A stretch of DNA of 64,000 nucleotides, taken from assembly GCA_964106645.2 (NCBI GenBank), contig OZ067049.1; one strand, written 5' to 3'. The notes under the pieces were generated by a model. That model worked only from the letters and a program-made list of their open reading frames with translations. It was not told where the DNA came from and ran no database searches. The stretch is from Podarcis pityusensis (taxonomy: Eukaryota). Made by a program: the position numbers and the translations under genes. This document shows, piece after piece, positions 1 to 64,000 of the stretch (within the stretch, counting starts at the first letter, position 1; every line of letters begins with the position of its first letter).

Positions 1-401
1 ATAAAGAAGGCTGATTGCCGAAGAATTGGTGCTTTTGAATTATGGTGCTGGAGGAAACTCTTGAGAGTCCCATGGACTGCAAGAAGATCAAACCAATCCA
101 TTCTGAAGGAAATCAGCCCTGAGTGCTCACTGGAAGGACAGATCCTGAAGCTGAGGCTCCAATACTTTGGCCACCTCATGAGAAGAGAAGACTCCCTGGA
201 AAAGACCCTTATATTGAGAAAGATGGAGGGAACAAGAAGAAGAGGATGACAGAGGACGAGATGGTTGGACAGTGTTCTCGAAGCTACCAGCATGAGTTTT
301 ACCAAACTGCAGGAGGCAGTGGAAGACAGGAGTGCCTGGCGTGCTCTGGTCCATGGGGTCACGAAGAGTTGGACACGACTAAATGACTAAACAACAACAA
401 C
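1..401 (+). mobile_element. Bov-B (RTE clade) LINE, 3' portion, runs off the window edge
   Basis: Encodes RVPWTARRSNQSILKEISPECSLEGQILKLRLQYFGHLMRREDSLEK; nearly identical to the 3' end of the full-length copy at 31853-35101; ends in a (CAA)n tail. Confidence 0.95.
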
Positions 402-826
402 ACATTTCCGAGCACAATTCAAAGTGTTAGTGCTGACCTTTAAAGCCCTAAACGGCTTCGGTCCTGTATACCTGAAGGAGCGTCTCCACCCCCATCGTTC
501 AGCCCGGACACTGAGATCCAGCGCCGAGGGCCTTCTGGCGGTTCCCTCATTGCGAGAAGTGAGGTTACAGGGAACCAGACAGAGGGCCTTCTCGGTAGTG
601 GCGCCCGCCCTGTGGAACACCCTCCCTTCAGATGTGAAGGAAATAAGCAGCTATCCTATCTTTAAAAGACATCTGAAGGCAGCCCTGTTCAGGGAAGTTT
701 TTAATATTTAATGCTGTACTGTTTTTAACATTTGATTGTGAGCTGCCCAGAGTGGCTGGGGAAACACAGCCAGATGGGCGGGGTATAAATAAATTATTAT
801 TATTATTAGTAGTAGTAGTAGTAGTA
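402..826 (+). mobile_element. L2-clade LINE 3' fragment with (ATT)n/(AGT)n tail
   Basis: ORF2 C-terminus FKVLVLTFKALNG..GPVYLKERL...RAFSVVAPALWNTLP...FKRHLKAALF; 3' stem-loop region gcccagagtggctgggg...ccagatgggcggggtataaat followed by a simple-repeat tail. Confidence 0.9.
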
Positions 827-3800
827 GAAATTCCCCACCCAGTTTTTAGACAGAGAAACTAGGGGATAATTTCATCAAATTTCCCCATATGGAAGAAACT
901 CTCCAATGCTTTCTTGGGGTGAGGATCCCCGTTAGCAGTGTTAGCAACGCAGCATATTTCATTTTGCCTAACATTTTGTGCTGATTTTTTTGCAGCCATT
1001 GCACCAGCTATAAATCCCCCACAATGCCCTATTGTGACAGGCCATTATACGGAAGAAAATAGCAATGATTAGCCATTTCCCTCCCATAATGGTAGAGAAT
1101 ATTCAGAAAACATTCTGCAAATTGGCCTTTCTTTTCCTTTCGGTGTGGAGAGAAAAAGAAAAAGTCTCAGAAATTTGATCAAAAATGTCATTTTTTCCCC
1201 CCTGAGAAGTTTCAGCTCATCCCCAAGATTGTTAGTGTTGCTTGTGCAAATGCTCAGAGTGAGCTTCCATGCACATGATAGTTTTCTGTGTCAGAGCAGA
1301 ACAAGACAGGAGCTTGTTTATGGCGCCCAGTTCACTAATCACGGGACAGCTGGGAGGTGAGTGGATGAGTTGGTAATTCCATAAACCAAGATCAAGCCTG
1401 ACCACCTGCTCCCCAGTTTGATTGCCAGATTCTTACATTGCTTTTGATGAACACGGATAGAGCTGCATTAAAAGATGTGACACTCTGCCGCTAATTTATA
1501 TTTTGAACAAACAGAGCCTTTAGTGAATCTATCTCAATTTGTCAGCACGCTGAGCTCTGCCAGTGTAGGATTCAATTCAACTTGCATATACCTGTTCATT
1601 TTGTGACAGTTTGGTTGTCCTAATAAAGTTATTGCCCTAATGTGGATATTGGAATTTTTCTTATGGGACAACATGACAACCTTTGTTTGTTTTTTAATTA
1701 TCTTTTAAGTTATTCTTTTTATGAAAGTGGTAGGTGTAATACTCTATGTGGTGCACTAGGTGGTGGTCTTGCTACACGAGCTGTACTTTAAAAAACCTGC
1801 ACAAAATACCTGGGCAGGAAAAGAGGGGGAACACAATTCCTTTTATTCATAAAATTGGTGTGGGAGATTTAACAGTCCTGGAATTAACAGTACTGGAAAT
1901 CGCCATTCTGGATAGGAAGAGAAATGCATGCTGGTTTCATAATCGCAGATCTGAAGTAGCTGATTTCTCCCAACCCTCATAAATCTTACTTACACTGCAA
2001 TCACCGGAGCAAGTTGTTCTTCCCTGTTTCTGTACTCCCTAACGAAAGGTATAAAGTGGAAGATAATTAATGGCTTTGGAGAAGTAATTCGTGACCTGTG
2101 TTGATTTGCAGCTGCACTGGACTTGTCAAATGTCTCCTTTAACAACTTGCCTTTCATCATTTCAGTTGCTCTCACTGTACTCTCAGTGTGCAATTATAAA
2201 AATAGGATGAATTAAATCAGTTTTTATTCTAATGTTTCCTCGTATCAACTTACAAAATGTGGACGGATTTAAGGAAGTGGAATAAGTTTGGCCCCCTGGT
2301 ATGTCCATGATCCTCCATTGCCAACCTACAGGGGGCGAAGATGGACTTTGCAATCAGAAGCTATCAAACCACTTGAGGGAATGTACGTCCATCACTGCCT
2401 TCTGAAATGCCCTTTCAGGAAAACTAGTTACTAGCCTTTACTTAAATTCCTGATCCACCCTCCTTTCTGAACAACATCACTGATCCTTTCTCCTTTTGAT
2501 CCCGCTCAGTCCTGGATTTGCACACAAGCTAAGTAAGCCACAGTTTAGGGTCTCCGTTTCCAAGGGGCCTATAAATGCAAATAAATTGGTAAATGGCAAT
2601 AACTGATTAAAATATAGATAGGCTTACTGCAAATTTTAGTCAGATCCTTAGCTTTTTCATTGCATCCTTGCCTTAAGTACATCATAAAATATGCAAATTT
2701 ATATACACATATACATGGTATATATGCAAATATGAAACTTTACTATTTCTATGTTTATTTTCCTTTCTGTTAGAATAATCCCCCCCCCCCCTTTGTGGCC
2801 TCAGCTATGGGACCTCAGCAGGTCTTAATCTGGCTCTTTGCCATGCCTTCCCCCTTATCCTTTCTCCCAGTTTGCTTTTCCTTGTTGACAGTCATCTAAG
2901 ATAGCCATCTTTTAATTCCATTTCTATTTATTTTTCTTCAGTGCTAAGCGCAGTTTCATTGGCCAGGCTCAAGACGGAAAACCACAATCTCGCCTGTATT
3001 ACCATTTTTGTATGTTAAGGTTTCAGTGGATCCCACAGGAAAAAAATATTTACATTATCCATAAACAGTAGTCTTCTGAGGAGCCACTCAGACTGTAAAA
3101 GAGTTGTGGTTTTTTGTTTTTGGGAAAATAATAGCAAAAGCAGTTTAAAATCTCCCTGGTGTTCCTCTTCTGCATCGTCATTCAACATGACCTGCCATAA
3201 TAGCTAAGGTTTAACACAAGAATGTGAGGAGCGCTGTCCGCTGTTTCCAAATAATTTCATTGTGCAGGTTTATATAAATCTTTGAATCTTTGGAGGTGGA
3301 GTGGGGCTGTGTCCGGTTAGAGGAGCTCATAAATCAAAAGGGTTAAGGGGAAATTGTATTATAAGGACTTTCCTTGTGAACTAGATTCGTTCCAGATTGC
3401 TCACATATTCATTAGGTGATCTGGGTAGAGCAGCGGCGTTGCGATGGAAAAGTAATTAGCCACTCTCCAAATTAGATCTGAATACTGTTAAAAGTATGAC
3501 TCAAACCAATAAAAGCAAGGAAATTCAAGGATAATTTTGTTACCATGTAACATTTGTACAGCAGAGGGCCCTTACTGGAATAAGGAACTTATGGTGCTTA
3601 GAAGGGCGAGGGCTCCTGAACAAACCCCATTGCAAGGAACAGGAGCAGCAGGACAGCATGGTTGTGATATCCTAAGTTTGCCATCCTATGCACACTTATT
3701 TGAGAGTAAGCCTCATTGGGTGCAACGGAGCATATGCCTTAGCAAATATGCATAAGGTTTGGGTTATAAGTGAATTTAGGGTTGTGTGTGAACTTTGGGC

Positions 3801-4061
3801 TTCTCCGGACGATGTACCTATTGCACACTCATCCTGATTGGCTTGCACAAAGCTTATGCGGAGATTAGATTATGTCCAGTGTTTGTTGCAGATTTGTCCG
3901 TGTGGTGATATGACAATGCGCATTCATCCTGAATTCATCTTGATTTTCTTGCAGGATGTTTATACATATTCCTGTTAACCATTCTTGCTTTTTAATGCAT
4001 CCCCCCTTCACTTTGCTGGCTGCAAAATGCCCATTCCTTTTTAAAAGTGGAGTTGTTGTTG

Positions 4062-4156
4062 TTACATTTATAGCCCAACTTTACTTTCAAGAGCTCAAGG
4101 TGGTGTACATGGTTCTTCCCATTTAATCCTCACAACAACCCTGTGAGGTAGGTTAG

Positions 4157-4201
<45 letters not shown>

Positions 4202-4285
4202 AACCCAAGGCCACCCAGTGAACTTCATGGCTGACTGGGATTTGAACTCTGATCTCCTTGGTCCTAGTCTGGCACTCCAACCTGG
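4062..4285 (-). mobile_element. CORE-SINE (MIR/Squam3-like) with internal (GA)n microsatellite at ~4160-4199
   Basis: Reverse-complement MIR core cctcacaacaaccctgtgaggtagg; reverse B-box gggatttgaact. Confidence 0.75.
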
Positions 4286-4387
4286 CATATTTATTCGTTG
4301 CACTAGGACGGAAAGGCACATTAATTACACAAATCTACATTTCCAAATATGAACTTGAATCCCCATCACAAAGCACTAATAATAATA

Positions 4388-4743
4388 CAGTGGTGCCTCG
4401 CAAGACGAAATTAATCCATTCCGCGAGTGTCTTCGTCTAGCGGTTTTTTCGTCTTGCGAAGCAACCCTATTAGCGGCTTAACGGATTAGCGCTATTAGCG
4501 GTTTAGCGGCTATTAAAGGCTTATCGGCTTATCGGATTAGCTGCTAAAAGGCTATTAAAGGCTTAGCGGCTTAGATAAAGGGGGGGGGGAAGTGAAAAGA
4601 AAATCTCAAGACTTGCAAGACATTTTCGTCTTGCTAAGCAAGCCCATAGGGAAAGTCGTCCTGCGAAGCAACTCAAAAACGGAAAACCCTTTCGTCTAGC
4701 GGGTTTTCCATCTTGCGAGGCATTCGTCTTGCGGGGCACCACT

Positions 4744-4744
<1 letters not shown>
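4388..4744. mobile_element. Tc1/mariner (pogo/Tigger-like) MITE
   Basis: TIRs CAGTGGTGCCTCGCAAGACG ... CGTCTTGCGGGGCACCACTG; TA TSD at 4386-4387 and 4745-4746; internal degenerate gcggcttag repeats at ~4468-4575. Confidence 0.9.
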
Positions 4745-4746
<2 letters not shown>

Positions 4747-4784
<38 letters not shown>

Positions 4785-5155
4785 TTAATAGTATTAATTT
4801 ATTATTTATACTCCGCCCATCTGGCTGGGTATCCCCTGCCACTCTGGGCGGCTCCCAACAGAATATTAAAAACACGAGAAAACATCAGACATTAAAAACT
4901 TCCCTAAACAGGACTGCCTTCAGATGTCTTCTAAAAGTCAGATCGTTGTTTATTTCCTTGGCATCTGAGGGGAGGGCATTCCACAGGGTGGGCGCCACTA
5001 CCGAGAAGGCCCTCTGCCTGGTTCCCTGTAACCTCACTTCTCACAGGGAGGGAATCACCAGAAAGCCCTCGGAGGTAGATCTCAGTGTCCAGGAAGAACA
5101 GGCATACTGAGCCGAGGCCGTTTAGGGCTTTAAAGGTCAACATCAAAACTTTGAT
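4747..5155 (-). mobile_element. L2-clade LINE 3' fragment, same family as 402-826
   Basis: Reverse complement of the same 3' end; translates to KVLMLTFKALNGLG; (TAA)n tail at ~4745-4785. Confidence 0.88.
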
Positions 5156-5221
5156 ATCTGGGGGCAACCTTAATCAGAAGTTCAGTTGAAGAGATTGCTT
5201 CCAAGTTAAACCCAACCAGCT

Positions 5222-5363
5222 ATCATAGAATCATAGAGAGCTGGAAGGGACCACGAGGGTCATCTAGTCCAACCCCCTGCAATGCAGGAATCTTTTGCCC
5301 AATGTGGGGCTTGAACCCATGAGCCTGAGATTAAGAGCCTCATGCCCTACTGACTGAGCTAGC
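5222..5363 (-). mobile_element. tRNA-Lys(CTT)-derived SINE with CR1-derived 3' tail
   Basis: Minus strand gctagctcagtcagtagggcatgaggctcttaatctcaggctcatgggttcaagccccacattgggc follows vertebrate tRNA-Lys(CTT); then gattcctgcattgcagggggttggactagatgaccc...cccttcca...attctatga, the tail of the CR1 at 14130-14432. Confidence 0.88.
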
Positions 5364-5637
5364 CTAGGAATGGATTGCGCAACATTTATGAGTCGAAGTG
5401 AATTCCCAGCATAACAGCTACTACTCTTGTATTTCTAGGCAGTCAGTTCTGAGCTTTGGAAATAACATGTTCGCTTTCCTTCTAATCAAGATTTATCTTG
5501 TGAGAAGGGGGCAAACTGGCTGCATGAACATATTTTTTCTTTCCTGAAGGACTTTTTCAGGATTGGCAGATCCTTCAAGAATGAAACAATACTTTCAAAA
5601 TAAAATTTCTTAATATTTTTTAAAAATCATAATCCTT

Positions 5638-5686
5638 TATGGGGATTGAATCTGCAACCTGGGCATTATCAGCACCAACCAACTGC
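5638..5686 (-). mobile_element. Degenerate tRNA-Ile-derived SINE head fragment
   Basis: Minus strand cagttggttggtgctgataatgcccaggttgcagattcaatcccc, similar to the head of 61709-61853. Confidence 0.55.
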
Positions 5687-6789
5687 AGACCTCCTACCTG
5701 TCCCATCATTTTGCAGGATAATCCAGCACTGATGTTGTAGAAATCCTTCTGTCGCCCATTAATGAGAAGGAGAGAGTGACCCACAAATATTATTTATACG
5801 TACTGGTGCCATGACCACAGAGGACAGAATTATGCTAGGTGGTTTGACCCCCGTAGAATAAAATCTTTTTAAAATTAAAAGGCTGGCTTTAAATTTATGC
5901 ATTTATTTAAAATAGTCCCAAACCTCATGAAAGATCTAGAACTAATATATATACAAAGCACCTTAATATTCATTTCCCGATTCCGTTTCTTCATATGTTT
6001 TGAAACTCTATCTCTTGCTAATCCAAGTTGTAAGTCAAAATCCTTGTTAATGTTTTATTTCCCAGCTTTATAAAAGGACGGGAGGGTAACGACAATAAAA
6101 GGGTAATGTACTGTGAGTAAAAACAAAGAATAATCCAAATCATATATTATGTTCAGACCAAGTTAACGACTGCAGAGAGTTTCTGCTGGCTCCTATGTTT
6201 CAGTGGCCTCGTGAGAATGAAAAGCTAATAAAGCCATTACTCAGAATAGAAGGTAGCTGGTGAGTTAGAGCAAACTTCAGAAGAAGATTTTTCAAAATTA
6301 AGGATAAGCCATTGTTGCCCTGCTCAGGGTGCATCTGTGTGTCTTAACTCACCAGTCTCTACCTATGAGATGCACATAGTTATGTAATATTCAGGGGAAC
6401 TCTGGTTCTTGCTTTTCCCAGGGTGGGAAAAAATCAAAGCTGATTTAATGAACTGGAGAAGGAAGAAAATGTGATGTGCTTTAGCATCCCCAGGCTAAAG
6501 AAATGAGTGGTGTTTCTCAAAGGAGACACAGAGCAGTAAGGAGAGAAGGGTGATGGAAAAGGCTTATCTGATTCTGGCTATCTTGGGCTCCAATTACATG
6601 TTAGGCAGAGTTCTGTGATATTTTGCTCCACTTTTTAAAGCACACACACACACACACACACACACACCAGCCTTTGGTAGGTTGAGGCTGAAGGGAAGAC
6701 GGGTGGATGATTCCTTGACTCTTATTTTTTAGCTCAAAATTGCACTGCTCAAACTGCTGTTTTATTTACAGACATGAATGCATTTAGTT

Positions 6790-6875
6790 GAGATTCCTTC
6801 ATTGCAAGGAGTTAAGACTAGATGGGATTCAGGTCCCTTCCAACTCTACATTTCTGTGGTTCTATGACTCTATGA
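6790..6875 (+). mobile_element. CR1/CR1-SINE 3' tail fragment
   Basis: gattccttcattgca...gactagatg...ggtcccttccaactctac...ttctatgactctatga. Confidence 0.75.
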
Positions 6876-6929
6876 AGATATGGGGAATCTATTGTCCCCC
6901 ATATCTCACACATGGGTGGAAATGCTGTC

Positions 6930-7395
6930 CGTGGAAGAATGTTATTTGCCCAAAAGTGGAAAGAGGATGAGGTCCTGACGAAAGAAGATTGGATACAGAG
7001 ACTAATGGAGTATGCAGAAATGGCGAAACTTACCGGAAGAATAAGAAATCAAGATAACAAACTTTTTAGAAAGGAATGGAAGCGGCTTATTGAGTATTTA
7101 GAAACGAACTGTAAACGTATTAAGACATTGGCAGGATTACTGTAAAAACCTACAGAGTGTGTATATATGACTTATTCTTTTATTCATCTATTCATATATA
7201 TATATATATATATATGAACAGACAAATAAAAGAATAAGTCAAGATAATTTGGAGTATGCAGGAAAGGATGAAAATAAATCTAAGGAACCACAGAAAGAGG
7301 GGGAAGGGAGTCAAAATTGAAAATGTTAAAGCTTGGCAAAATAATTGTTGTGTATGAATGACAATTATAAATAAAAATTTAAAAGGAAGAAAGAA
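6930..7395 (+). mobile_element. L1-clade LINE 3' end
   Basis: RMLFAQKWKEDEVLTKEDWIQRLMEYAEMAKLTGRIR...FRKEWKRLIEYL resembles the non-mammalian L1 ORF2 C-terminus; AT-rich 3' UTR with AATAAA at ~7370 and an A-rich end; (TA)n at ~7194-7215. Confidence 0.7.
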
Positions 7396-7999
7396 AATGC
7401 TGCTCAAGGATTTTGAGCTCACAAAGCACAGATAAGCAACGTTCTTCAACAGGATTAGACTTCCGGTTTCCCAGTACTGCATCCCAATAATATAAAGGAT
7501 GTAGAAGAAGGAATAATTGAACTCTGATTGACAATCCAGTTTGAACCTATAGGCTGCAATGCTAAGTGCTTTTTAGGGAGTAAGTCCCACTGAGCTCAGT
7601 AAATGTGCTTAAGATCGTGCTCCACTGAGCTGGATGAGCCAGTTGTCAGACTGAGTAGAGAGACATTTCCTATGCTCCCTATTTTATTGCTGCTATTGCT
7701 AAATTGAGACTCCGTTACCAATCTACTGCAAATCACCCAGAGAGCTACTAGTATATTCCCAATCTACTTTCTGATCACCCCTGCCCTAAACCACCATTCA
7801 GACATGAAAAGTAAAGGAATCTGATCCTATTTTTAACTATTGTGAGTAAATAACCCATACAAAAACACAGTTGTTCACTTATTTGGATGCTTAATAATGC
7901 TATACTATTCAGTTACTGTTTAAATAATGGACATTTTATAATTTTTTTTTATTTGTGTCTCCTGGATTTTGGTTTTATAATTTTAGTAAACCTTTTTTG

Positions 8000-8862
8000 T
8001 GTGGACAGGCGGAGTCCCCCCAACCCCAGGCGACCCCCGAGTGGAATAATGACTCAAGACAACGTGCTATGGGATTAAAATTGGCCACAACTTTATTAAG
8101 TTTCAGATGTAGGGAGACCTTGGCTCAGGCACTGGGCGTTTATCCTTCCCAGTCCCCAGCTGGGGATCTGGGGAACATCGGGGTTATCCAGAATGTGTGG
8201 GGATTGGGCTGGCTCTGGAGAACATATGTTCAAGCAGAGAGCCAGCCCCCCGTTTCGTCGCCGTCACAGGGGAGAGAAATGACAGCCTCTCGGCGTATGG
8301 CCAATGCCTCCCCTCAAGACCCCTTTAACGGGGAACCCTGGGATCACCGCCGCAAAGGGGGGCATGGGTCACCGCTTTAGGGCCCCCCCCCATTTAGGGA
8401 AGATAGACTAAAGGATTCCGCCCAAGGCCTGAAACCGCCAAAGTTGTGACATTTTGCTAGGGGAAAGGCAAAACTTGCCAATGCAGGAAAATTCCTTTCC
8501 AGCCTTTCAACAGCAACCATGACGTAGCAGCGCCCGCATACATGTGGAGAAGAGGTTAACCTGCAAAAGAAGGCTTAACTGAGGGAGGGCAGGGTGGGAG
8601 AAGCTCTGGAGCCTACTGACACTTTGCAGGTAAGATTCACTTTCTGTTGTGTGGGCAGAGCAGTCCCTCCCCCTACCTGGCCAATCCCCTGGCAACACCT
8701 CCCCAGGCGGGATTGGGCAATTGGTTGAGGTAGGTGGAGACCTCCAGGTATCCAGCCTGGGGAGGGCAAAGCCAGCCCGTACTATGGGAGCCGCATTGGG
8801 ATCCAGGGGGCTGCATGCGACCAAGCAAAAGTCACCCCCCCATTTGATGTGGGGAGCGGTCA
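8000..8862 (-). mobile_element. Solo LTR (863 bp; ERV or Gypsy-type)
   Basis: GC-rich block in AT-rich context; begins TG, ends CA; 5-bp direct repeat TTTTG at 7995-7999 and 8863-8867; minus-strand AATAAA (tttatt ~8092-8097) about 95 nt from its 3' end. Confidence 0.65.
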
Positions 8863-9662
8863 TTTTGATTTATTTATTTTTTTGCCAAAAATGTTAAGCG
8901 GTATACAAAATGTTCTTGATAAATAAATACACATAGTAAATTATCCTTGGAGAACAGCTGGGAAGTTAGTTCCCTTCTATCGATGTGCAGCTTAGCTAAC
9001 CTTTTTTTCTTGAATACTATGGACATAAAAGTGACTAAATCTTCAGCCCATTTGCACGGACATTCCAGTTCAATGATGATCATATTTAAGACATCCTAAT
9101 GCAAATACAATTTGTAGCCTCGTGCCAGAAAATTGTGCAAAGATGCGGTTAGAAGTGCAACATGCTGATGTTTGTGCAAGTGTTAATTTTTGGTAACTAG
9201 AGGGCATATTATATTTGTGGACTACTATGGCACACATGGCCTTGATAGAACACAAGCCTCCCAAAGTCTGATTAAAGCTACTATGTATTGAAACTGAAAG
9301 AAGTGACTAGAAATTGTTGCCTTAGCACAACTAATGATCTATAGTTCTCTCCTCTCCTCTGAAAAAGCAAATTGCCTCCTTATGTAATAGTCTATCATAA
9401 TAAAAATAAGCTCAGGAAATCATTGAGGTGCTTTGATGGCAAGAAAGTGATATAAAAATAGATCTGGACTATTACAGTGCAATGGGTATTCCTTATATTT
9501 AGTATACAGTACAGTACCAATAGTTTACACCTAGGGAATAGAAGGCCTGAACCAGAGAACCATAAAAGCAGCAGGAAGATTTTGCATATTAATAACTAGC
9601 CCTGTTGCTGTATTTGTATGCTGTTGGTTTTACAACCACAAGTCAAATGCAGTAGACACTAG

Positions 9663-9722
9663 CTGGGGTTGGACTAGATGGCCCTTGGTCTCTTCCAACC
9701 CCACAATTGTATGATTCTATGT
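9663..9722 (+). mobile_element. CR1-type 3' tail fragment
   Basis: ggggttggactagatggccc...cttccaac...atgattctatg. Confidence 0.7.
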
Positions 9723-12700
9723 TTGGAGCCAGCCATCATCCTGAAGCTGACACCCACAGCCACACTAAGTGGGAAATTCTACTGTCAAGGTTAGTTTTCA
9801 TGCTTAATTGCTATGTTCTGTAGTTATCCACATGCAAGCAGGCAGGCTCTGTTCCTGACAAATCCTTGCAGATCTTGCTGTGGGAGGAAGAAATTGATAA
9901 ATCTGTACCATGGAAGGATGTGTTGGGAGGTAAACAGCTAAGTCTATATCTGGAACTGCGCTTAAGTGTGCTATATCTGTTTTGAGTTCTCTAGCTCTGT
10001 GTCACTATCTCAAATTACAGGGGAAGCCCTTATTGCATTGAGTAATACTTTCCCCCTGAAAGTAATTCCACGTGCTTGGGGTTTTCTCTCTCTCTTTTGC
10101 ATCTAATTATGGTGCAATTTTTGTTCAAATAATTGAAACTGAATTTGTGATGAAATATTACTACAAATGTGGATGGTTTTTTAAAATTAATAATAAAAGG
10201 TGTGTACCTTAAGACAATTGTACTTTTATTCATCATCCTAACTTTCAGAATTCTGTATCATAAAGCAGAATCACATTATTTCAAATCATAAAGCATCACA
10301 TTTTATTGGCCCAAACCCGACAGGCTCTTGTTTACAAAATAAGGAGCAAACAGTTGTACTGATAATGTGTAGCTCTTGTAAGACCCAAGACATCAGAAAC
10401 CACAGCCATACCATAGTGCTGACAATCTCAGAACTGATATCAGTTCTTGACGGTTACAAATTCAGAGAGAGGCTGCAAACCAGCTAAAGCAAAGTGTCTT
10501 TAAGTCCCAATGGTTTGGAAGGCTGAGCAAATGCTTAACACTGTCCCACTGAAATCAGTTGGACCTAAATTTAAAGTGCAATTCTATGAACTCAAACGTA
10601 TGTTTGTATAGGCGTACATCCAAAGTCCTGTTGACATTATTACTTTCATTGCTCATCATTTTATTACTTTTCAGCCTGTCGTGTCATGACCACCAGGGTC
10701 TTGTCAAGAATTAGGGCATGGACTGGCATGATCAGACAGATGAGAAGGAGGACAGTGAAGGAGAAGTGTGTGTGTGTGAGAGAGAATTGTGGGAACCAGA
10801 GATAGTGGACAGAGTTTCTTCCCTTTTGACTCCAGCCACTATGGGAGAGAGAGAAGGAACGCTGGTTTTCTCCTCTACCAACTCTCCCCTCTTGATCAGC
10901 TGCTGGGGGGCCTGGGGTTAGAGAATAGAAATGACCTACTGTACCCCCACCTCCCAGTTGCTACCTGTAAAAGTTATGTGTTTGTCAAGCAATTCTAAAA
11001 AGCAGCTCGGAAGAAAAGTTCGTTTGGAGTCAACTGTTCATGTATCTTGTTATTCTCAGATCTACTTCCCATCATTCATTGAACTTGGGTAAAAGACCAT
11101 AATGTGTCAGCAGGCAACATGACTTTACACAATACAGTTCCTTGCCTTACTAGAGTCTAGAAACTAGAGAAAAAGGGGGTTAAGGGAATACCCTCATAAT
11201 TGCCATTACAAAAAGATTTAGTCGACTTTCTGATGTAAACATTGTACATCAGCTCTATGGGTGGGCTGAATAATGAGGCAAATCTGGGTGATTTGTAAGT
11301 CTCTGCCTCTGAGTTAAAGCACAAAGTCAATATACCCTTTAGTTAGTTCAGGCCCCCCTCAAAGTCTTGTTTCTTTCTGTCACCCTGTTGTTTCTGTACC
11401 TTATAGTTCCATGGTTTCCTATATCTCTATGTTTCCCTAGCTTGATGCACTTCACAAGAAGAGAGGCTTTGGAAAATGTTTCCTGCAGAACACTGAAGAG
11501 CTCTGGATTATTATTATTTTTTGGTCAAATTGCAGCAGTGAAATAATTTCTTAAAAAATTAAGAGCTTCATTTGAGGTTTTGTTTTTTTATTTAAAAAAA
11601 ACCACCTACATTGCTCTGCTTTAACAACAAAGAAACCAGAGCTCTTCAGAATTTTGCTGGCAACGTTTTGGACAGCCCCGTGTTGTAGGCACACAAGCCC
11701 CAGAAAACAAATGGCAGTGTAAAGCTGCAAATTTATTAAAAATATACTTACAAGAGTACACACCACTCAGGTACTACTTAATTATTTTAATGTAAGGAAG
11801 AGCAAGAGACCAACCCCAATTATGGTTATGTAAGAAAGTGAGCCCCTTTTATTTTCCCCACAAAAAACAAAACAAAACCCTGGCCTTTTTGTCTGCACTT
11901 TGGCAGACTTAATTCATTCAGCGAGTGGGAGCAGCTCCTGTGCATATAAATTCATCTATTTGAGCTCAAAGGGGGAAATGTTGTAGTAGCCATTTTTATA
12001 TTTAACATTATAGTGAATGGGGCCTCAGAGCAGCTCAGAAGCCAAAACACAGAATGAGGCCAAAAGAGCACGAAACAACTCAGAAGCAGATTGATTTTTT
12101 TTAAAATGCACAGACTCAGATACAAAGGGAAACCTGCCCCATGCACACCCCTACTAAATGCGGTTTCTATCATAACCACCACAGAAATCTGACGTAGTAA
12201 AATGATCTCATTGTGATTTTTTCACATCAGACAAATTCATGTGAATCTGCCATGCATTGCATGCTACACTCCTTCTGGATGCCATTTCATGCCATCGCAA
12301 CACACGTAGTCCAAGAGTTTGAATTACATGGAAATGGCAGGTTGTCGTTTCACTGATAGGCGATTATGATACACAGAACGGTTTAAATGCAATTATTCCA
12401 TTTTATCATTGCAAATAACTACTGCTGATTTTTTTTTTTTAATTAAAAAAGAAGAACTGTAGAACTCCAGCATTCATTTAAGGGAAGAGTTCATAGTGCT
12501 TTCAGTGATCATTTCCTATTCTAAATAAGTCTTCTTTGCAGATAATATTTCATATTATATTAGCTCTTTCATAAGAGATGAACAGCAGGCTGCCACTGTC
12601 TGCCCTTTCCAATATCGTTTTTTTAAATATTATGAACTTCTTTAAACTTCAGGGGAGCTCATGTTAACAAACAGGTAAGGATGAAGCAGTTTCTTAATTC

Positions 12701-13687
12701 ACCAAAGGAGGCCTTGAGCATTAGCAATTATATTTGCTTGGCAAATTATTTTCAGTTGCATGACTGCAGCAGTCGGTAAAGGTCAAGAAGTTTGAACAGT
12801 GGGATTAGAAATCATCCTCATTGATTAGTTTGTTCAAACATCTTAAAAATTCACAGTAATGTAGATTGTGCTTCAAGAAAGCAAGGCTACCTCACAGAGT
12901 CATTGTTGAGACACACAGCTTTCTTAGAAGACTGGAAGAGCACACTTCACTCTTAGACAATAAAAGGCTTACTTTCAGAGTGTTTAGAAATAGGGATGTA
13001 CAACCATCACTTTTCTTCATCCCAAAGGGCTTAACCCTTTGCAAATGGTCCAAGTGAGCAGACACAAAGGATTGACATTTTTGTGCATACTCTCAAGTGA
13101 CCACATGCAAAACACCTAGCAGGCACTCAAAGCACTCCAGCACATTTGCCAACACCTCCTTCCCCTTACCTGCCTCCTAAGGCCCTCAAAAATATTACCT
13201 GGGGCAGAAGAAAAGGTAGAAGGTGATAGGAAGGCTTATTGGCAGAACACTGTGTCCTCACTGAGGAGGACACTGGGAGTGGGATTGTACATCACAACAT
13301 TGTAATACATCAATTTCTTCCAAGGATTGGGTTATGTCCTATCCAGATGTGCTGGGACATGAACTTCCAGTGCCCTCTTTAGTGTAGATGTCTCTCCCTT
13401 CTTCTGTCCCTGGTAGGTTTGGGGACCATTGAGAGGGCAGGGAAGATGGAGATGGAAGTGGCAATCAAACAGAGGCACTATTTTTTTTCACTTTTATGAT
13501 CCCCTCATTTTGATTATCCATAGCATCTTTGTGTAAAAATATGAATTGCTTGCCCTCAAAGAATCGGCCACATCTGGCACTTCTTCTGTTTCTGGATTGG
13601 CTTCATGCAGAGATGCAGCAGACAGCACTTTCTAATGGAGGTTATGGTTCCACTGCATCTTCTCATTGAGTTAAATTCCATTGGGAG

Positions 13688-13815
13688 AGCCATGTTTGTC
13701 TGTTGCAGCAAACACACACAAAAAAGGAGTCTTGTGACACCTTGAAGACAAAATAGATTTACTGTGACATAAGCTTTTGTAGATTTGACTGCATTTCCTC
13801 AGAATGCTTGAAGTG
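13688..13815. mobile_element. Penelope-like element terminal-repeat fragment (degenerate)
   Basis: agccatgtttgtctgttgcagcaaa...ggagtcttgtgacaccttgaagac...gacataagcttttgt...tcctcaga follows the reptile Penelope pLTR pattern as I recall it; not aligned. Confidence 0.55.
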
Positions 13816-13858
13816 TGAGTTGGCACAGGGGAGAAAAGTGTGAAGCCTTGGGAATAAT

Positions 13859-14021
13859 TAGGAAGCTGCCTTATACAAGTTCAGACTATTTGTTCACCTA
13901 GACCAATATATCTGATTGGCTGTATTTCTCCAGGGTCTTAAGCAGAAGTTTTCCCCTCACCTGCTACCCAATCTGTTTTAGCGATACTAGGGACTAAACC
14001 ATGTGCTCCATCACTGAGCTT
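13859..14021 (-). mobile_element. Degenerate tRNA-derived squamate SINE (Squam2-like)
   Basis: ggaagctgccttatac...cagactatt...cacctag tail end and reverse A-box cactgagct; related copy at 60022-60198. Confidence 0.5.
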
Positions 14022-14129
14022 TGGTTTCATCTCATAGTTAAGTGGCTTGTAATTAAATTATTATCCAAGTACTCAAAATACAGAAAAGTGACAGAATGCA
14101 CCCCAGTGAAGGTTCACTGGAAAAAAAGG

Positions 14130-14432
14130 CAAATATCTAAAGGGCTGTCACATGGAAGATGGAGCAACCTTGTTTTCTCCTGCTCTGGAGGGCAGGATCC
14201 AAACCAACATATCCAAATTACAGGGAAGAAGATTCTTCCTAAACATCAAGAAGAACTTTCTGATGGTAAGAGCTGTTCAACAGTGGAGCAGACACCCTCA
14301 GACGGTGGTGGACTCTCCTTCATTGGAGGTTTTTAAGCAGAGGTTGGACGGCCATCTAAAATGGAGATTCCTGCATTGTAGAGAGTTGAACTAGATGACC
14401 ACTGGGGTCCCTTCCAATATTCTATGAATCTT
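14130..14432 (+). mobile_element. CR1 LINE 3' end
   Basis: KYLKGCHMEDGATLFS...KLQGRRFFLNIKKNFLMVRAVQQWS..P..VVDSPSLEVFKQRLDGHL is the CR1 ORF2 C-terminus; followed by the CR1 3' UTR and attctatga tail. Confidence 0.92.
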
Positions 14433-15390
14433 ACAGAGAGGGAGTGCACTGCATCTTCTGGGTGTGACCAGTTTGGGAGCCTTTGGTCTATTTTGCCATG
14501 CCTATTTTGCCATGGCTTTCAGATTAGCAATTATCAGACTGTTGGGCTCATTTATATTTCTATTTGTCCTGTGATTTCTTCTAAACATCAGTCTGATTGA
14601 CATTTGTTCTCATTCACGAGTAAACAGTGGGTTTCCCCAAGGAAATTGGTGGGACAAATCAAAACCTCTTGGACAAGCCCTAAGCCCAAGCATTGCTCAT
14701 TTCAATTAGATGTGTCCTGCAGAAAACAGGAGGGCCTCATTCATCAATTGCCTTCTTTTGAATATTACTTTAGTAGTGACATTCAGTAGGTGTGGATACT
14801 CAGAGCATTCCTTTTTATTGTGCCATGAAATATGGCAAATATTGCGACTGTATTATGTATAAGAAAGTGTTTTGCAGAAAAATGTTATTACTGAATACAG
14901 TGGCAAAGGTCTGAAGCTTTTTGTTTTAATGCTGCCAATACAAACAGCCCTAAAATACCAACTACCTGACCCTGTTGAATGAATTATTGGCATTGTGGAA
15001 AGCCTCACTTCTCTCAGGTCTCCCAGGTGTTTTTGCATATGATCGCAGCCTAAGACTTTTATGATAATGAAGAATTAGATAGCCTTTCTCCATTTCTTTT
15101 TTTTGGCAGTTGGTGCCAGGGAAACTAGCTTCCCCTTTTATCTTTTTAAACATTTCTTTAATTGAGAATTTATTTTAAAAGATTAAACTAACATAAAATA
15201 AAAATGGCATCCATGAATATTCAACATAAAACTTTTTGAGATACTTTGCTGCTACTAGTCTGAGGTCATATAGCTCCCAGCTTCTAGAGTTCATAATGGG
15301 TTAGCTACTGCTGTTCATTTAAGACCCACGTCGGACCCTGTGAGGAATGGGGCTGTAGATACTATGAGGTGACTGAAATGCGTTTGCACA

Positions 15391-15434
<44 letters not shown>
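15391..15434 (+). repeat. (ATT)n microsatellite just upstream of the CpG island
   Basis: Directly visible tandem repeat. Confidence 0.95.
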
Positions 15435-15436
<2 letters not shown>

Positions 15437-15479
15437 TTGTTATTGTTTTGCTGTTTCACATGGTCTAGGGTGTGAGCTC

Positions 15480-16525
<1,046 letters not shown>

Positions 16526-16704
16526 TGATTTTTATTGTATTTTTTTTTTAAAAAAGATCTCTTTAAAAGCTTAATTCCGGTATGCCAGGTTGTGTATTGG
16601 CTGGGCAGCTGTTGTCTGAGGTTACTGAATGAAGTCTATATCCGTCCGATTAATGAATGAGTTTATTACGGCAGCCGGGAGAAAAAAGGGAGAAAGGTTA
16701 GCTT

Positions 16705-16725
16705 TTCAGGACCCTGGACAGATCC
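16705..16725 (+). promoter_or_regulatory. Candidate RE1/NRSE (REST-binding) element
   Basis: TTCAGGACCCTGGACAGATCC versus consensus TTCAGCACCACGGACAGCGCC: 16/21, both half-sites, canonical 2-nt spacer. Confidence 0.55.
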
Positions 16726-18799
16726 AATCGTTCTCACCCAGAAGTATAATCCTAGATTTCTCTCTGAAGGGTTGCGTGCGTCCCTGATGGCCTGTTTTTC
16801 CTTTTTTTAACGTTCCAGCTGTTCCTTGTGTTTGTGTGTGTGTTTAAAAAGGAAAAGAAAACCCAGTTAGAATACAATTTCCCTCCCTTCACAGAACACA
16901 CATGGTCTTCCTGCTGCTTCTGTTAATCCCTGTTCAATGGTTCCCTTGTGATATATTGTATTCACATAGTAGGGGTGTGTGTGTTTGTGTATGGGGTGTG
17001 TGTATGTATAATTGAACACATGCACATGCGACAACACACACACACAAATACACACCACCTGAAGGATTGATCCTGTTGGTAGACTTTCTTTTTTGGAAGA
17101 ATTGATAGAGGTAGAACTATTTAAATATTTAAATAAAAGGAGTACATAAGGATCATTCAGCAAAAGTTTATTAGCAGTGGGAGAATGTCAGTATTTCTGT
17201 GAAGTCTGTAGCTGCTTTTAGGAGGATTACCATGAATCAGTTCTTTAAAGTGTTGACAATTCTTGGTTGTTGCTTCCACCCCACATATCCTATGAATATT
17301 GCGCTAGTCAAGACTCTGGTTCAATGCATCAGGGTGATACAGTTGCATCTTCTTAAATTGTAAGATGTTAATTATAGTCTATAGCTACAGTAATCACTTA
17401 TAATAAATCGTAATGCTGAATTAGACTGTGTCATACTCTGGGACCAGGTTAGTAGGCTTAGATGAAAATGTTAGGCTTTCATTTAGGCATAAATTTTCCA
17501 GTTTTCCAGCTCTATTCTATGTTAGCAATTTCAAGTAATTTCAATTTGAGAAATTAAAAATAAATTAAAAATAAATATCCAGGGCAGGTGCTTCATACTG
17601 GAACATGGAACCAAGTGAAAGCAGAAGGATCCCACCCACCCCATCCCCACCCCCCAAAATATGATGACGTATCTTCTAGGTTGACTTATGTTCAAGCATT
17701 TTTTTAACTATAGAAGTAAAATGTCGTTTTGTTTAGCTGTTTTAAAAAGACCCCTACACCAAACAACTTTTTATATGTAAATGGATGAAGAAATACACCC
17801 ACCCTTGAGCTCAGTTGGACTTTTGATTTTTGGACTTCTAGAGGAATGCAGGTTACATCACAACCAAGCCAATTTGAAGTACATGTGGGCAAAGTATCTA
17901 AATTTGGGCTAAATACAGCACTCTGTTGGGTTGTGGTAAAAGCTGCCAATCTTTCCTCAAACAAATTTCAATGTTATAATGTTATGTTCAAAGATGGCAC
18001 ATGACTGAGTCAAGACATGCACTTGCTTAACTCTGTCACTAAAATCAATGAGACGGATAAATACTCATTTTTAATAGACCATGTCCTTAAATATTGCACA
18101 GTACAATTTCCATAAACTATTTTGTCCTGCAGACCCCTTTGAAAGTGATATTACGGTGTTATAAATGTTGAGCCCATGTTTTAACATAGCAACACTGACT
18201 GTAGCTAACGTAGCTCCTTTTATTCTAAATCTTTGGGGAGGATATATTTTGTTGTCATCAGTAAGACTCTTATCCAGCAATACATCTTTAATCCTGTGGA
18301 GAATTAATTCTAATTCTGGGCAACAGTACAGGAAAGGATTCCTGATCATGTTGGGAAATATGTTCTGATTTATAAAGCACTCTCATTAAAGCATACTTTT
18401 TTTTTTATCTATTTCATCTTTAATCATTGAAGTTTACATGTGACAGAGAATCTTGGCAGATTGAATCACCTCAAGTAAAAAAGAAAACTTTGCTTGGGTC
18501 TTTATATGCTTGTACTTAAGCAATTTAGAGGGAGGCAAATTTCATCAACTGAAGTGTCTCCATAATAGTCTTCTAAGGGTCTTCTCTCAAACAGTGGCCA
18601 GAATTTGACTGGGAAGTTCACAAGCAGGGAATGATGTTTGCAATAGTGACAGGCAACCACATTTCTCTCTACTTTTGCTTAGGAACACAATGCAGTTTGG
18701 ATTTTAATTGAGAATTATTTGTACATTTTCATGATTTCCCAAACTGCATTCATGGTACACATGAATAACATGTGCAATATTGTTATTCAGTGTCACAAT

Positions 18800-18965
18800 G
18801 GCTAGGTTGAAGTATGCCTCTGAATACCACTTGCTGGGAATCAGAACTGGGCCAAGAGCTGCTGCATTGGGGTCCTGCATGCAGGCTTCCCATAAGGCAT
18901 TTGGCTGACCAGTGTGAGAAGAGGATGCTGGACTAGATGCTGCCATGCTCATCTAATGTTTTTAT
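18800..18965 (+). mobile_element. Old CR1-type 3' end (second family)
   Basis: ggcatttggctgaccagtgtgagaagaggatgctggactagatg...ctaatgttttatg motif. Confidence 0.5.
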
Positions 18966-21900
18966 GCAGTTCCGTCACTCACCAAGTGCTACACCTGAGC
19001 AGTAGCATACATATCTCTCCAGATAATATTGGGAATTGGTGTGGAAAGGAGCATACTAGTCCTGTTGGAGGCACTGCTGTTATGGCAATCACTGAACACT
19101 GTTAAAGAGGAGAAATAGGTTGTATTTCATCACTAGCATTTGTTCTGCAGTACAGTGGGTCCCTGTATAATGTTAATGATAAATGCTTAAGCGTTTAGAC
19201 AAACATTATGAATTGAAACACCCCCTTTTCAAACTGATGGTTGCAGTTGACAAGAGACACAAAAATACAATTTAGGATGTCTTGATTGAAATTAACTCCC
19301 TTCCCCAGTGTTGTGTGATTCAGAAAAGAGCAGATCTCGAATATTGGTCTCACTTGTAGCAAATGAAAGCAGCTGGGATATCAGCACAGTTGGCTATCTG
19401 AAGTGAAATTACTGAATAAATAAAGACTCATGGATTGGTTTGGATATTACCCTTCTGGAAGTATGCTACATTTGCTTCATTACTGGCTATTACCAGCAGT
19501 TTATATGAATTTAAGTAGCCTTAAAGTACTCAAGCTGTAATCTTACACGTTTTACTTTAAAGTGCTCTTGTTTTTAATAGATGTTTTTATCTAAGAAAGT
19601 GTGCTTAGAATCGTAGCCTAATGCACTAACTTGGAAGTAAGCCACCTTAGAATCAATGGTACTTATACTGGAGTAAACATGATTGCTTACGATGGGGTTG
19701 CAAATCTTCAGGAGCACATTTTGAAATGCAAGTAACGAAGAAGTGGGGCAGCCTGAAGTCCCAAGGCCATATGCAGCTGTCAGCCAAATTCTATGTGAGT
19801 TGCCAGGAGTGAAATAATGGGTGGAAGGGGTGGTAGAAGAAAGACAGAGAATGAGAGAGTGACTACCCACTTTTAGTTCTAGCCCACTAGTGGCTCCACC
19901 CATGTCCACCACCAGTATGCAGCTCTTGAAAAGTTACTTTAAGGAAATCTGACTACTGAAGGAAAAAAGTTTCCTCACCAGTGACATAATGGATGGGAAT
20001 GCTGCAATGACTTCTTGATCCTCTTCAAACCTTTGTGGGACCCCCATGCTTTCCCCATTTCTATGGCAGCTGGGGTATAGCTTCCATCTCCCCAAGGACA
20101 GCAGCTTTTGTACTCATTGGCCCATTGGCGGGGTGATGTACTTCCAGGGTGCTGCACCACCATCTATCTTATCTGGCTGTGGCTATCTTGCCATTGCCTT
20201 CTTGAGGGATAACCTGTTGGACACATTCATTCTGCCTCTTGGCTTTTCCAGGCTGACAAGCAGTCCTTAGACTTCAGCAATTTCTTGAAATCATTGTCAC
20301 CATCCGTTAAGCAAAGTCCCTCTACTAGTTAATTACAAATAAGAGTAGCAGGAGAAAGAGATATGTATTCAGCAGTTCAGGGGCAAAATAGGTAGGTTTT
20401 TTTTGGGGGGGGGAACCACCAGTGATTGCTTTTCTCATAAAAGTTCTGCAGTGAAAAATGATTGTATATTTTTAAAGAAATCCTTTGGATTTAAAGAAAT
20501 CCAAAAAACCTCCCTCCAAACCATAAATCATGAAATTAAGTTACAAAAGCACAATGCAAAAAGAAAAAAGAAAAAAAGGTCTCACTTGTTTATAATGCGG
20601 TACAGAAGAAGCAGCCAACGCAGTGGCCTCCTCATGTTTTGAACCACAACCCTCATCAGCTCCAGCCCACATGACTAATGGTCAGGGACTATAGGAATTG
20701 TAGTCCAACAATATGTTTGCTCCTCTTGGGGTTTAGAGCAAGCTTCTCTAGGAAGTGATTTCTATATTTAGGGCACCAGAGCAAAAAAGGCCCTGCTCAA
20801 TGTGCAGAAATAATTAAATTTATGGACATGTAATAGACAGAGAGGGTTGTATGGGAAAAGGTACTGAGGTACATTGGATTCAGGCCTTCTAAGGCTCTAT
20901 ATCCTATAATCATCACAATGTTGAATGCACCCAGAACTGGACAGGCAACCAGTGTGCTTTGAAAGGTCTTTTCTCTTGCAGATATTTTACATAGTCTTCA
21001 ATGGCTCCTTTTTGTAAAGTGCACACCGAGTTCCATGCGCTCCCATTTGATACTGTTTGGGAGAGTGAGGGCAAAGCAATATATTATCATGTGTAGGAAT
21101 AGCTTACAAGTTCCAGGATGAAATTATTACAAATGTTTAATAAAAGACATATACACCCAGGCCAACAGATTCTGAGAGTAATAAATTTACCTTTACATAA
21201 GAAAAGAAGAAATCTAATAAATTGCAGATACTTCAAGAAGATGAGATTTTGCTGGAAGAAGGTTTATATATGAATTTCAGTTAACTAAGTAAGCTGCAAG
21301 TTCTGTTACTTCTTTCCATTGGAGAAAGAAAAAGATTAAAACAAAACAAGACAAAACCATCATCTCCTGGATTCTGGTTTCCAGCACTAGGTTGCACATT
21401 GATATGCAAGCTTTAAGATAGTTACATTACCAACACTGAGGGACCTATAGCAAATGTTGCAGACCCTGTAAGTTGGATAAGAAGATGTACTGTGCATAGT
21501 TACACTCACATGGCTGGTTCACATGCTGAATATGAAAAAGGAGGGCAAAGAGGCTGAGATAAGATGCAGTTAAGTAGTGGGGAACAAGAGCCTTGGTTGC
21601 TGGAAACGTAAAGTATGACTGTTGCTCTCTAGCAATGATTTAGGGGGGGTCACAGTTTCAAAAGACAAGAATGAAATAATTGTGTTATTTAGTTTAGAGT
21701 GAAATATGACTGTGCAATTTTAAACCAATTTCAAAAACTGGGTTACCCTGAATATATCACTATAAAGGCAGGGAGAAAGGTTTTTTTTAAAAAAAAATCA
21801 ACAGGTCAAACTGTTTGATGACATGATTTTGTTTATCTCCATGTTCGATTCTGCCTTAAGTCCACATCAAGTGTTCCCTTTGAACCTCTTTATGAGGTTC

Positions 21901-22910
21901 CTGTAGCTTTGTTCCTGTCTCTCATCTGCTCCATCCTTTGCTCATCTGTTTGGATGGTATTCAGTTAAGTCTAACTCAGAGTACACCCATTAGTGTTAGT
22001 GAACCTAAGTGAGGCATGCCCGTTAATGTCTATGGATCTGCTCTGAGCAGGATTAGCAGTGAATACAACCCATTGTGGTCAGTTGTTTCCCCTGCCCAGT
22101 CTTACTCTCTTCATGTTTCTGTCAGCATTTTGTTGGGTGGGGGGATAAAGGGGAAAGGAGTTTGTGTAATTGCCTCTTTGAGAAACAGTTTCCCTTTACA
22201 TGGTCTTTCAAGCCCTTTGCTCAAAGAGATGGTTGGGAACTACTGTAACCAGAAAAGGGAGTAGTTGTGTCGTTGCAGGGGAATATGGTGGTGGATTCTA
22301 CATGGTCAGTAAATCTCATTAGATAAACTCTTTTCTGCAGTTGTGATTCAGACATTTTCTAGGCAGTGGTGAGGGCTAGGAACATACTTGTAAAGTAACA
22401 TTCTCAAACTCAGAAATATGAGATACCCAGTTTTGTGCAATGCCGATTTAAAGTAATGATCCGTGTACTGCTTGCAACATTGGTCTGGGCTGCACGCTAG
22501 TTTAAAGTGCATTATGTAATAGTCAGAGAGTGCCCCAACCACTGTTGTTCACGCCATCTTTCTGGCTGTTACAAAATGAAGACCATGGTAGTAAATTAAG
22601 CATGTTAATAATGCATTGGGTAGGGGGCAAAATAATCCCTTCGTTGTAAATCTGTAACCTGCAATGTTCTGAATATACTGCTAGGATATTTCTTTAGTTT
22701 ATTAGATTCAGAGGGCTTGAAAAGAGAATGGAACCCACATTTAATGGAAAAGAAATGTTTTATATTCTGAATAAAATAGGTTACAGCATTTACCTTCTAC
22801 AAATGGGGAAGAATTTTCCAAATACACCTATGATGGGTTTTAGTTTTATGCCTGAACAACTGTACAGTTGGAATATTATTGTTGGAATGTTCCTATTAGG
22901 TAACTGAATT

Positions 22911-23335
22911 CAGGGCCGTCTTAAGCATATCTGGCGCTGTGGTGCAAAGATCCCTCTGGCGCCCCCTCCCTCTTTTTAGGGTGCTGACACCACGCTTACA
23001 CATTATTTCTGATGGGGGGGGAAGGAAACATAAACTTTTTTAGTTGCTCGTTTATTAACAATGCACTTATATATACGACACCACCACATTGATTTTGGCA
23101 GATTTAAGACAAATTATCTTATTATGTAACACCTTGTTTTTAACAATGTTGATTTCTTTTTAAATTCAGAATACCTGCGTTATTCATGTAAAATATTTTG
23201 ATACAGTACATTGTATGGTATGTTTTTTCCTCAAATTCTAAGGTTCTCCTAACACCTTAATCCTTTGCTTTAATAAGGGAGAACTTAAAACAATGTACAA
23301 ATGTATTTTAAAATTATTAAAATTTGAAATCCATT
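22911..23335. mobile_element. hAT-like DNA transposon, one end only
   Basis: Starts cagggccgtcttaag...ggcgccccc (hAT-like terminus) followed by an AT-rich body; no matching opposite TIR found; extent uncertain. Confidence 0.45.
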
Positions 23336-23345
23336 ACATCAAGCC

Positions 23346-23774
23346 CCAGTAGTGATGTATGGAGAGCTGGACCATAAAGAAGGCTGATTGCCGAAGAATT
23401 GATGCTTTTGAATTATGGTGTTGGAGGAGACTCTTGAGAGTCCCATGGACTGCAAGAAGATCAAACCTCTCCATTCTTAATGAAATCAGCCCTGAATGCT
23501 CACTGGAAGAACAGATCCTGAAGCTGAGGCTCCAATACTTTGGCCACCTCATGAGAAGAGAAGACTCCCTGGAAAAGACCTTGATGTTGGGAAAGATTGA
23601 GGGCACAAGGAGAAGGGATGACAGAGGACGAGATGGTTGGACAGTGTTCTCAAAGCTACCAGCATGAGCTTGACCAAACTGTGGGAGGCAGTGGAAGACA
23701 GGAGTGCCTGGCGTGCTCTGGTCCATGGGGTCACGAAGAGTCAGACATGACTAAACGACTAAACAACAACAACA
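23346..23774 (+). mobile_element. 5'-truncated Bov-B LINE
   Basis: ESWTIKKADCRRIDAFELWCWRRLLRVPW...; (CAA)n tail; TSD ACATCAAGCC at 23336-23345 and 23775-23784. Confidence 0.95.
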
Positions 23775-24164
23775 ACATCAAGCCAGCTCTCAAAAAATTA
23801 ACACACACCGTATACTTCAAATATCAGTTAAGAGATTTTGCGTACTATTGGTCAGATAACATTGTTAACATTAGTAGAATTCACAACAACAAAAATGCTT
23901 GCCCCTAGAACATTTCACAGCTTCAGCTACCACAGACTGTCACTGAAAACAATGCATTGGTCAGTCTGAACCATGTCAAGTAAACTATGGAAGTAGCATA
24001 GCCACAAAACAAACTGTGCCAGTACTTTCTTTTCAAGTCTTAATTCCATAATGGGTACAATCTGAGGGAGCCACTACTCCCAGCCTGTGAACAGTAGTGG
24101 AACTTGGCTATCAGACATTTTGAAAATGTGATAGTTTACAGTACATTCTTGCAGCCTGATGCCA

Positions 24165-24230
24165 GGTTCCAGGTATTGCAGTGGGTTGGACTAGATGACC
24201 CATGGGTCCCTTCCAGCTTTACAATTCTAA
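24165..24230 (+). mobile_element. CR1-type 3' tail fragment
   Basis: attgcagtgggttggactagatgacccatgggtcccttccagctttacaattcta. Confidence 0.65.
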
Positions 24231-24359
24231 TATTTAATAAAAGGTCCTTACAACATAATGCAATTTAGTCCCATATGATTAAGCAATTATAAATAAATGA
24301 GCCTCCCCCCCTGAGAATAATGCACTCAGGTAAACTGGTTTGTGCAGATATTTTTGGGT

Positions 24360-24884
24360 AAGATACTTTGGTCATGACAACAGGCTACATCCAACTAAAT
24401 CCTACTTAGGGCAGACCCTTTGAAATTAAAGTTTGGATTTTTAATTCATTTCAGTGAGTCTACTCTGAGTAGGACTAGCATCCGAGGCAAGTGTGTGTGT
24501 GAGGGCAAATGAGGGCTGAGAGCAAATCTAAAAAGGATGGGACAGCTGCATATTCCTGCAATGCAGAGGGTTGGACTAGATGATCCTCAGGGTCCCTTCC
24601 AACCCTACAATATTATAATTCTAGGACAGGAATGTCCAATATGTCAATCTGGTCCCTACCACCCACTAGTGGGCGTTTCAGGATTCTAGGTGGGTGGTAG
24701 GAGATTCTATGGCACAAGGTGAATCCGCCTTCCATCGAGCACTGGTGGGTGGTAAGGAAATTTTACCATCAAGAAAGATGCATTAGTGAACGGCAGGTAT
24801 AAAAGGGTTGATTACTCCTGGTCTAGCCACTACACTGCACTTGTTCTCTGTTTTTTATATTTTGAGCCAGAGTATATTTGTTTA
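24360..24884 (+). repeat. Donor copy of an inverted duplication (partner 48015-48529); includes a CR1-SINE tail (~24537-24623) and a hAT MITE
   Basis: Colinear reverse-complement match from aagatactttggtca... to ...gagccagagtatatttgttt, with scattered substitutions and one 14-nt indel (24550-24563). Confidence 0.95.
24627..24820. mobile_element. hAT-Charlie-type MITE (duplicated at 48079-48272)
   Basis: CAGG...CCTG ends; one terminus reads caggggtaatcaacc in the second copy; flanked by TCTAG-centred 8-mers (ttctagga / gtctagcc). Confidence 0.65.
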
Positions 24885-25238
24885 GGGACACGGGTGGCGC
24901 TGTGGGTTAAACCACAGAGCCTAGGGCTTGCCGATCAGAAGGTCGGCGGTTAAAATCCTCGCAACAGGGTGAGATCCCATTGCTCAGTCCCTGCTCCTGC
25001 CAACCTAGCAGTTCAAACGCACATCAAAGTGCAAGTAGATAAATAGGTACCACTCTGGCAGGAAGGTAAACAGTGTTTCCGTGCGCTGCTCTGGTTCGCC
25101 AGAAGCGGCTTAGTCATGCTGGCCACATGACCCGGAAGCTGTACACTGGCTCCCTTGGCCAATAAAGTGAGATGAGCGCCGTAACCCCAGAGTCGTCTGC
25201 AACTGGACCTAATGGTCAGGGGTCCCTTTACCTTTACC
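24885..25238 (+). mobile_element. Sauria SINE (full length)
   Basis: Head gggacacgggtggcgctgtgggttaaacc; (ACCTTT)n tail; TSD TAT(A/T)TTTGTTTA at 24873-24884 and 25239-25250. Confidence 0.93.
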
Positions 25239-27029
25239 TATTTTTGTTTAGCAGTTGTCAGAAATCTGTTTTGGCTCTAAGTATTGTGAGAGATCAAAAT
25301 AATTTTGGATACCGCCTGCACCGAAGAAGCAAGAAAAAGACATCTCTTAAAATTGTTCCATTTGAATACCATCCTTCATTTGAAAATGCAAAACTGTACA
25401 GGCACGTATCATCTATTTCGGTTAATTGCCATTGTGATTACTGCAGAAAGCATCTACTGTGTTCGTGGCATCAACACTAACTGTAAAGCATCTAAAATGG
25501 AAACAAGTGCTAAAGTGATGGGAAATGGTCTTAAAATGATCTATGTAGGAAAGGGGAAATGGAATCGCTTGACTAGTAACAGCTTCCACAAATGGATGCT
25601 ACTAGTTTGCTAGCTACAAAAACAGTTGCATTCCTATACCATACATTTCCAACTGTATCTTGAAGAGCATCTTTTGGTCAAAGACTTGCTTGTTCTTACT
25701 TCAGTTCATCATCAATAAATTTCACTTTTCCCTGCTTCTGCCAAATTTGCTCTATCTTCTCGTTTAATAATGGAATGTTGGGTGGGTGGGGGGGAATTTG
25801 TTGCTTATGTTTTTATCACCCAGAGATTCATTTTTAAAGAATGAAAGAAGTCCAACATTTTCCTGCTTATCTGGGGTGCGTTATCACAATGCTGTCCTGT
25901 TCTAATAATTTGTTGCTGAAAGAAGGTAAAGCAAAGGGGAAACTTTTAACATATCTCTCCAAAGAGCTGAAACTGACTCTAGAAATCTGAATCACTAGAG
26001 AATAATTTGCTATGCTCCATAAGGGTACATAGCAATAACAGTTTCAGTTAATCACTCGCCATTGAAACCAAGAATTAGAGGCTAATTAGCGGGGTTCTTG
26101 TAAATATAGTTTGTTGTTGTTTTAATAGCATGGCAAAGTTGTCTCTTCTCATGATATGCCTTGGTTAATTCCTTTCAGAGTTGGTTGGTGGTTTTTGTTT
26201 TTTTAAAAAAACACGAAACGTTTCCTGCAAGCCTTAGTCACACAGTGGAAAACACAGCCAACAACTTATTGGGAAAAAAATATAAACCTTGCTATTCTTC
26301 TGGCACGTTGCTACTGTCACCGTTGGGAAATTATGGTACTCAGCCCATTTTGATTTCCTGACAAGAGAATACAGAGTTTCCCCCAAGTTATTTCTGCTTG
26401 CATGTAATTAAAATAGACATAATCATAACAATTACCCACATGACAATATTTTTTTCCTAGAAATTCAGTTAAGGATAAGAATTCATGCAAGGGCAGTCTT
26501 TAGTACTACAGTTGCTAGATTTCCAGTCATTAAAGCTTAACACATTATTGCTGAGCACAGCAAAATGATTATCTTTTAATTTCCAAATTATTGTACTAGT
26601 TTGCGTGGTGGTTCAGTTTTTTACAGTTCATTTACCATGGCTAATCTGCGGCTTCCAGCAACAGTTTGTAAATGGCACAATTAAAAAAGAAGACACAATA
26701 AGAGAATAGATTGCTTTAGAGATTGGTCGCTTGCTGATGCTCAGGCTGGAGAAATATACACCAAGCAAGACTTTCTAGGTGTTAAGTATCTCAGTGCTTC
26801 TGAGTGAGCTCATACCTTTCTGAAAGTGGACTTCAAGCTCTAAATTAGATGCCAGGCAAAGACATTTTTGTTCACTAAGGCCTTTGGTAACTAAGTTGGC
26901 CTCTACAGTGCTTCTCATCATTTAACATGGTGTTGTGGGATTTGTCCCTTTTATTTTGTTACCCTATAAGCATTTTTAGGTGTTTTGTACTGAAAATTGT
27001 TTTAATTTTTTTCTGGCTTTTCATTGTTT

Positions 27030-27128
27030 TTATCTGTTTGTATTTTATCTGTTTTTAATCTGTTGGGAGCTGCCCACAGTGGCTGGGGAAACCCAGCTGG
27101 ATGGGCGGGGTATAAATAATGAGTAAGA

Positions 27129-27169
<41 letters not shown>
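27030..27169 (+). mobile_element. L2 3' terminal fragment with (ATT)n tail
   Basis: tgttgggagctgcccacagtggctggggaaacccagctggatgggcggggtataaat matches the end of 402-826. Confidence 0.8.
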
Positions 27170-28018
27170 GTCACTTTTTTGTATAAAGTGATTAACAGAT
27201 GTATTTAGTTGTCATTAAAATTCAAGGCCTTGTGCTCAGTTTTTTTTATTGAGGATTTTTGTATGGCCAAAGCAATGAAATATTTAGCACATGCCCATGG
27301 GAAGTCCAGTGGAAGTTGATGGAACAGCTCTGGATGTTGACTTGAGTCTTATTGTATTTTTAAAATCCCTTTTATCCTATTCTCCCTCCACGGGGGTTGA
27401 TTCCAACAATTTTTATCCATTGCACAAACAAGTTTTGTATCATATTGAAAATGTGTGTGGATTGTGCAGGAAATACATCCCTGCTAGATTCAAAACCACA
27501 GAAACTGCTTCCCTTAAAGATGTTCACTTTATTTCTGCCCATTTTAACTTGCAGTAACTTTACTGCATATAAACCTCAATGGCAACACACTTCAGAACCA
27601 AGAGGTTCACAACTTGCTAGCTGGAAAATACTGGTTAATTTATTTTTCTCTCCCTGCTATTTCCCACCTGTTATTTGAATGTGCCCCAAACAACTGTGTA
27701 GGTCCCTTGACTCCTGCATTTACTGTAAATGATACATTTTAATAACAGTTTAGCAAACCGAGTCTGACATCACTGCTACCATTATCTAAATGTAGCCACA
27801 GTGACAATGTAAATTACCCTTTAAGACCTTATTCTGAATGCGTAGTTGTGAGTACTTTGCAGTTTGGGGCCTGGGCATCCCTTGTACTTTTGAGCACAGC
27901 CAAGGGAGAATTTGGAAAATTAACTTCAAAGCTGGTACTACAAGGGCTGGGTGTTACTTTTAAAGGAAGCAGGACATGAAAGGATATTTCCATTTATTGG
28001 GAGGCAGTTTTTCACTTA

Positions 28019-28380
28019 AAAGGTAAAGGTAAAGGTACCCCTGCCTGTTCGGGCCAGTCTTGCCAGACTCTAGGGTTGTGCGCTCATCTCACTCTAGAGG
28101 CCGGGAGCCAGCGCTGTCCGCAGACGCTTCTGGGTCACGTGGCCAGCGTGACAAGCTGCATCTGGCGAGCCAGCGCAGCACACGGAACGCCGTTTACCTT
28201 CCCGCTGATAAGCGGTCCCTATTTATCTACTTCCACCCGGAGGTGCTTTCGAACTGCTAGGTTGGCAGGCGCTGGGACCGAATGACGGGAGCGCACCCCG
28301 CTGCGGGGATTCGAACCGCCGACCATGCGATCGGCAAGTCCTAGGCGCTGAGGTTTTACCCACAGCGCCACCCGTGTCCC
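28019..28380 (-). mobile_element. Sauria SINE (CpG-rich, young subfamily)
   Basis: (AAAGGT)n reverse tail, reverse head cacagcgccacccgtgtccc; TSD-like agt(t/g)tttcactta on both sides. Confidence 0.92.
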
Positions 28381-28680
28381 TTTAGTGTTTCACTTAGCTA
28401 GCACTTAACCGTCTATTTTAGGGGGATAAGGTGTAATGGGATTCAGCAGACAAGAGGTGTTATATGGCCTGGGTGTTCTGCTGCTTTCCTGGAATGTGAC
28501 TAATCCAGCACACTCTCAGGATGTCTGGGTCAGTTTCTAATTTGTAGACAGCTAGTTTATCGGAAGTGTACTGCATTACAGATTTATCACAGACTGTCTA
28601 CAGACAGCTGTTTCCAGATGCCTGGAGGTAGTGTTTGGAGACCTCCCTTGCATGAGAAGACAGCCTCCAGCACATTGAGT

Positions 28681-29035
28681 AAAAAGGTAAAGGGACCCCT
28701 GACCATTAGGTCCAGTCGTGGACGACTCTGGGGTTGCGGCGCTCATCTGGCTTTACTGGCCAAGGGAGCCGGCATACAGCTTCTGGGTCATGTGGCCAGC
28801 ATGACTAAGCCGCTTCTGGTGAACCGGAGCAGCGCACGGAAACACCGTTTACCCTCCCGCCAGAGCGGTACCTATTTATCTACTTGCACTTTGATGTGCT
28901 TTCGAACTGCTAGGTTGGCAGGAGCAGGGACCAAGCAATGGGAGCTCACCCCGTCATAGGGATTCGAACCACCAACCTTCTGATAGGCAAGTCCTAGGCT
29001 CTGTGGTTTAATCCACAGCGCCACCTGCGTCCCTC
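28681..29035 (-). mobile_element. Sauria SINE
   Basis: Reverse tail aaaaaggtaaagggacccc, reverse head; TSD GCACATTGAGT at 28670-28680 and 29036-29046. Confidence 0.94.
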
Positions 29036-30110
29036 GCACATTGAGTGGACAAGACCAATAGTGGGTCCAACGGTCAAGAAAGCGGTTACTCCATATGCTG
29101 TAGAGTGAAACGCGGAGGGAAATGAGGATCTAGGTAGCAGTGGGGGGGGGGGGCTGTTGGATGCATTGGCAATGGGCTAAGCATGTGCAATCCCACACAC
29201 CCTACTCATGTTCTTTGAATGAATAGATGTGGCATCTAAACCCCCTATAGTTATTGCTCATGAGTCCACATTTGCTTATTGTGTTCCATTACCATCCCTT
29301 ATCAACTGGGCTTTGTTTTAGATGCTTTTTTGGGAGGGGGAGAATCCAGTAAAATCGTGTTGTGCGATGTAATTAATATATTTTGGGGTGGGGTTGAAGT
29401 CCAGATTCAACCAGGGTCTGCCAAGTTCCACTCCCACTTCAATAAATTCCATATACGGTGCCACTCAGGTTGTCCCTAATGGCTCACAGTAAAACTTCAA
29501 CAGAATATGTTGTTCTCTGTAGCCGAGGCAGGAAGCCTACTACTATAGTTTTGTAGATTCTCATCCCTCAGGGGAAAAGGGTGGCCAGATGGCTGACTCA
29601 AGAGTATTATAGAAGAAGTGTCCAAAAGTTAATCTAATTTTTCAATCAACCTCCAGTCACTTTTCATAATATGTTTTGCAAAGCCAATTAGAAGACAAAC
29701 AAACCCATGTGTTCATTTTTCACACAGAATTCTAATGATCTCTCTCTCTCTAACATTTATTTCTTACCTCAGTTACTAGATAGTATAATTTACTTGGCAA
29801 ATACATTTTTTTTAAGTGTGGGCAGACCATATAAGCAAGCAATTAGTCTGCTGCCTCCTTTTTTATTCTACTGTTTTTTTAAAAAAAATATGAGCATACA
29901 TTAAAACCATTTTATTTAAACCCAAACCCAAAAGGTATCATACAAGTTGAGCTCAAATATGAAGATAACAATTTTCATAATGATCAGTTACATCTTAGCC
30001 CTGGGTGCTATTCTACAAAGTTTTTTTCAGAGTAGACCCACTGAACTTAACAGGCCTAAATTAGTAATGTTCCTGCAAAAAACATAGTTAAATACTACCC
30101 AGCGCCTCTA

Positions 30111-30336
30111 CAGTGGTACCTCGGGTTAAGTACTTAATTCGTTCCAGAGGTCCGTTCTTAACCTGAAACTGTTCTTAACCTGAAGCACCACTTTAGCTAA
30201 TGGGGCCTCCTGCTGCTGTCGCGCCGCCAGAGCACAATTTCTGTTCTCATCCTGAAGCAAAGTTCTTAACCCAAGGTACTATTTCTGGGTTAGCGGAGTC
30301 TGTAACCTGAAGCGTATGTAACCCGAGGTACCACTG
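30111..30336. mobile_element. Tc1/mariner (Tigger-like) MITE, copy 1 of 3
   Basis: TIR CAGTGGTACCTCGGGTTA ... TAACCCGAGGTACCACTG; TA TSD. Confidence 0.93.
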
Positions 30337-31852
30337 TAGTTTCTCTCCATTCATTGTGCCTGACCACTTTCATGTTAAAGCAGAAAAGTACCATACTTAT
30401 TGTCTAGGAGATGTCAGTGGAGAAAAGCCCTTCCAGGTTCAGAACCAGTGTGCTGCTGGATACCAATAGCACATCCTTGGAGTCAGTGCCAGATTTATGT
30501 ACGGTCAGGACTGTGGGAATTGTGATCCACAACAACTGGAGGGCACCACATTAGCAACAGTACTTCTGGGTTACGTAGTAGAGAAGGAAAAAAGTTGGCT
30601 GATGGTGGTGAAGTGATGGAGTCTGGATCTCATCACAGTCTCAAGAAGGAATGGGGGACAAGGCTGCAGACATTCAAATGAGGGTCTGTTAGATGCTATG
30701 CAGGTTTCAGATTGCACCTAGAATTGCTGGGAAGAAGGAACCTACAATGGCTGATGCCCCACATTTGAAAATATAAAATCCACCTGTTAACTAGGTCTGT
30801 CTCTATCCTCAGATCTTAAATCTATCTGCCTTGCTACATTTCAACCTCCTCCTTTTTCTGTAAGCTCTTCCCAGCTCAGGCTTTATTGCTCTGCCAGAGC
30901 TCGCTCTAAAGTGAAGCCATTTGTTCAACATTTGAGTGGCTGATTGCTCAGAGCAATCCTGCAAACACAAAGACAGCCTCACACAGCGGTCTGCAATACA
31001 GTATTTCATGATGAATCCATTATCTCTCCAGACCAGGCTGCCTGCCTTTAACAATGACACAGAGAAGGGATGGTGATGCTTTTTATTGGAGCAACTTCTG
31101 TCTGCCAGAGTACAACACTTCCCAGCAAATGTGGGTTTATTAAGAGCTATATGTTGGGGTATCTCGTGATTCCACTTTGTATTTAAGGTTACAAGCATCT
31201 GTCCCGAGTTTTTGTGTGTGGTGATTTTAGGCAGAGCCCCTGTGCCTTTAGAGATGATGCCTTTAAAGCATCAACATGCAGCAAGGCACCAACATTTAAC
31301 TGAAAGATCAGTTAGAGCTATCAAATAAAACATCTTATAATCTAAAAGATCCGTTTGAAATAGCTTTTCTAAGATGGTGCCCACCATAAAAACCATGTAT
31401 ACCATCTAAAAAAATAGAAAAAGTAAGCTTCTTGTTTCACAAATATTGGTTTTAGCCATATGCAAATTTAATCAGTAATAGAGTAATCAAATAATTGACT
31501 CAAACTCATATGTTTTAATAGCCAATGGCTGTTGTTAAAAATTGGTTTGCAGAACCAAAATGCAGTGTTGTGGGGGAAATGTCACATAATTTAAGACTCA
31601 GAGAAGAAGGTTGGATTTGGCACCTACTGATTTTTCCACCATTCATCCAAGTTGTTTAAGCCCAGGTACAGGAACCCCTGGGGCTTATTCCCAGGTAAAG
31701 TAGCACAGGATTGCAGCCTAAGCAACTCTTGTTGAGACCCATTAAATAAAAAATGGTGCTAAAAGAAAAATACTGCTTACTCTCTTACACGTTACATGAA
31801 AGTCAGCCCCATTGATTTCAGAGGGACTTGGTTCCAAGTAAGCATTATTCCC

Positions 31853-34800
31853 CCCCTTCATGGATCACTGCCTTGCTGTGGCGAAGGGGCTTGAATAACT
31901 CAGAGAAGCTATGCCGTGCAAGGCCACCCAAGATGGACAGGTCATAGTGGAGACTTTTGACCAAACGTGATCCACCTGGAGCAGGAACCGGCAAGCCACT
32001 CCAGTATCCCTGCCAAGAAAACTCCATGGACAAAGACAACAGGCATATAAAAGTTATGACGCTGGAAGATGAGCCCCTCAGGTTGGAAGGCGTCCAACAT
32101 GCTACTGAGGAAGAGCAGAGGACAAGTACAAGTAGATTCAGAGCTGATGAAGCGGCTGGGCCAAAGCCGAAAGGACGCTCAGTTGCGGATATGCCTGGAA
32201 GCAAAAGGAAAGTCCAATGCTGTAAAGAAAAATATTGCATAGGAACCTGGAATGTAAGAACCATGAACCTTGGTAAGTTGGATCTGGTGAAAAATGAGAT
32301 GGCAAGAATAAATATTGACATCCTGGGCATCAGTGAACTAAAATGGACGGGAATGGGCGAATTCAGTTTGGATGACCATCATATCTACTACTGTGGGCAA
32401 GAATCCCGTAAAAGAAATGGAGTGGCCCTCACAGTCAACAAAAGAGTGTCAAAAGCTGTACTGGGATGCAATCTCAAAAATGATAGAATGATCTCGATAC
32501 GAATCCAAGGCAGACCTTTTAACATCACAGTAATCCAAGTTTATGCACCAACCACTGGTGCTGAAGAAACTGAAATTGACCAAGTCTATGAAGACTTACA
32601 ACACCTTATAGAAATGACACCAAAGAAGGATGTTCTTCTCATTATAGGGGATTGGAATGCTAAAGTAGGGAGTCAAGAGATAAAAGGAACAACTGGCAAG
32701 TTTGGCCTTGGAGTTCAAAAGGAAGCAGGGCAAAGGCTAATAGAGTTCTGCCAAGAGAACAAGCTGGTCATCACAAACACTCTTTTCCAATAACACAAGA
32801 GACGACTCTACACATGGACATCACCAGATGGGCAGCATCGAAATCAGATTGATTATATTCTCTGCAGCCAAAGATGGAGAAGCTCTATACAGTCAGCAAA
32901 AACAAGACCTGGAGCTGACTGTGGCTCAGATCATCAGCTTCTTATAGCAAAATTCAAGCTTAAACTGAAGAAAGTAGGAAAAACCACTGGGCCGGTAAGA
33001 TACAATCTAAGTCAAATCCCTTATGAATACACAGTGGAAGTGAGGAACAGGTTTAAGGATTTAGATTTGGTGGACAGAGTGGCTGAAGAACTATGGATGG
33101 AGGCTCATAACATTATGCAGGAGACAGCAACTAAAACCATCCCAATGAAAAGGAAATGCAAGAAAGCAAAGTGGCTGTCCAACGAGGCCTTACAAATAGC
33201 GGGGGAGAGAAGGCAAGCAAAATGCGAAGGAGATAGTGAAAGATACAGGAAATTGAATGCAGATTTCCAAAAAATAGCAAGTTGAGACAAGAAGGCCTTC
33301 TTAAACGAGCAATGCAAAGAAATAGAGGAAAACAATAGAATGGGAAAAACCAGAGATCTGTTCAAGAAAATTGGAGATATGAAAGGAACATTTCGTACAA
33401 AGATTTCCATAATAAAAGACAAAAGTGGAAAGGACCTAACAGAAGAAGAAGACATCAAGAAGAGGTGGCAAGAATACACAGAGGAACTATACCAGAAAGA
33501 AATGGATGTCTCGTATACCCCAGGTAGTGTGGTTGCTGACCTTGAGCCAGACATCCTGGAGAGTGAAGTCAAATGGGCCTTAGAAAGCACTGCTAATAAC
33601 AAGACCAGTGGAAGTGATGGTATTCCAGCTGAACTATTTAAAATTTTAAAAGATGATGCTGTTAAAGTGCTACACTCAATATGCCAGCAAATTTGGAAAA
33701 CTCAGCAGCGGCCTGAGGATTGGAGAAGATCAGTCTACATCCCAATCCCAAAGAAGGGAAGTGCCAAAGAATGCTCCAACTACCGCACAATTGCACTCAT
33801 TTCACACGCTAGCAAGGTTATGCTTAAAATTCTACAAGGCAGGCTTAAGCAGTATGTGGACCGAGAACTTCCAGAAGTGCAAGCTGGATTTCAAAGGGGC
33901 AGAGGAACCAGAGACCAAATTGCAAACATGCGCTGGATTATGGAGAAAGCTAGAGAGTTCCAGAAAGACATCTACTTCTGCTTCATTGACTATGCAAAAG
34001 CCTTTGACTGTGTCGACCACAGCAAACTATGGCAAGTACTTAAAGAAATGGGAGTGCCTGATCACCTCATCTGTCTCCTGAGAAATCTCTATGTGGGACA
34101 AGAAGCTACAGTTAGAACTGGATATGGAACAACTGATTGGTTCAAAATTGGGAAAGGAGTACGGCAAGGCTGTATATTGTCTCCCTGCTTATTTAACTTA
34201 TATGCAGAATTCATCATGCGAAAGGCTGGGCTGGGTGAATCCCAAACCGGAATTAAGATTGCCGGAAGAAATATCAACAACCTCAGATATGCAGATGACA
34301 CAACTTTGATGGCAGAAAGTGAGGAAGAATTAAAGAACCTTTTAATGAGGGTGAAAGAGGAGAGCGCAAAATATGGTCTGAAGCTCAACATCAAAAAAAC
34401 GAAGATCATGGCCACTGGTCCCATCACCTCCTGGCAAATAGAAGGGGAAGAAATGGAGGCAGTAAGAGATTTTACTTTCTTGGGCTCCATGATCACTGCA
34501 GATGGTGACAGCAGTCACGAAATTAAAAGACGCCTGCTCCTTGGGAGAAAAGCAATGACAAACCTAGACAACATCTTAAAAAGCAGAGACATTACCTTGC
34601 CAACAAAGGTCCGTATAGTAAAAGCCATGGTTTTCCCAGTAGTGATGTATGGAAGTGAGAGCTGGACCATAAAGAAGGCTGATCGCCAAAGAATTGATGC
34701 TTTTGAACTGTGGTGCTGAAGGAGACTCTTGAGAGTCCCATGGACTGCAAGAAGATCAAACGTATCCATTCTTAAGGAAATCAGCCCTGAATGCTCACTG

Positions 34801-35101
34801 GAAGAACAGATCATGAAGCTGAGGCTCCAATACTTTGGCCACCTCATGAGAAGAGAAGACTCCCTGGAAAAGACCCTGATGTTGGGAAAGATTGAGGGAA
34901 CAAGAAGAAGAGGATGAAAGATTGAGGGAACAAGAAGAAGAGGATGACAGAGGACGAGATGGTTGGACAGTGTTCTCGAAGCTACCAACATGAGTTTGAC
35001 CAAACTGCAGGAGGCAGTGGAAGACAGGAGTGCCTGGCGTGCTCTGGTCCATGGGGTCACGAAGAGTCGGACACGACTAAATGACTAAAAAAACAAAACA
35101 A
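31853..35101 (+). mobile_element. Full-length Bov-B LINE (~3.25 kb), inactivated
   Basis: APE endonuclease (IGTWNVRTMN, ILGISELKWTG, IQVYAPT, IGDWNAKVG, DCGSDH) and RT (NYRTIALISH, QAGFQRGR, FIDYAKAFD, GVRQGCILSP, LRYADD); TSD AAGCATTATTCCC at 31840-31852 and 35102-35114. Confidence 0.97.
31957..35088 (+). pseudogene. Bov-B endonuclease-reverse transcriptase ORF with in-frame nonsense codons
   Basis: ORF-track pieces 31957, 33034, 33340 and 34729 are all in one frame and the gaps between them are open; stops at 32791, 33283, 34717, 34915 and 34945; final TAA at 35086-35088. Confidence 0.93.
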
Positions 35102-35662
35102 AAGCATTATTCCCGGGACGTTATTACAGCCTCAGACACCCTGCTTCCAAACAGCGACCCTTCATTCCTGCTGGGGATTAAATGTTGCTGCTGCTGCTAT
35201 TTAAAACCTATAATACTGTAAAACATACACGCCATCTATTTTTAATAATATGACTGCCTAGTAAGTATGCCTGTCCATGCTATTTTTCTTTCTCCAAAGG
35301 CTTTTAGGGCAAGTAGTGCAATAAATTACAGAGCATAAATAATCTATCATTATACAACCAATTCATAAATAACACATGGATTTTGACGTAAAAGACAGCA
35401 TGGAATGTCTCACAAGGTAGCCTTTTTAAACTGTTGACAGCCACAACAAAACTTTTAAAGTTTTTGATTCTTACTTTTGCAATATTTAGAAGCTTGTGTC
35501 ATCGGCAGATGAAGTGAACGACAGGGAGGTGTGAAAAGAGATCACCCTAAGGCACTACCTGCATAGTATAATTTTAATTATTCCTTTGATACTGTAGTCT
35601 TCTACGTGAGATAATTGTTGTACACACAGGAAATGTGCTTAAGCTATGGGCACTTGCATATA

Positions 35663-36070
35663 CCGAATTTTTCTGTGTATAAGACGATATATTTTCCTTA
35701 GAAATAATAGGCAAAAATTGTGGGTCATCTTATACACGGATAGCAGAGGGGGGACAGGCGGTTGGTGGCAGCAGCCAGAAGGAGATTGGCAGTGGTGATT
35801 GGGTGTGTGATTGGTTGCTACGGCAAGACCTGCTGCTGATTGGCTGTGGCTGCAGCAATTGGGTGGGTTATTTACGGCTGTGTCAAGGTGTGGGTGCAAT
35901 CGGCTGTGGTTGCATTGAGTGTGCAGGTGGGCTTTTGGCGGCGAGCATGCTGACAATTGGTGGTCGTGGTGATAAGTGCAATTTGGCAATCCCCCCCCCA
36001 TTTTTTTTTTATGTTGCAGTCCCAAAAAACAGGGGTCATCTTATATAGGGGGCGTGTTATACACGGAAAA
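35663..36070. mobile_element. pogo/Tc2-like MITE, right end eroded by (CA)n
   Basis: ta|ccgaatttttctgtgtataagacg ... cgtgttatacacggaaaa inverted termini; internal degenerate gattgg repeats. Confidence 0.7.

Positions 36071-36071
<1 letters not shown>

Positions 36072-36109
<38 letters not shown>
36072..36109 (+). repeat. (CA)n microsatellite
   Basis: Directly visible. Other dinucleotide runs: (CA)n ~6641-6667 and ~59238-59265, (CT)n ~63733-63767. Confidence 0.95.
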
Positions 36110-36115
<6 letters not shown>

Positions 36116-36357
36116 CAGTGGTACCTCGGCTTAAGAACTTAATTCGTTCTGGAGGTCTGTTCGTAACCTGAAACTGTTCTTAACCTGAAGCACCACTTTA
36201 GCTAATGGGGCCTCCTGCTGCCGCAGTGCCGCCAGAGCCCGATTTCTGTTCTTATCCTGAAGCAAAGTTCTTAACCCGAGGTACTATTTCTGGGTTAGCG
36301 GAGTCTGTAACCTGAAGCGTCTGTAACCTGAAGCGTCTGTAACCCGAGGTACCACTG
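36116..36357. mobile_element. Tc1/mariner (Tigger-like) MITE, copy 2
   Basis: Same TIRs and body as 30111-30336; TA TSD. Confidence 0.93.
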
Positions 36358-36612
36358 TATAAACTTATAGTCCTCTCTAAAGGTTTTCTTGTGAAATTAT
36401 AAGGCATGAATGATGAAAGCAGATCAAACATAAAAAGAGACAAAGGGAGACTCCAGCACAAAAATTCTCAATAGGAATTCATATGCAGATGTTATGGTAA
36501 GTGAAGGGGGGGGGGGAGTTCATGTAAGGAAAGTTCCCTTCCCTCCTGATTTTGGATGCTCCTGACCTGCCTCAGCAACACCCCTCCCTCCACAATGCTC
36601 CATCTCCATCTC

Positions 36613-36749
36613 ACATAGAATCATAGAGTCGGAAGGGACCATGAGGGTCATCTAGTCCAACCCCCTGCAATACAGGAATCTTTTCCCCAACTCTGGGCTC
36701 GAAGTCACGAACCTGAGATTAAGAGTCTCATGCTCTACTGACTGAGCTA
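36613..36749 (-). mobile_element. tRNA-Lys(CTT)-derived SINE with CR1 tail
   Basis: Minus strand tagctcagtcagtagagcatgagactcttaatctcaggttcgtgacttcgagccc followed by the CR1 tail. Confidence 0.88.
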
Positions 36750-37839
36750 ACATAGTTCAATAGGGGCCCCAGATGCTTCAAAAAGGCTTTTCCAAAAGAG
36801 CAGGTGGCTGCAGAATAGAAGCGGCGAGTGGAAATTTTCCTTCTGGGAACTTCCAGGCCCATTTTTGGCATCCAAGCCTGTATCTATCAATCCATATCTG
36901 CCAGCTGTGGATAACACTTCTTCATCTGACAAAGTGGGTTCTGATCTACAAAAACTTAAAAATGAAAATTTTAAAGATGTCACAGGGCTCTGAATAATTT
37001 CAAGATATATTGGGGATAAATCAGAAGAACCGTATGTGTTCTAATGGAAATAAAGGTGTGCTTTACATAATATATTCATTGAATTGCTATGGATCTTTCT
37101 CTGCTTGGAAACAGAACTTACTGAAATTGGCTAGCTTCCCAATGCATGGATGTATCATGACATATTGCTCCTGGTACCATTTTCAGGTGTTTAAATACAT
37201 AATTTCCTCTTCACCAATTTAATTTGTTAGAGATCATGGCAGCCTTTATTATTTTGTATTTTTAAATTATTCCCCTTTTAGTTGCATGCAGTTAAAGACA
37301 ATTTTATTCAGTATTTTGCGTATTTAATTTCTTCAGCGTTCCAGCTCAGCATTAAATATCATTTTCTTTAATGCTCTTTGCATTGTGCAGTGATGGGATC
37401 TAGCCAAATTACCAGTTAGTTGCATTCAGCAATCAACAGTAGTCAACAGACTCTTTATTCTTTGAATCACTATTAAAGGTGCATAGATATTTTCAAGCAG
37501 AATGAACAAAATGTGGGTAATGTACCCTTATAAATGTATAAGGTGAGTTCTCCATGCTTTAATTAACTGAAGAACCAATATAACTTTGAGCAGAAGTTAA
37601 AAAAAACTGGCCTGTTAATGGATAGACTTTGTCATGCTCCCCAGACTTCAAGCCCAGGGGAGGCAAAAGACAGGAAGGAATAATCTCTTGAAGAGTCACC
37701 ATCCTCTACTCTGAGACTTTCCAGGTCAGAAGCTATTGCTTAAACAGGTTCCTCTGCTTCTTAAGACTCATTTCCAAGGCAGCTACTTTCATTTTCACTA
37801 TTATTTATGCTGTTGTTGTTACTGTAGATTATCATTATC

Positions 37840-38435
37840 ATTATCATTATATTTATTAATCACTCTTCAGTCACTTTGGGTCACTTGTTAACACAATGCT
37901 AAACAGTAAAACTAATTACAACAAGCAATAGAAACAAACAAACAAAACTATACAAACAAGACAGGCATCACAGATCTTGCCCCACTAAAAGGGGCCGCAA
38001 GTACCTAAAACCCTCCAAATTAGGGGCTGGGTGAAAAGGAAAGCTTTTGCCTGGTTCCTAAAAATAAAGATTGTGCAAAGTGAGCCTTGCTGGAAAGAAC
38101 ATTCCACAAGCAGGGAGGCACCGCTAAAAAGGCCTGCTTTTATGTTATCACCTTCTGGATCTCCCATGGAAGGAGCACACAGAGAAGGGTCTCGGAATAC
38201 AATCATAGCAAACAGATTTTTTAACAAAAAGAGATGGTTGATTCCTTGAGGAATGTTGGTCCTGAGGTGCACGTGGCTTTATAGCATTTTAAATTGAGCC
38301 TGAAACTAACTGATAGCAGTTCAGTCATGCCAGAATTGGTGTTATCTGTTCGGACCATCCTGCCCCGGTCAACAATTTGGCTGCAGTTTCTGAACCATTT
38401 TCAAAGGCAGCCCCACATATAATACGTTTCGGTAA
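37840..38435 (-). mobile_element. Old degenerate L2 fragment
   Basis: Reverse-strand remnants of L2 ORF2 3' motifs (ggcagccccacatataat; acattccacaagcagggaggcaccgctaaaaaggcc; aaggaaagcttttgcctgg). Confidence 0.6.
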
Positions 38436-38526
38436 ATTGCAGCATCATACATTGCAAGGCAACAATCCTTTAAGGCAGGGGTGGGGGAAAAGATGTTTAT
38501 CTCTCCCTCCCTGAAGGGCCAACTAT

Positions 38527-39195
38527 AAGGTAAAGGACCTCTGGATGGTTAAGTCTAGTCAAATTTGACTATTGGGTGCGGTGCTCATCTTGCTTTCAGG
38601 CCGAGGGAGCCAGCATTTGTTTGCAGACAGTGTTTCCAGGTCATGTTGCTAGGATGACTGAACCACTTTTAGGGCAATGGAACATGGTGATGGGAGCCAG
38701 AGCACACAGAAATGCCGTTTACTTCCCACCAGGTGGGTGATGCTGTGGTCTAAACCACTGAGCCTCTTGGGCTTGCCGCTCAGAAGGTCGGTGGTTCAAA
38801 TCCCCATGACAGGGTAAGCTGGCATTGCTCTGTCCCAGCTCCTGCCAACCTAGCAGTTCGAAAGGATGCCAGTGCAAGTAGATAAATAGGTACTGCTCTG
38901 GCAGGAAGGTAAGCGGCATTTCCTTGCGATCCGGCTTCCGTCACTGTGTCCCGTTGCATCAGAAGCAGTTTAGTCCTGGTGGCCACATGACCCAGAAAGC
39001 TGTGGACAAACGCCGGCTCCCTCGGCCTGAAAGCAAGATGAGGGCTGCAACCCCATAGTCGCCTTGGACTGGACTTAACCATCCAGGGATCCTTTACCTT
39101 TTTTTTTTTTTTAACCTTCCCACCGCAGCAGTACCTATATATCTACTGGCACTGATATGCTTTCAAACTGCTAGGTTGGCTGGAGCTGGGAGCTC
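38527..39195 (-). mobile_element. Sauria SINE (outer), interrupted by another Sauria SINE
   Basis: Reverse tail aaggtaaagg at 38527; body continues to 38730 and resumes at ~39116 (cttcccaccgcagcagtacctat...gctaggttggc). Confidence 0.85.
38731..39112 (+). mobile_element. Sauria SINE (inner, nested in opposite orientation)
   Basis: Head gggtgatgctgtggtctaaacc; tail cctttacc(T)n; TSD CTTCCCACC at 38722-38730 and 39116-39124. Confidence 0.88.
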
Positions 39196-40439
39196 AACCG
39201 GGTAGGACCACTCATTTGATAATAATGTGATTGGGGAAGGGTACTGCACAAGCAGGATTGAACTCCCCACACATCAGCTAGTGCACAGCTAGTGGTGGTT
39301 CGAACCTGCTTTCTTTAGGGTTTAAGTGTACCGGTCAATTACATTTTATTTTATTTTTTGCACCAGCTTGTACTGATGACAGCATGCTATTTGATTCTTT
39401 TGAATTCCTGGCTTATTTAAAATGCTTATATGTTTAATAGGCACTAACTGGTATTCCTTGATAATGCTCTGCGTTTCAATTAATTAATAATTCGTTAGTT
39501 TCAGAAGTGTTTCATGACTTACATTTAATAACAATTTAATAGCTGCTTAATTTTACTGTGCTCGTTATCACTAATAGAAAAAGTGCTGTAATAGCTGTTG
39601 TCCATAGTTGTCTGGTAAAGATTACAGTAGGCAGTTGTCTGCGATAATGATACACATGCATACATAATTTTATCAGTATGTCGCCTTTTACCAATTAAAA
39701 TCATGCTCAAGGAGGCTTACAACATGAAAATACATTGCGGCAGCCTTTGGCTATGTGCAATAAAACTGACTGAGACAACATGAAAAATAATACACAATTA
39801 CAAACATAACAAAAGTAGTCGTAAACAATAAAAACCCATCAAAAAGTACACAAATTGAAGCAGTCCACATAAATCACAACTTCTAAAATAAAGATACAAA
39901 ATAATAATAATTAATAATAATAATACTAATAATAATAATATCAATAACAGCGACAATCTGCCTGCCCTCAACAAAAATCCATAAACAATACCCCAGTCCA
40001 ACAGTCTGTTCAGCAGACTCAGCTTTTGCAGCTGGAGTCAGTCAGGGCTCTGTCCTTCCAGGCCAGGTGGAAAAAGGCCTGCAAGACAGGAAGCAGGTCT
40101 TCCAGGACTCACAGCCATGATGATACACAGAGCTTCATATTAAGGTATTCAACTTTTTTAAATTGTGTAATGGTACAAATGGTGGGAAAAGTTGAGCCCT
40201 ATTTTAGTGTTATGTCTTAAATGGGTTACATTATGGAGAGGCATCTGTGTATGGATTTCAGGCTGTGAATACATTGTATAAATTAATCAAACTTGAATAT
40301 AAAAAGATTGTATCATTGCAATGCATTAGTACTGCTCAGTGCAACAAAATTGCCCACAAAAGTAAAACAACTGCATAAAAACAGCATATAAAAGCTTTCT
40401 AAAATGAGGGTATGCTATGGGGGGAAAACATATCCCAAG

Positions 40440-41030
40440 CAAGGCAATGGCTTGCCAGAACAGGATGGTCTTAACCAGCCAACAGAAAACAGAATGGGAG
40501 GGAACTAAGTAATCTCATGGGGTAAGTAGTGCACAATCTGGGACACTCTAGCACCATATCTCTCCAATAGATTTTAGGGACTGGCCACAGTAGGAGGCAG
40601 CCCTTCAGGTGTCCTCAATCCAAGCCATTTCAGGCTCTGAATATAATCTCACCAACATTTAGAATGCTGCATTGTAACACGGTGCCCACCAAAATTCTTG
40701 CAGCTGCATTCTTGACCAACTGAAGTTTCCAAAAATTTCCTCAAAGTAGTTCTGTGCAGAGAGCATCAAGGTAACCCAGTCTGGATGTAACTAAAATATC
40801 TGTAACTGTGGCTAGGTCTGATCTTCTCAGGAATGGGCACAGCTAGTGCACTGGCATGTACTGGGCAAAGGCAATCCTGGCCACAGGCAAAACTGGATCC
40901 AGGAAGGCCTCCAAACTTTTACAATGAAAGTGCTACCCCACCCAAAAGCAGCTGAATCCCTCTTTCTCCTGAGCAGTAACACCTCTGTCTGGATTAAGCT
41001 TCATTTTATTAGCCTTCATCCAACCTAATT
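40440..41030 (-). mobile_element. Old degenerate L2 fragment
   Basis: Reverse remnants such as gcagctgcattcttgaccaactgaagtttcc (KLQLVxNAA), cagtctggatgtaac (VTSRL), ggattaagcttcatttt (MKLNP). Confidence 0.6.
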
Positions 41031-42919
41031 CTTCCTCTAGGTTGTGGGACTGCAATGTCCGTCATCCCTGGTCATTGGCCATTTTGGCTAGGGCTGATGG
41101 GAATTGGAGTCCACCAATGTCCAGAGAGTACCATGTTGGCTACTCCTGCAATACTACATTATAAACAAATGGAAACTTTTAATATATTGTGTTAATTTAT
41201 GGTTAGGGGAGAGTGGATTTTTTAAAAATTAGTGTTCTTTTGATGTTGATTTTATCTTGGTTTTTTTTATTTATTTCTACTCCCCTCTCCCAGCCAATAT
41301 AGCTTTTTGGTCTAATCCGTTAAAATAATTCTTAAAGCAGTAGAATCGCTGTAGAAATGAAACCGCAGACACTAACAACCAATCTGATCTGTAACCCATT
41401 TGCCTCATTCCCCTTAATTAGCTAGCTCCTGAGCATACAAACAAGACTCCCATTCCAGACCTCCAAGAAATATTGCCACTTTTAAAACAGGCCGTACATG
41501 ATACAAAGTACTTTTTAAGGGCTGTGGGAATTAATTACACTTGCATCCTGTTGCATGGAAAGATAGCATGTGAATTTTCACTAAGTGGATTTTTGTTTTG
41601 ATATTTTTGTCTTCCCTGTTGCTTTGATCCTTTTCTGCATTCAAGACCCATCTTTTCTCTACACAATTACCCTACTTCCATGGCTGCTTCTTGAGTTGTA
41701 ACTAATCAGAGCCACAGAAAATTGCTTTATGAAAGCTACATGCGGACTTTTTATACTAATCAACCTAATTAGGCAAATTCTAATTTAAAACCACAGGTCT
41801 TATTGCTGTTCTTATTGAAGTCAGTGGTGAAGCTTCCACTAGACACCTTTAATAACTCACAACATCAAATACACTTTCAGCTTGTTAATTAGGAATTTAT
41901 TTTCATTCCAACGTTGTTATATTATTCAGATATGATTCATATACCCAGTGCTTTAATTATTAGGGAAGGTGTGTGGATGACCCTATGCAAATAGTTTCTA
42001 GGTACAGAAGACAAAAGGGATAGAATGGGGCCTGCTCTGCTGTCACAACCCAAATCTATGTACTTGCGTCTGAGCAACAGTCATGTACTCACCTACCTCG
42101 GAATCATCTCCATTGTACCCAGTGGAACTTATTTCTGAGTAGACATGTAGGTATGACCTGATCAAACAGGTGTGCTGCGTTTAGATCAGCTTAATACATT
42201 GCAGTAACATTAGAAAAGCATTCAAAATTCATTGAGGTATTTTAGATGCAAAGTTTGTTCAGTGGTGTGATTTTTTTAAAAAAATATTTTAAATAGGTGG
42301 CATAATGATGATGTACATGCAGCAAAGTGAAAATAAAAGTCGAGACTTGCAGGGGAAATAGGGTGGGTTCACTCTGCATTACATCACTCCCAGTTTGCAA
42401 GAGTCATATTACATTACAGCAGCTTTAGCCCAGAGGGTAGAATCTGATGACTTTACATTGCAGCAATACCTGTTTGAAAGGTAGCTCCTGGGTTCACTTT
42501 ACATGACTACAGCTCCAGTTTGTAAGGGTAGTGTGATGGCTTGTGAACACTCTCTGCAAGAAATGCCTCTGCTCACTCAGAGATACATAGATACAGTCTT
42601 TATTTTACATATGTACAAGCAGCACATTACAATCATGCATCCGAATCCTCTGGTTCAGATTCTTGGAGTGCTTTACACGCCCGCCCCTTCTCCAACAGAA
42701 AAGGCGTGGAATTTTCATGTGATGTCTCTGTCCCCTCCTCTTTAACACCCTCCTTTCCTGGGCAGACGGAACAGGCATTGCTTCACTGTCTGTGCCAGAA
42801 CTTCCTGTGCAGTGTTGAGGCTCTGTTCCAACATCTGTGAGCTGTCCCTCCTCCTGGCTTTCCTCCACCGCCACTTCCTGCCCCCCTTCCTCTGCCTGTC
42901 TCTCCTCTTCCCCTTCATT

Positions 42920-43790
42920 CTCGTCAATACCATGACAGGTAGCCCCAGGATTCACTTTAGGTTACTGCAGCTCGGCTGTGTCAGAGGTGAAGTGCAGCAT
43001 CTGCAGCCCTGTCATCCAGAAAAATCCCTTCCTTCCTTAGCTGTCCAGTACAGAGAGGGCACCACCATCCTTCTCAGGGTGGTGTGTGAGGGCAGTGCAT
43101 AGTAAAGGATCCACTGGAACTACATGGATTCAGCCAGGGTGAACAAGAAGTCATTCAACTCCAACATCTCACTGATGTGGTTGGTGATCTGCATTGGACA
43201 CTTACATCTTGTGGGCCCATTCATCCCTCAGCCCAGTGTCCCCAGCCTAAGCTGTTTCAGCTTTTGGGGTTGACATGAGAGGTGTGTGAGAGGAGGACTT
43301 CACACTCTCACTCTGCCCTGCACCCCTCTAACCCTTACTGCAGGCTTCTCCAGCCTCGGCCCTCCAGATGTTTTGAGACTACAATTCCCAGCATCCCTGA
43401 CCACTGGTCCTGCTAGCTAGGGATCATGGGAGTTGTAGGCCAAAAACATCTGGAGGGCTGAGGTTGGGGAAGCCTGCCTTACTGCTTATCTTCTCTGAGC
43501 TTGCCTCACCCAACTCACCTTGGAAGGGACTTAAGTTGGTCTCTTCCAGAGGAGAGGGTTTTGGATCACCTGGGCTCGAGAGCCCAATCTAGAGTGGGTG
43601 GACAGGAATGTGTTTAGGGCCCCTCTGACCCTCCTCAGGGACAGCTCTGCCTGTGCAGGTGCATTCTAAAGCGGCTGGTGGTGTAGTGCCATGAAATCTT
43701 CCCTCTGCTCACCTGCTTACTGCAATATAGGCAGGTGTCATAGCTGGATCTGCTGCCACTCCAACGAGATCCCAAACCACGCTCTGCTGT
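42920..43790 (-). pseudogene. Fossil hAT (Ac/ZBED4-like) transposase with BED zinc finger
   Basis: Manual minus-strand translation: KQQSVVWDLV...DP/SYDTCLYCSKQVSRGKISWHYTTSRFRMHLHR (BED finger, ~43790-43650); QITNHISEMLELNDFLFTLAESM*FQWILYYALPSHTTLRRMVVPSLYWTAKE (~43190-43035); MLHFTSD (~43000-42980); GYLS (~42945-42933). Order matches ZBED4/Ac-type transposases. Confidence 0.8.
43341..43476. mobile_element. Palindromic hAT MITE
   Basis: Near-complete hairpin CAGGCTTCTCCAGCCTCGGCCCTCCAGATGTTTT...AAAACATCTGGAGGGCTGAGGTTGGGGAAGCCTG; 8-bp TSD CCTTACTG at 43333-43340 and 43477-43484. Older relatives at ~20630-20715, ~41035-41150 and ~53391-53518. Confidence 0.93.
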
Positions 43791-44027
43791 TTCTGTGAGG
43801 ACCAAGAATCTCTGCCTTTATTCTGGTTGACCCGCAGGATATGTGGAGGAGGGGCTGGTATCAGAGGTAGTTTTTCCTTTGCATGCTGCTCCCTCTTTCA
43901 GGGAACTGTGAGGAGGCCTGTTCGAGAGATGCCTCTACTCAATTAAAGTGTCCAGCAGATCTCTGCAATCTCTATATCTAATAAACTGACGTCCCCTCCA
44001 GTTTCAGTCAGAGGAGCTGCCAGTGGC

Positions 44028-44404
44028 AAACAACAACAACAACAACAACAACAATTTATTATTTGTACACCACCCATCTGGCTGGGTTTCCCCAGCCACT
44101 CTGGGCGGCTTCCAACAAAGATTAAAAATACATTAAAATGTCACACATTAAAAACTTCCCTGAACAGGGCTGCCTTCAGATGTCTTCTAAAAGTCAGGTA
44201 GTTGTTTATCTCCTTGACATCTGATGGTAGGGCGTTCCACAGGGTGGGCACCACTACTGAGAAGGCCCTCTGCCTGGTTCCCTGTAGCTTTGCTTCTTGC
44301 AATCAGGGAACCACTGGACCTCAGGGTCCGGGCAGAATGATGGGGGTGGAGACGCTCCTTCAGGTATACTGGGCCGAGGCCGTTTAGGGCTTTAAAGGTC
44401 AACA
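44028..44404 (-). mobile_element. L2 LINE 3' fragment, same family as 402-826
   Basis: LTFKALNGLGPVYLKERLHPHHSARTLRSS; reverse 3' end and simple-repeat tail. Confidence 0.9.
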
Positions 44405-44589
44405 CCCTTTAAAGATCAACTGCTCCATGCACTACAAAAAGAGCTGGAGGAGAAGTGGACTTGCTCTTGCTAACCCCAATAACCTCAGAGTATGGGGTAA
44501 CCTGCCACTGCATACCATTGCTCCTCATGTCTACAGCAGTGAAAGTGCATTTCAGTTAGGTTGTGGTAGGGAACTCAAATGGCCTACGG

Positions 44590-45086
44590 CAGTGGTGACG
44601 AACCTTTTAGAGACCGAGTGCCCAAACTGCAACCAAAAACCCGCTTATTTTTCACAAAGTGTCAACACGGCAAAGTCATTGAGGTTTTTTTTTGGGGGGG
44701 GGGGATTGCGCAGGGATCTGGAGCTTTTTAGGGGGAATGCAGAAAATAACTAACACCGCTAAAAATGCTGCAGATCGCTTGCGTCAGCACAGCAAACATG
44801 TGTCTACAACTCACCAACAGCACACCGCCAGCTGGTTCGCGGGTGCGGAACTTCAAACAATGCGCGCTCTACGGGACGTTTACTGCTCGCAACAGCGTGG
44901 CCCCCCCTTGCAAAAACTCCGCCTGGCACCACTGCGGGCAGAGCACACTCTAAGGAGCACTTACCGCCTGCACTGGCATGGGGAGAGCGGATGGCCATTG
45001 TGCTTGCTGGGCCAATGGCTTGCATGCCCACAGAGAGGGTTCTGAGTGCCCACTCTGGCACGCATGCCATAGGTTCGCCACCACTG
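44590..45086. mobile_element. Non-autonomous hAT element
   Basis: TIR CAGTGGTG(A/G)CGAACCT at both ends; 8-bp TSD GCCTA(C/T)GG at 44582-44589 and 45087-45094; CpG-rich. Confidence 0.92.
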
Positions 45087-47656
45087 GCCTATGGCAATGC
45101 TTGTGCCTTTGCCCCCACCTCTGCCACTGAGGCTGCCACACAGCTTGCTATCAGCAGCACCATGTATATATACCTGAAGATTAGGTGCAATAAGGGATTG
45201 TTTACAATAGGAGGGTGTCTGTAGAATAATAATGCTAACAGTGATAAATGTGTATTGTGTGATTGTTATGCTTATAACAGTGAGTGTACGTAAAATAGCA
45301 TTGCAGTCCAGTAGAATAGATGGGCGGGTGAGACACATACTCACACACAAGGACACTAAGATTTAATAACAGAAATAATAATAGTAATGCAGACCATGGC
45401 TGATAAGTAGAAAAGAATTAAAAACTGCATGAATACACTAAATTAACTTCTACTACAGTGCAACAAGCAGTAATGTGTGTGTGGCTGTTTCCCCTGTCAC
45501 ACACAGAGAGAATTTAATAATACACACAAAGAATTCAATAATAATGACGAGGCAGTCTATGACTAATAAATCAAATCACTTGAGACAGATTAAATAAAAC
45601 AGACTGCACATGGAACTGAAAGTGAACTCCTCAGACCAGAGCTATTCTTAGGGGAAGAAAGATCACTGGCAGACAGCAGGATTATATCAAAAGGAACAGT
45701 AAGGATGTTAAGGTTGGTAAATAAGGGACTGGACTGGAACGACATAAACTGGTACTGGTAAAAAGGAACACATGGGCTAAAGAAAAGCCTGAAATGGTAG
45801 CACCTTTAAAACATTACTGGTTCACAGAGACAAATCTAGCATCGAACAAGAAGTACATGAAAGTGAAGTTACTTATTTACTTCAACTCTTAAAGCACTGG
45901 GATTGGAGAGCCTTAGTTAAATAATTCTCTCTGATTGCAAGTTAGACCTGTCAGTCACAGAAGAACTTACCCTTCTTTCCCCTCTCCCCACCCTGGCATT
46001 TTCTTTATGTGGCAAGCTTACAGATATTCATTTCATTTTTAGCTGATGCTTGTCTGAAGTGGTTTTTTATATCTGAAACACAGAGGTGTCACAGGTGCTT
46101 TCAGGTGCTGCTTTGACTCAGGCATATCAGGCACAGCCCTCTTTGCCTCAAACAATCCCAGATCCCCTCTGAAGTTTCCTGATTCAGTTGGGGATTCATC
46201 AGAATCCTCTGCATTACCTGATTGTGCAGCCCTGTCTAAGCCTATTGATATAAGTTGCTAAGTGTACTTTTGTAATTTCATGGGAGAGATGCTCATTAAA
46301 CCTTAACACACACACACCCTTAAAAAAAACACCTGTTGCATTTCCTGTAGCTAACCATGGTTATGGGTACATAAGTAAGAAATCTGCTGTCTAAGTGTAA
46401 TAGTACCCTGTCTTCTTTTCATCAGATGTACCATACTTGGCTGTGAGGAATCAGGAGGCCAATATCTTTGTAAGAGACACGTCCACAAGAAGAAGAGACA
46501 TGAAGCCGTTGAGGGGCTGTCATATTTAATTCTGATTACTCTTTCTCATCTGCCACTATTCTAAATTATGTTGGAACAGTGCCAGATAGTTCTCTCATTG
46601 TCACTCTAATGGGATTTAGATTGGTTGTTCTGATTACACGTTCTCCTCCTCCTGTTTATGCTGTTTTAGATCTTGTAAGGGATGTATCAAATAACTATTT
46701 TAAGTGCTCCTTAGGGATAGAGCAGAACTGACAACATGCATGTGTGTGTTTTAAAAAGCAAACATATCACTCTTTTGTACTGTTGAATCATTGTGAAGCA
46801 GCTTTCTAAATGAAAGCAGATAAACACCACCATTTTGCCTTTGAATATCTAGCTGCAAATATAGCTATCTTTCTAGCTATTCCTTTTTTATTTATATATA
46901 TATATATTTATATGCCACCCTTCCATGCAACTTGCAGGTTGAATAATTTAAAAACAACAACAACAAAGTAACTTAAAAATCAGTATAAAAATAAAGCAAT
47001 ACAAAATGAAAAATAAACAACTGCATTTGCTTGCAACTGACAATACATCAGAATTGGTGCCAGCCTAGCTTCTCTGCAGCAAATATTCCATAAGCTATAT
47101 AATGCATCATATTATATTACTTAGAGACAACTGTAATTAAGCTGTATATAAATTATCAAAATAAATAAAACAACTAAGTAGGGTGCTATCTATGTACCTA
47201 ATCTATCAATGTATCAGAATCATAAGAGTCAATGTCCAAATACACATTGATTAATGAAAAGTAACCTGAAATGTGTAATTGTTACTGTAAAAGGTTTCTG
47301 ACAAGATTTTATTGAAAGTCTTATTCTTCTAATGTTAGACTTGCCTGCAGGTAGTAATGTGAGGGTTACCCTCTTTTCCTGGGAATCTGAGAGCCAAACT
47401 ACATGTGATGCTCCTGCAGCTTTACCCACTATATGAATTAATGAATAGCAGCTATATCAGAAAGGGGCTTATTGACAATGGAATTTCTGGAAGCGTGCAG
47501 AAAGGAATAAGCACTTAACTGGCAGTATATTCCACTGTATTTCTGGAAGTGGCTTTTTATGTTGTGTGAAAGCTCATATATAATGTGGAAATTTGTGGTT
47601 GGGGAAGAGTGAAAATGGAATAAACTTGGAACAGTACATTAGAATGCAGGGAGCAT

Positions 47657-48554
47657 AAAAGGTAAAGGTAAAGGGACCCCTGACCATTAGGTCCAGTCGT
47701 GACCGACTCTGGGGTTGCGGCGCTCATCTCGCTTTATTGGCTGAGGGAGCCGGCGTACAGATTCCAGGTCATGTGGCCAACATGACTAAGCCGCTTCTGG
47801 CGAACCAGAGCAGCGCACGGAAACGCCGTTTACCTTCCTCCCAGAGCGGTACCTATTTATCTACTTGCACTTTGACGTGCTTTTGAACTGCTAGGTTGGC
47901 CGGAGCAGGGACCGAGCAGCAGGAGCTCACCCTGTTGCAGGGATTTGAACCCCCGACCTTCTGATCGGCAAGCCCTAGGCTCTGTGGTTTAACCCACAGC
48001 ACCACCCGCATCCCAAAACAAATATACTCTGGCTCAAAATATAAAAACCAGAGAACAAGTGCAGTGTAGTGGCTAGACCAGGGGTAATCAACCCTTTTAT
48101 ACCTACTGCTCACTAATGCATCTTTCTTGATGGTAAAATTTCCTTACCATCCACCAGTGCTCGATGGAAGGAGGATTCAGCTTGTGCCGTAGAACCCCCT
48201 ACTGCCCACCTAGAATCCTGAAATGCCCACTAGTGGGCGGTAGGGACCAGGCTGACATATTGGACATTCCTGCCCTAGAATTATAATATTGTAGGGTTGG
48301 AAAGGACCCTGAGGATCATCTAGTCCAACCCTCTGGCAGCTGTCCCATCCTTTTTAGATTTGCTCTCAGCCCTCATTTGCCCTCCTACACACACACGGTT
48401 GCCTCAGGTGCTGGTTCTACTCAGAGTAAACTCACTGAAATGAATTAAAAATCCAAACTTTAATTTCAAAGGGTCTGCCCTAAGTAGGATTTAGTTGGAT
48501 GTAGCCTGTTGTTATGACCAAAGTATCTTTAACCCACAGCGCCACCTGCCTCCC
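47657..48554 (-). mobile_element. Composite Sauria SINE: 27-nt SINE head + ~515 bp captured intronic DNA + complete SINE
   Basis: Perfect 12-bp TSD TGCAGGGAGCAT at 47645-47656 and 48555-48566; full SINE 47657-48014; captured segment 48015-48529; extra SINE head 48528-48554. Confidence 0.93.
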
Positions 48555-48586
48555 TGCAGGGAGCATGGTGAGGGCCAAAATACCTC

Positions 48587-49760
48587 TAATAATAATAATA
48601 ATAATAATAAATTTTATTTATATCCCGCCCTCCCCAGCCGAAGCTGGGCTCAGGGCGGCTAACAACAATCAAAATAATCCAACATACTAAAAACATTCAT
48701 TATAAAATTAATTAAAATCAAATTGATGGCAACCATTAAGCAAAATTCTGTGCAGATTGCCAGAGGAGGGGGTCAGGCTGCGCCCTGACCAAAGGCCTGG
48801 TGGAACAGCTCTGTCTTGCAGGCCCTGCGGAAAGATGTCAGGTCCCGCAGGGCCCTAGTCTCTTGTGACAGAGTGTTCCACCAGATTGGAGCCGCAGCCA
48901 AGAAAGCCCTGGCTCTAGTTGAGGCCAGCCTAACCTCTCTGTGGCCTGGGATCTTCAGGATGTTTTTATTTGCAGACCATAAATTTCTCTGTGGGACATA
49001 CCAGGAGAGGCAGTCCCGTAGGTACGAGGGTCCTAGGCCGTATAGGGCTTTAAAGGTTAGAACCAGCACCTTAAACCTGATCCTGTACTCCACCGGGAGC
49101 CAGTGCAGCTGGTATAGTACCGGATGAATATGATCTCGCAGCGAAGACCCCATAAGGAGTCTCGCCACGGCATTCTGCACCCGCTGGAGTTTCTGGGTCA
49201 GTCTCAAGGGCAGCCCCACGTAGAGCGAGTTACAATAATCCAGTCTGGAGGTGACCGTCGCGTGGATCACAGTGGCTAGGTCAGGGCGAGAGAGATAAGC
49301 AGCCAACTGCTTAGCTTGGCGGAGATGAAAAAATGCCGCCTTTGTTATAGCTGTAATCTCCATAGAGAGGGGGGTATCGAAGATTACACCCAAACTCTTA
49401 ACGGATGATGCTGGCACTAATTGCACCCCCGCAAGAGATGGGAGTTGCCCCCTCAATCCCATATCGCCCCGTCCCAGCCAGAGGACCTCTGTCTTCGAAG
49501 GATTTAACTTCAACCTGCTCCCACGTAACCATCCAGCCACAGCCAAACATCGAGAGCCGATGTTTCATCCAGAAACCTACCAAGCTGTTCAGCAACCGCT
49601 CTCTCAATGACCTTACCCAGGAATGGAAGATTCGAAACCGGGCGGTAATTGGATAGATCTAAGGGATCTAATGATGTTTTCCTTAAGAGCGGACGCACCA
49701 CTGCCTCCTTCAGTTCCCCTGGGAATATCCCGGTGCCAAGGGACAAATTGATGATATCAC
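48587..49760 (-). mobile_element. L2 LINE (second family), 5'-truncated and internally deleted
   Basis: [19 protein letters not shown] joined almost directly to [19 protein letters not shown]...VTSRLDYCNSLYVGLP...LHWLPVEYRIRFK...; (TAA)n tail at ~48587-48612. Confidence 0.92.
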
Positions 49761-50369
49761 TCTAGCAGCTACCTAGGTATATTTACCTGATTTACATGTA
49801 AAATGGGAGTGGAGCTCTATTTTTTATATAAAAAGGGGCACAGAGGGGGAGGGAACGATCCCATTCTCACTTTACTCACTGTAAGCAGTTGCCGCCCATC
49901 CAAGCTCAAATACTCATATTTGAGTCAGTCTGGGAGAGAACTGCTTTCAGGTAAGGAGGCAGAAAGTGTGGGGTACATCTCTTTGCCCTACATACTCCTT
50001 TTCACATCTTCTCCCTCTTTATAAGTGAACAGTGTAGACATGTGGATGCAATACCTATCAAGTCTCCACTCATACCGCTGCATGGCACCCCAATTTCCGA
50101 GTGGTGTGGAATTCCAGGGGTTCCAAGTGCTTAACCAGGGTTCATGTTTCCTTTTGGAAATGAGGCACAGCGGAGACTTTGGTGTCTTTATGATATGTGG
50201 TTTATTTATACATATATACAACCTGAGCCTATGATGGAGGGGTTCACAGCATTAACACCCAACAAGGGTCTTGTTTCTCCCCATAGCCACCACCTTGGAT
50301 TCAAGCAGAGATCAGGCATGTTTCTCACTCTTGGGTTTCTGTCTGCTTCTAGCCCAGCTCACATACACT

Positions 50370-50520
50370 CAGGGTTTTTTCAGGGGAACTCACAGGAACT
50401 CAGTTCTGGCACCTCTCAGACGGATTCCAGCACCTCTCAGGGTGCCATTGCCACTCTAACAGAATGAGGGAGGTGTTTGTGGTGCGTTCCAGCACCTCTT
50501 TTTCTAGAAAAATAGCACGG
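50370..50520. mobile_element. Short hAT MITE
   Basis: Imperfect TIR cagggtttttt ... aaaaatagcacgg; perfect 8-bp TSD CATACACT at 50362-50369 and 50521-50528; internal ttc(c/t)(a/g)gcacctct repeats. Confidence 0.82.
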
Positions 50521-52156
50521 CATACACTCAACTCTGGCTTTTGTCTTTCTAAGTGCCACCCATTTTCTTTCTGGCACAGAGCAGCTTCCTTTCTTATACT
50601 AATGACTCATACTTAGGACCATTACCAAGAAGCGGACCTGGCTATTCCTACAGTAGAATCCTTGCTGGATCCAGGAATTAGAAGGCACTCAGACATACAG
50701 CCTAACCATTGTCTCCTCTCCCCCACCCCCAAACCCTCACAACATTATGTTTGTCATCTCTCACATAAATGTATGGCCTATGAAGTACCAGGAATTGGAA
50801 CAGAGCTGATATGTTTCAAAAAAAAGGCTAGTTTGATAGCATCTTATTGAATTTCTCAGTATGGTTTGGAATTTAGATATAAGCCTAGGACTTGGCTAGC
50901 ACTTTGGTACTGTATTAAAGATATGGGCAAAGAATGAGAAATCATTAAAGGGTTTTAGGCTATGATTTTAAAGCTATGCTGCCTGTCATTATTTCATCTC
51001 CGTTAGTACTGCAGAGGACTTACTTGAAAGGCTGTGGCATTAGGCTGGATGAATTAAGGCAATCATACTAACCGCTGCCTTTATATTCTTAGTCTTTCAG
51101 TCCAAAGGTTCGTTCTTTCTTTGTTCGGAGACCATTTCTTCTTGACAGGATTAGCCATCCTTAATGAGACAGAAAACCCCTCTTGGGGTTTGACAACTAT
51201 TATGTTTGCCTTTTTCTTCTTCTTATTGAAAGGAGACATGTTAGACATGAAGGGAGAATGTAACAACAACAAAGGAAGGGAAAATATATATCTGCCGTCA
51301 TCATCTGTGTTTAGTTTCCAAACAATTCTTCAAAAAAATTATAGATATGAACTACTCATTTACCCTTTGTGAGGTCTACAGGCTAGCTCCATTGGTTGAA
51401 ATCATGGCTATTACTGGAATGGCGTTATGAAAGGTGAAATTGTCGCCACTGACTAAGCTGGACTATTAAACAGCAGGTGAAAAGCAAGAGATGGGAAGAG
51501 AAAGCTGGTAACACAATGATGTAAGAGAAAGCAACATCCAGGGTGTAATCACAGGTCAGGAGTCAGTGTCAGATGTGATGATGTTCCTTCATTCTTCTTT
51601 CACAAAGATTCTGAACAGTCTTCAAGAATGTGATGACTATCAGAGTTTTAGGAAGGTTGTACGTAAGACATTAATACAAAAGCTACATTCCTACCTACAC
51701 TGAGGTTTGCAATGCTTGAGGTTTCTGATTATCTCCAGAAAACCAACTTTTTCCCATCAGAAGCTCGTAGATAGTTATCACTTTATCATTTTCTAGCTCA
51801 TTCGCTGACACTGTATATAGTGCGTGAATCTCGTCTTCTTGCCAGCTTTCATTAGGTGCTTTTTGTTTCAGAAAGGTCTTATTATGCTGCTTGAAGTTTT
51901 CACTGTATATATTTTAATGGTGAGGTGCACCTAAGGTTGTTGGTTTTTTTGTGGTCAATTTCCTTCCTTCTTTTAGCTTCCCTTCCTTTCTAACAAACTG
52001 TGACCCATTCTTTTGTGGGTGCTGACAGATTTGTGGGTGTTCAATGGGTCTTTTTTTACTTTCATTTCTGAAGAGCCAACAGTCCCTCTGCTTACTCCAA
52101 CCGTACTTTTAGCTGGGGCCAGATAAGCCAAGGGGAGCCTAAAGGCATTTGCAGTA

Positions 52157-52398
52157 CAGTGGTACCTCGGGTTTCATACGGTTCAGGTTACATATGCTTC
52201 AGGTTACAGACTCCGCTAACCCAGAAATAGTACCTCGGGTTAAGAACTTTGCTTCAGGATGAGAACAGAAATCGTGTTCCGGTGGCGTGGCAGCAGCAGG
52301 AGGCCCCATTAGCTAAAGTGGTGCTTCAGGTTAAGAACAGTTTCAGGTTAAGAACGGACCTCCGGAACGAATTAAGTACTTAACCCGAGGTACCACTG
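52157..52398. mobile_element. Tc1/mariner (Tigger-like) MITE, copy 3 (opposite orientation)
   Basis: Same TIRs and body; TA TSD. Confidence 0.93.
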
Positions 52399-54504
52399 TA
52401 CATTGTGTGAATTTTGAAGGATTTTAATTTAGGGTCACCTCTCCGGAGGTGTGATATTAATGAAACAACCAAACCCAAGATATATTTTTCATGCTCTGTT
52501 AACAGAATTTTTGCTGGATAAAATCGCCAACATATTTTTAAGAAAGGCTATGGTGCAAAAGGTATCAGAGATGACTTAATTAATCCTTTCTCTCTCTTTT
52601 TTGCTTTTTCACAGTACACTTCTTTCTACCTGACAAATAAAGCACCTTTCCCCAAATATGCTTTGCAATGTTGTGGGTTGCTTTTGCATTTTATGTGGTA
52701 ATGCCCAGAGGCAATCTTGTTCAGCCCAGTAATGTTACTTCTGAATGCTGAGCTGGCAATTTCATTTCTGCTTTCAGCTAAGCTCAACCAATAGCTTTCT
52801 CCCAGACTGCTTAATTCAAAAAGTAGGAGTGAATTTTCAATCCCCAGAGAATTTTTTTCCCATCTGCAACTGCTAATGGAAACATGCCTCAGAGGCAGTA
52901 TAGCACAGCTGGGAATTTAGGCTTGTCTTCTCAAAGAAATCTGAGTACAAACCTATTTAGCTCCACACAGCATGTTTACTAAAAAGCATTGTACTGCCCA
53001 CAATGCAAAGGAATGTATGTGGATGGGCAAGCTAAAAATTACTTAATACAAAAACCCTATGAAAAATAGCAGTGGAAGCTAGTAAGGATTGTTTTTGTAT
53101 GTTGTTCCAGGTGCTAAAGTTGACCTTGCAGTGAACAGTAAAAAAAAAGGACATAACTTTTATTAATTTAGAGAATTTATATTCTATTGTTTGTAAGTGT
53201 GTTTACAATATGAGGAAGCATAAATTATGACACCTTTGCATGGAGTAACACTGTTTTGGTTTCAGAACTAAAATGTTAGTTATGTGTTATGGTTTTGCTG
53301 TATAATTGGTCCGGTTCATATTTCTGAAGCACCCAAAGAAATATGTATCCTAATACATGACAAACAATTCTGAGTAGAATAGAGTTAAACAGGGATATGG
53401 TTTTCCAGATATTGTTGAATTATAGCTTTCATCAACTCTAGCCATTGGCCATGCTGATTGGGGCAGATGGGAGTTGGAATTCAGCAACATCTAGAGGGCA
53501 ACAGGTTTTCCACTCCTGGACTAAAAATGGCTCATGACTCTTTTACACCAGGCAAGGAGAGAATGAGAGGGAAGGAGAGAAGAGAGAAAGAGAGAGAGAG
53601 ATTTTCTAAGAGAAGCAGATTAAAAAACAGAACAGATGAGAAGCAGTATCATGGAAACAGGAAGCCAGATAATGGGTATTATAGGAGAGAAGAGATAAAA
53701 CCTACCAATGTAAGAAGTGAAAATTTTCATGTAACACAATTTCTTAAATATTAGAGGAGCAGCATAATGAGCCATTATATAGAGGTGAGGATCAGGGATG
53801 TGAATCCTTGTGCTGAGCTTATTAAACCACCATGCAGAGGGATACTAGAGTTGCCTCCATTCTTGCTGCCCTGATCCCATTGCCAATTGTAGAAAATAAA
53901 TTTAAGGAATATCTACAGTGTGCTAAAGTAGGCCAGTTTAAAGAAGGATAACCCTCATGGAAGAAAATAACATTTTACATTTACTGTTGGGCAACCACTC
54001 CTTCCCACCTTATCAGATCTTCTGAAATCTGGCAACAGCTCTATCAAAACTGTTTCCAGAAAGTGCCAAGGAAAAATCCCACATGAACCTGCAGAGGAAA
54101 AACCAATTTTGGAAGAAGAAGAACCACCGCTCAGAAACAACAGTGAGGTCCAGCTTGAGTTACGCATTGCAAATACCCATGTGCTTGAAGATCTCCTGTT
54201 GTAATAAATGAGATTGAAAACTGCTTGATTTCAGTAGGATCATGCCCAATGTTAATTATAATTATTGTCATCAACATCATCATCAAATCTATAATCACTG
54301 GGGGGAAAGCACTGATTCACTAAATCTGAAGTGCTTGTTGTGTATCCCAAACTGGTGATTATAACCATGATGTTCTGTCACTGAACATTACATAATGTCA
54401 ACAACAACCTTCAGAAATAGCCATGTTATCTTAGGCCTCTCAGTCTTTTTCAACTAAGAAGGTTGAGTGCTTGCTTTGAATGCAGAAGGGTCTAGACTCT
54501 AGGT

Positions 54505-54750
54505 CAGGGGTCAGCAAACTTTTTCAGCAGGGGGCTGGTCCACTGTCCCTCAGACCTTGTGGGGGGGATGACTATATTTTTTGGGGGGGAATGAATTCCT
54601 ATGCCCCACAAATAACCCAGAGATGCATTTTAAATAAAAGCACACATTCTGCTCATGTAAAAACACACTGATTCCTGGACCGTCCGCGGGCCACATTTAG
54701 AAGGCGATTGGGCCGGATCCAGCCCCCGGGCCTTAGTTTGCCTACCCATG
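54505..54750. mobile_element. hAT-Charlie MITE
   Basis: TIR caggggtcagcaaact ... agtttgcctacccatg; perfect 8-bp TSD CTCTAGGT at 54497-54504 and 54751-54758. Confidence 0.92.
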
Positions 54751-56809
54751 CTCTAGGTTAATTCTCTTGTTTAAAAGATCACAGGCAGCCAAACAAAGAA
54801 ATACAAGCCCTTGGAAAACCACTGCTAGTGGGCTACATGGATTAATAGACTGATTTGGTGTAAGGCACCTTCTTATATGTTCACAGTGCAATAAATTCTG
54901 TGCACTGATCTGGACATCGGAAATTGGGTAAAGAAAGGCTTCTGTGTTTGTGTGTATAACTTTTCAAGCAAACCTCACAAAGCAGTTTACATAAAAATGA
55001 CAAAACAATAAGACCCGGTTTATAACTATATCATCTACAATATCGTTTGAAAAGTTGTTTGCTTGTTATGCCAAATTTGCAATATGGTTCCTGAGATCAA
55101 GAAGCAGGTTTTCATCTATCTTTGGATACAATTGGATGCTGTTTTGAATCAAGATGGCAAGCCTAACCTTCCCAAACTGCATTGGTTTTAACCATTAATG
55201 TGTGAATTATTGTTGTTTCTTGGAATGCTTGAGTAACAGCAGGCACAGGCTACAAGGTGGGGAGAAACTTTTAGAAGCTGGGACTCCCATCAGGGCAAGA
55301 TGGTTCATGAATAGCCCTATGGTGGCAGCTGAAGGAGGAATAGACCACCGTCAGTTAGAACATTTGGGAATTAGATGGTGGGCAGCTTTCCAGGCTATTC
55401 TATCTTCTCTCCTTTTCTCCATCCTTTGAAGGAAGGAGTAGAATACCAGGATTCCACCTCTACTGGAATACCAGGAGCTAGACTGAAACTAGCTACATAT
55501 ACAGCTTCTCTCTTTTTTTAAAGTAGATTTCCTTATTTTTGTATAATGTGAACGTGGTGTATTTATTTGTAAAATCTTTATACACCACCTTCCAGCCTTT
55601 AAATGGGGGCACCAGGGCAACAAATACCTTAATAGTGCTTGAGAGAAAGAACATCTTAAAACAATTATTTCATCAAAAGCAGAGGATTAAAGCCTCATTT
55701 TAAAACCTGCAGAAGTTCAGCAGAATAAGTGTCTTGGCTGCCTGCCTGGAAACAGTGAAGGACAGCGACAGCAAACCCTCCCTCAGGAGAGAGTGCCTTA
55801 ATCGGGAGTGCTGTCACTGAAAAAGTCCTGCTTTGGGTCTCCTTTTATGGCAGAGTAAGGCTCCAGATAATAGGCTGGTTCACATGGTATATTTGTAAAC
55901 TGCTTTGACACTTATTTTTTTTAAGCGGTATATAAATTTTATGAAATAAATAAATAATAATATTTGCAGCTGAACCTGCGGTAGAAATTATCTGAATTAT
56001 GATGACAAGTATAATGTGAAAAATTTGTATTCTGTCTTTGTCTTTAGCTTGACAAACGAACTCTCGAACCCTTCATAACTAATTAAGATAGTAGGGAATT
56101 CTAACAGTATCCTAATGAAGGAAGGTTCAACATTAACAATGATTCATAGCACCATGTCTCTGCAGTGCCTTTGATCTTCTGAGCATGTCTCAAATGTTAA
56201 CTAATCAATTAGGGTACTTTAAGATCATATTTGCAGGGGAGCTAAGAAGTTTGAAAATATTTTGACTCATGTATTAATTATCATTATTACTTACCTGCCC
56301 TTCACCCTAAGGTCCCAGGGCAGGTTAAAACAATTTAAATATAGCTTTAAACAGTTTTAAAAGTTACAATTAAATATACAGTTTGAAAAGAACAACCATA
56401 TGAAGTGGCTTTGATAAAAAAATTAATTGCAAAATTGTTCTTTCTGGTGTTATAGAAACAAACCCTGCTCCTTTTCCCTTATGGGGTATCCAAGAGACCA
56501 TATAAATTCCTTAAGTGGGTTCCCTATCAGTAGGAGAAAATAACAGAGGCTAGCCAGAGTATATTGAGAATTAAAGCGGCAACAGGGTCCCCACACGCAG
56601 GAGGGAGGAGAACCCAGAACAATGGTGCGCAAGCCCTTATATAGACTTTTGAAATTGCCCACTCTGTAGCTCAAGACCACTCCCAAAAACATCATACATA
56701 CATCAAAGAAGAAATCCTGTCTGCCAGGATATCTGTTAATGGTCACTGATTGCTTTACCTGAGCAGCCTAGCCATTCTTTTGTGATGGTAAAAACTTTTA
56801 GTTCCTGAA

Positions 56810-57050
56810 TCAGCTCCCGTGTACCACGTGTACCACGCTAAACCGGCATGGAGCAGAGCATGGACTGCCTTCCGTGACGCTGGCCGGCTTCCCATTGGCT
56901 GCAGAAAGCTCCTGCAGCCAATGGGAAGCTGGGCACGCCTCCTCCGCGCTGGAAGGAGCACCGGAAATAGCGTTTGCACACCCTCCGGCCCACCGCGGCG
57001 TCTGTGGGACCGTGAACCGGCCCAAGCCTCAAAAACTTTGCCAACTCCTG
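56810..57050. mobile_element. hAT-Charlie element, one end only; related to 54505-54750
   Basis: End tctgtgggaccgtgaaccggccc...aaaaactttgccaactcctg is the reverse complement of the 54505 terminus pattern; CpG-rich. Confidence 0.7.
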
Positions 57051-59234
57051 GTCAAAATGGTTTGGGAGAGTCAAAATGACTTCAGGATTGCTCTCCTGTA
57101 CTATTTCAGAAACGTCGTTCATATACTTATGTATGTGTTTGCCTTGTACATCTATGAACGTTTATTCTATATTTGGGACCTTAGAATTCTTATAAGACTG
57201 GGAAACAGAAATCTAATGGGACACTCTTTAAAATTCATTTTTGCTGTTATACAACAGTTTTTAAAAAAATGAGAAAATGACTATGAAAGCTCAGGTTTAT
57301 CTAAAATCTAAAAGCATAAGGATCTCTCATTATTGCTGGAAAGAGGCCTTGTGCCTACCTAATGCTGTTCTGAAACAAAACAAAACAAAAAAAGAGCAGA
57401 GCAAAGCGAAGCAAAACAAAACAAAGACTCTGTTTCCAAGAAGGGCATTATTTACACCCCAAGTTTACAAGATATGTAGCATTGCCTGGAAAATAACTAA
57501 CCCATAAGTTTATTTTAGAGAAAATAGTAGTTTTAGACCTTGCTATTATTCAATGTGTGTGTCCAGACCACAGAATAATACCTCAGGAATGCAGCACATA
57601 AATAGCTTATCAACAAGACCAGAGAAAAGAAAAAGCATTAACCTACATGTTATTCTGCAAATAAAACCACAGTCACAATTCTTTGCAGTATTTCTAACAG
57701 AAACTCTGAATTGCAAAGACCCGAAGAAATAAATTCTTAGAACGGGAGTTTTCGCAGACTTCAGAATGCAATATTTAATTGTAGCATATATGAAAAACTG
57801 TACCAGAACTAGTTTAACTATGTTAAAGTATACAGTTTAGTTTGCTCCCATAAGTTTCCCAGGACAGGCGGTGGCAGGGATGGTCAGAGGTGTTCTGCAA
57901 AGTGCTCAACACAGCACAAAACTGCCAGGTGAAACAACTGCTGCTACTCCCATCTCTGCTAACTAAACTAACAGAATGCTTCTGGGTTCCTACTATGCGA
58001 ATTGCAGTTCAGCGTTCTCCGTATTGTCTTCCTATATTCTGTTTCGCTTTTCAGTTACCTGAGTTGTGGCTCCCCCACTCCACGTCCCCACGCCCAATTA
58101 AAAAGAATTGCAGTAGCATAGTGAGTACAGAAAAGTACTACTGAAACTTTTAACGGCTCCTGTGCCTTTAATTAAAAGTCTACCGTTTACAGGCCTTGAC
58201 CTTTCTATTGCTTTGTGTTGATAGTGGTGGAATGATTAGTGGTAGTTTCTTAATTGCTCCGCTGTTCATTCCTGTTCCTCTTGGGGACAGCACTTTTGCT
58301 ATTAGTTCCTTAGCATTACTTTTTTTCTGTTCAGTTTTAGATCAAAATTTACTGTGAAAAATGTGACGAGATAGAGATAGGAAATAGCCAAGTAAAGCTT
58401 TTGTTACCTCCAGAATAAGGGGGGGGGGGGCGTATTCAAGGGACATTTACAAGACCATTCATCACTAATTCTGAAACCTTCATTCACAGGAAGCAACAAA
58501 AGGAGCATGACCAGCAAAAAAAAAGAATATATTTTTAGAAACTGCTCCCCCCCTAAATTTCTGAGCAATACTATCAGTAGAACAATGCATTGTTTAATAT
58601 TGAAGTATTTAAACCAGCAGCAACTGTAATTCTGTTTTCTATTTTTTAAAAAATGAAAAGGAGAAAAATATATTTAATCAATATATTTAATCAAACTTAA
58701 AATAACAAAATAAAATAACGAAGTAACTTTTTGGCAGTGGCAGAGACAGATGGAAGGATACCTCCACATTTTCTCCAGAAGAGCAAATTAGGAGGTTGGA
58801 TCGCTCTGCAACGCCCCAACAATTGAGTATGATGTAATGAAGTCTTCAGTGGGCATGTCTCAAGAACAATTCCCAGTCATAATTAACACTGGGCAGTACC
58901 TTTGCTTAATGGACATTATTTGTGAGTTATGATTGCATAAAGATCTCAGCCATGGGGAAAGGAATTGCTGGATAATGTAGTGCTGTGTGGAAACTCCATT
59001 TCACTCTCAGCCAATTAAAGGGAAAGCTGCAACCACAGTAATGACTGGTATCATAAATATTGGGGGGTGGGGTGGGGTGGATTAATTGTGATCCTAGCCT
59101 TCTCTGCATTAGTGCTTAATGAATCATTTCACTAAGTTTAAAGTGACTTTGTAAATTATTGTTGCCTAAAGAGTTTTACTGGTAATCTTTGCTTCATGAT
59201 TGAATTCTCAATCCCATAGAACAAAATACAGGCG

Positions 59235-59265
<31 letters not shown>

Positions 59266-60021
59266 TTTATTTGCATTAGCCACTAGCCACAGCAATAAAA
59301 TAAAATGTGATATACTGATGATGGAGCTAAATGCTTAGCCACACAAAATGTGTTCTAGAGGTTTACATCAATACAAATGACAGAATTGATACATCCCACC
59401 CCACCCCCCTTGCTCACAACTGATTTGCGTGTGACCGCATATATACACAGCATCAGGAAACAATTAAATAATTTACTTCATACCCAGAAATGGAGGGGGA
59501 GAGCTGGAGAGTCCTTCACCTCACAAGGAGACCCTTCCAAGAGCCCAAAGAGGACTTCATTGAGGGCCAAGACTGGAGGCACAGCAGGCTTTTGTTTAGG
59601 CTGCTCAGCTTCCCCGCCTAACAGCTGGTGTGTGAGGCAGCGCAGAAGCAGCAGCAGCTGCCGCTTTCCCGTGTATCCTCTAGTCTCCTGCTAGCCCTAG
59701 AGCTTCAATTCCAGTTGTGGATATCTTTCGTGCAGTATTACTGATCTGGATTGCAGAGGGAGAGTGGCAGGGAGGGGCATTTAGGGCTGCTTCCCCCTTA
59801 TGCGATTTTCACTTCTGCTTGTGGGGTGTCGGAATGCAACCTCTGTGTAAACGGGGAGTTGCCTGAATGAAAAAGGAAGAAGCTGGGTGTTATTTTTCAT
59901 ATGAGATCAATAAGTTAGTAAATTCAGCCTGAACTAACTAACTAGTTAACTCAGGCTCCTGATTAGGACCATATCTGCTATGTTTCAGCATCAGGTGTTC
60001 CTGGACTTTACACTTATGATC

Positions 60022-60198
60022 ACAGGAAGTTGCTGAATACCTAGTCAGACTATTGGTCCATCCAGCAGTATTGTCTACACTGACCGGCAGTGGCTGTCAT
60101 AGGTTTTAGACAAGACTCTTTTTCAGCTCTTTCTGAAGGTCCTAGAAATTAATCTCGAGCCTTTTGGCAAATCACCTGCTCTGACGCTGAGCTATGAC
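60022..60198 (-). mobile_element. Degenerate tRNA-derived squamate SINE (Squam2-like)
   Basis: aggaagttgc...agtcagactattggtccatc...tattgtctacactgac...gctgagctat. Confidence 0.55.
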
Positions 60199-61708
60199 TC
60201 TTCCTTTGAAATGATGCTGTTCCCACTTGGTCTTGTGAAGGCCATTATATTAAATGCAGGTAATGTACACAGAATTGTTTACATTTGTGGCCCATATATT
60301 TTATTTTCTTCAAGTGTCTAATGCATAATGCATGAAACGGGCGGGGGATCTTGATCTTGAATTTTATGCTTATGTTATCATAGATTTTTCTTCTTCCTGT
60401 GGCATTGAAGGCTTTTATCATCTGGCACCAACAAGAAGAGAATAAGGCCTCGGGAATATTTAGAATCACTTCAAAGACAACAAGCCCAATGCTTTAAGAA
60501 AATTGAGGCTGACATAATTGCTGTAGGCAAAGGCAAGAGCCAATGAAGTGTTGGCAATACTGCTGAACCACCAGCAAATTCTGCGTCCTGAGAAATGCTT
60601 TGATAAACAAATTTGGAGAATACTCTTTCCTCCTGCGCATCTGTTTTATGGCTGACAAGTAGATGCTCTGTGTGGAAAAGTCCATTATTGAATGCTGCCT
60701 CCCTTCCATATACACGCAGCCACCACTTTACAAACACAATGCATTGCCTGGAAATCATTTGTTAGGCGAGCTTAACGAGTCAATGATTTCCGTTTATTCC
60801 TACAGGAAGATTTTCTAATGCATTCCCCACCATGGGATTTTGAACCCAAAATGCAGGGAGAAGCCCAGGAAAATCCCATTAAAAATGCTCTCTGGTTTGT
60901 CTGATTGCTCCACCTCCCTTTCTCCCTTTGTTCCTCAGCCAATCAGCAAAAGGCAAACTAGGAAGTAAAAAATGTTTTCTGTTCAGACATCTGAATCTGC
61001 AGTGCGTATCTTGAGGTTTGGGTCCTGATTCCTTGTGTTTGGAAAAGTGATTTTTTTAATATATTTTTTTGCATATCAAACCTTCATAAGGCAGGACCTA
61101 TGTGTCGTTTAAGAACATGCAAAGGACTGTTTCCCGCTCTATCGACAATCCTTCCCTGTTCATTGTGGAGGAGGAGCAGATTTGCTTCAGCTGTTCAGTG
61201 TAAAGGCTGAAGACTGGCAGGAGCTCCAATGCACCAGAGTTGCAATTTCAGCTGAGTTTGGGGGAACTGCTTGAAGTATCCATTGTGTTGAGCTATTTCA
61301 ATTGCTTTTGTTTGATTTGCTCATTGCAAACAGCTGAAAGACTGTAAATTTTGCTAATAAGCCTGATTTGCAATGGAGGTTCAATAATTTCAATTGCAAC
61401 TGTATTTGCTGTACATCTTTTAATATGTAATATATGAAGCAATGCCTAAGACTTCAGACTTACGTTCATTCACTGTACACATTATGAGGTCCACTTGCAC
61501 AGTAAAAGTCAGTCTAGCGTCCTTGCTGATATCTTTTAGGTGCCAATTGTAGACTTGCCTTTCCCTACAGGCCTGAGCTAATTCTGTGCTGTTGTTGGTG
61601 TGCTTCTGAAGCTTCCTATGGCTGTTGTGTGAGGCTGTTTTTGGTACGGCATATGAAAAAGCACTAAAGTTTTAGGCGATCTTTTCTTTCCCCTCCCCCT
61701 CCCTCATG

Positions 61709-61853
61709 TAGAATTGTAGAGTTGGAAGGGACCCTGCGGTTCATCTAGTCCAACCCCCTGCTATGCAGGAATATGCAGCTGTCCCATACAGAGATTGAGC
61801 CTGCAACTTTGGCATTATCAGCACCACACTCTAACCAACTGAGTTATCCAGGT
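61709..61853 (-). mobile_element. tRNA-Ile-derived SINE with CR1 tail
   Basis: Minus strand taactcagttggttagagtgtggtgctgataatgccaaagttgcaggctcaatctctgtatggg follows vertebrate tRNA-Ile; then acagctgcatattcctgcatagcagggggttggactagatga...cccttccaactctacaattcta. Confidence 0.85.
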
Positions 61854-62010
61854 GGTATAATGCATTTATGTTTATGTTTTTAAATGTAAGTGGCTTGGAA
61901 ACCTTTTGGGTAACAAGCAGCTAATAAGTTTAACTCATGATAATTGAGTCACTTTGGGTTGCCCTGGGCAAGATAAAGTGACTAGCAAATTTAATGAATA
62001 GTAATAATTA

Positions 62011-62473
62011 AACCATATAGTTAAAGCTATGGTTTCCCCAGTAGTGATGTATGGAAGTGAGAGCTGGACCATAAAGAAGGCTGATCGCCGAAGAATTGAT
62101 GCTTTTGAATTATGGTGCTGGAGGAGACTCTTGAGAGTCCCATGGACTGCAAGAAGATCAAACGTATCCATTCTGAAGGAAATCAGCCCTGAGTGCTCAC
62201 TGGAAGGACAGATCCTGAAGCTGAGACTCCCATACTTTGGCCACCTCATGAGAAGAGAAGACTCCCTGGAAAAGACCCTGATGTTGGGAAAGATGGAGGG
62301 CACAAGGAGAAGGGGGTGACAGAGGACAAGATGGTTGGACAGTGTTGTTGAAGCTACCAGCATGAGTTTGACCCAACTGCGGGAGGCAGTGGAAGACAGG
62401 AGTGCCTGGCGTACTCTGGTCCATGGGGTCAACGAAGAGTCGGACACGACTAAACAACTAAACAACAACAACA
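62011..62473 (+). mobile_element. 5'-truncated Bov-B LINE
   Basis: PVVMYGSESWTIKKADRRRIDAFELWCWRR...; (CAA)n tail; TSD AATAATTA at 62003-62010 and 62474-62481. Confidence 0.94.
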
Positions 62474-62481
62474 AATAATTA

Positions 62482-62576
62482 GACTTAATTTCAGGTTCAT
62501 GGGTCCTAGCCCCACGTTGGGAAAAGATTCCTGCATTGCAGTGGATTGATGACCTTTGTACAATTCTATGATTCTA
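62482..62576 (+). mobile_element. Truncated tRNA-Lys/CR1-tail SINE
   Basis: cttaatttcaggttcatgggtcctagccccacgttgggaaaagattcctgcattgcag...attctatgattct. Confidence 0.7.
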
Positions 62577-63730
62577 ATTTATATAGATAGATGATAGTAA
62601 ATCCCATTGAATACAGTGGGAGTTATTTCTGGGCAGACATGTATAAGACTGGCCTTCAGGAAAGAGGGTACATCTTAGCTATGGCAGCTTGTGTTTTGAT
62701 TGAAGAAGACTCTAGAGGGCAGTTCACTTCTATTAAAATACTGTGCAAAACAAATTTCCTTAACTTTGCTACCATTGTTTATTATTAGAATAAATCTTGT
62801 GGATGGGAAACACTTTCTAGATATGTGAAGACATGCAAAATAAAAACTATTATCACATTTTTATTAAATAATGTCTGAATCCTTTAGTGTAAAGGGTAGA
62901 AGCAGAAAAATTACCAACCATCCAAAATATTTCATTCAGTTCGAATCCATGCTTTTTAAAGCATGCCAATCAACAATACTATGTTGGCATTTTAGCAAAT
63001 AATAATCTTTCCCTAATCTTTGCAACCCTGAGGACAGGAGTTGTAACTATTTTTGTTGAGTGCTGAGTTCGCATGTTAGATAAATAAAGCATCCTTACAA
63101 TAATAGTTATTATACGCATAATCAACATGCTGGTTCTTGAGTGTGCTGCTCTCCAACCCAACATCTGCACTAAGAATGTGTACAGATAATTCAGATAGCG
63201 GATTCCGTGCTTTGGGGGTGGCATTTGGCCAAAAGGGAATTAAGCCCACTACAGAGCACATATTTATAAAAAGAAATATCTTCTTTTAGTGCTAGTGTAG
63301 CAGTGTGGAACTGTGAGGACTGCACAGCCTGTGCTGGTCCAAATCCACTAAAAACCACAGTATGAATATGTTGGGGGACAGGCAAGGACAAATCACTGCA
63401 AGACAGGGCGTTTGTCTTTGAGAACTGGATAACCTTCAAGACTACCATCTGGATATAACCAAGGGCTGTTTTGGGGTCAGGCACAGAGGGCACGTGGTTG
63501 AGAACTAGGTCTTCTTGTTCCTAAGAAGAACAAGTAATCTTCGCCACCTTTCTCCAGTTTGCATCAAACTAGAATTGAGTGGTTGGTGCAGATGAGCAGG
63601 GGTCAATCTGCTATGAAACTAATAAAGGTTAAGCTTCAAGGCCTCTAATCCTGAGAGGGTCCCAGAAGAGACCCTTTATTCCACATTTTGGGGTCTAGTA
63701 CACCCAATTTGAGTCACATAACTCAATTTG

Positions 63731-63773
<43 letters not shown>

Positions 63774-64000
63774 CAACAAATCCCAAAGTTTGAGGCAGTA
63801 GCACAGATGTTGCAAAGGTGGAGTGTCACAGTAAGTTATCAGTTCAAAGAATATTTGCACCTTAGGAAATCCCAGAACATAGAAGAAAACACACTACCTA
63901 AAATGCAATGTGAATAAATTATTCAGCTTATTTGTGAACAACACCTGACTGAAGTGTTCCCGGATATATTACTACTGCACTTAAGGTGTCTATCATGTGC

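What the first reader, a model, noticed from the sequence alone, without database searches (positions are those of the whole stretch)
47645..48566. A SINE that captured ~515 bp from the flank of another SINE 23 kb away (inverted templated insertion inside one TSD)
Seen: one perfect 12-bp TSD (TGCAGGGAGCAT) encloses, on the minus strand, three parts: a 27-nt Sauria SINE head (48554-48528), ~515 bp matching 24360-24884, and a complete Sauria SINE (48014-47657). The matched segment is exactly the 5' flank of the SINE at 24885. That SINE has both copies of its own TSD while the 48 kb site has only the 5' copy, so the direction is 24 kb to 48 kb. The distal junction lies at imperfect microhomology (donor TGGGTAAG vs SINE head TGGGTTAAA). 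The two SINE bodies share gcaacagggtgag in the 5' part but differ near the 3' end (gtcgtctgcaact vs gtcggtcacgact). Inference: a break near the head of a pre-existing SINE was repaired by ectopic strand invasion into the other SINE, copying past the homology and rejoining by microhomology. The alternative is double template switching by Bov-B RT onto the nascent KCNH8 pre-mRNA, in which the donor SINE is in sense orientation. Either way SINE pairs would be moving non-SINE DNA, including a MITE and a CR1-SINE tail, within a gene.
Basis: partly seen in the sequence, partly recalled or inferred. Interest (0 to 1): 0.8.

Follow-up and report, generated by a model that had tools for sequence, protein, structure and literature searches.

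The report
Jumping gene copied a neighbour's flank
In a lizard gene's first intron, a short jumping element inserted with about 510 bases copied from beside a related element 23 kb away; this kind of integration accident is known from human LINE-1, and here it appears as a single fossil case.

Summary
The structure is real. One perfect 12-bp TSD encloses a 27-nt Sauria (Squam1) SINE head, a 513-bp inverted copy of 24362-24884, and a full SINE. The copy is 5.1% diverged, so it is not an assembly duplicate. Direction is 24 kb to 48 kb. Both sites appear to lie in intron 1 of a KCNH gene, and the donor is in sense.

Dating gives the acceptor SINE the same age as the copying event (Bayes factor 2.5-7 against later repair). 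The distal junction keeps the SINE spelling, which fits DNA-to-DNA joining better than a return to RNA.

Best reading (0.45): during its own Bov-B-driven insertion the new SINE's cDNA invaded the nearby SINE, copied past its head, and rejoined by microhomology. Rivals: later break repair (0.27) and double template switching by RT (0.22). Closest known: templated or chimeric L1 insertions and duplication-dependent strand annealing.

No reads or orthologues were examined; the run search listed none. The scan noted similar, unchecked cases on other pieces of this genome (s1-711359, s1-717263). No function is shown.

The parts
48555..48566 (-). 5' copy of the 12-bp TSD; a T-run lies 11-14 nt upstream, as in the Bov-B target signature
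   Evidence: signature from PMC13295347
48528..48554 (-). 27-nt Sauria/Squam1 SINE head, starting exactly at SINE position 1
48015..48527 (-). 513-bp copy of donor flank 24362-24884, 5.1% diverged
48415..48489 (-). copy of a palindromic MITE-like remnant (donor 24400-24474, 30-nt arms)
48079..48272 (-). copy of a hAT-like MITE (donor 24627-24820; imperfect CAGG terminal repeats, TCTAG target core); family label from own knowledge
48015..48026 (-). carried-over 5' copy of the donor SINE's TSD
47657..48014 (-). full-length Sauria SINE; 5' part probably donor-derived, 3' part and tail from a different source copy
47645..47656 (-). 3' copy of the 12-bp TSD
24355..24361 (+). donor microhomology (TGGGT then AA) at the distal junction, just after a T-run
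24362..24884 (+). donor flank, the native 5' neighbour of the donor SINE
24885..25238 (+). donor Sauria SINE with its own TSD (24873-24885 and 25239-25251) and a full Tn-TA target signature
16007..16082 (+). coding part of exon 1 of a KCNH (EAG-family) channel gene, followed by a GTAAGT splice donor; KCNH8 by recalled N-terminal sequence

Best explanation
The copy was made during the insertion of the 48-kb SINE, with DNA as the borrowed template. (1) Bov-B machinery cut the target and reverse-transcribed a SINE RNA from its ACCTTT tail: inferred from the TSD, own tail and upstream T-run. (2) The top target strand had gained the first 27 nt of the SINE, and the still single-stranded cDNA was broken or frayed beyond that point: inferred. 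(3) The cDNA paired with the homologous SINE 23 kb away, and synthesis ran through its head, its TSD and 523 bp of flank: the product is shown, the invasion is inferred. (4) The extended end annealed to the head-bearing end at the imperfect TGGGT/AA microhomology and was sealed, keeping a clean TSD: junction shown, end joining inferred. The direction of synthesis cannot be read; the head-bearing strand could equally have been the primer. The result is an inverted 513-bp intragenic duplication with no evidence of function.
For: A single perfect TSD encloses everything, and the head starts at SINE position 1. The age of the acceptor's own SINE parts relative to the copying time fits at or below 1, with an upper bound of 1.4-2.3; Bayes factor 2.5-7 for simultaneous against later repair over 16 model settings. 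Only 2 of 15 CpG sites have decayed in the acceptor's 3' half, against 7 of 15 in the donor and 5 of 15 in the 29-kb copy. The 3' ends differ by a 2-nt non-CpG variant, where donor and 29-kb copy agree, and by their tails. Five derived CpG changes are shared up to position 175 and none after, with one ambiguous site (208) set aside. The junction keeps the SINE spelling, as expected if two DNA ends annealed with a bulge (inference). Precedent: templated chimeric L1s attributed to cDNA pairing with nearby homologous DNA (10.1101/2024.08.27.596794); incoming T-DNA picking up sequence from a homologous locus, dependent on Pol theta (PMC9299229).
Against: The dating rests on about 31 CpG sites and three young copies, with no genome-wide consensus; it cannot exclude repair soon after insertion. 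The tract is weak (hypergeometric p=0.058; log-likelihood gain 1.4-1.9; the control pair shares 4 decays by chance). The junction argument fails if the donor lost 2 nt later. The published L1 templated insertions are mostly under 250 bp and within 15 bp of the site, unlike this one. Step 2 is not observed.
Confidence: 0.45

Rival explanations
1. Later break repair. A normal SINE sat at 48 kb. A double-strand break at position 27 was repaired by one-sided invasion of the 24-kb SINE, copying past the homology, then end joining to the head; this resembles duplication-dependent strand annealing.
For: It gives the same final structure and explains the SINE-type junction spelling. The model is published for breaks inside repeats (PMC3276153). 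The 14-bp gap in the new copy resembles, imperfectly, the jump signature described there.
Against: The acceptor SINE is not measurably older than the copying event (Bayes factor 2.5-7 against). After extension, 27 nt of true head homology was available and was not used.
Confidence: 0.27
2. Double template switch by Bov-B reverse transcriptase: SINE RNA, then the nascent KCNH pre-mRNA holding the donor SINE in sense, then back to the SINE RNA head.
For: It fits the simultaneous dating equally well. The donor is in sense, and no exon-2 motif lies in the window, so both sites appear to be in intron 1. The more distant sense copy was used rather than the slightly nearer antisense copy at 28683-29034. 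The switch falls just before a T-run. TSD-flanked tripartite chimeras are published (PMC2104539).
Against: A cDNA that used TGGGT to hop back would carry the donor spelling, and the SINE spelling is what is found; the model needs a later 2-nt donor deletion or a 1-in-2000 coincidence. Sense orientation has a 50% prior. Germ-line transcription of this gene was not tested.
Confidence: 0.22
3. A fragment or circle made of donor flank plus head inserted into the head of an existing SINE, so that the 27-nt head behaves like a long target duplication.
For: The insert is bounded by TGGGT-type repeats at both ends. The scan noted a head-duplicating insert elsewhere (s1-725643, unchecked).
Against: The second head is simply contiguous with the flank in the donor. 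The donor is intact. The model needs recombination in 27 bp or less and predicts no shared body mutations, whereas five are seen. It also needs an older acceptor SINE.
Confidence: 0.03
4. A plain 5' transduction of the donor, a dispersed composite family, or an assembly artefact.
For: The flank is a mosaic of repeats. No reads were seen. An 8-nt direct repeat happens to bracket the donor segment (24349 and 25239).
Against: 5% divergence with indels excludes a duplicated assembly path. The 3' ends differ from the donor's, and a transduction would not add a head. The donor SINE's own TSD shows the flank is native there. Landing within 23 kb by chance in a genome of about 1.5 Gb (assumed from P. 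muralis) is about 3 in 100,000.
Confidence: 0.03

Closest known systems
Templated / chimeric L1 insertions made by SDSA-like pairing of the cDNA (Gilbert et al. 2005 as cited in 10.1101/2024.08.27.596794; the original paper was not held)
   Same: Non-element genomic DNA is duplicated into a retroposon during integration, attributed to the cDNA pairing with nearby homologous DNA.
   Different: Here it is an RTE-clade SINE, the template is 513 bp and 23 kb away rather than under 250 bp within 15 bp, and the element's own 5' head is recovered inside a clean TSD.
Duplication-dependent strand annealing (Fiston-Lavier et al. 2007, as described in PMC3276153)
   Same: A repeat copy pairs with an ectopic copy, and the neighbouring DNA is duplicated.
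   Different: That model starts from a break in a resident repeat; here the acceptor dates to the event itself. The duplication is also far smaller than the 37.5-kb case in that paper.
Tripartite chimeric retrogenes from double RT template switching (PMC2104539, PMC4476161)
   Same: Three parts inside one TSD.
   Different: Published parts are abundant RNAs (SINE, snRNA, LINE); here the middle part is local intronic sequence entered through homology.
Ectopic gene targeting of T-DNA (PMC9299229)
   Same: An incoming DNA acquires sequence from a homologous locus yet sits elsewhere; end joining by Pol theta is required.
   Different: It concerns engineered DNA in plants, with no retroposon and no TSD.
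Sauria SINE / Squam1 mobilised by Bov-B (PMC13295347, PMC10670947)
   Same: Head, ACCTTT tail, TSD of at least 10 bp with an upstream T-run.
   Different: PMC13295347 has no occurrence of 'template switch', 'chimeric', 'microhomology' or 'transduction'; PMC10670947 has none of 'gene conversion', 'dimer' or 'nested'.

Membership tests
Sauria/Squam1 SINE | About 350-nt body with the family head and an (ACCTTT)n tail | tested here: met
   the head matches P. muralis sequences printed in the supplement of PMC13295347, compared by eye
Sauria/Squam1 SINE | Bov-B target signature: T-run about 10 nt upstream, TSD starting TA | tested here: inconclusive
   Donor fits fully; acceptor has the T-run but its TSD starts C|A, as does the ordinary 29-kb copy
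Insertion-coupled templated chimera | One TSD encloses element plus captured DNA | tested here: met
Insertion-coupled templated chimera | Captured DNA has a local source and is entered through element homology | tested here: met
   seamless flank, donor TSD and head
Insertion-coupled templated chimera | Capture is simultaneous with insertion | tested here: inconclusive
   Favoured, Bayes factor 2.5-7; no orthologues available
Duplication-dependent strand annealing | Break in a resident, older repeat | tested here: inconclusive
   Acceptor not older than the event; an age ratio up to 1.4-2.3 is not excluded
Duplication-dependent strand annealing | Jump signatures: gaps bounded by microhomology, or short tandem repeats in the new copy | tested here: inconclusive
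   The 14-bp gap lies between TGCA repeats but is off by one base
Double RT template switch | Middle template is an RNA in sense orientation | tested here: inconclusive
   Orientation fits; 50% prior; expression not tested
Double RT template switch | Junction carries the sequence of the cDNA as copied | tested here: not met
   SINE spelling kept, not donor spelling, unless the donor changed later
5' transduction | Flank plus the same element's 3' end, with no extra head | tested here: not met
   Different 3' variant and tail, and an extra head
Dispersed composite family | Multiple unlinked copies of the composite | not testable with these tools
   Only two copies in the window; the genome cannot be searched

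The most novel reading that the evidence does not exclude
In lacertid lizards, Squam1 insertions regularly detour onto a neighbouring SINE copy, as DNA or as nascent pre-mRNA, and return to their own head. With about 100,000 copies per genome, this would be a recurring route for moving flanking DNA, and sometimes exons, tens of kilobases within genes, with a recognisable head-insert-SINE signature.
Probability: 0.25. Interest if true: 0.62.

Novelty: new variant of a known kind. Interest (0 to 1): 0.4.

Why it matters
How non-LTR retroposons finish their 5' junction, and how often the intermediate borrows other templates, is known mostly from human L1 in cell culture and tumours. A fixed germ-line example from an RTE-driven SINE, with donor, TSD and both junctions readable, extends that to another clade. 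If the head-insert-SINE pattern recurs, donor orientation and distance would directly test a DNA against an RNA template. Such chimeras could also confuse SINE-based phylogenetic markers. The single event moves only old repeat fragments inside an intron, and no biological effect is shown.

Tried and rejected
(1) Sequencing runs: one search, filtered for PACBIO on 44500-52100; none was listed.
(2) A quasi-palindrome across the TSD/head junction (48543-48570) as a break-prone hairpin: folding no better than shuffles (z 0.03 and -1.45); rejected.
(3) The donor as a self-contained composite: only an 8-nt AT-rich repeat brackets it, against a 12-13-nt TSD at the SINE itself; rejected.
(4) A published SINE consensus for frequency tests: none found in the supplement by the terms searched.
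(5) Gilbert 2005 and two other papers looked up by id were not held; Gilbert 2005 is cited through the 2024 preprint.
(6) Paper searches for an exact precedent returned nothing or nothing relevant; this is not evidence of absence.
(8) The big protein searches were not needed and not used.

Full report
Observation. A self-comparison of the window finds one long match beyond the dispersed repeats: 24355-25242 (+) against 48536-47657 (-), 894 columns, 91% identity. Read on the minus strand, the 48-kb site has a 12-bp TSD (48566-48555), a 27-nt SINE head (48554-48528), 513 bp matching 24362-24884, a full SINE (48014-47657), and the second TSD copy (47656-47645). The TSD is perfect and occurs only twice in the window. 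The flank copies differ at 26 of 509 columns with three gaps; outside CpG sites the difference is 3.7%. That divergence rules out an assembly duplicate.

Direction. The donor SINE has both copies of its own TSD, with the T-run and TA start described for Sauria SINE targets (PMC13295347). The acceptor carries only the 5' copy. The 14-bp gap is a loss in the acceptor, since a paralogous repeat at 61713-61787 aligns to the donor over an equal 75 nt. The donor is not itself a composite element. The copied segment is a mosaic of a palindromic MITE-like remnant, a dispersed repeat tail and a hAT-like MITE with spacers. A distant master landing within 23 kb of its source is very unlikely, so the copy is local (inference).

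Context. A KCNH-family first exon lies at 16007-16082 on the + strand with a splice donor. KCNH8 is my reading of its N-terminus from memory; the structure search shows only the family. Short motif probes found no exon 2 in the window, so both sites appear to be in intron 1, the donor in sense and the acceptor in antisense. A near full-length Bov-B with a 13-bp TSD lies between them. The SINE heads resemble Podarcis muralis sequences, so the genome is probably a lacertid (inference).

Is the acceptor SINE a chimera? Probably, but the evidence is moderate. Donor and acceptor share five same-direction CpG decays up to SINE position 175 and none in the 15 sites after it; one ambiguous site at 208, where both differ from the 29-kb copy, was set aside. 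The acceptor has 9 of 16 sites decayed in its 5' half and 2 of 15 in its 3' half (Fisher p=0.02, with the boundary chosen after the fact). The conditional test of sharing gives p=0.058, the unrelated donor/29-kb pair shares four decays, no private non-CpG change is shared, and a tract improves the log-likelihood by only 1.4-1.9. Near the 3' end the acceptor differs at two adjacent non-CpG bases where the donor and the 29-kb copy agree, and it has its own tail. So the 3' end came from another source copy.

When did it happen? A likelihood model of CpG decay and non-CpG changes, calibrated on the flank, estimates the age of the acceptor's own parts relative to the copying time. The best value is at or below 1 in nearly all settings, with a 95% upper bound of 1.4-2.3. 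Against repair at a random later time, the Bayes factor is 2.5-7 across four boundaries and four variants of the model. The donor is about 1.1-1.5 times as old as the event. This favours capture during insertion but does not exclude repair soon after.

The distal junction. The exact overlap is AA, with TGGGT beside it after a 2-nt slip; random head/flank pairs do this well at frequency 0.0005. The product has the SINE spelling, not the donor's. A cDNA that copied the donor's TGGGT and hopped back to RNA would pass on the donor spelling. Two DNA ends annealing with a bulge can pass on either. This favours a DNA-level join unless the donor later lost two bases (inference). A hairpin at the head junction was tested and rejected.

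Mechanism. Timing points to the insertion itself and the junction points to DNA ends. The model that satisfies both is an insertion intermediate handled as a break: the single-stranded cDNA pairs with the nearby SINE, synthesis runs through head, TSD and flank, and the end rejoins the target strand that already carried 27 nt of head (0.45). Later repair of a resident SINE gets 0.27, double RT switching through the nascent pre-mRNA 0.22, and the remaining readings 0.06. Insertion-coupled readings together get about 0.67.

Known relatives. Templated chimeric L1 insertions ascribed to SDSA-like pairing are described in human tumours, usually short and next to the site. Duplication-dependent strand annealing covers breaks in resident repeats. 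TSD-flanked tripartite chimeras cover double RT switches. Ectopic gene targeting is an analogy for pick-up followed by end joining. I found no report of this structure for Sauria SINEs in the papers I could search. First-stage notes on other pieces of this genome describe similar events; they are unchecked leads and I could not see their sequences.

Limits. The one run search listed none, so no reads or orthologues were examined. The statistics rest on three young copies with ancestral CpG sites inferred from them.

Verdict. A real, well-preserved fossil of a known kind of integration accident, with an unusual long-range donor and recovery of the element's head. No function is shown. Interest 0.4.

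Noticed in passing
window:31853-35101 (+): Near full-length Bov-B LINE (about 3.25 kb) with a perfect 13-bp TSD (31840 and 35102); endonuclease and RT domains present, reading frame interrupted by stops near 32791 and 33283; an internal tandem duplication seems present near the 3' end.
   Followed up: partly
window:38527-39191: An older Sauria SINE on the minus strand is split by a plus-strand SINE (about 38731-39115) with a 9-bp TSD (38722 and 39116): ordinary nested insertion.
   Followed up: yes
window:30109-30340, 36114-36359, 52155-52400: Three copies, 92-95% alike, of a roughly 240-bp element with terminal inverted repeats and TA flanks, like a Tc1/mariner MITE.
   Followed up: partly
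window:24349-24356 and 25239-25246: An 8-nt direct repeat brackets the donor segment at both limits of the copied region; probably chance in AT-rich DNA, but unexplained.
   Followed up: partly
window:24885-25060 and 47657-48014: All ten CpG decays in the donor's 5' half are G-to-A on the + strand, and five of the acceptor's six private decays are too; this strand bias is unexplained and may be chance.
   Followed up: no
window:48586-49760 (-): A LINE fragment (L2-like by recalled sequence; no Pfam hit for 48776-49564) ends in an (ATT)n tail about 20 bp from the acceptor TSD.
   Followed up: no
window:1-405, 23344-23775, 62013-62476 (+): Short 5'-truncated Bov-B 3' ends, 87-94% alike; those at 23 kb and 62 kb appear to have TSDs.
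   Followed up: no
window:7168-7241, 43340-43477, 56881-56935: Palindromic stretches; the second looks like a MITE and the first is centred on an (AT)n run.
   Followed up: no
PMC13295347 supplement, Figure S6 file: Two P. muralis Bov-B copies are preceded by the 5' half of a Sauria SINE fused to the LINE start, one inside a single TSD: a further hint of SINE-LINE chimeras.
   Followed up: no
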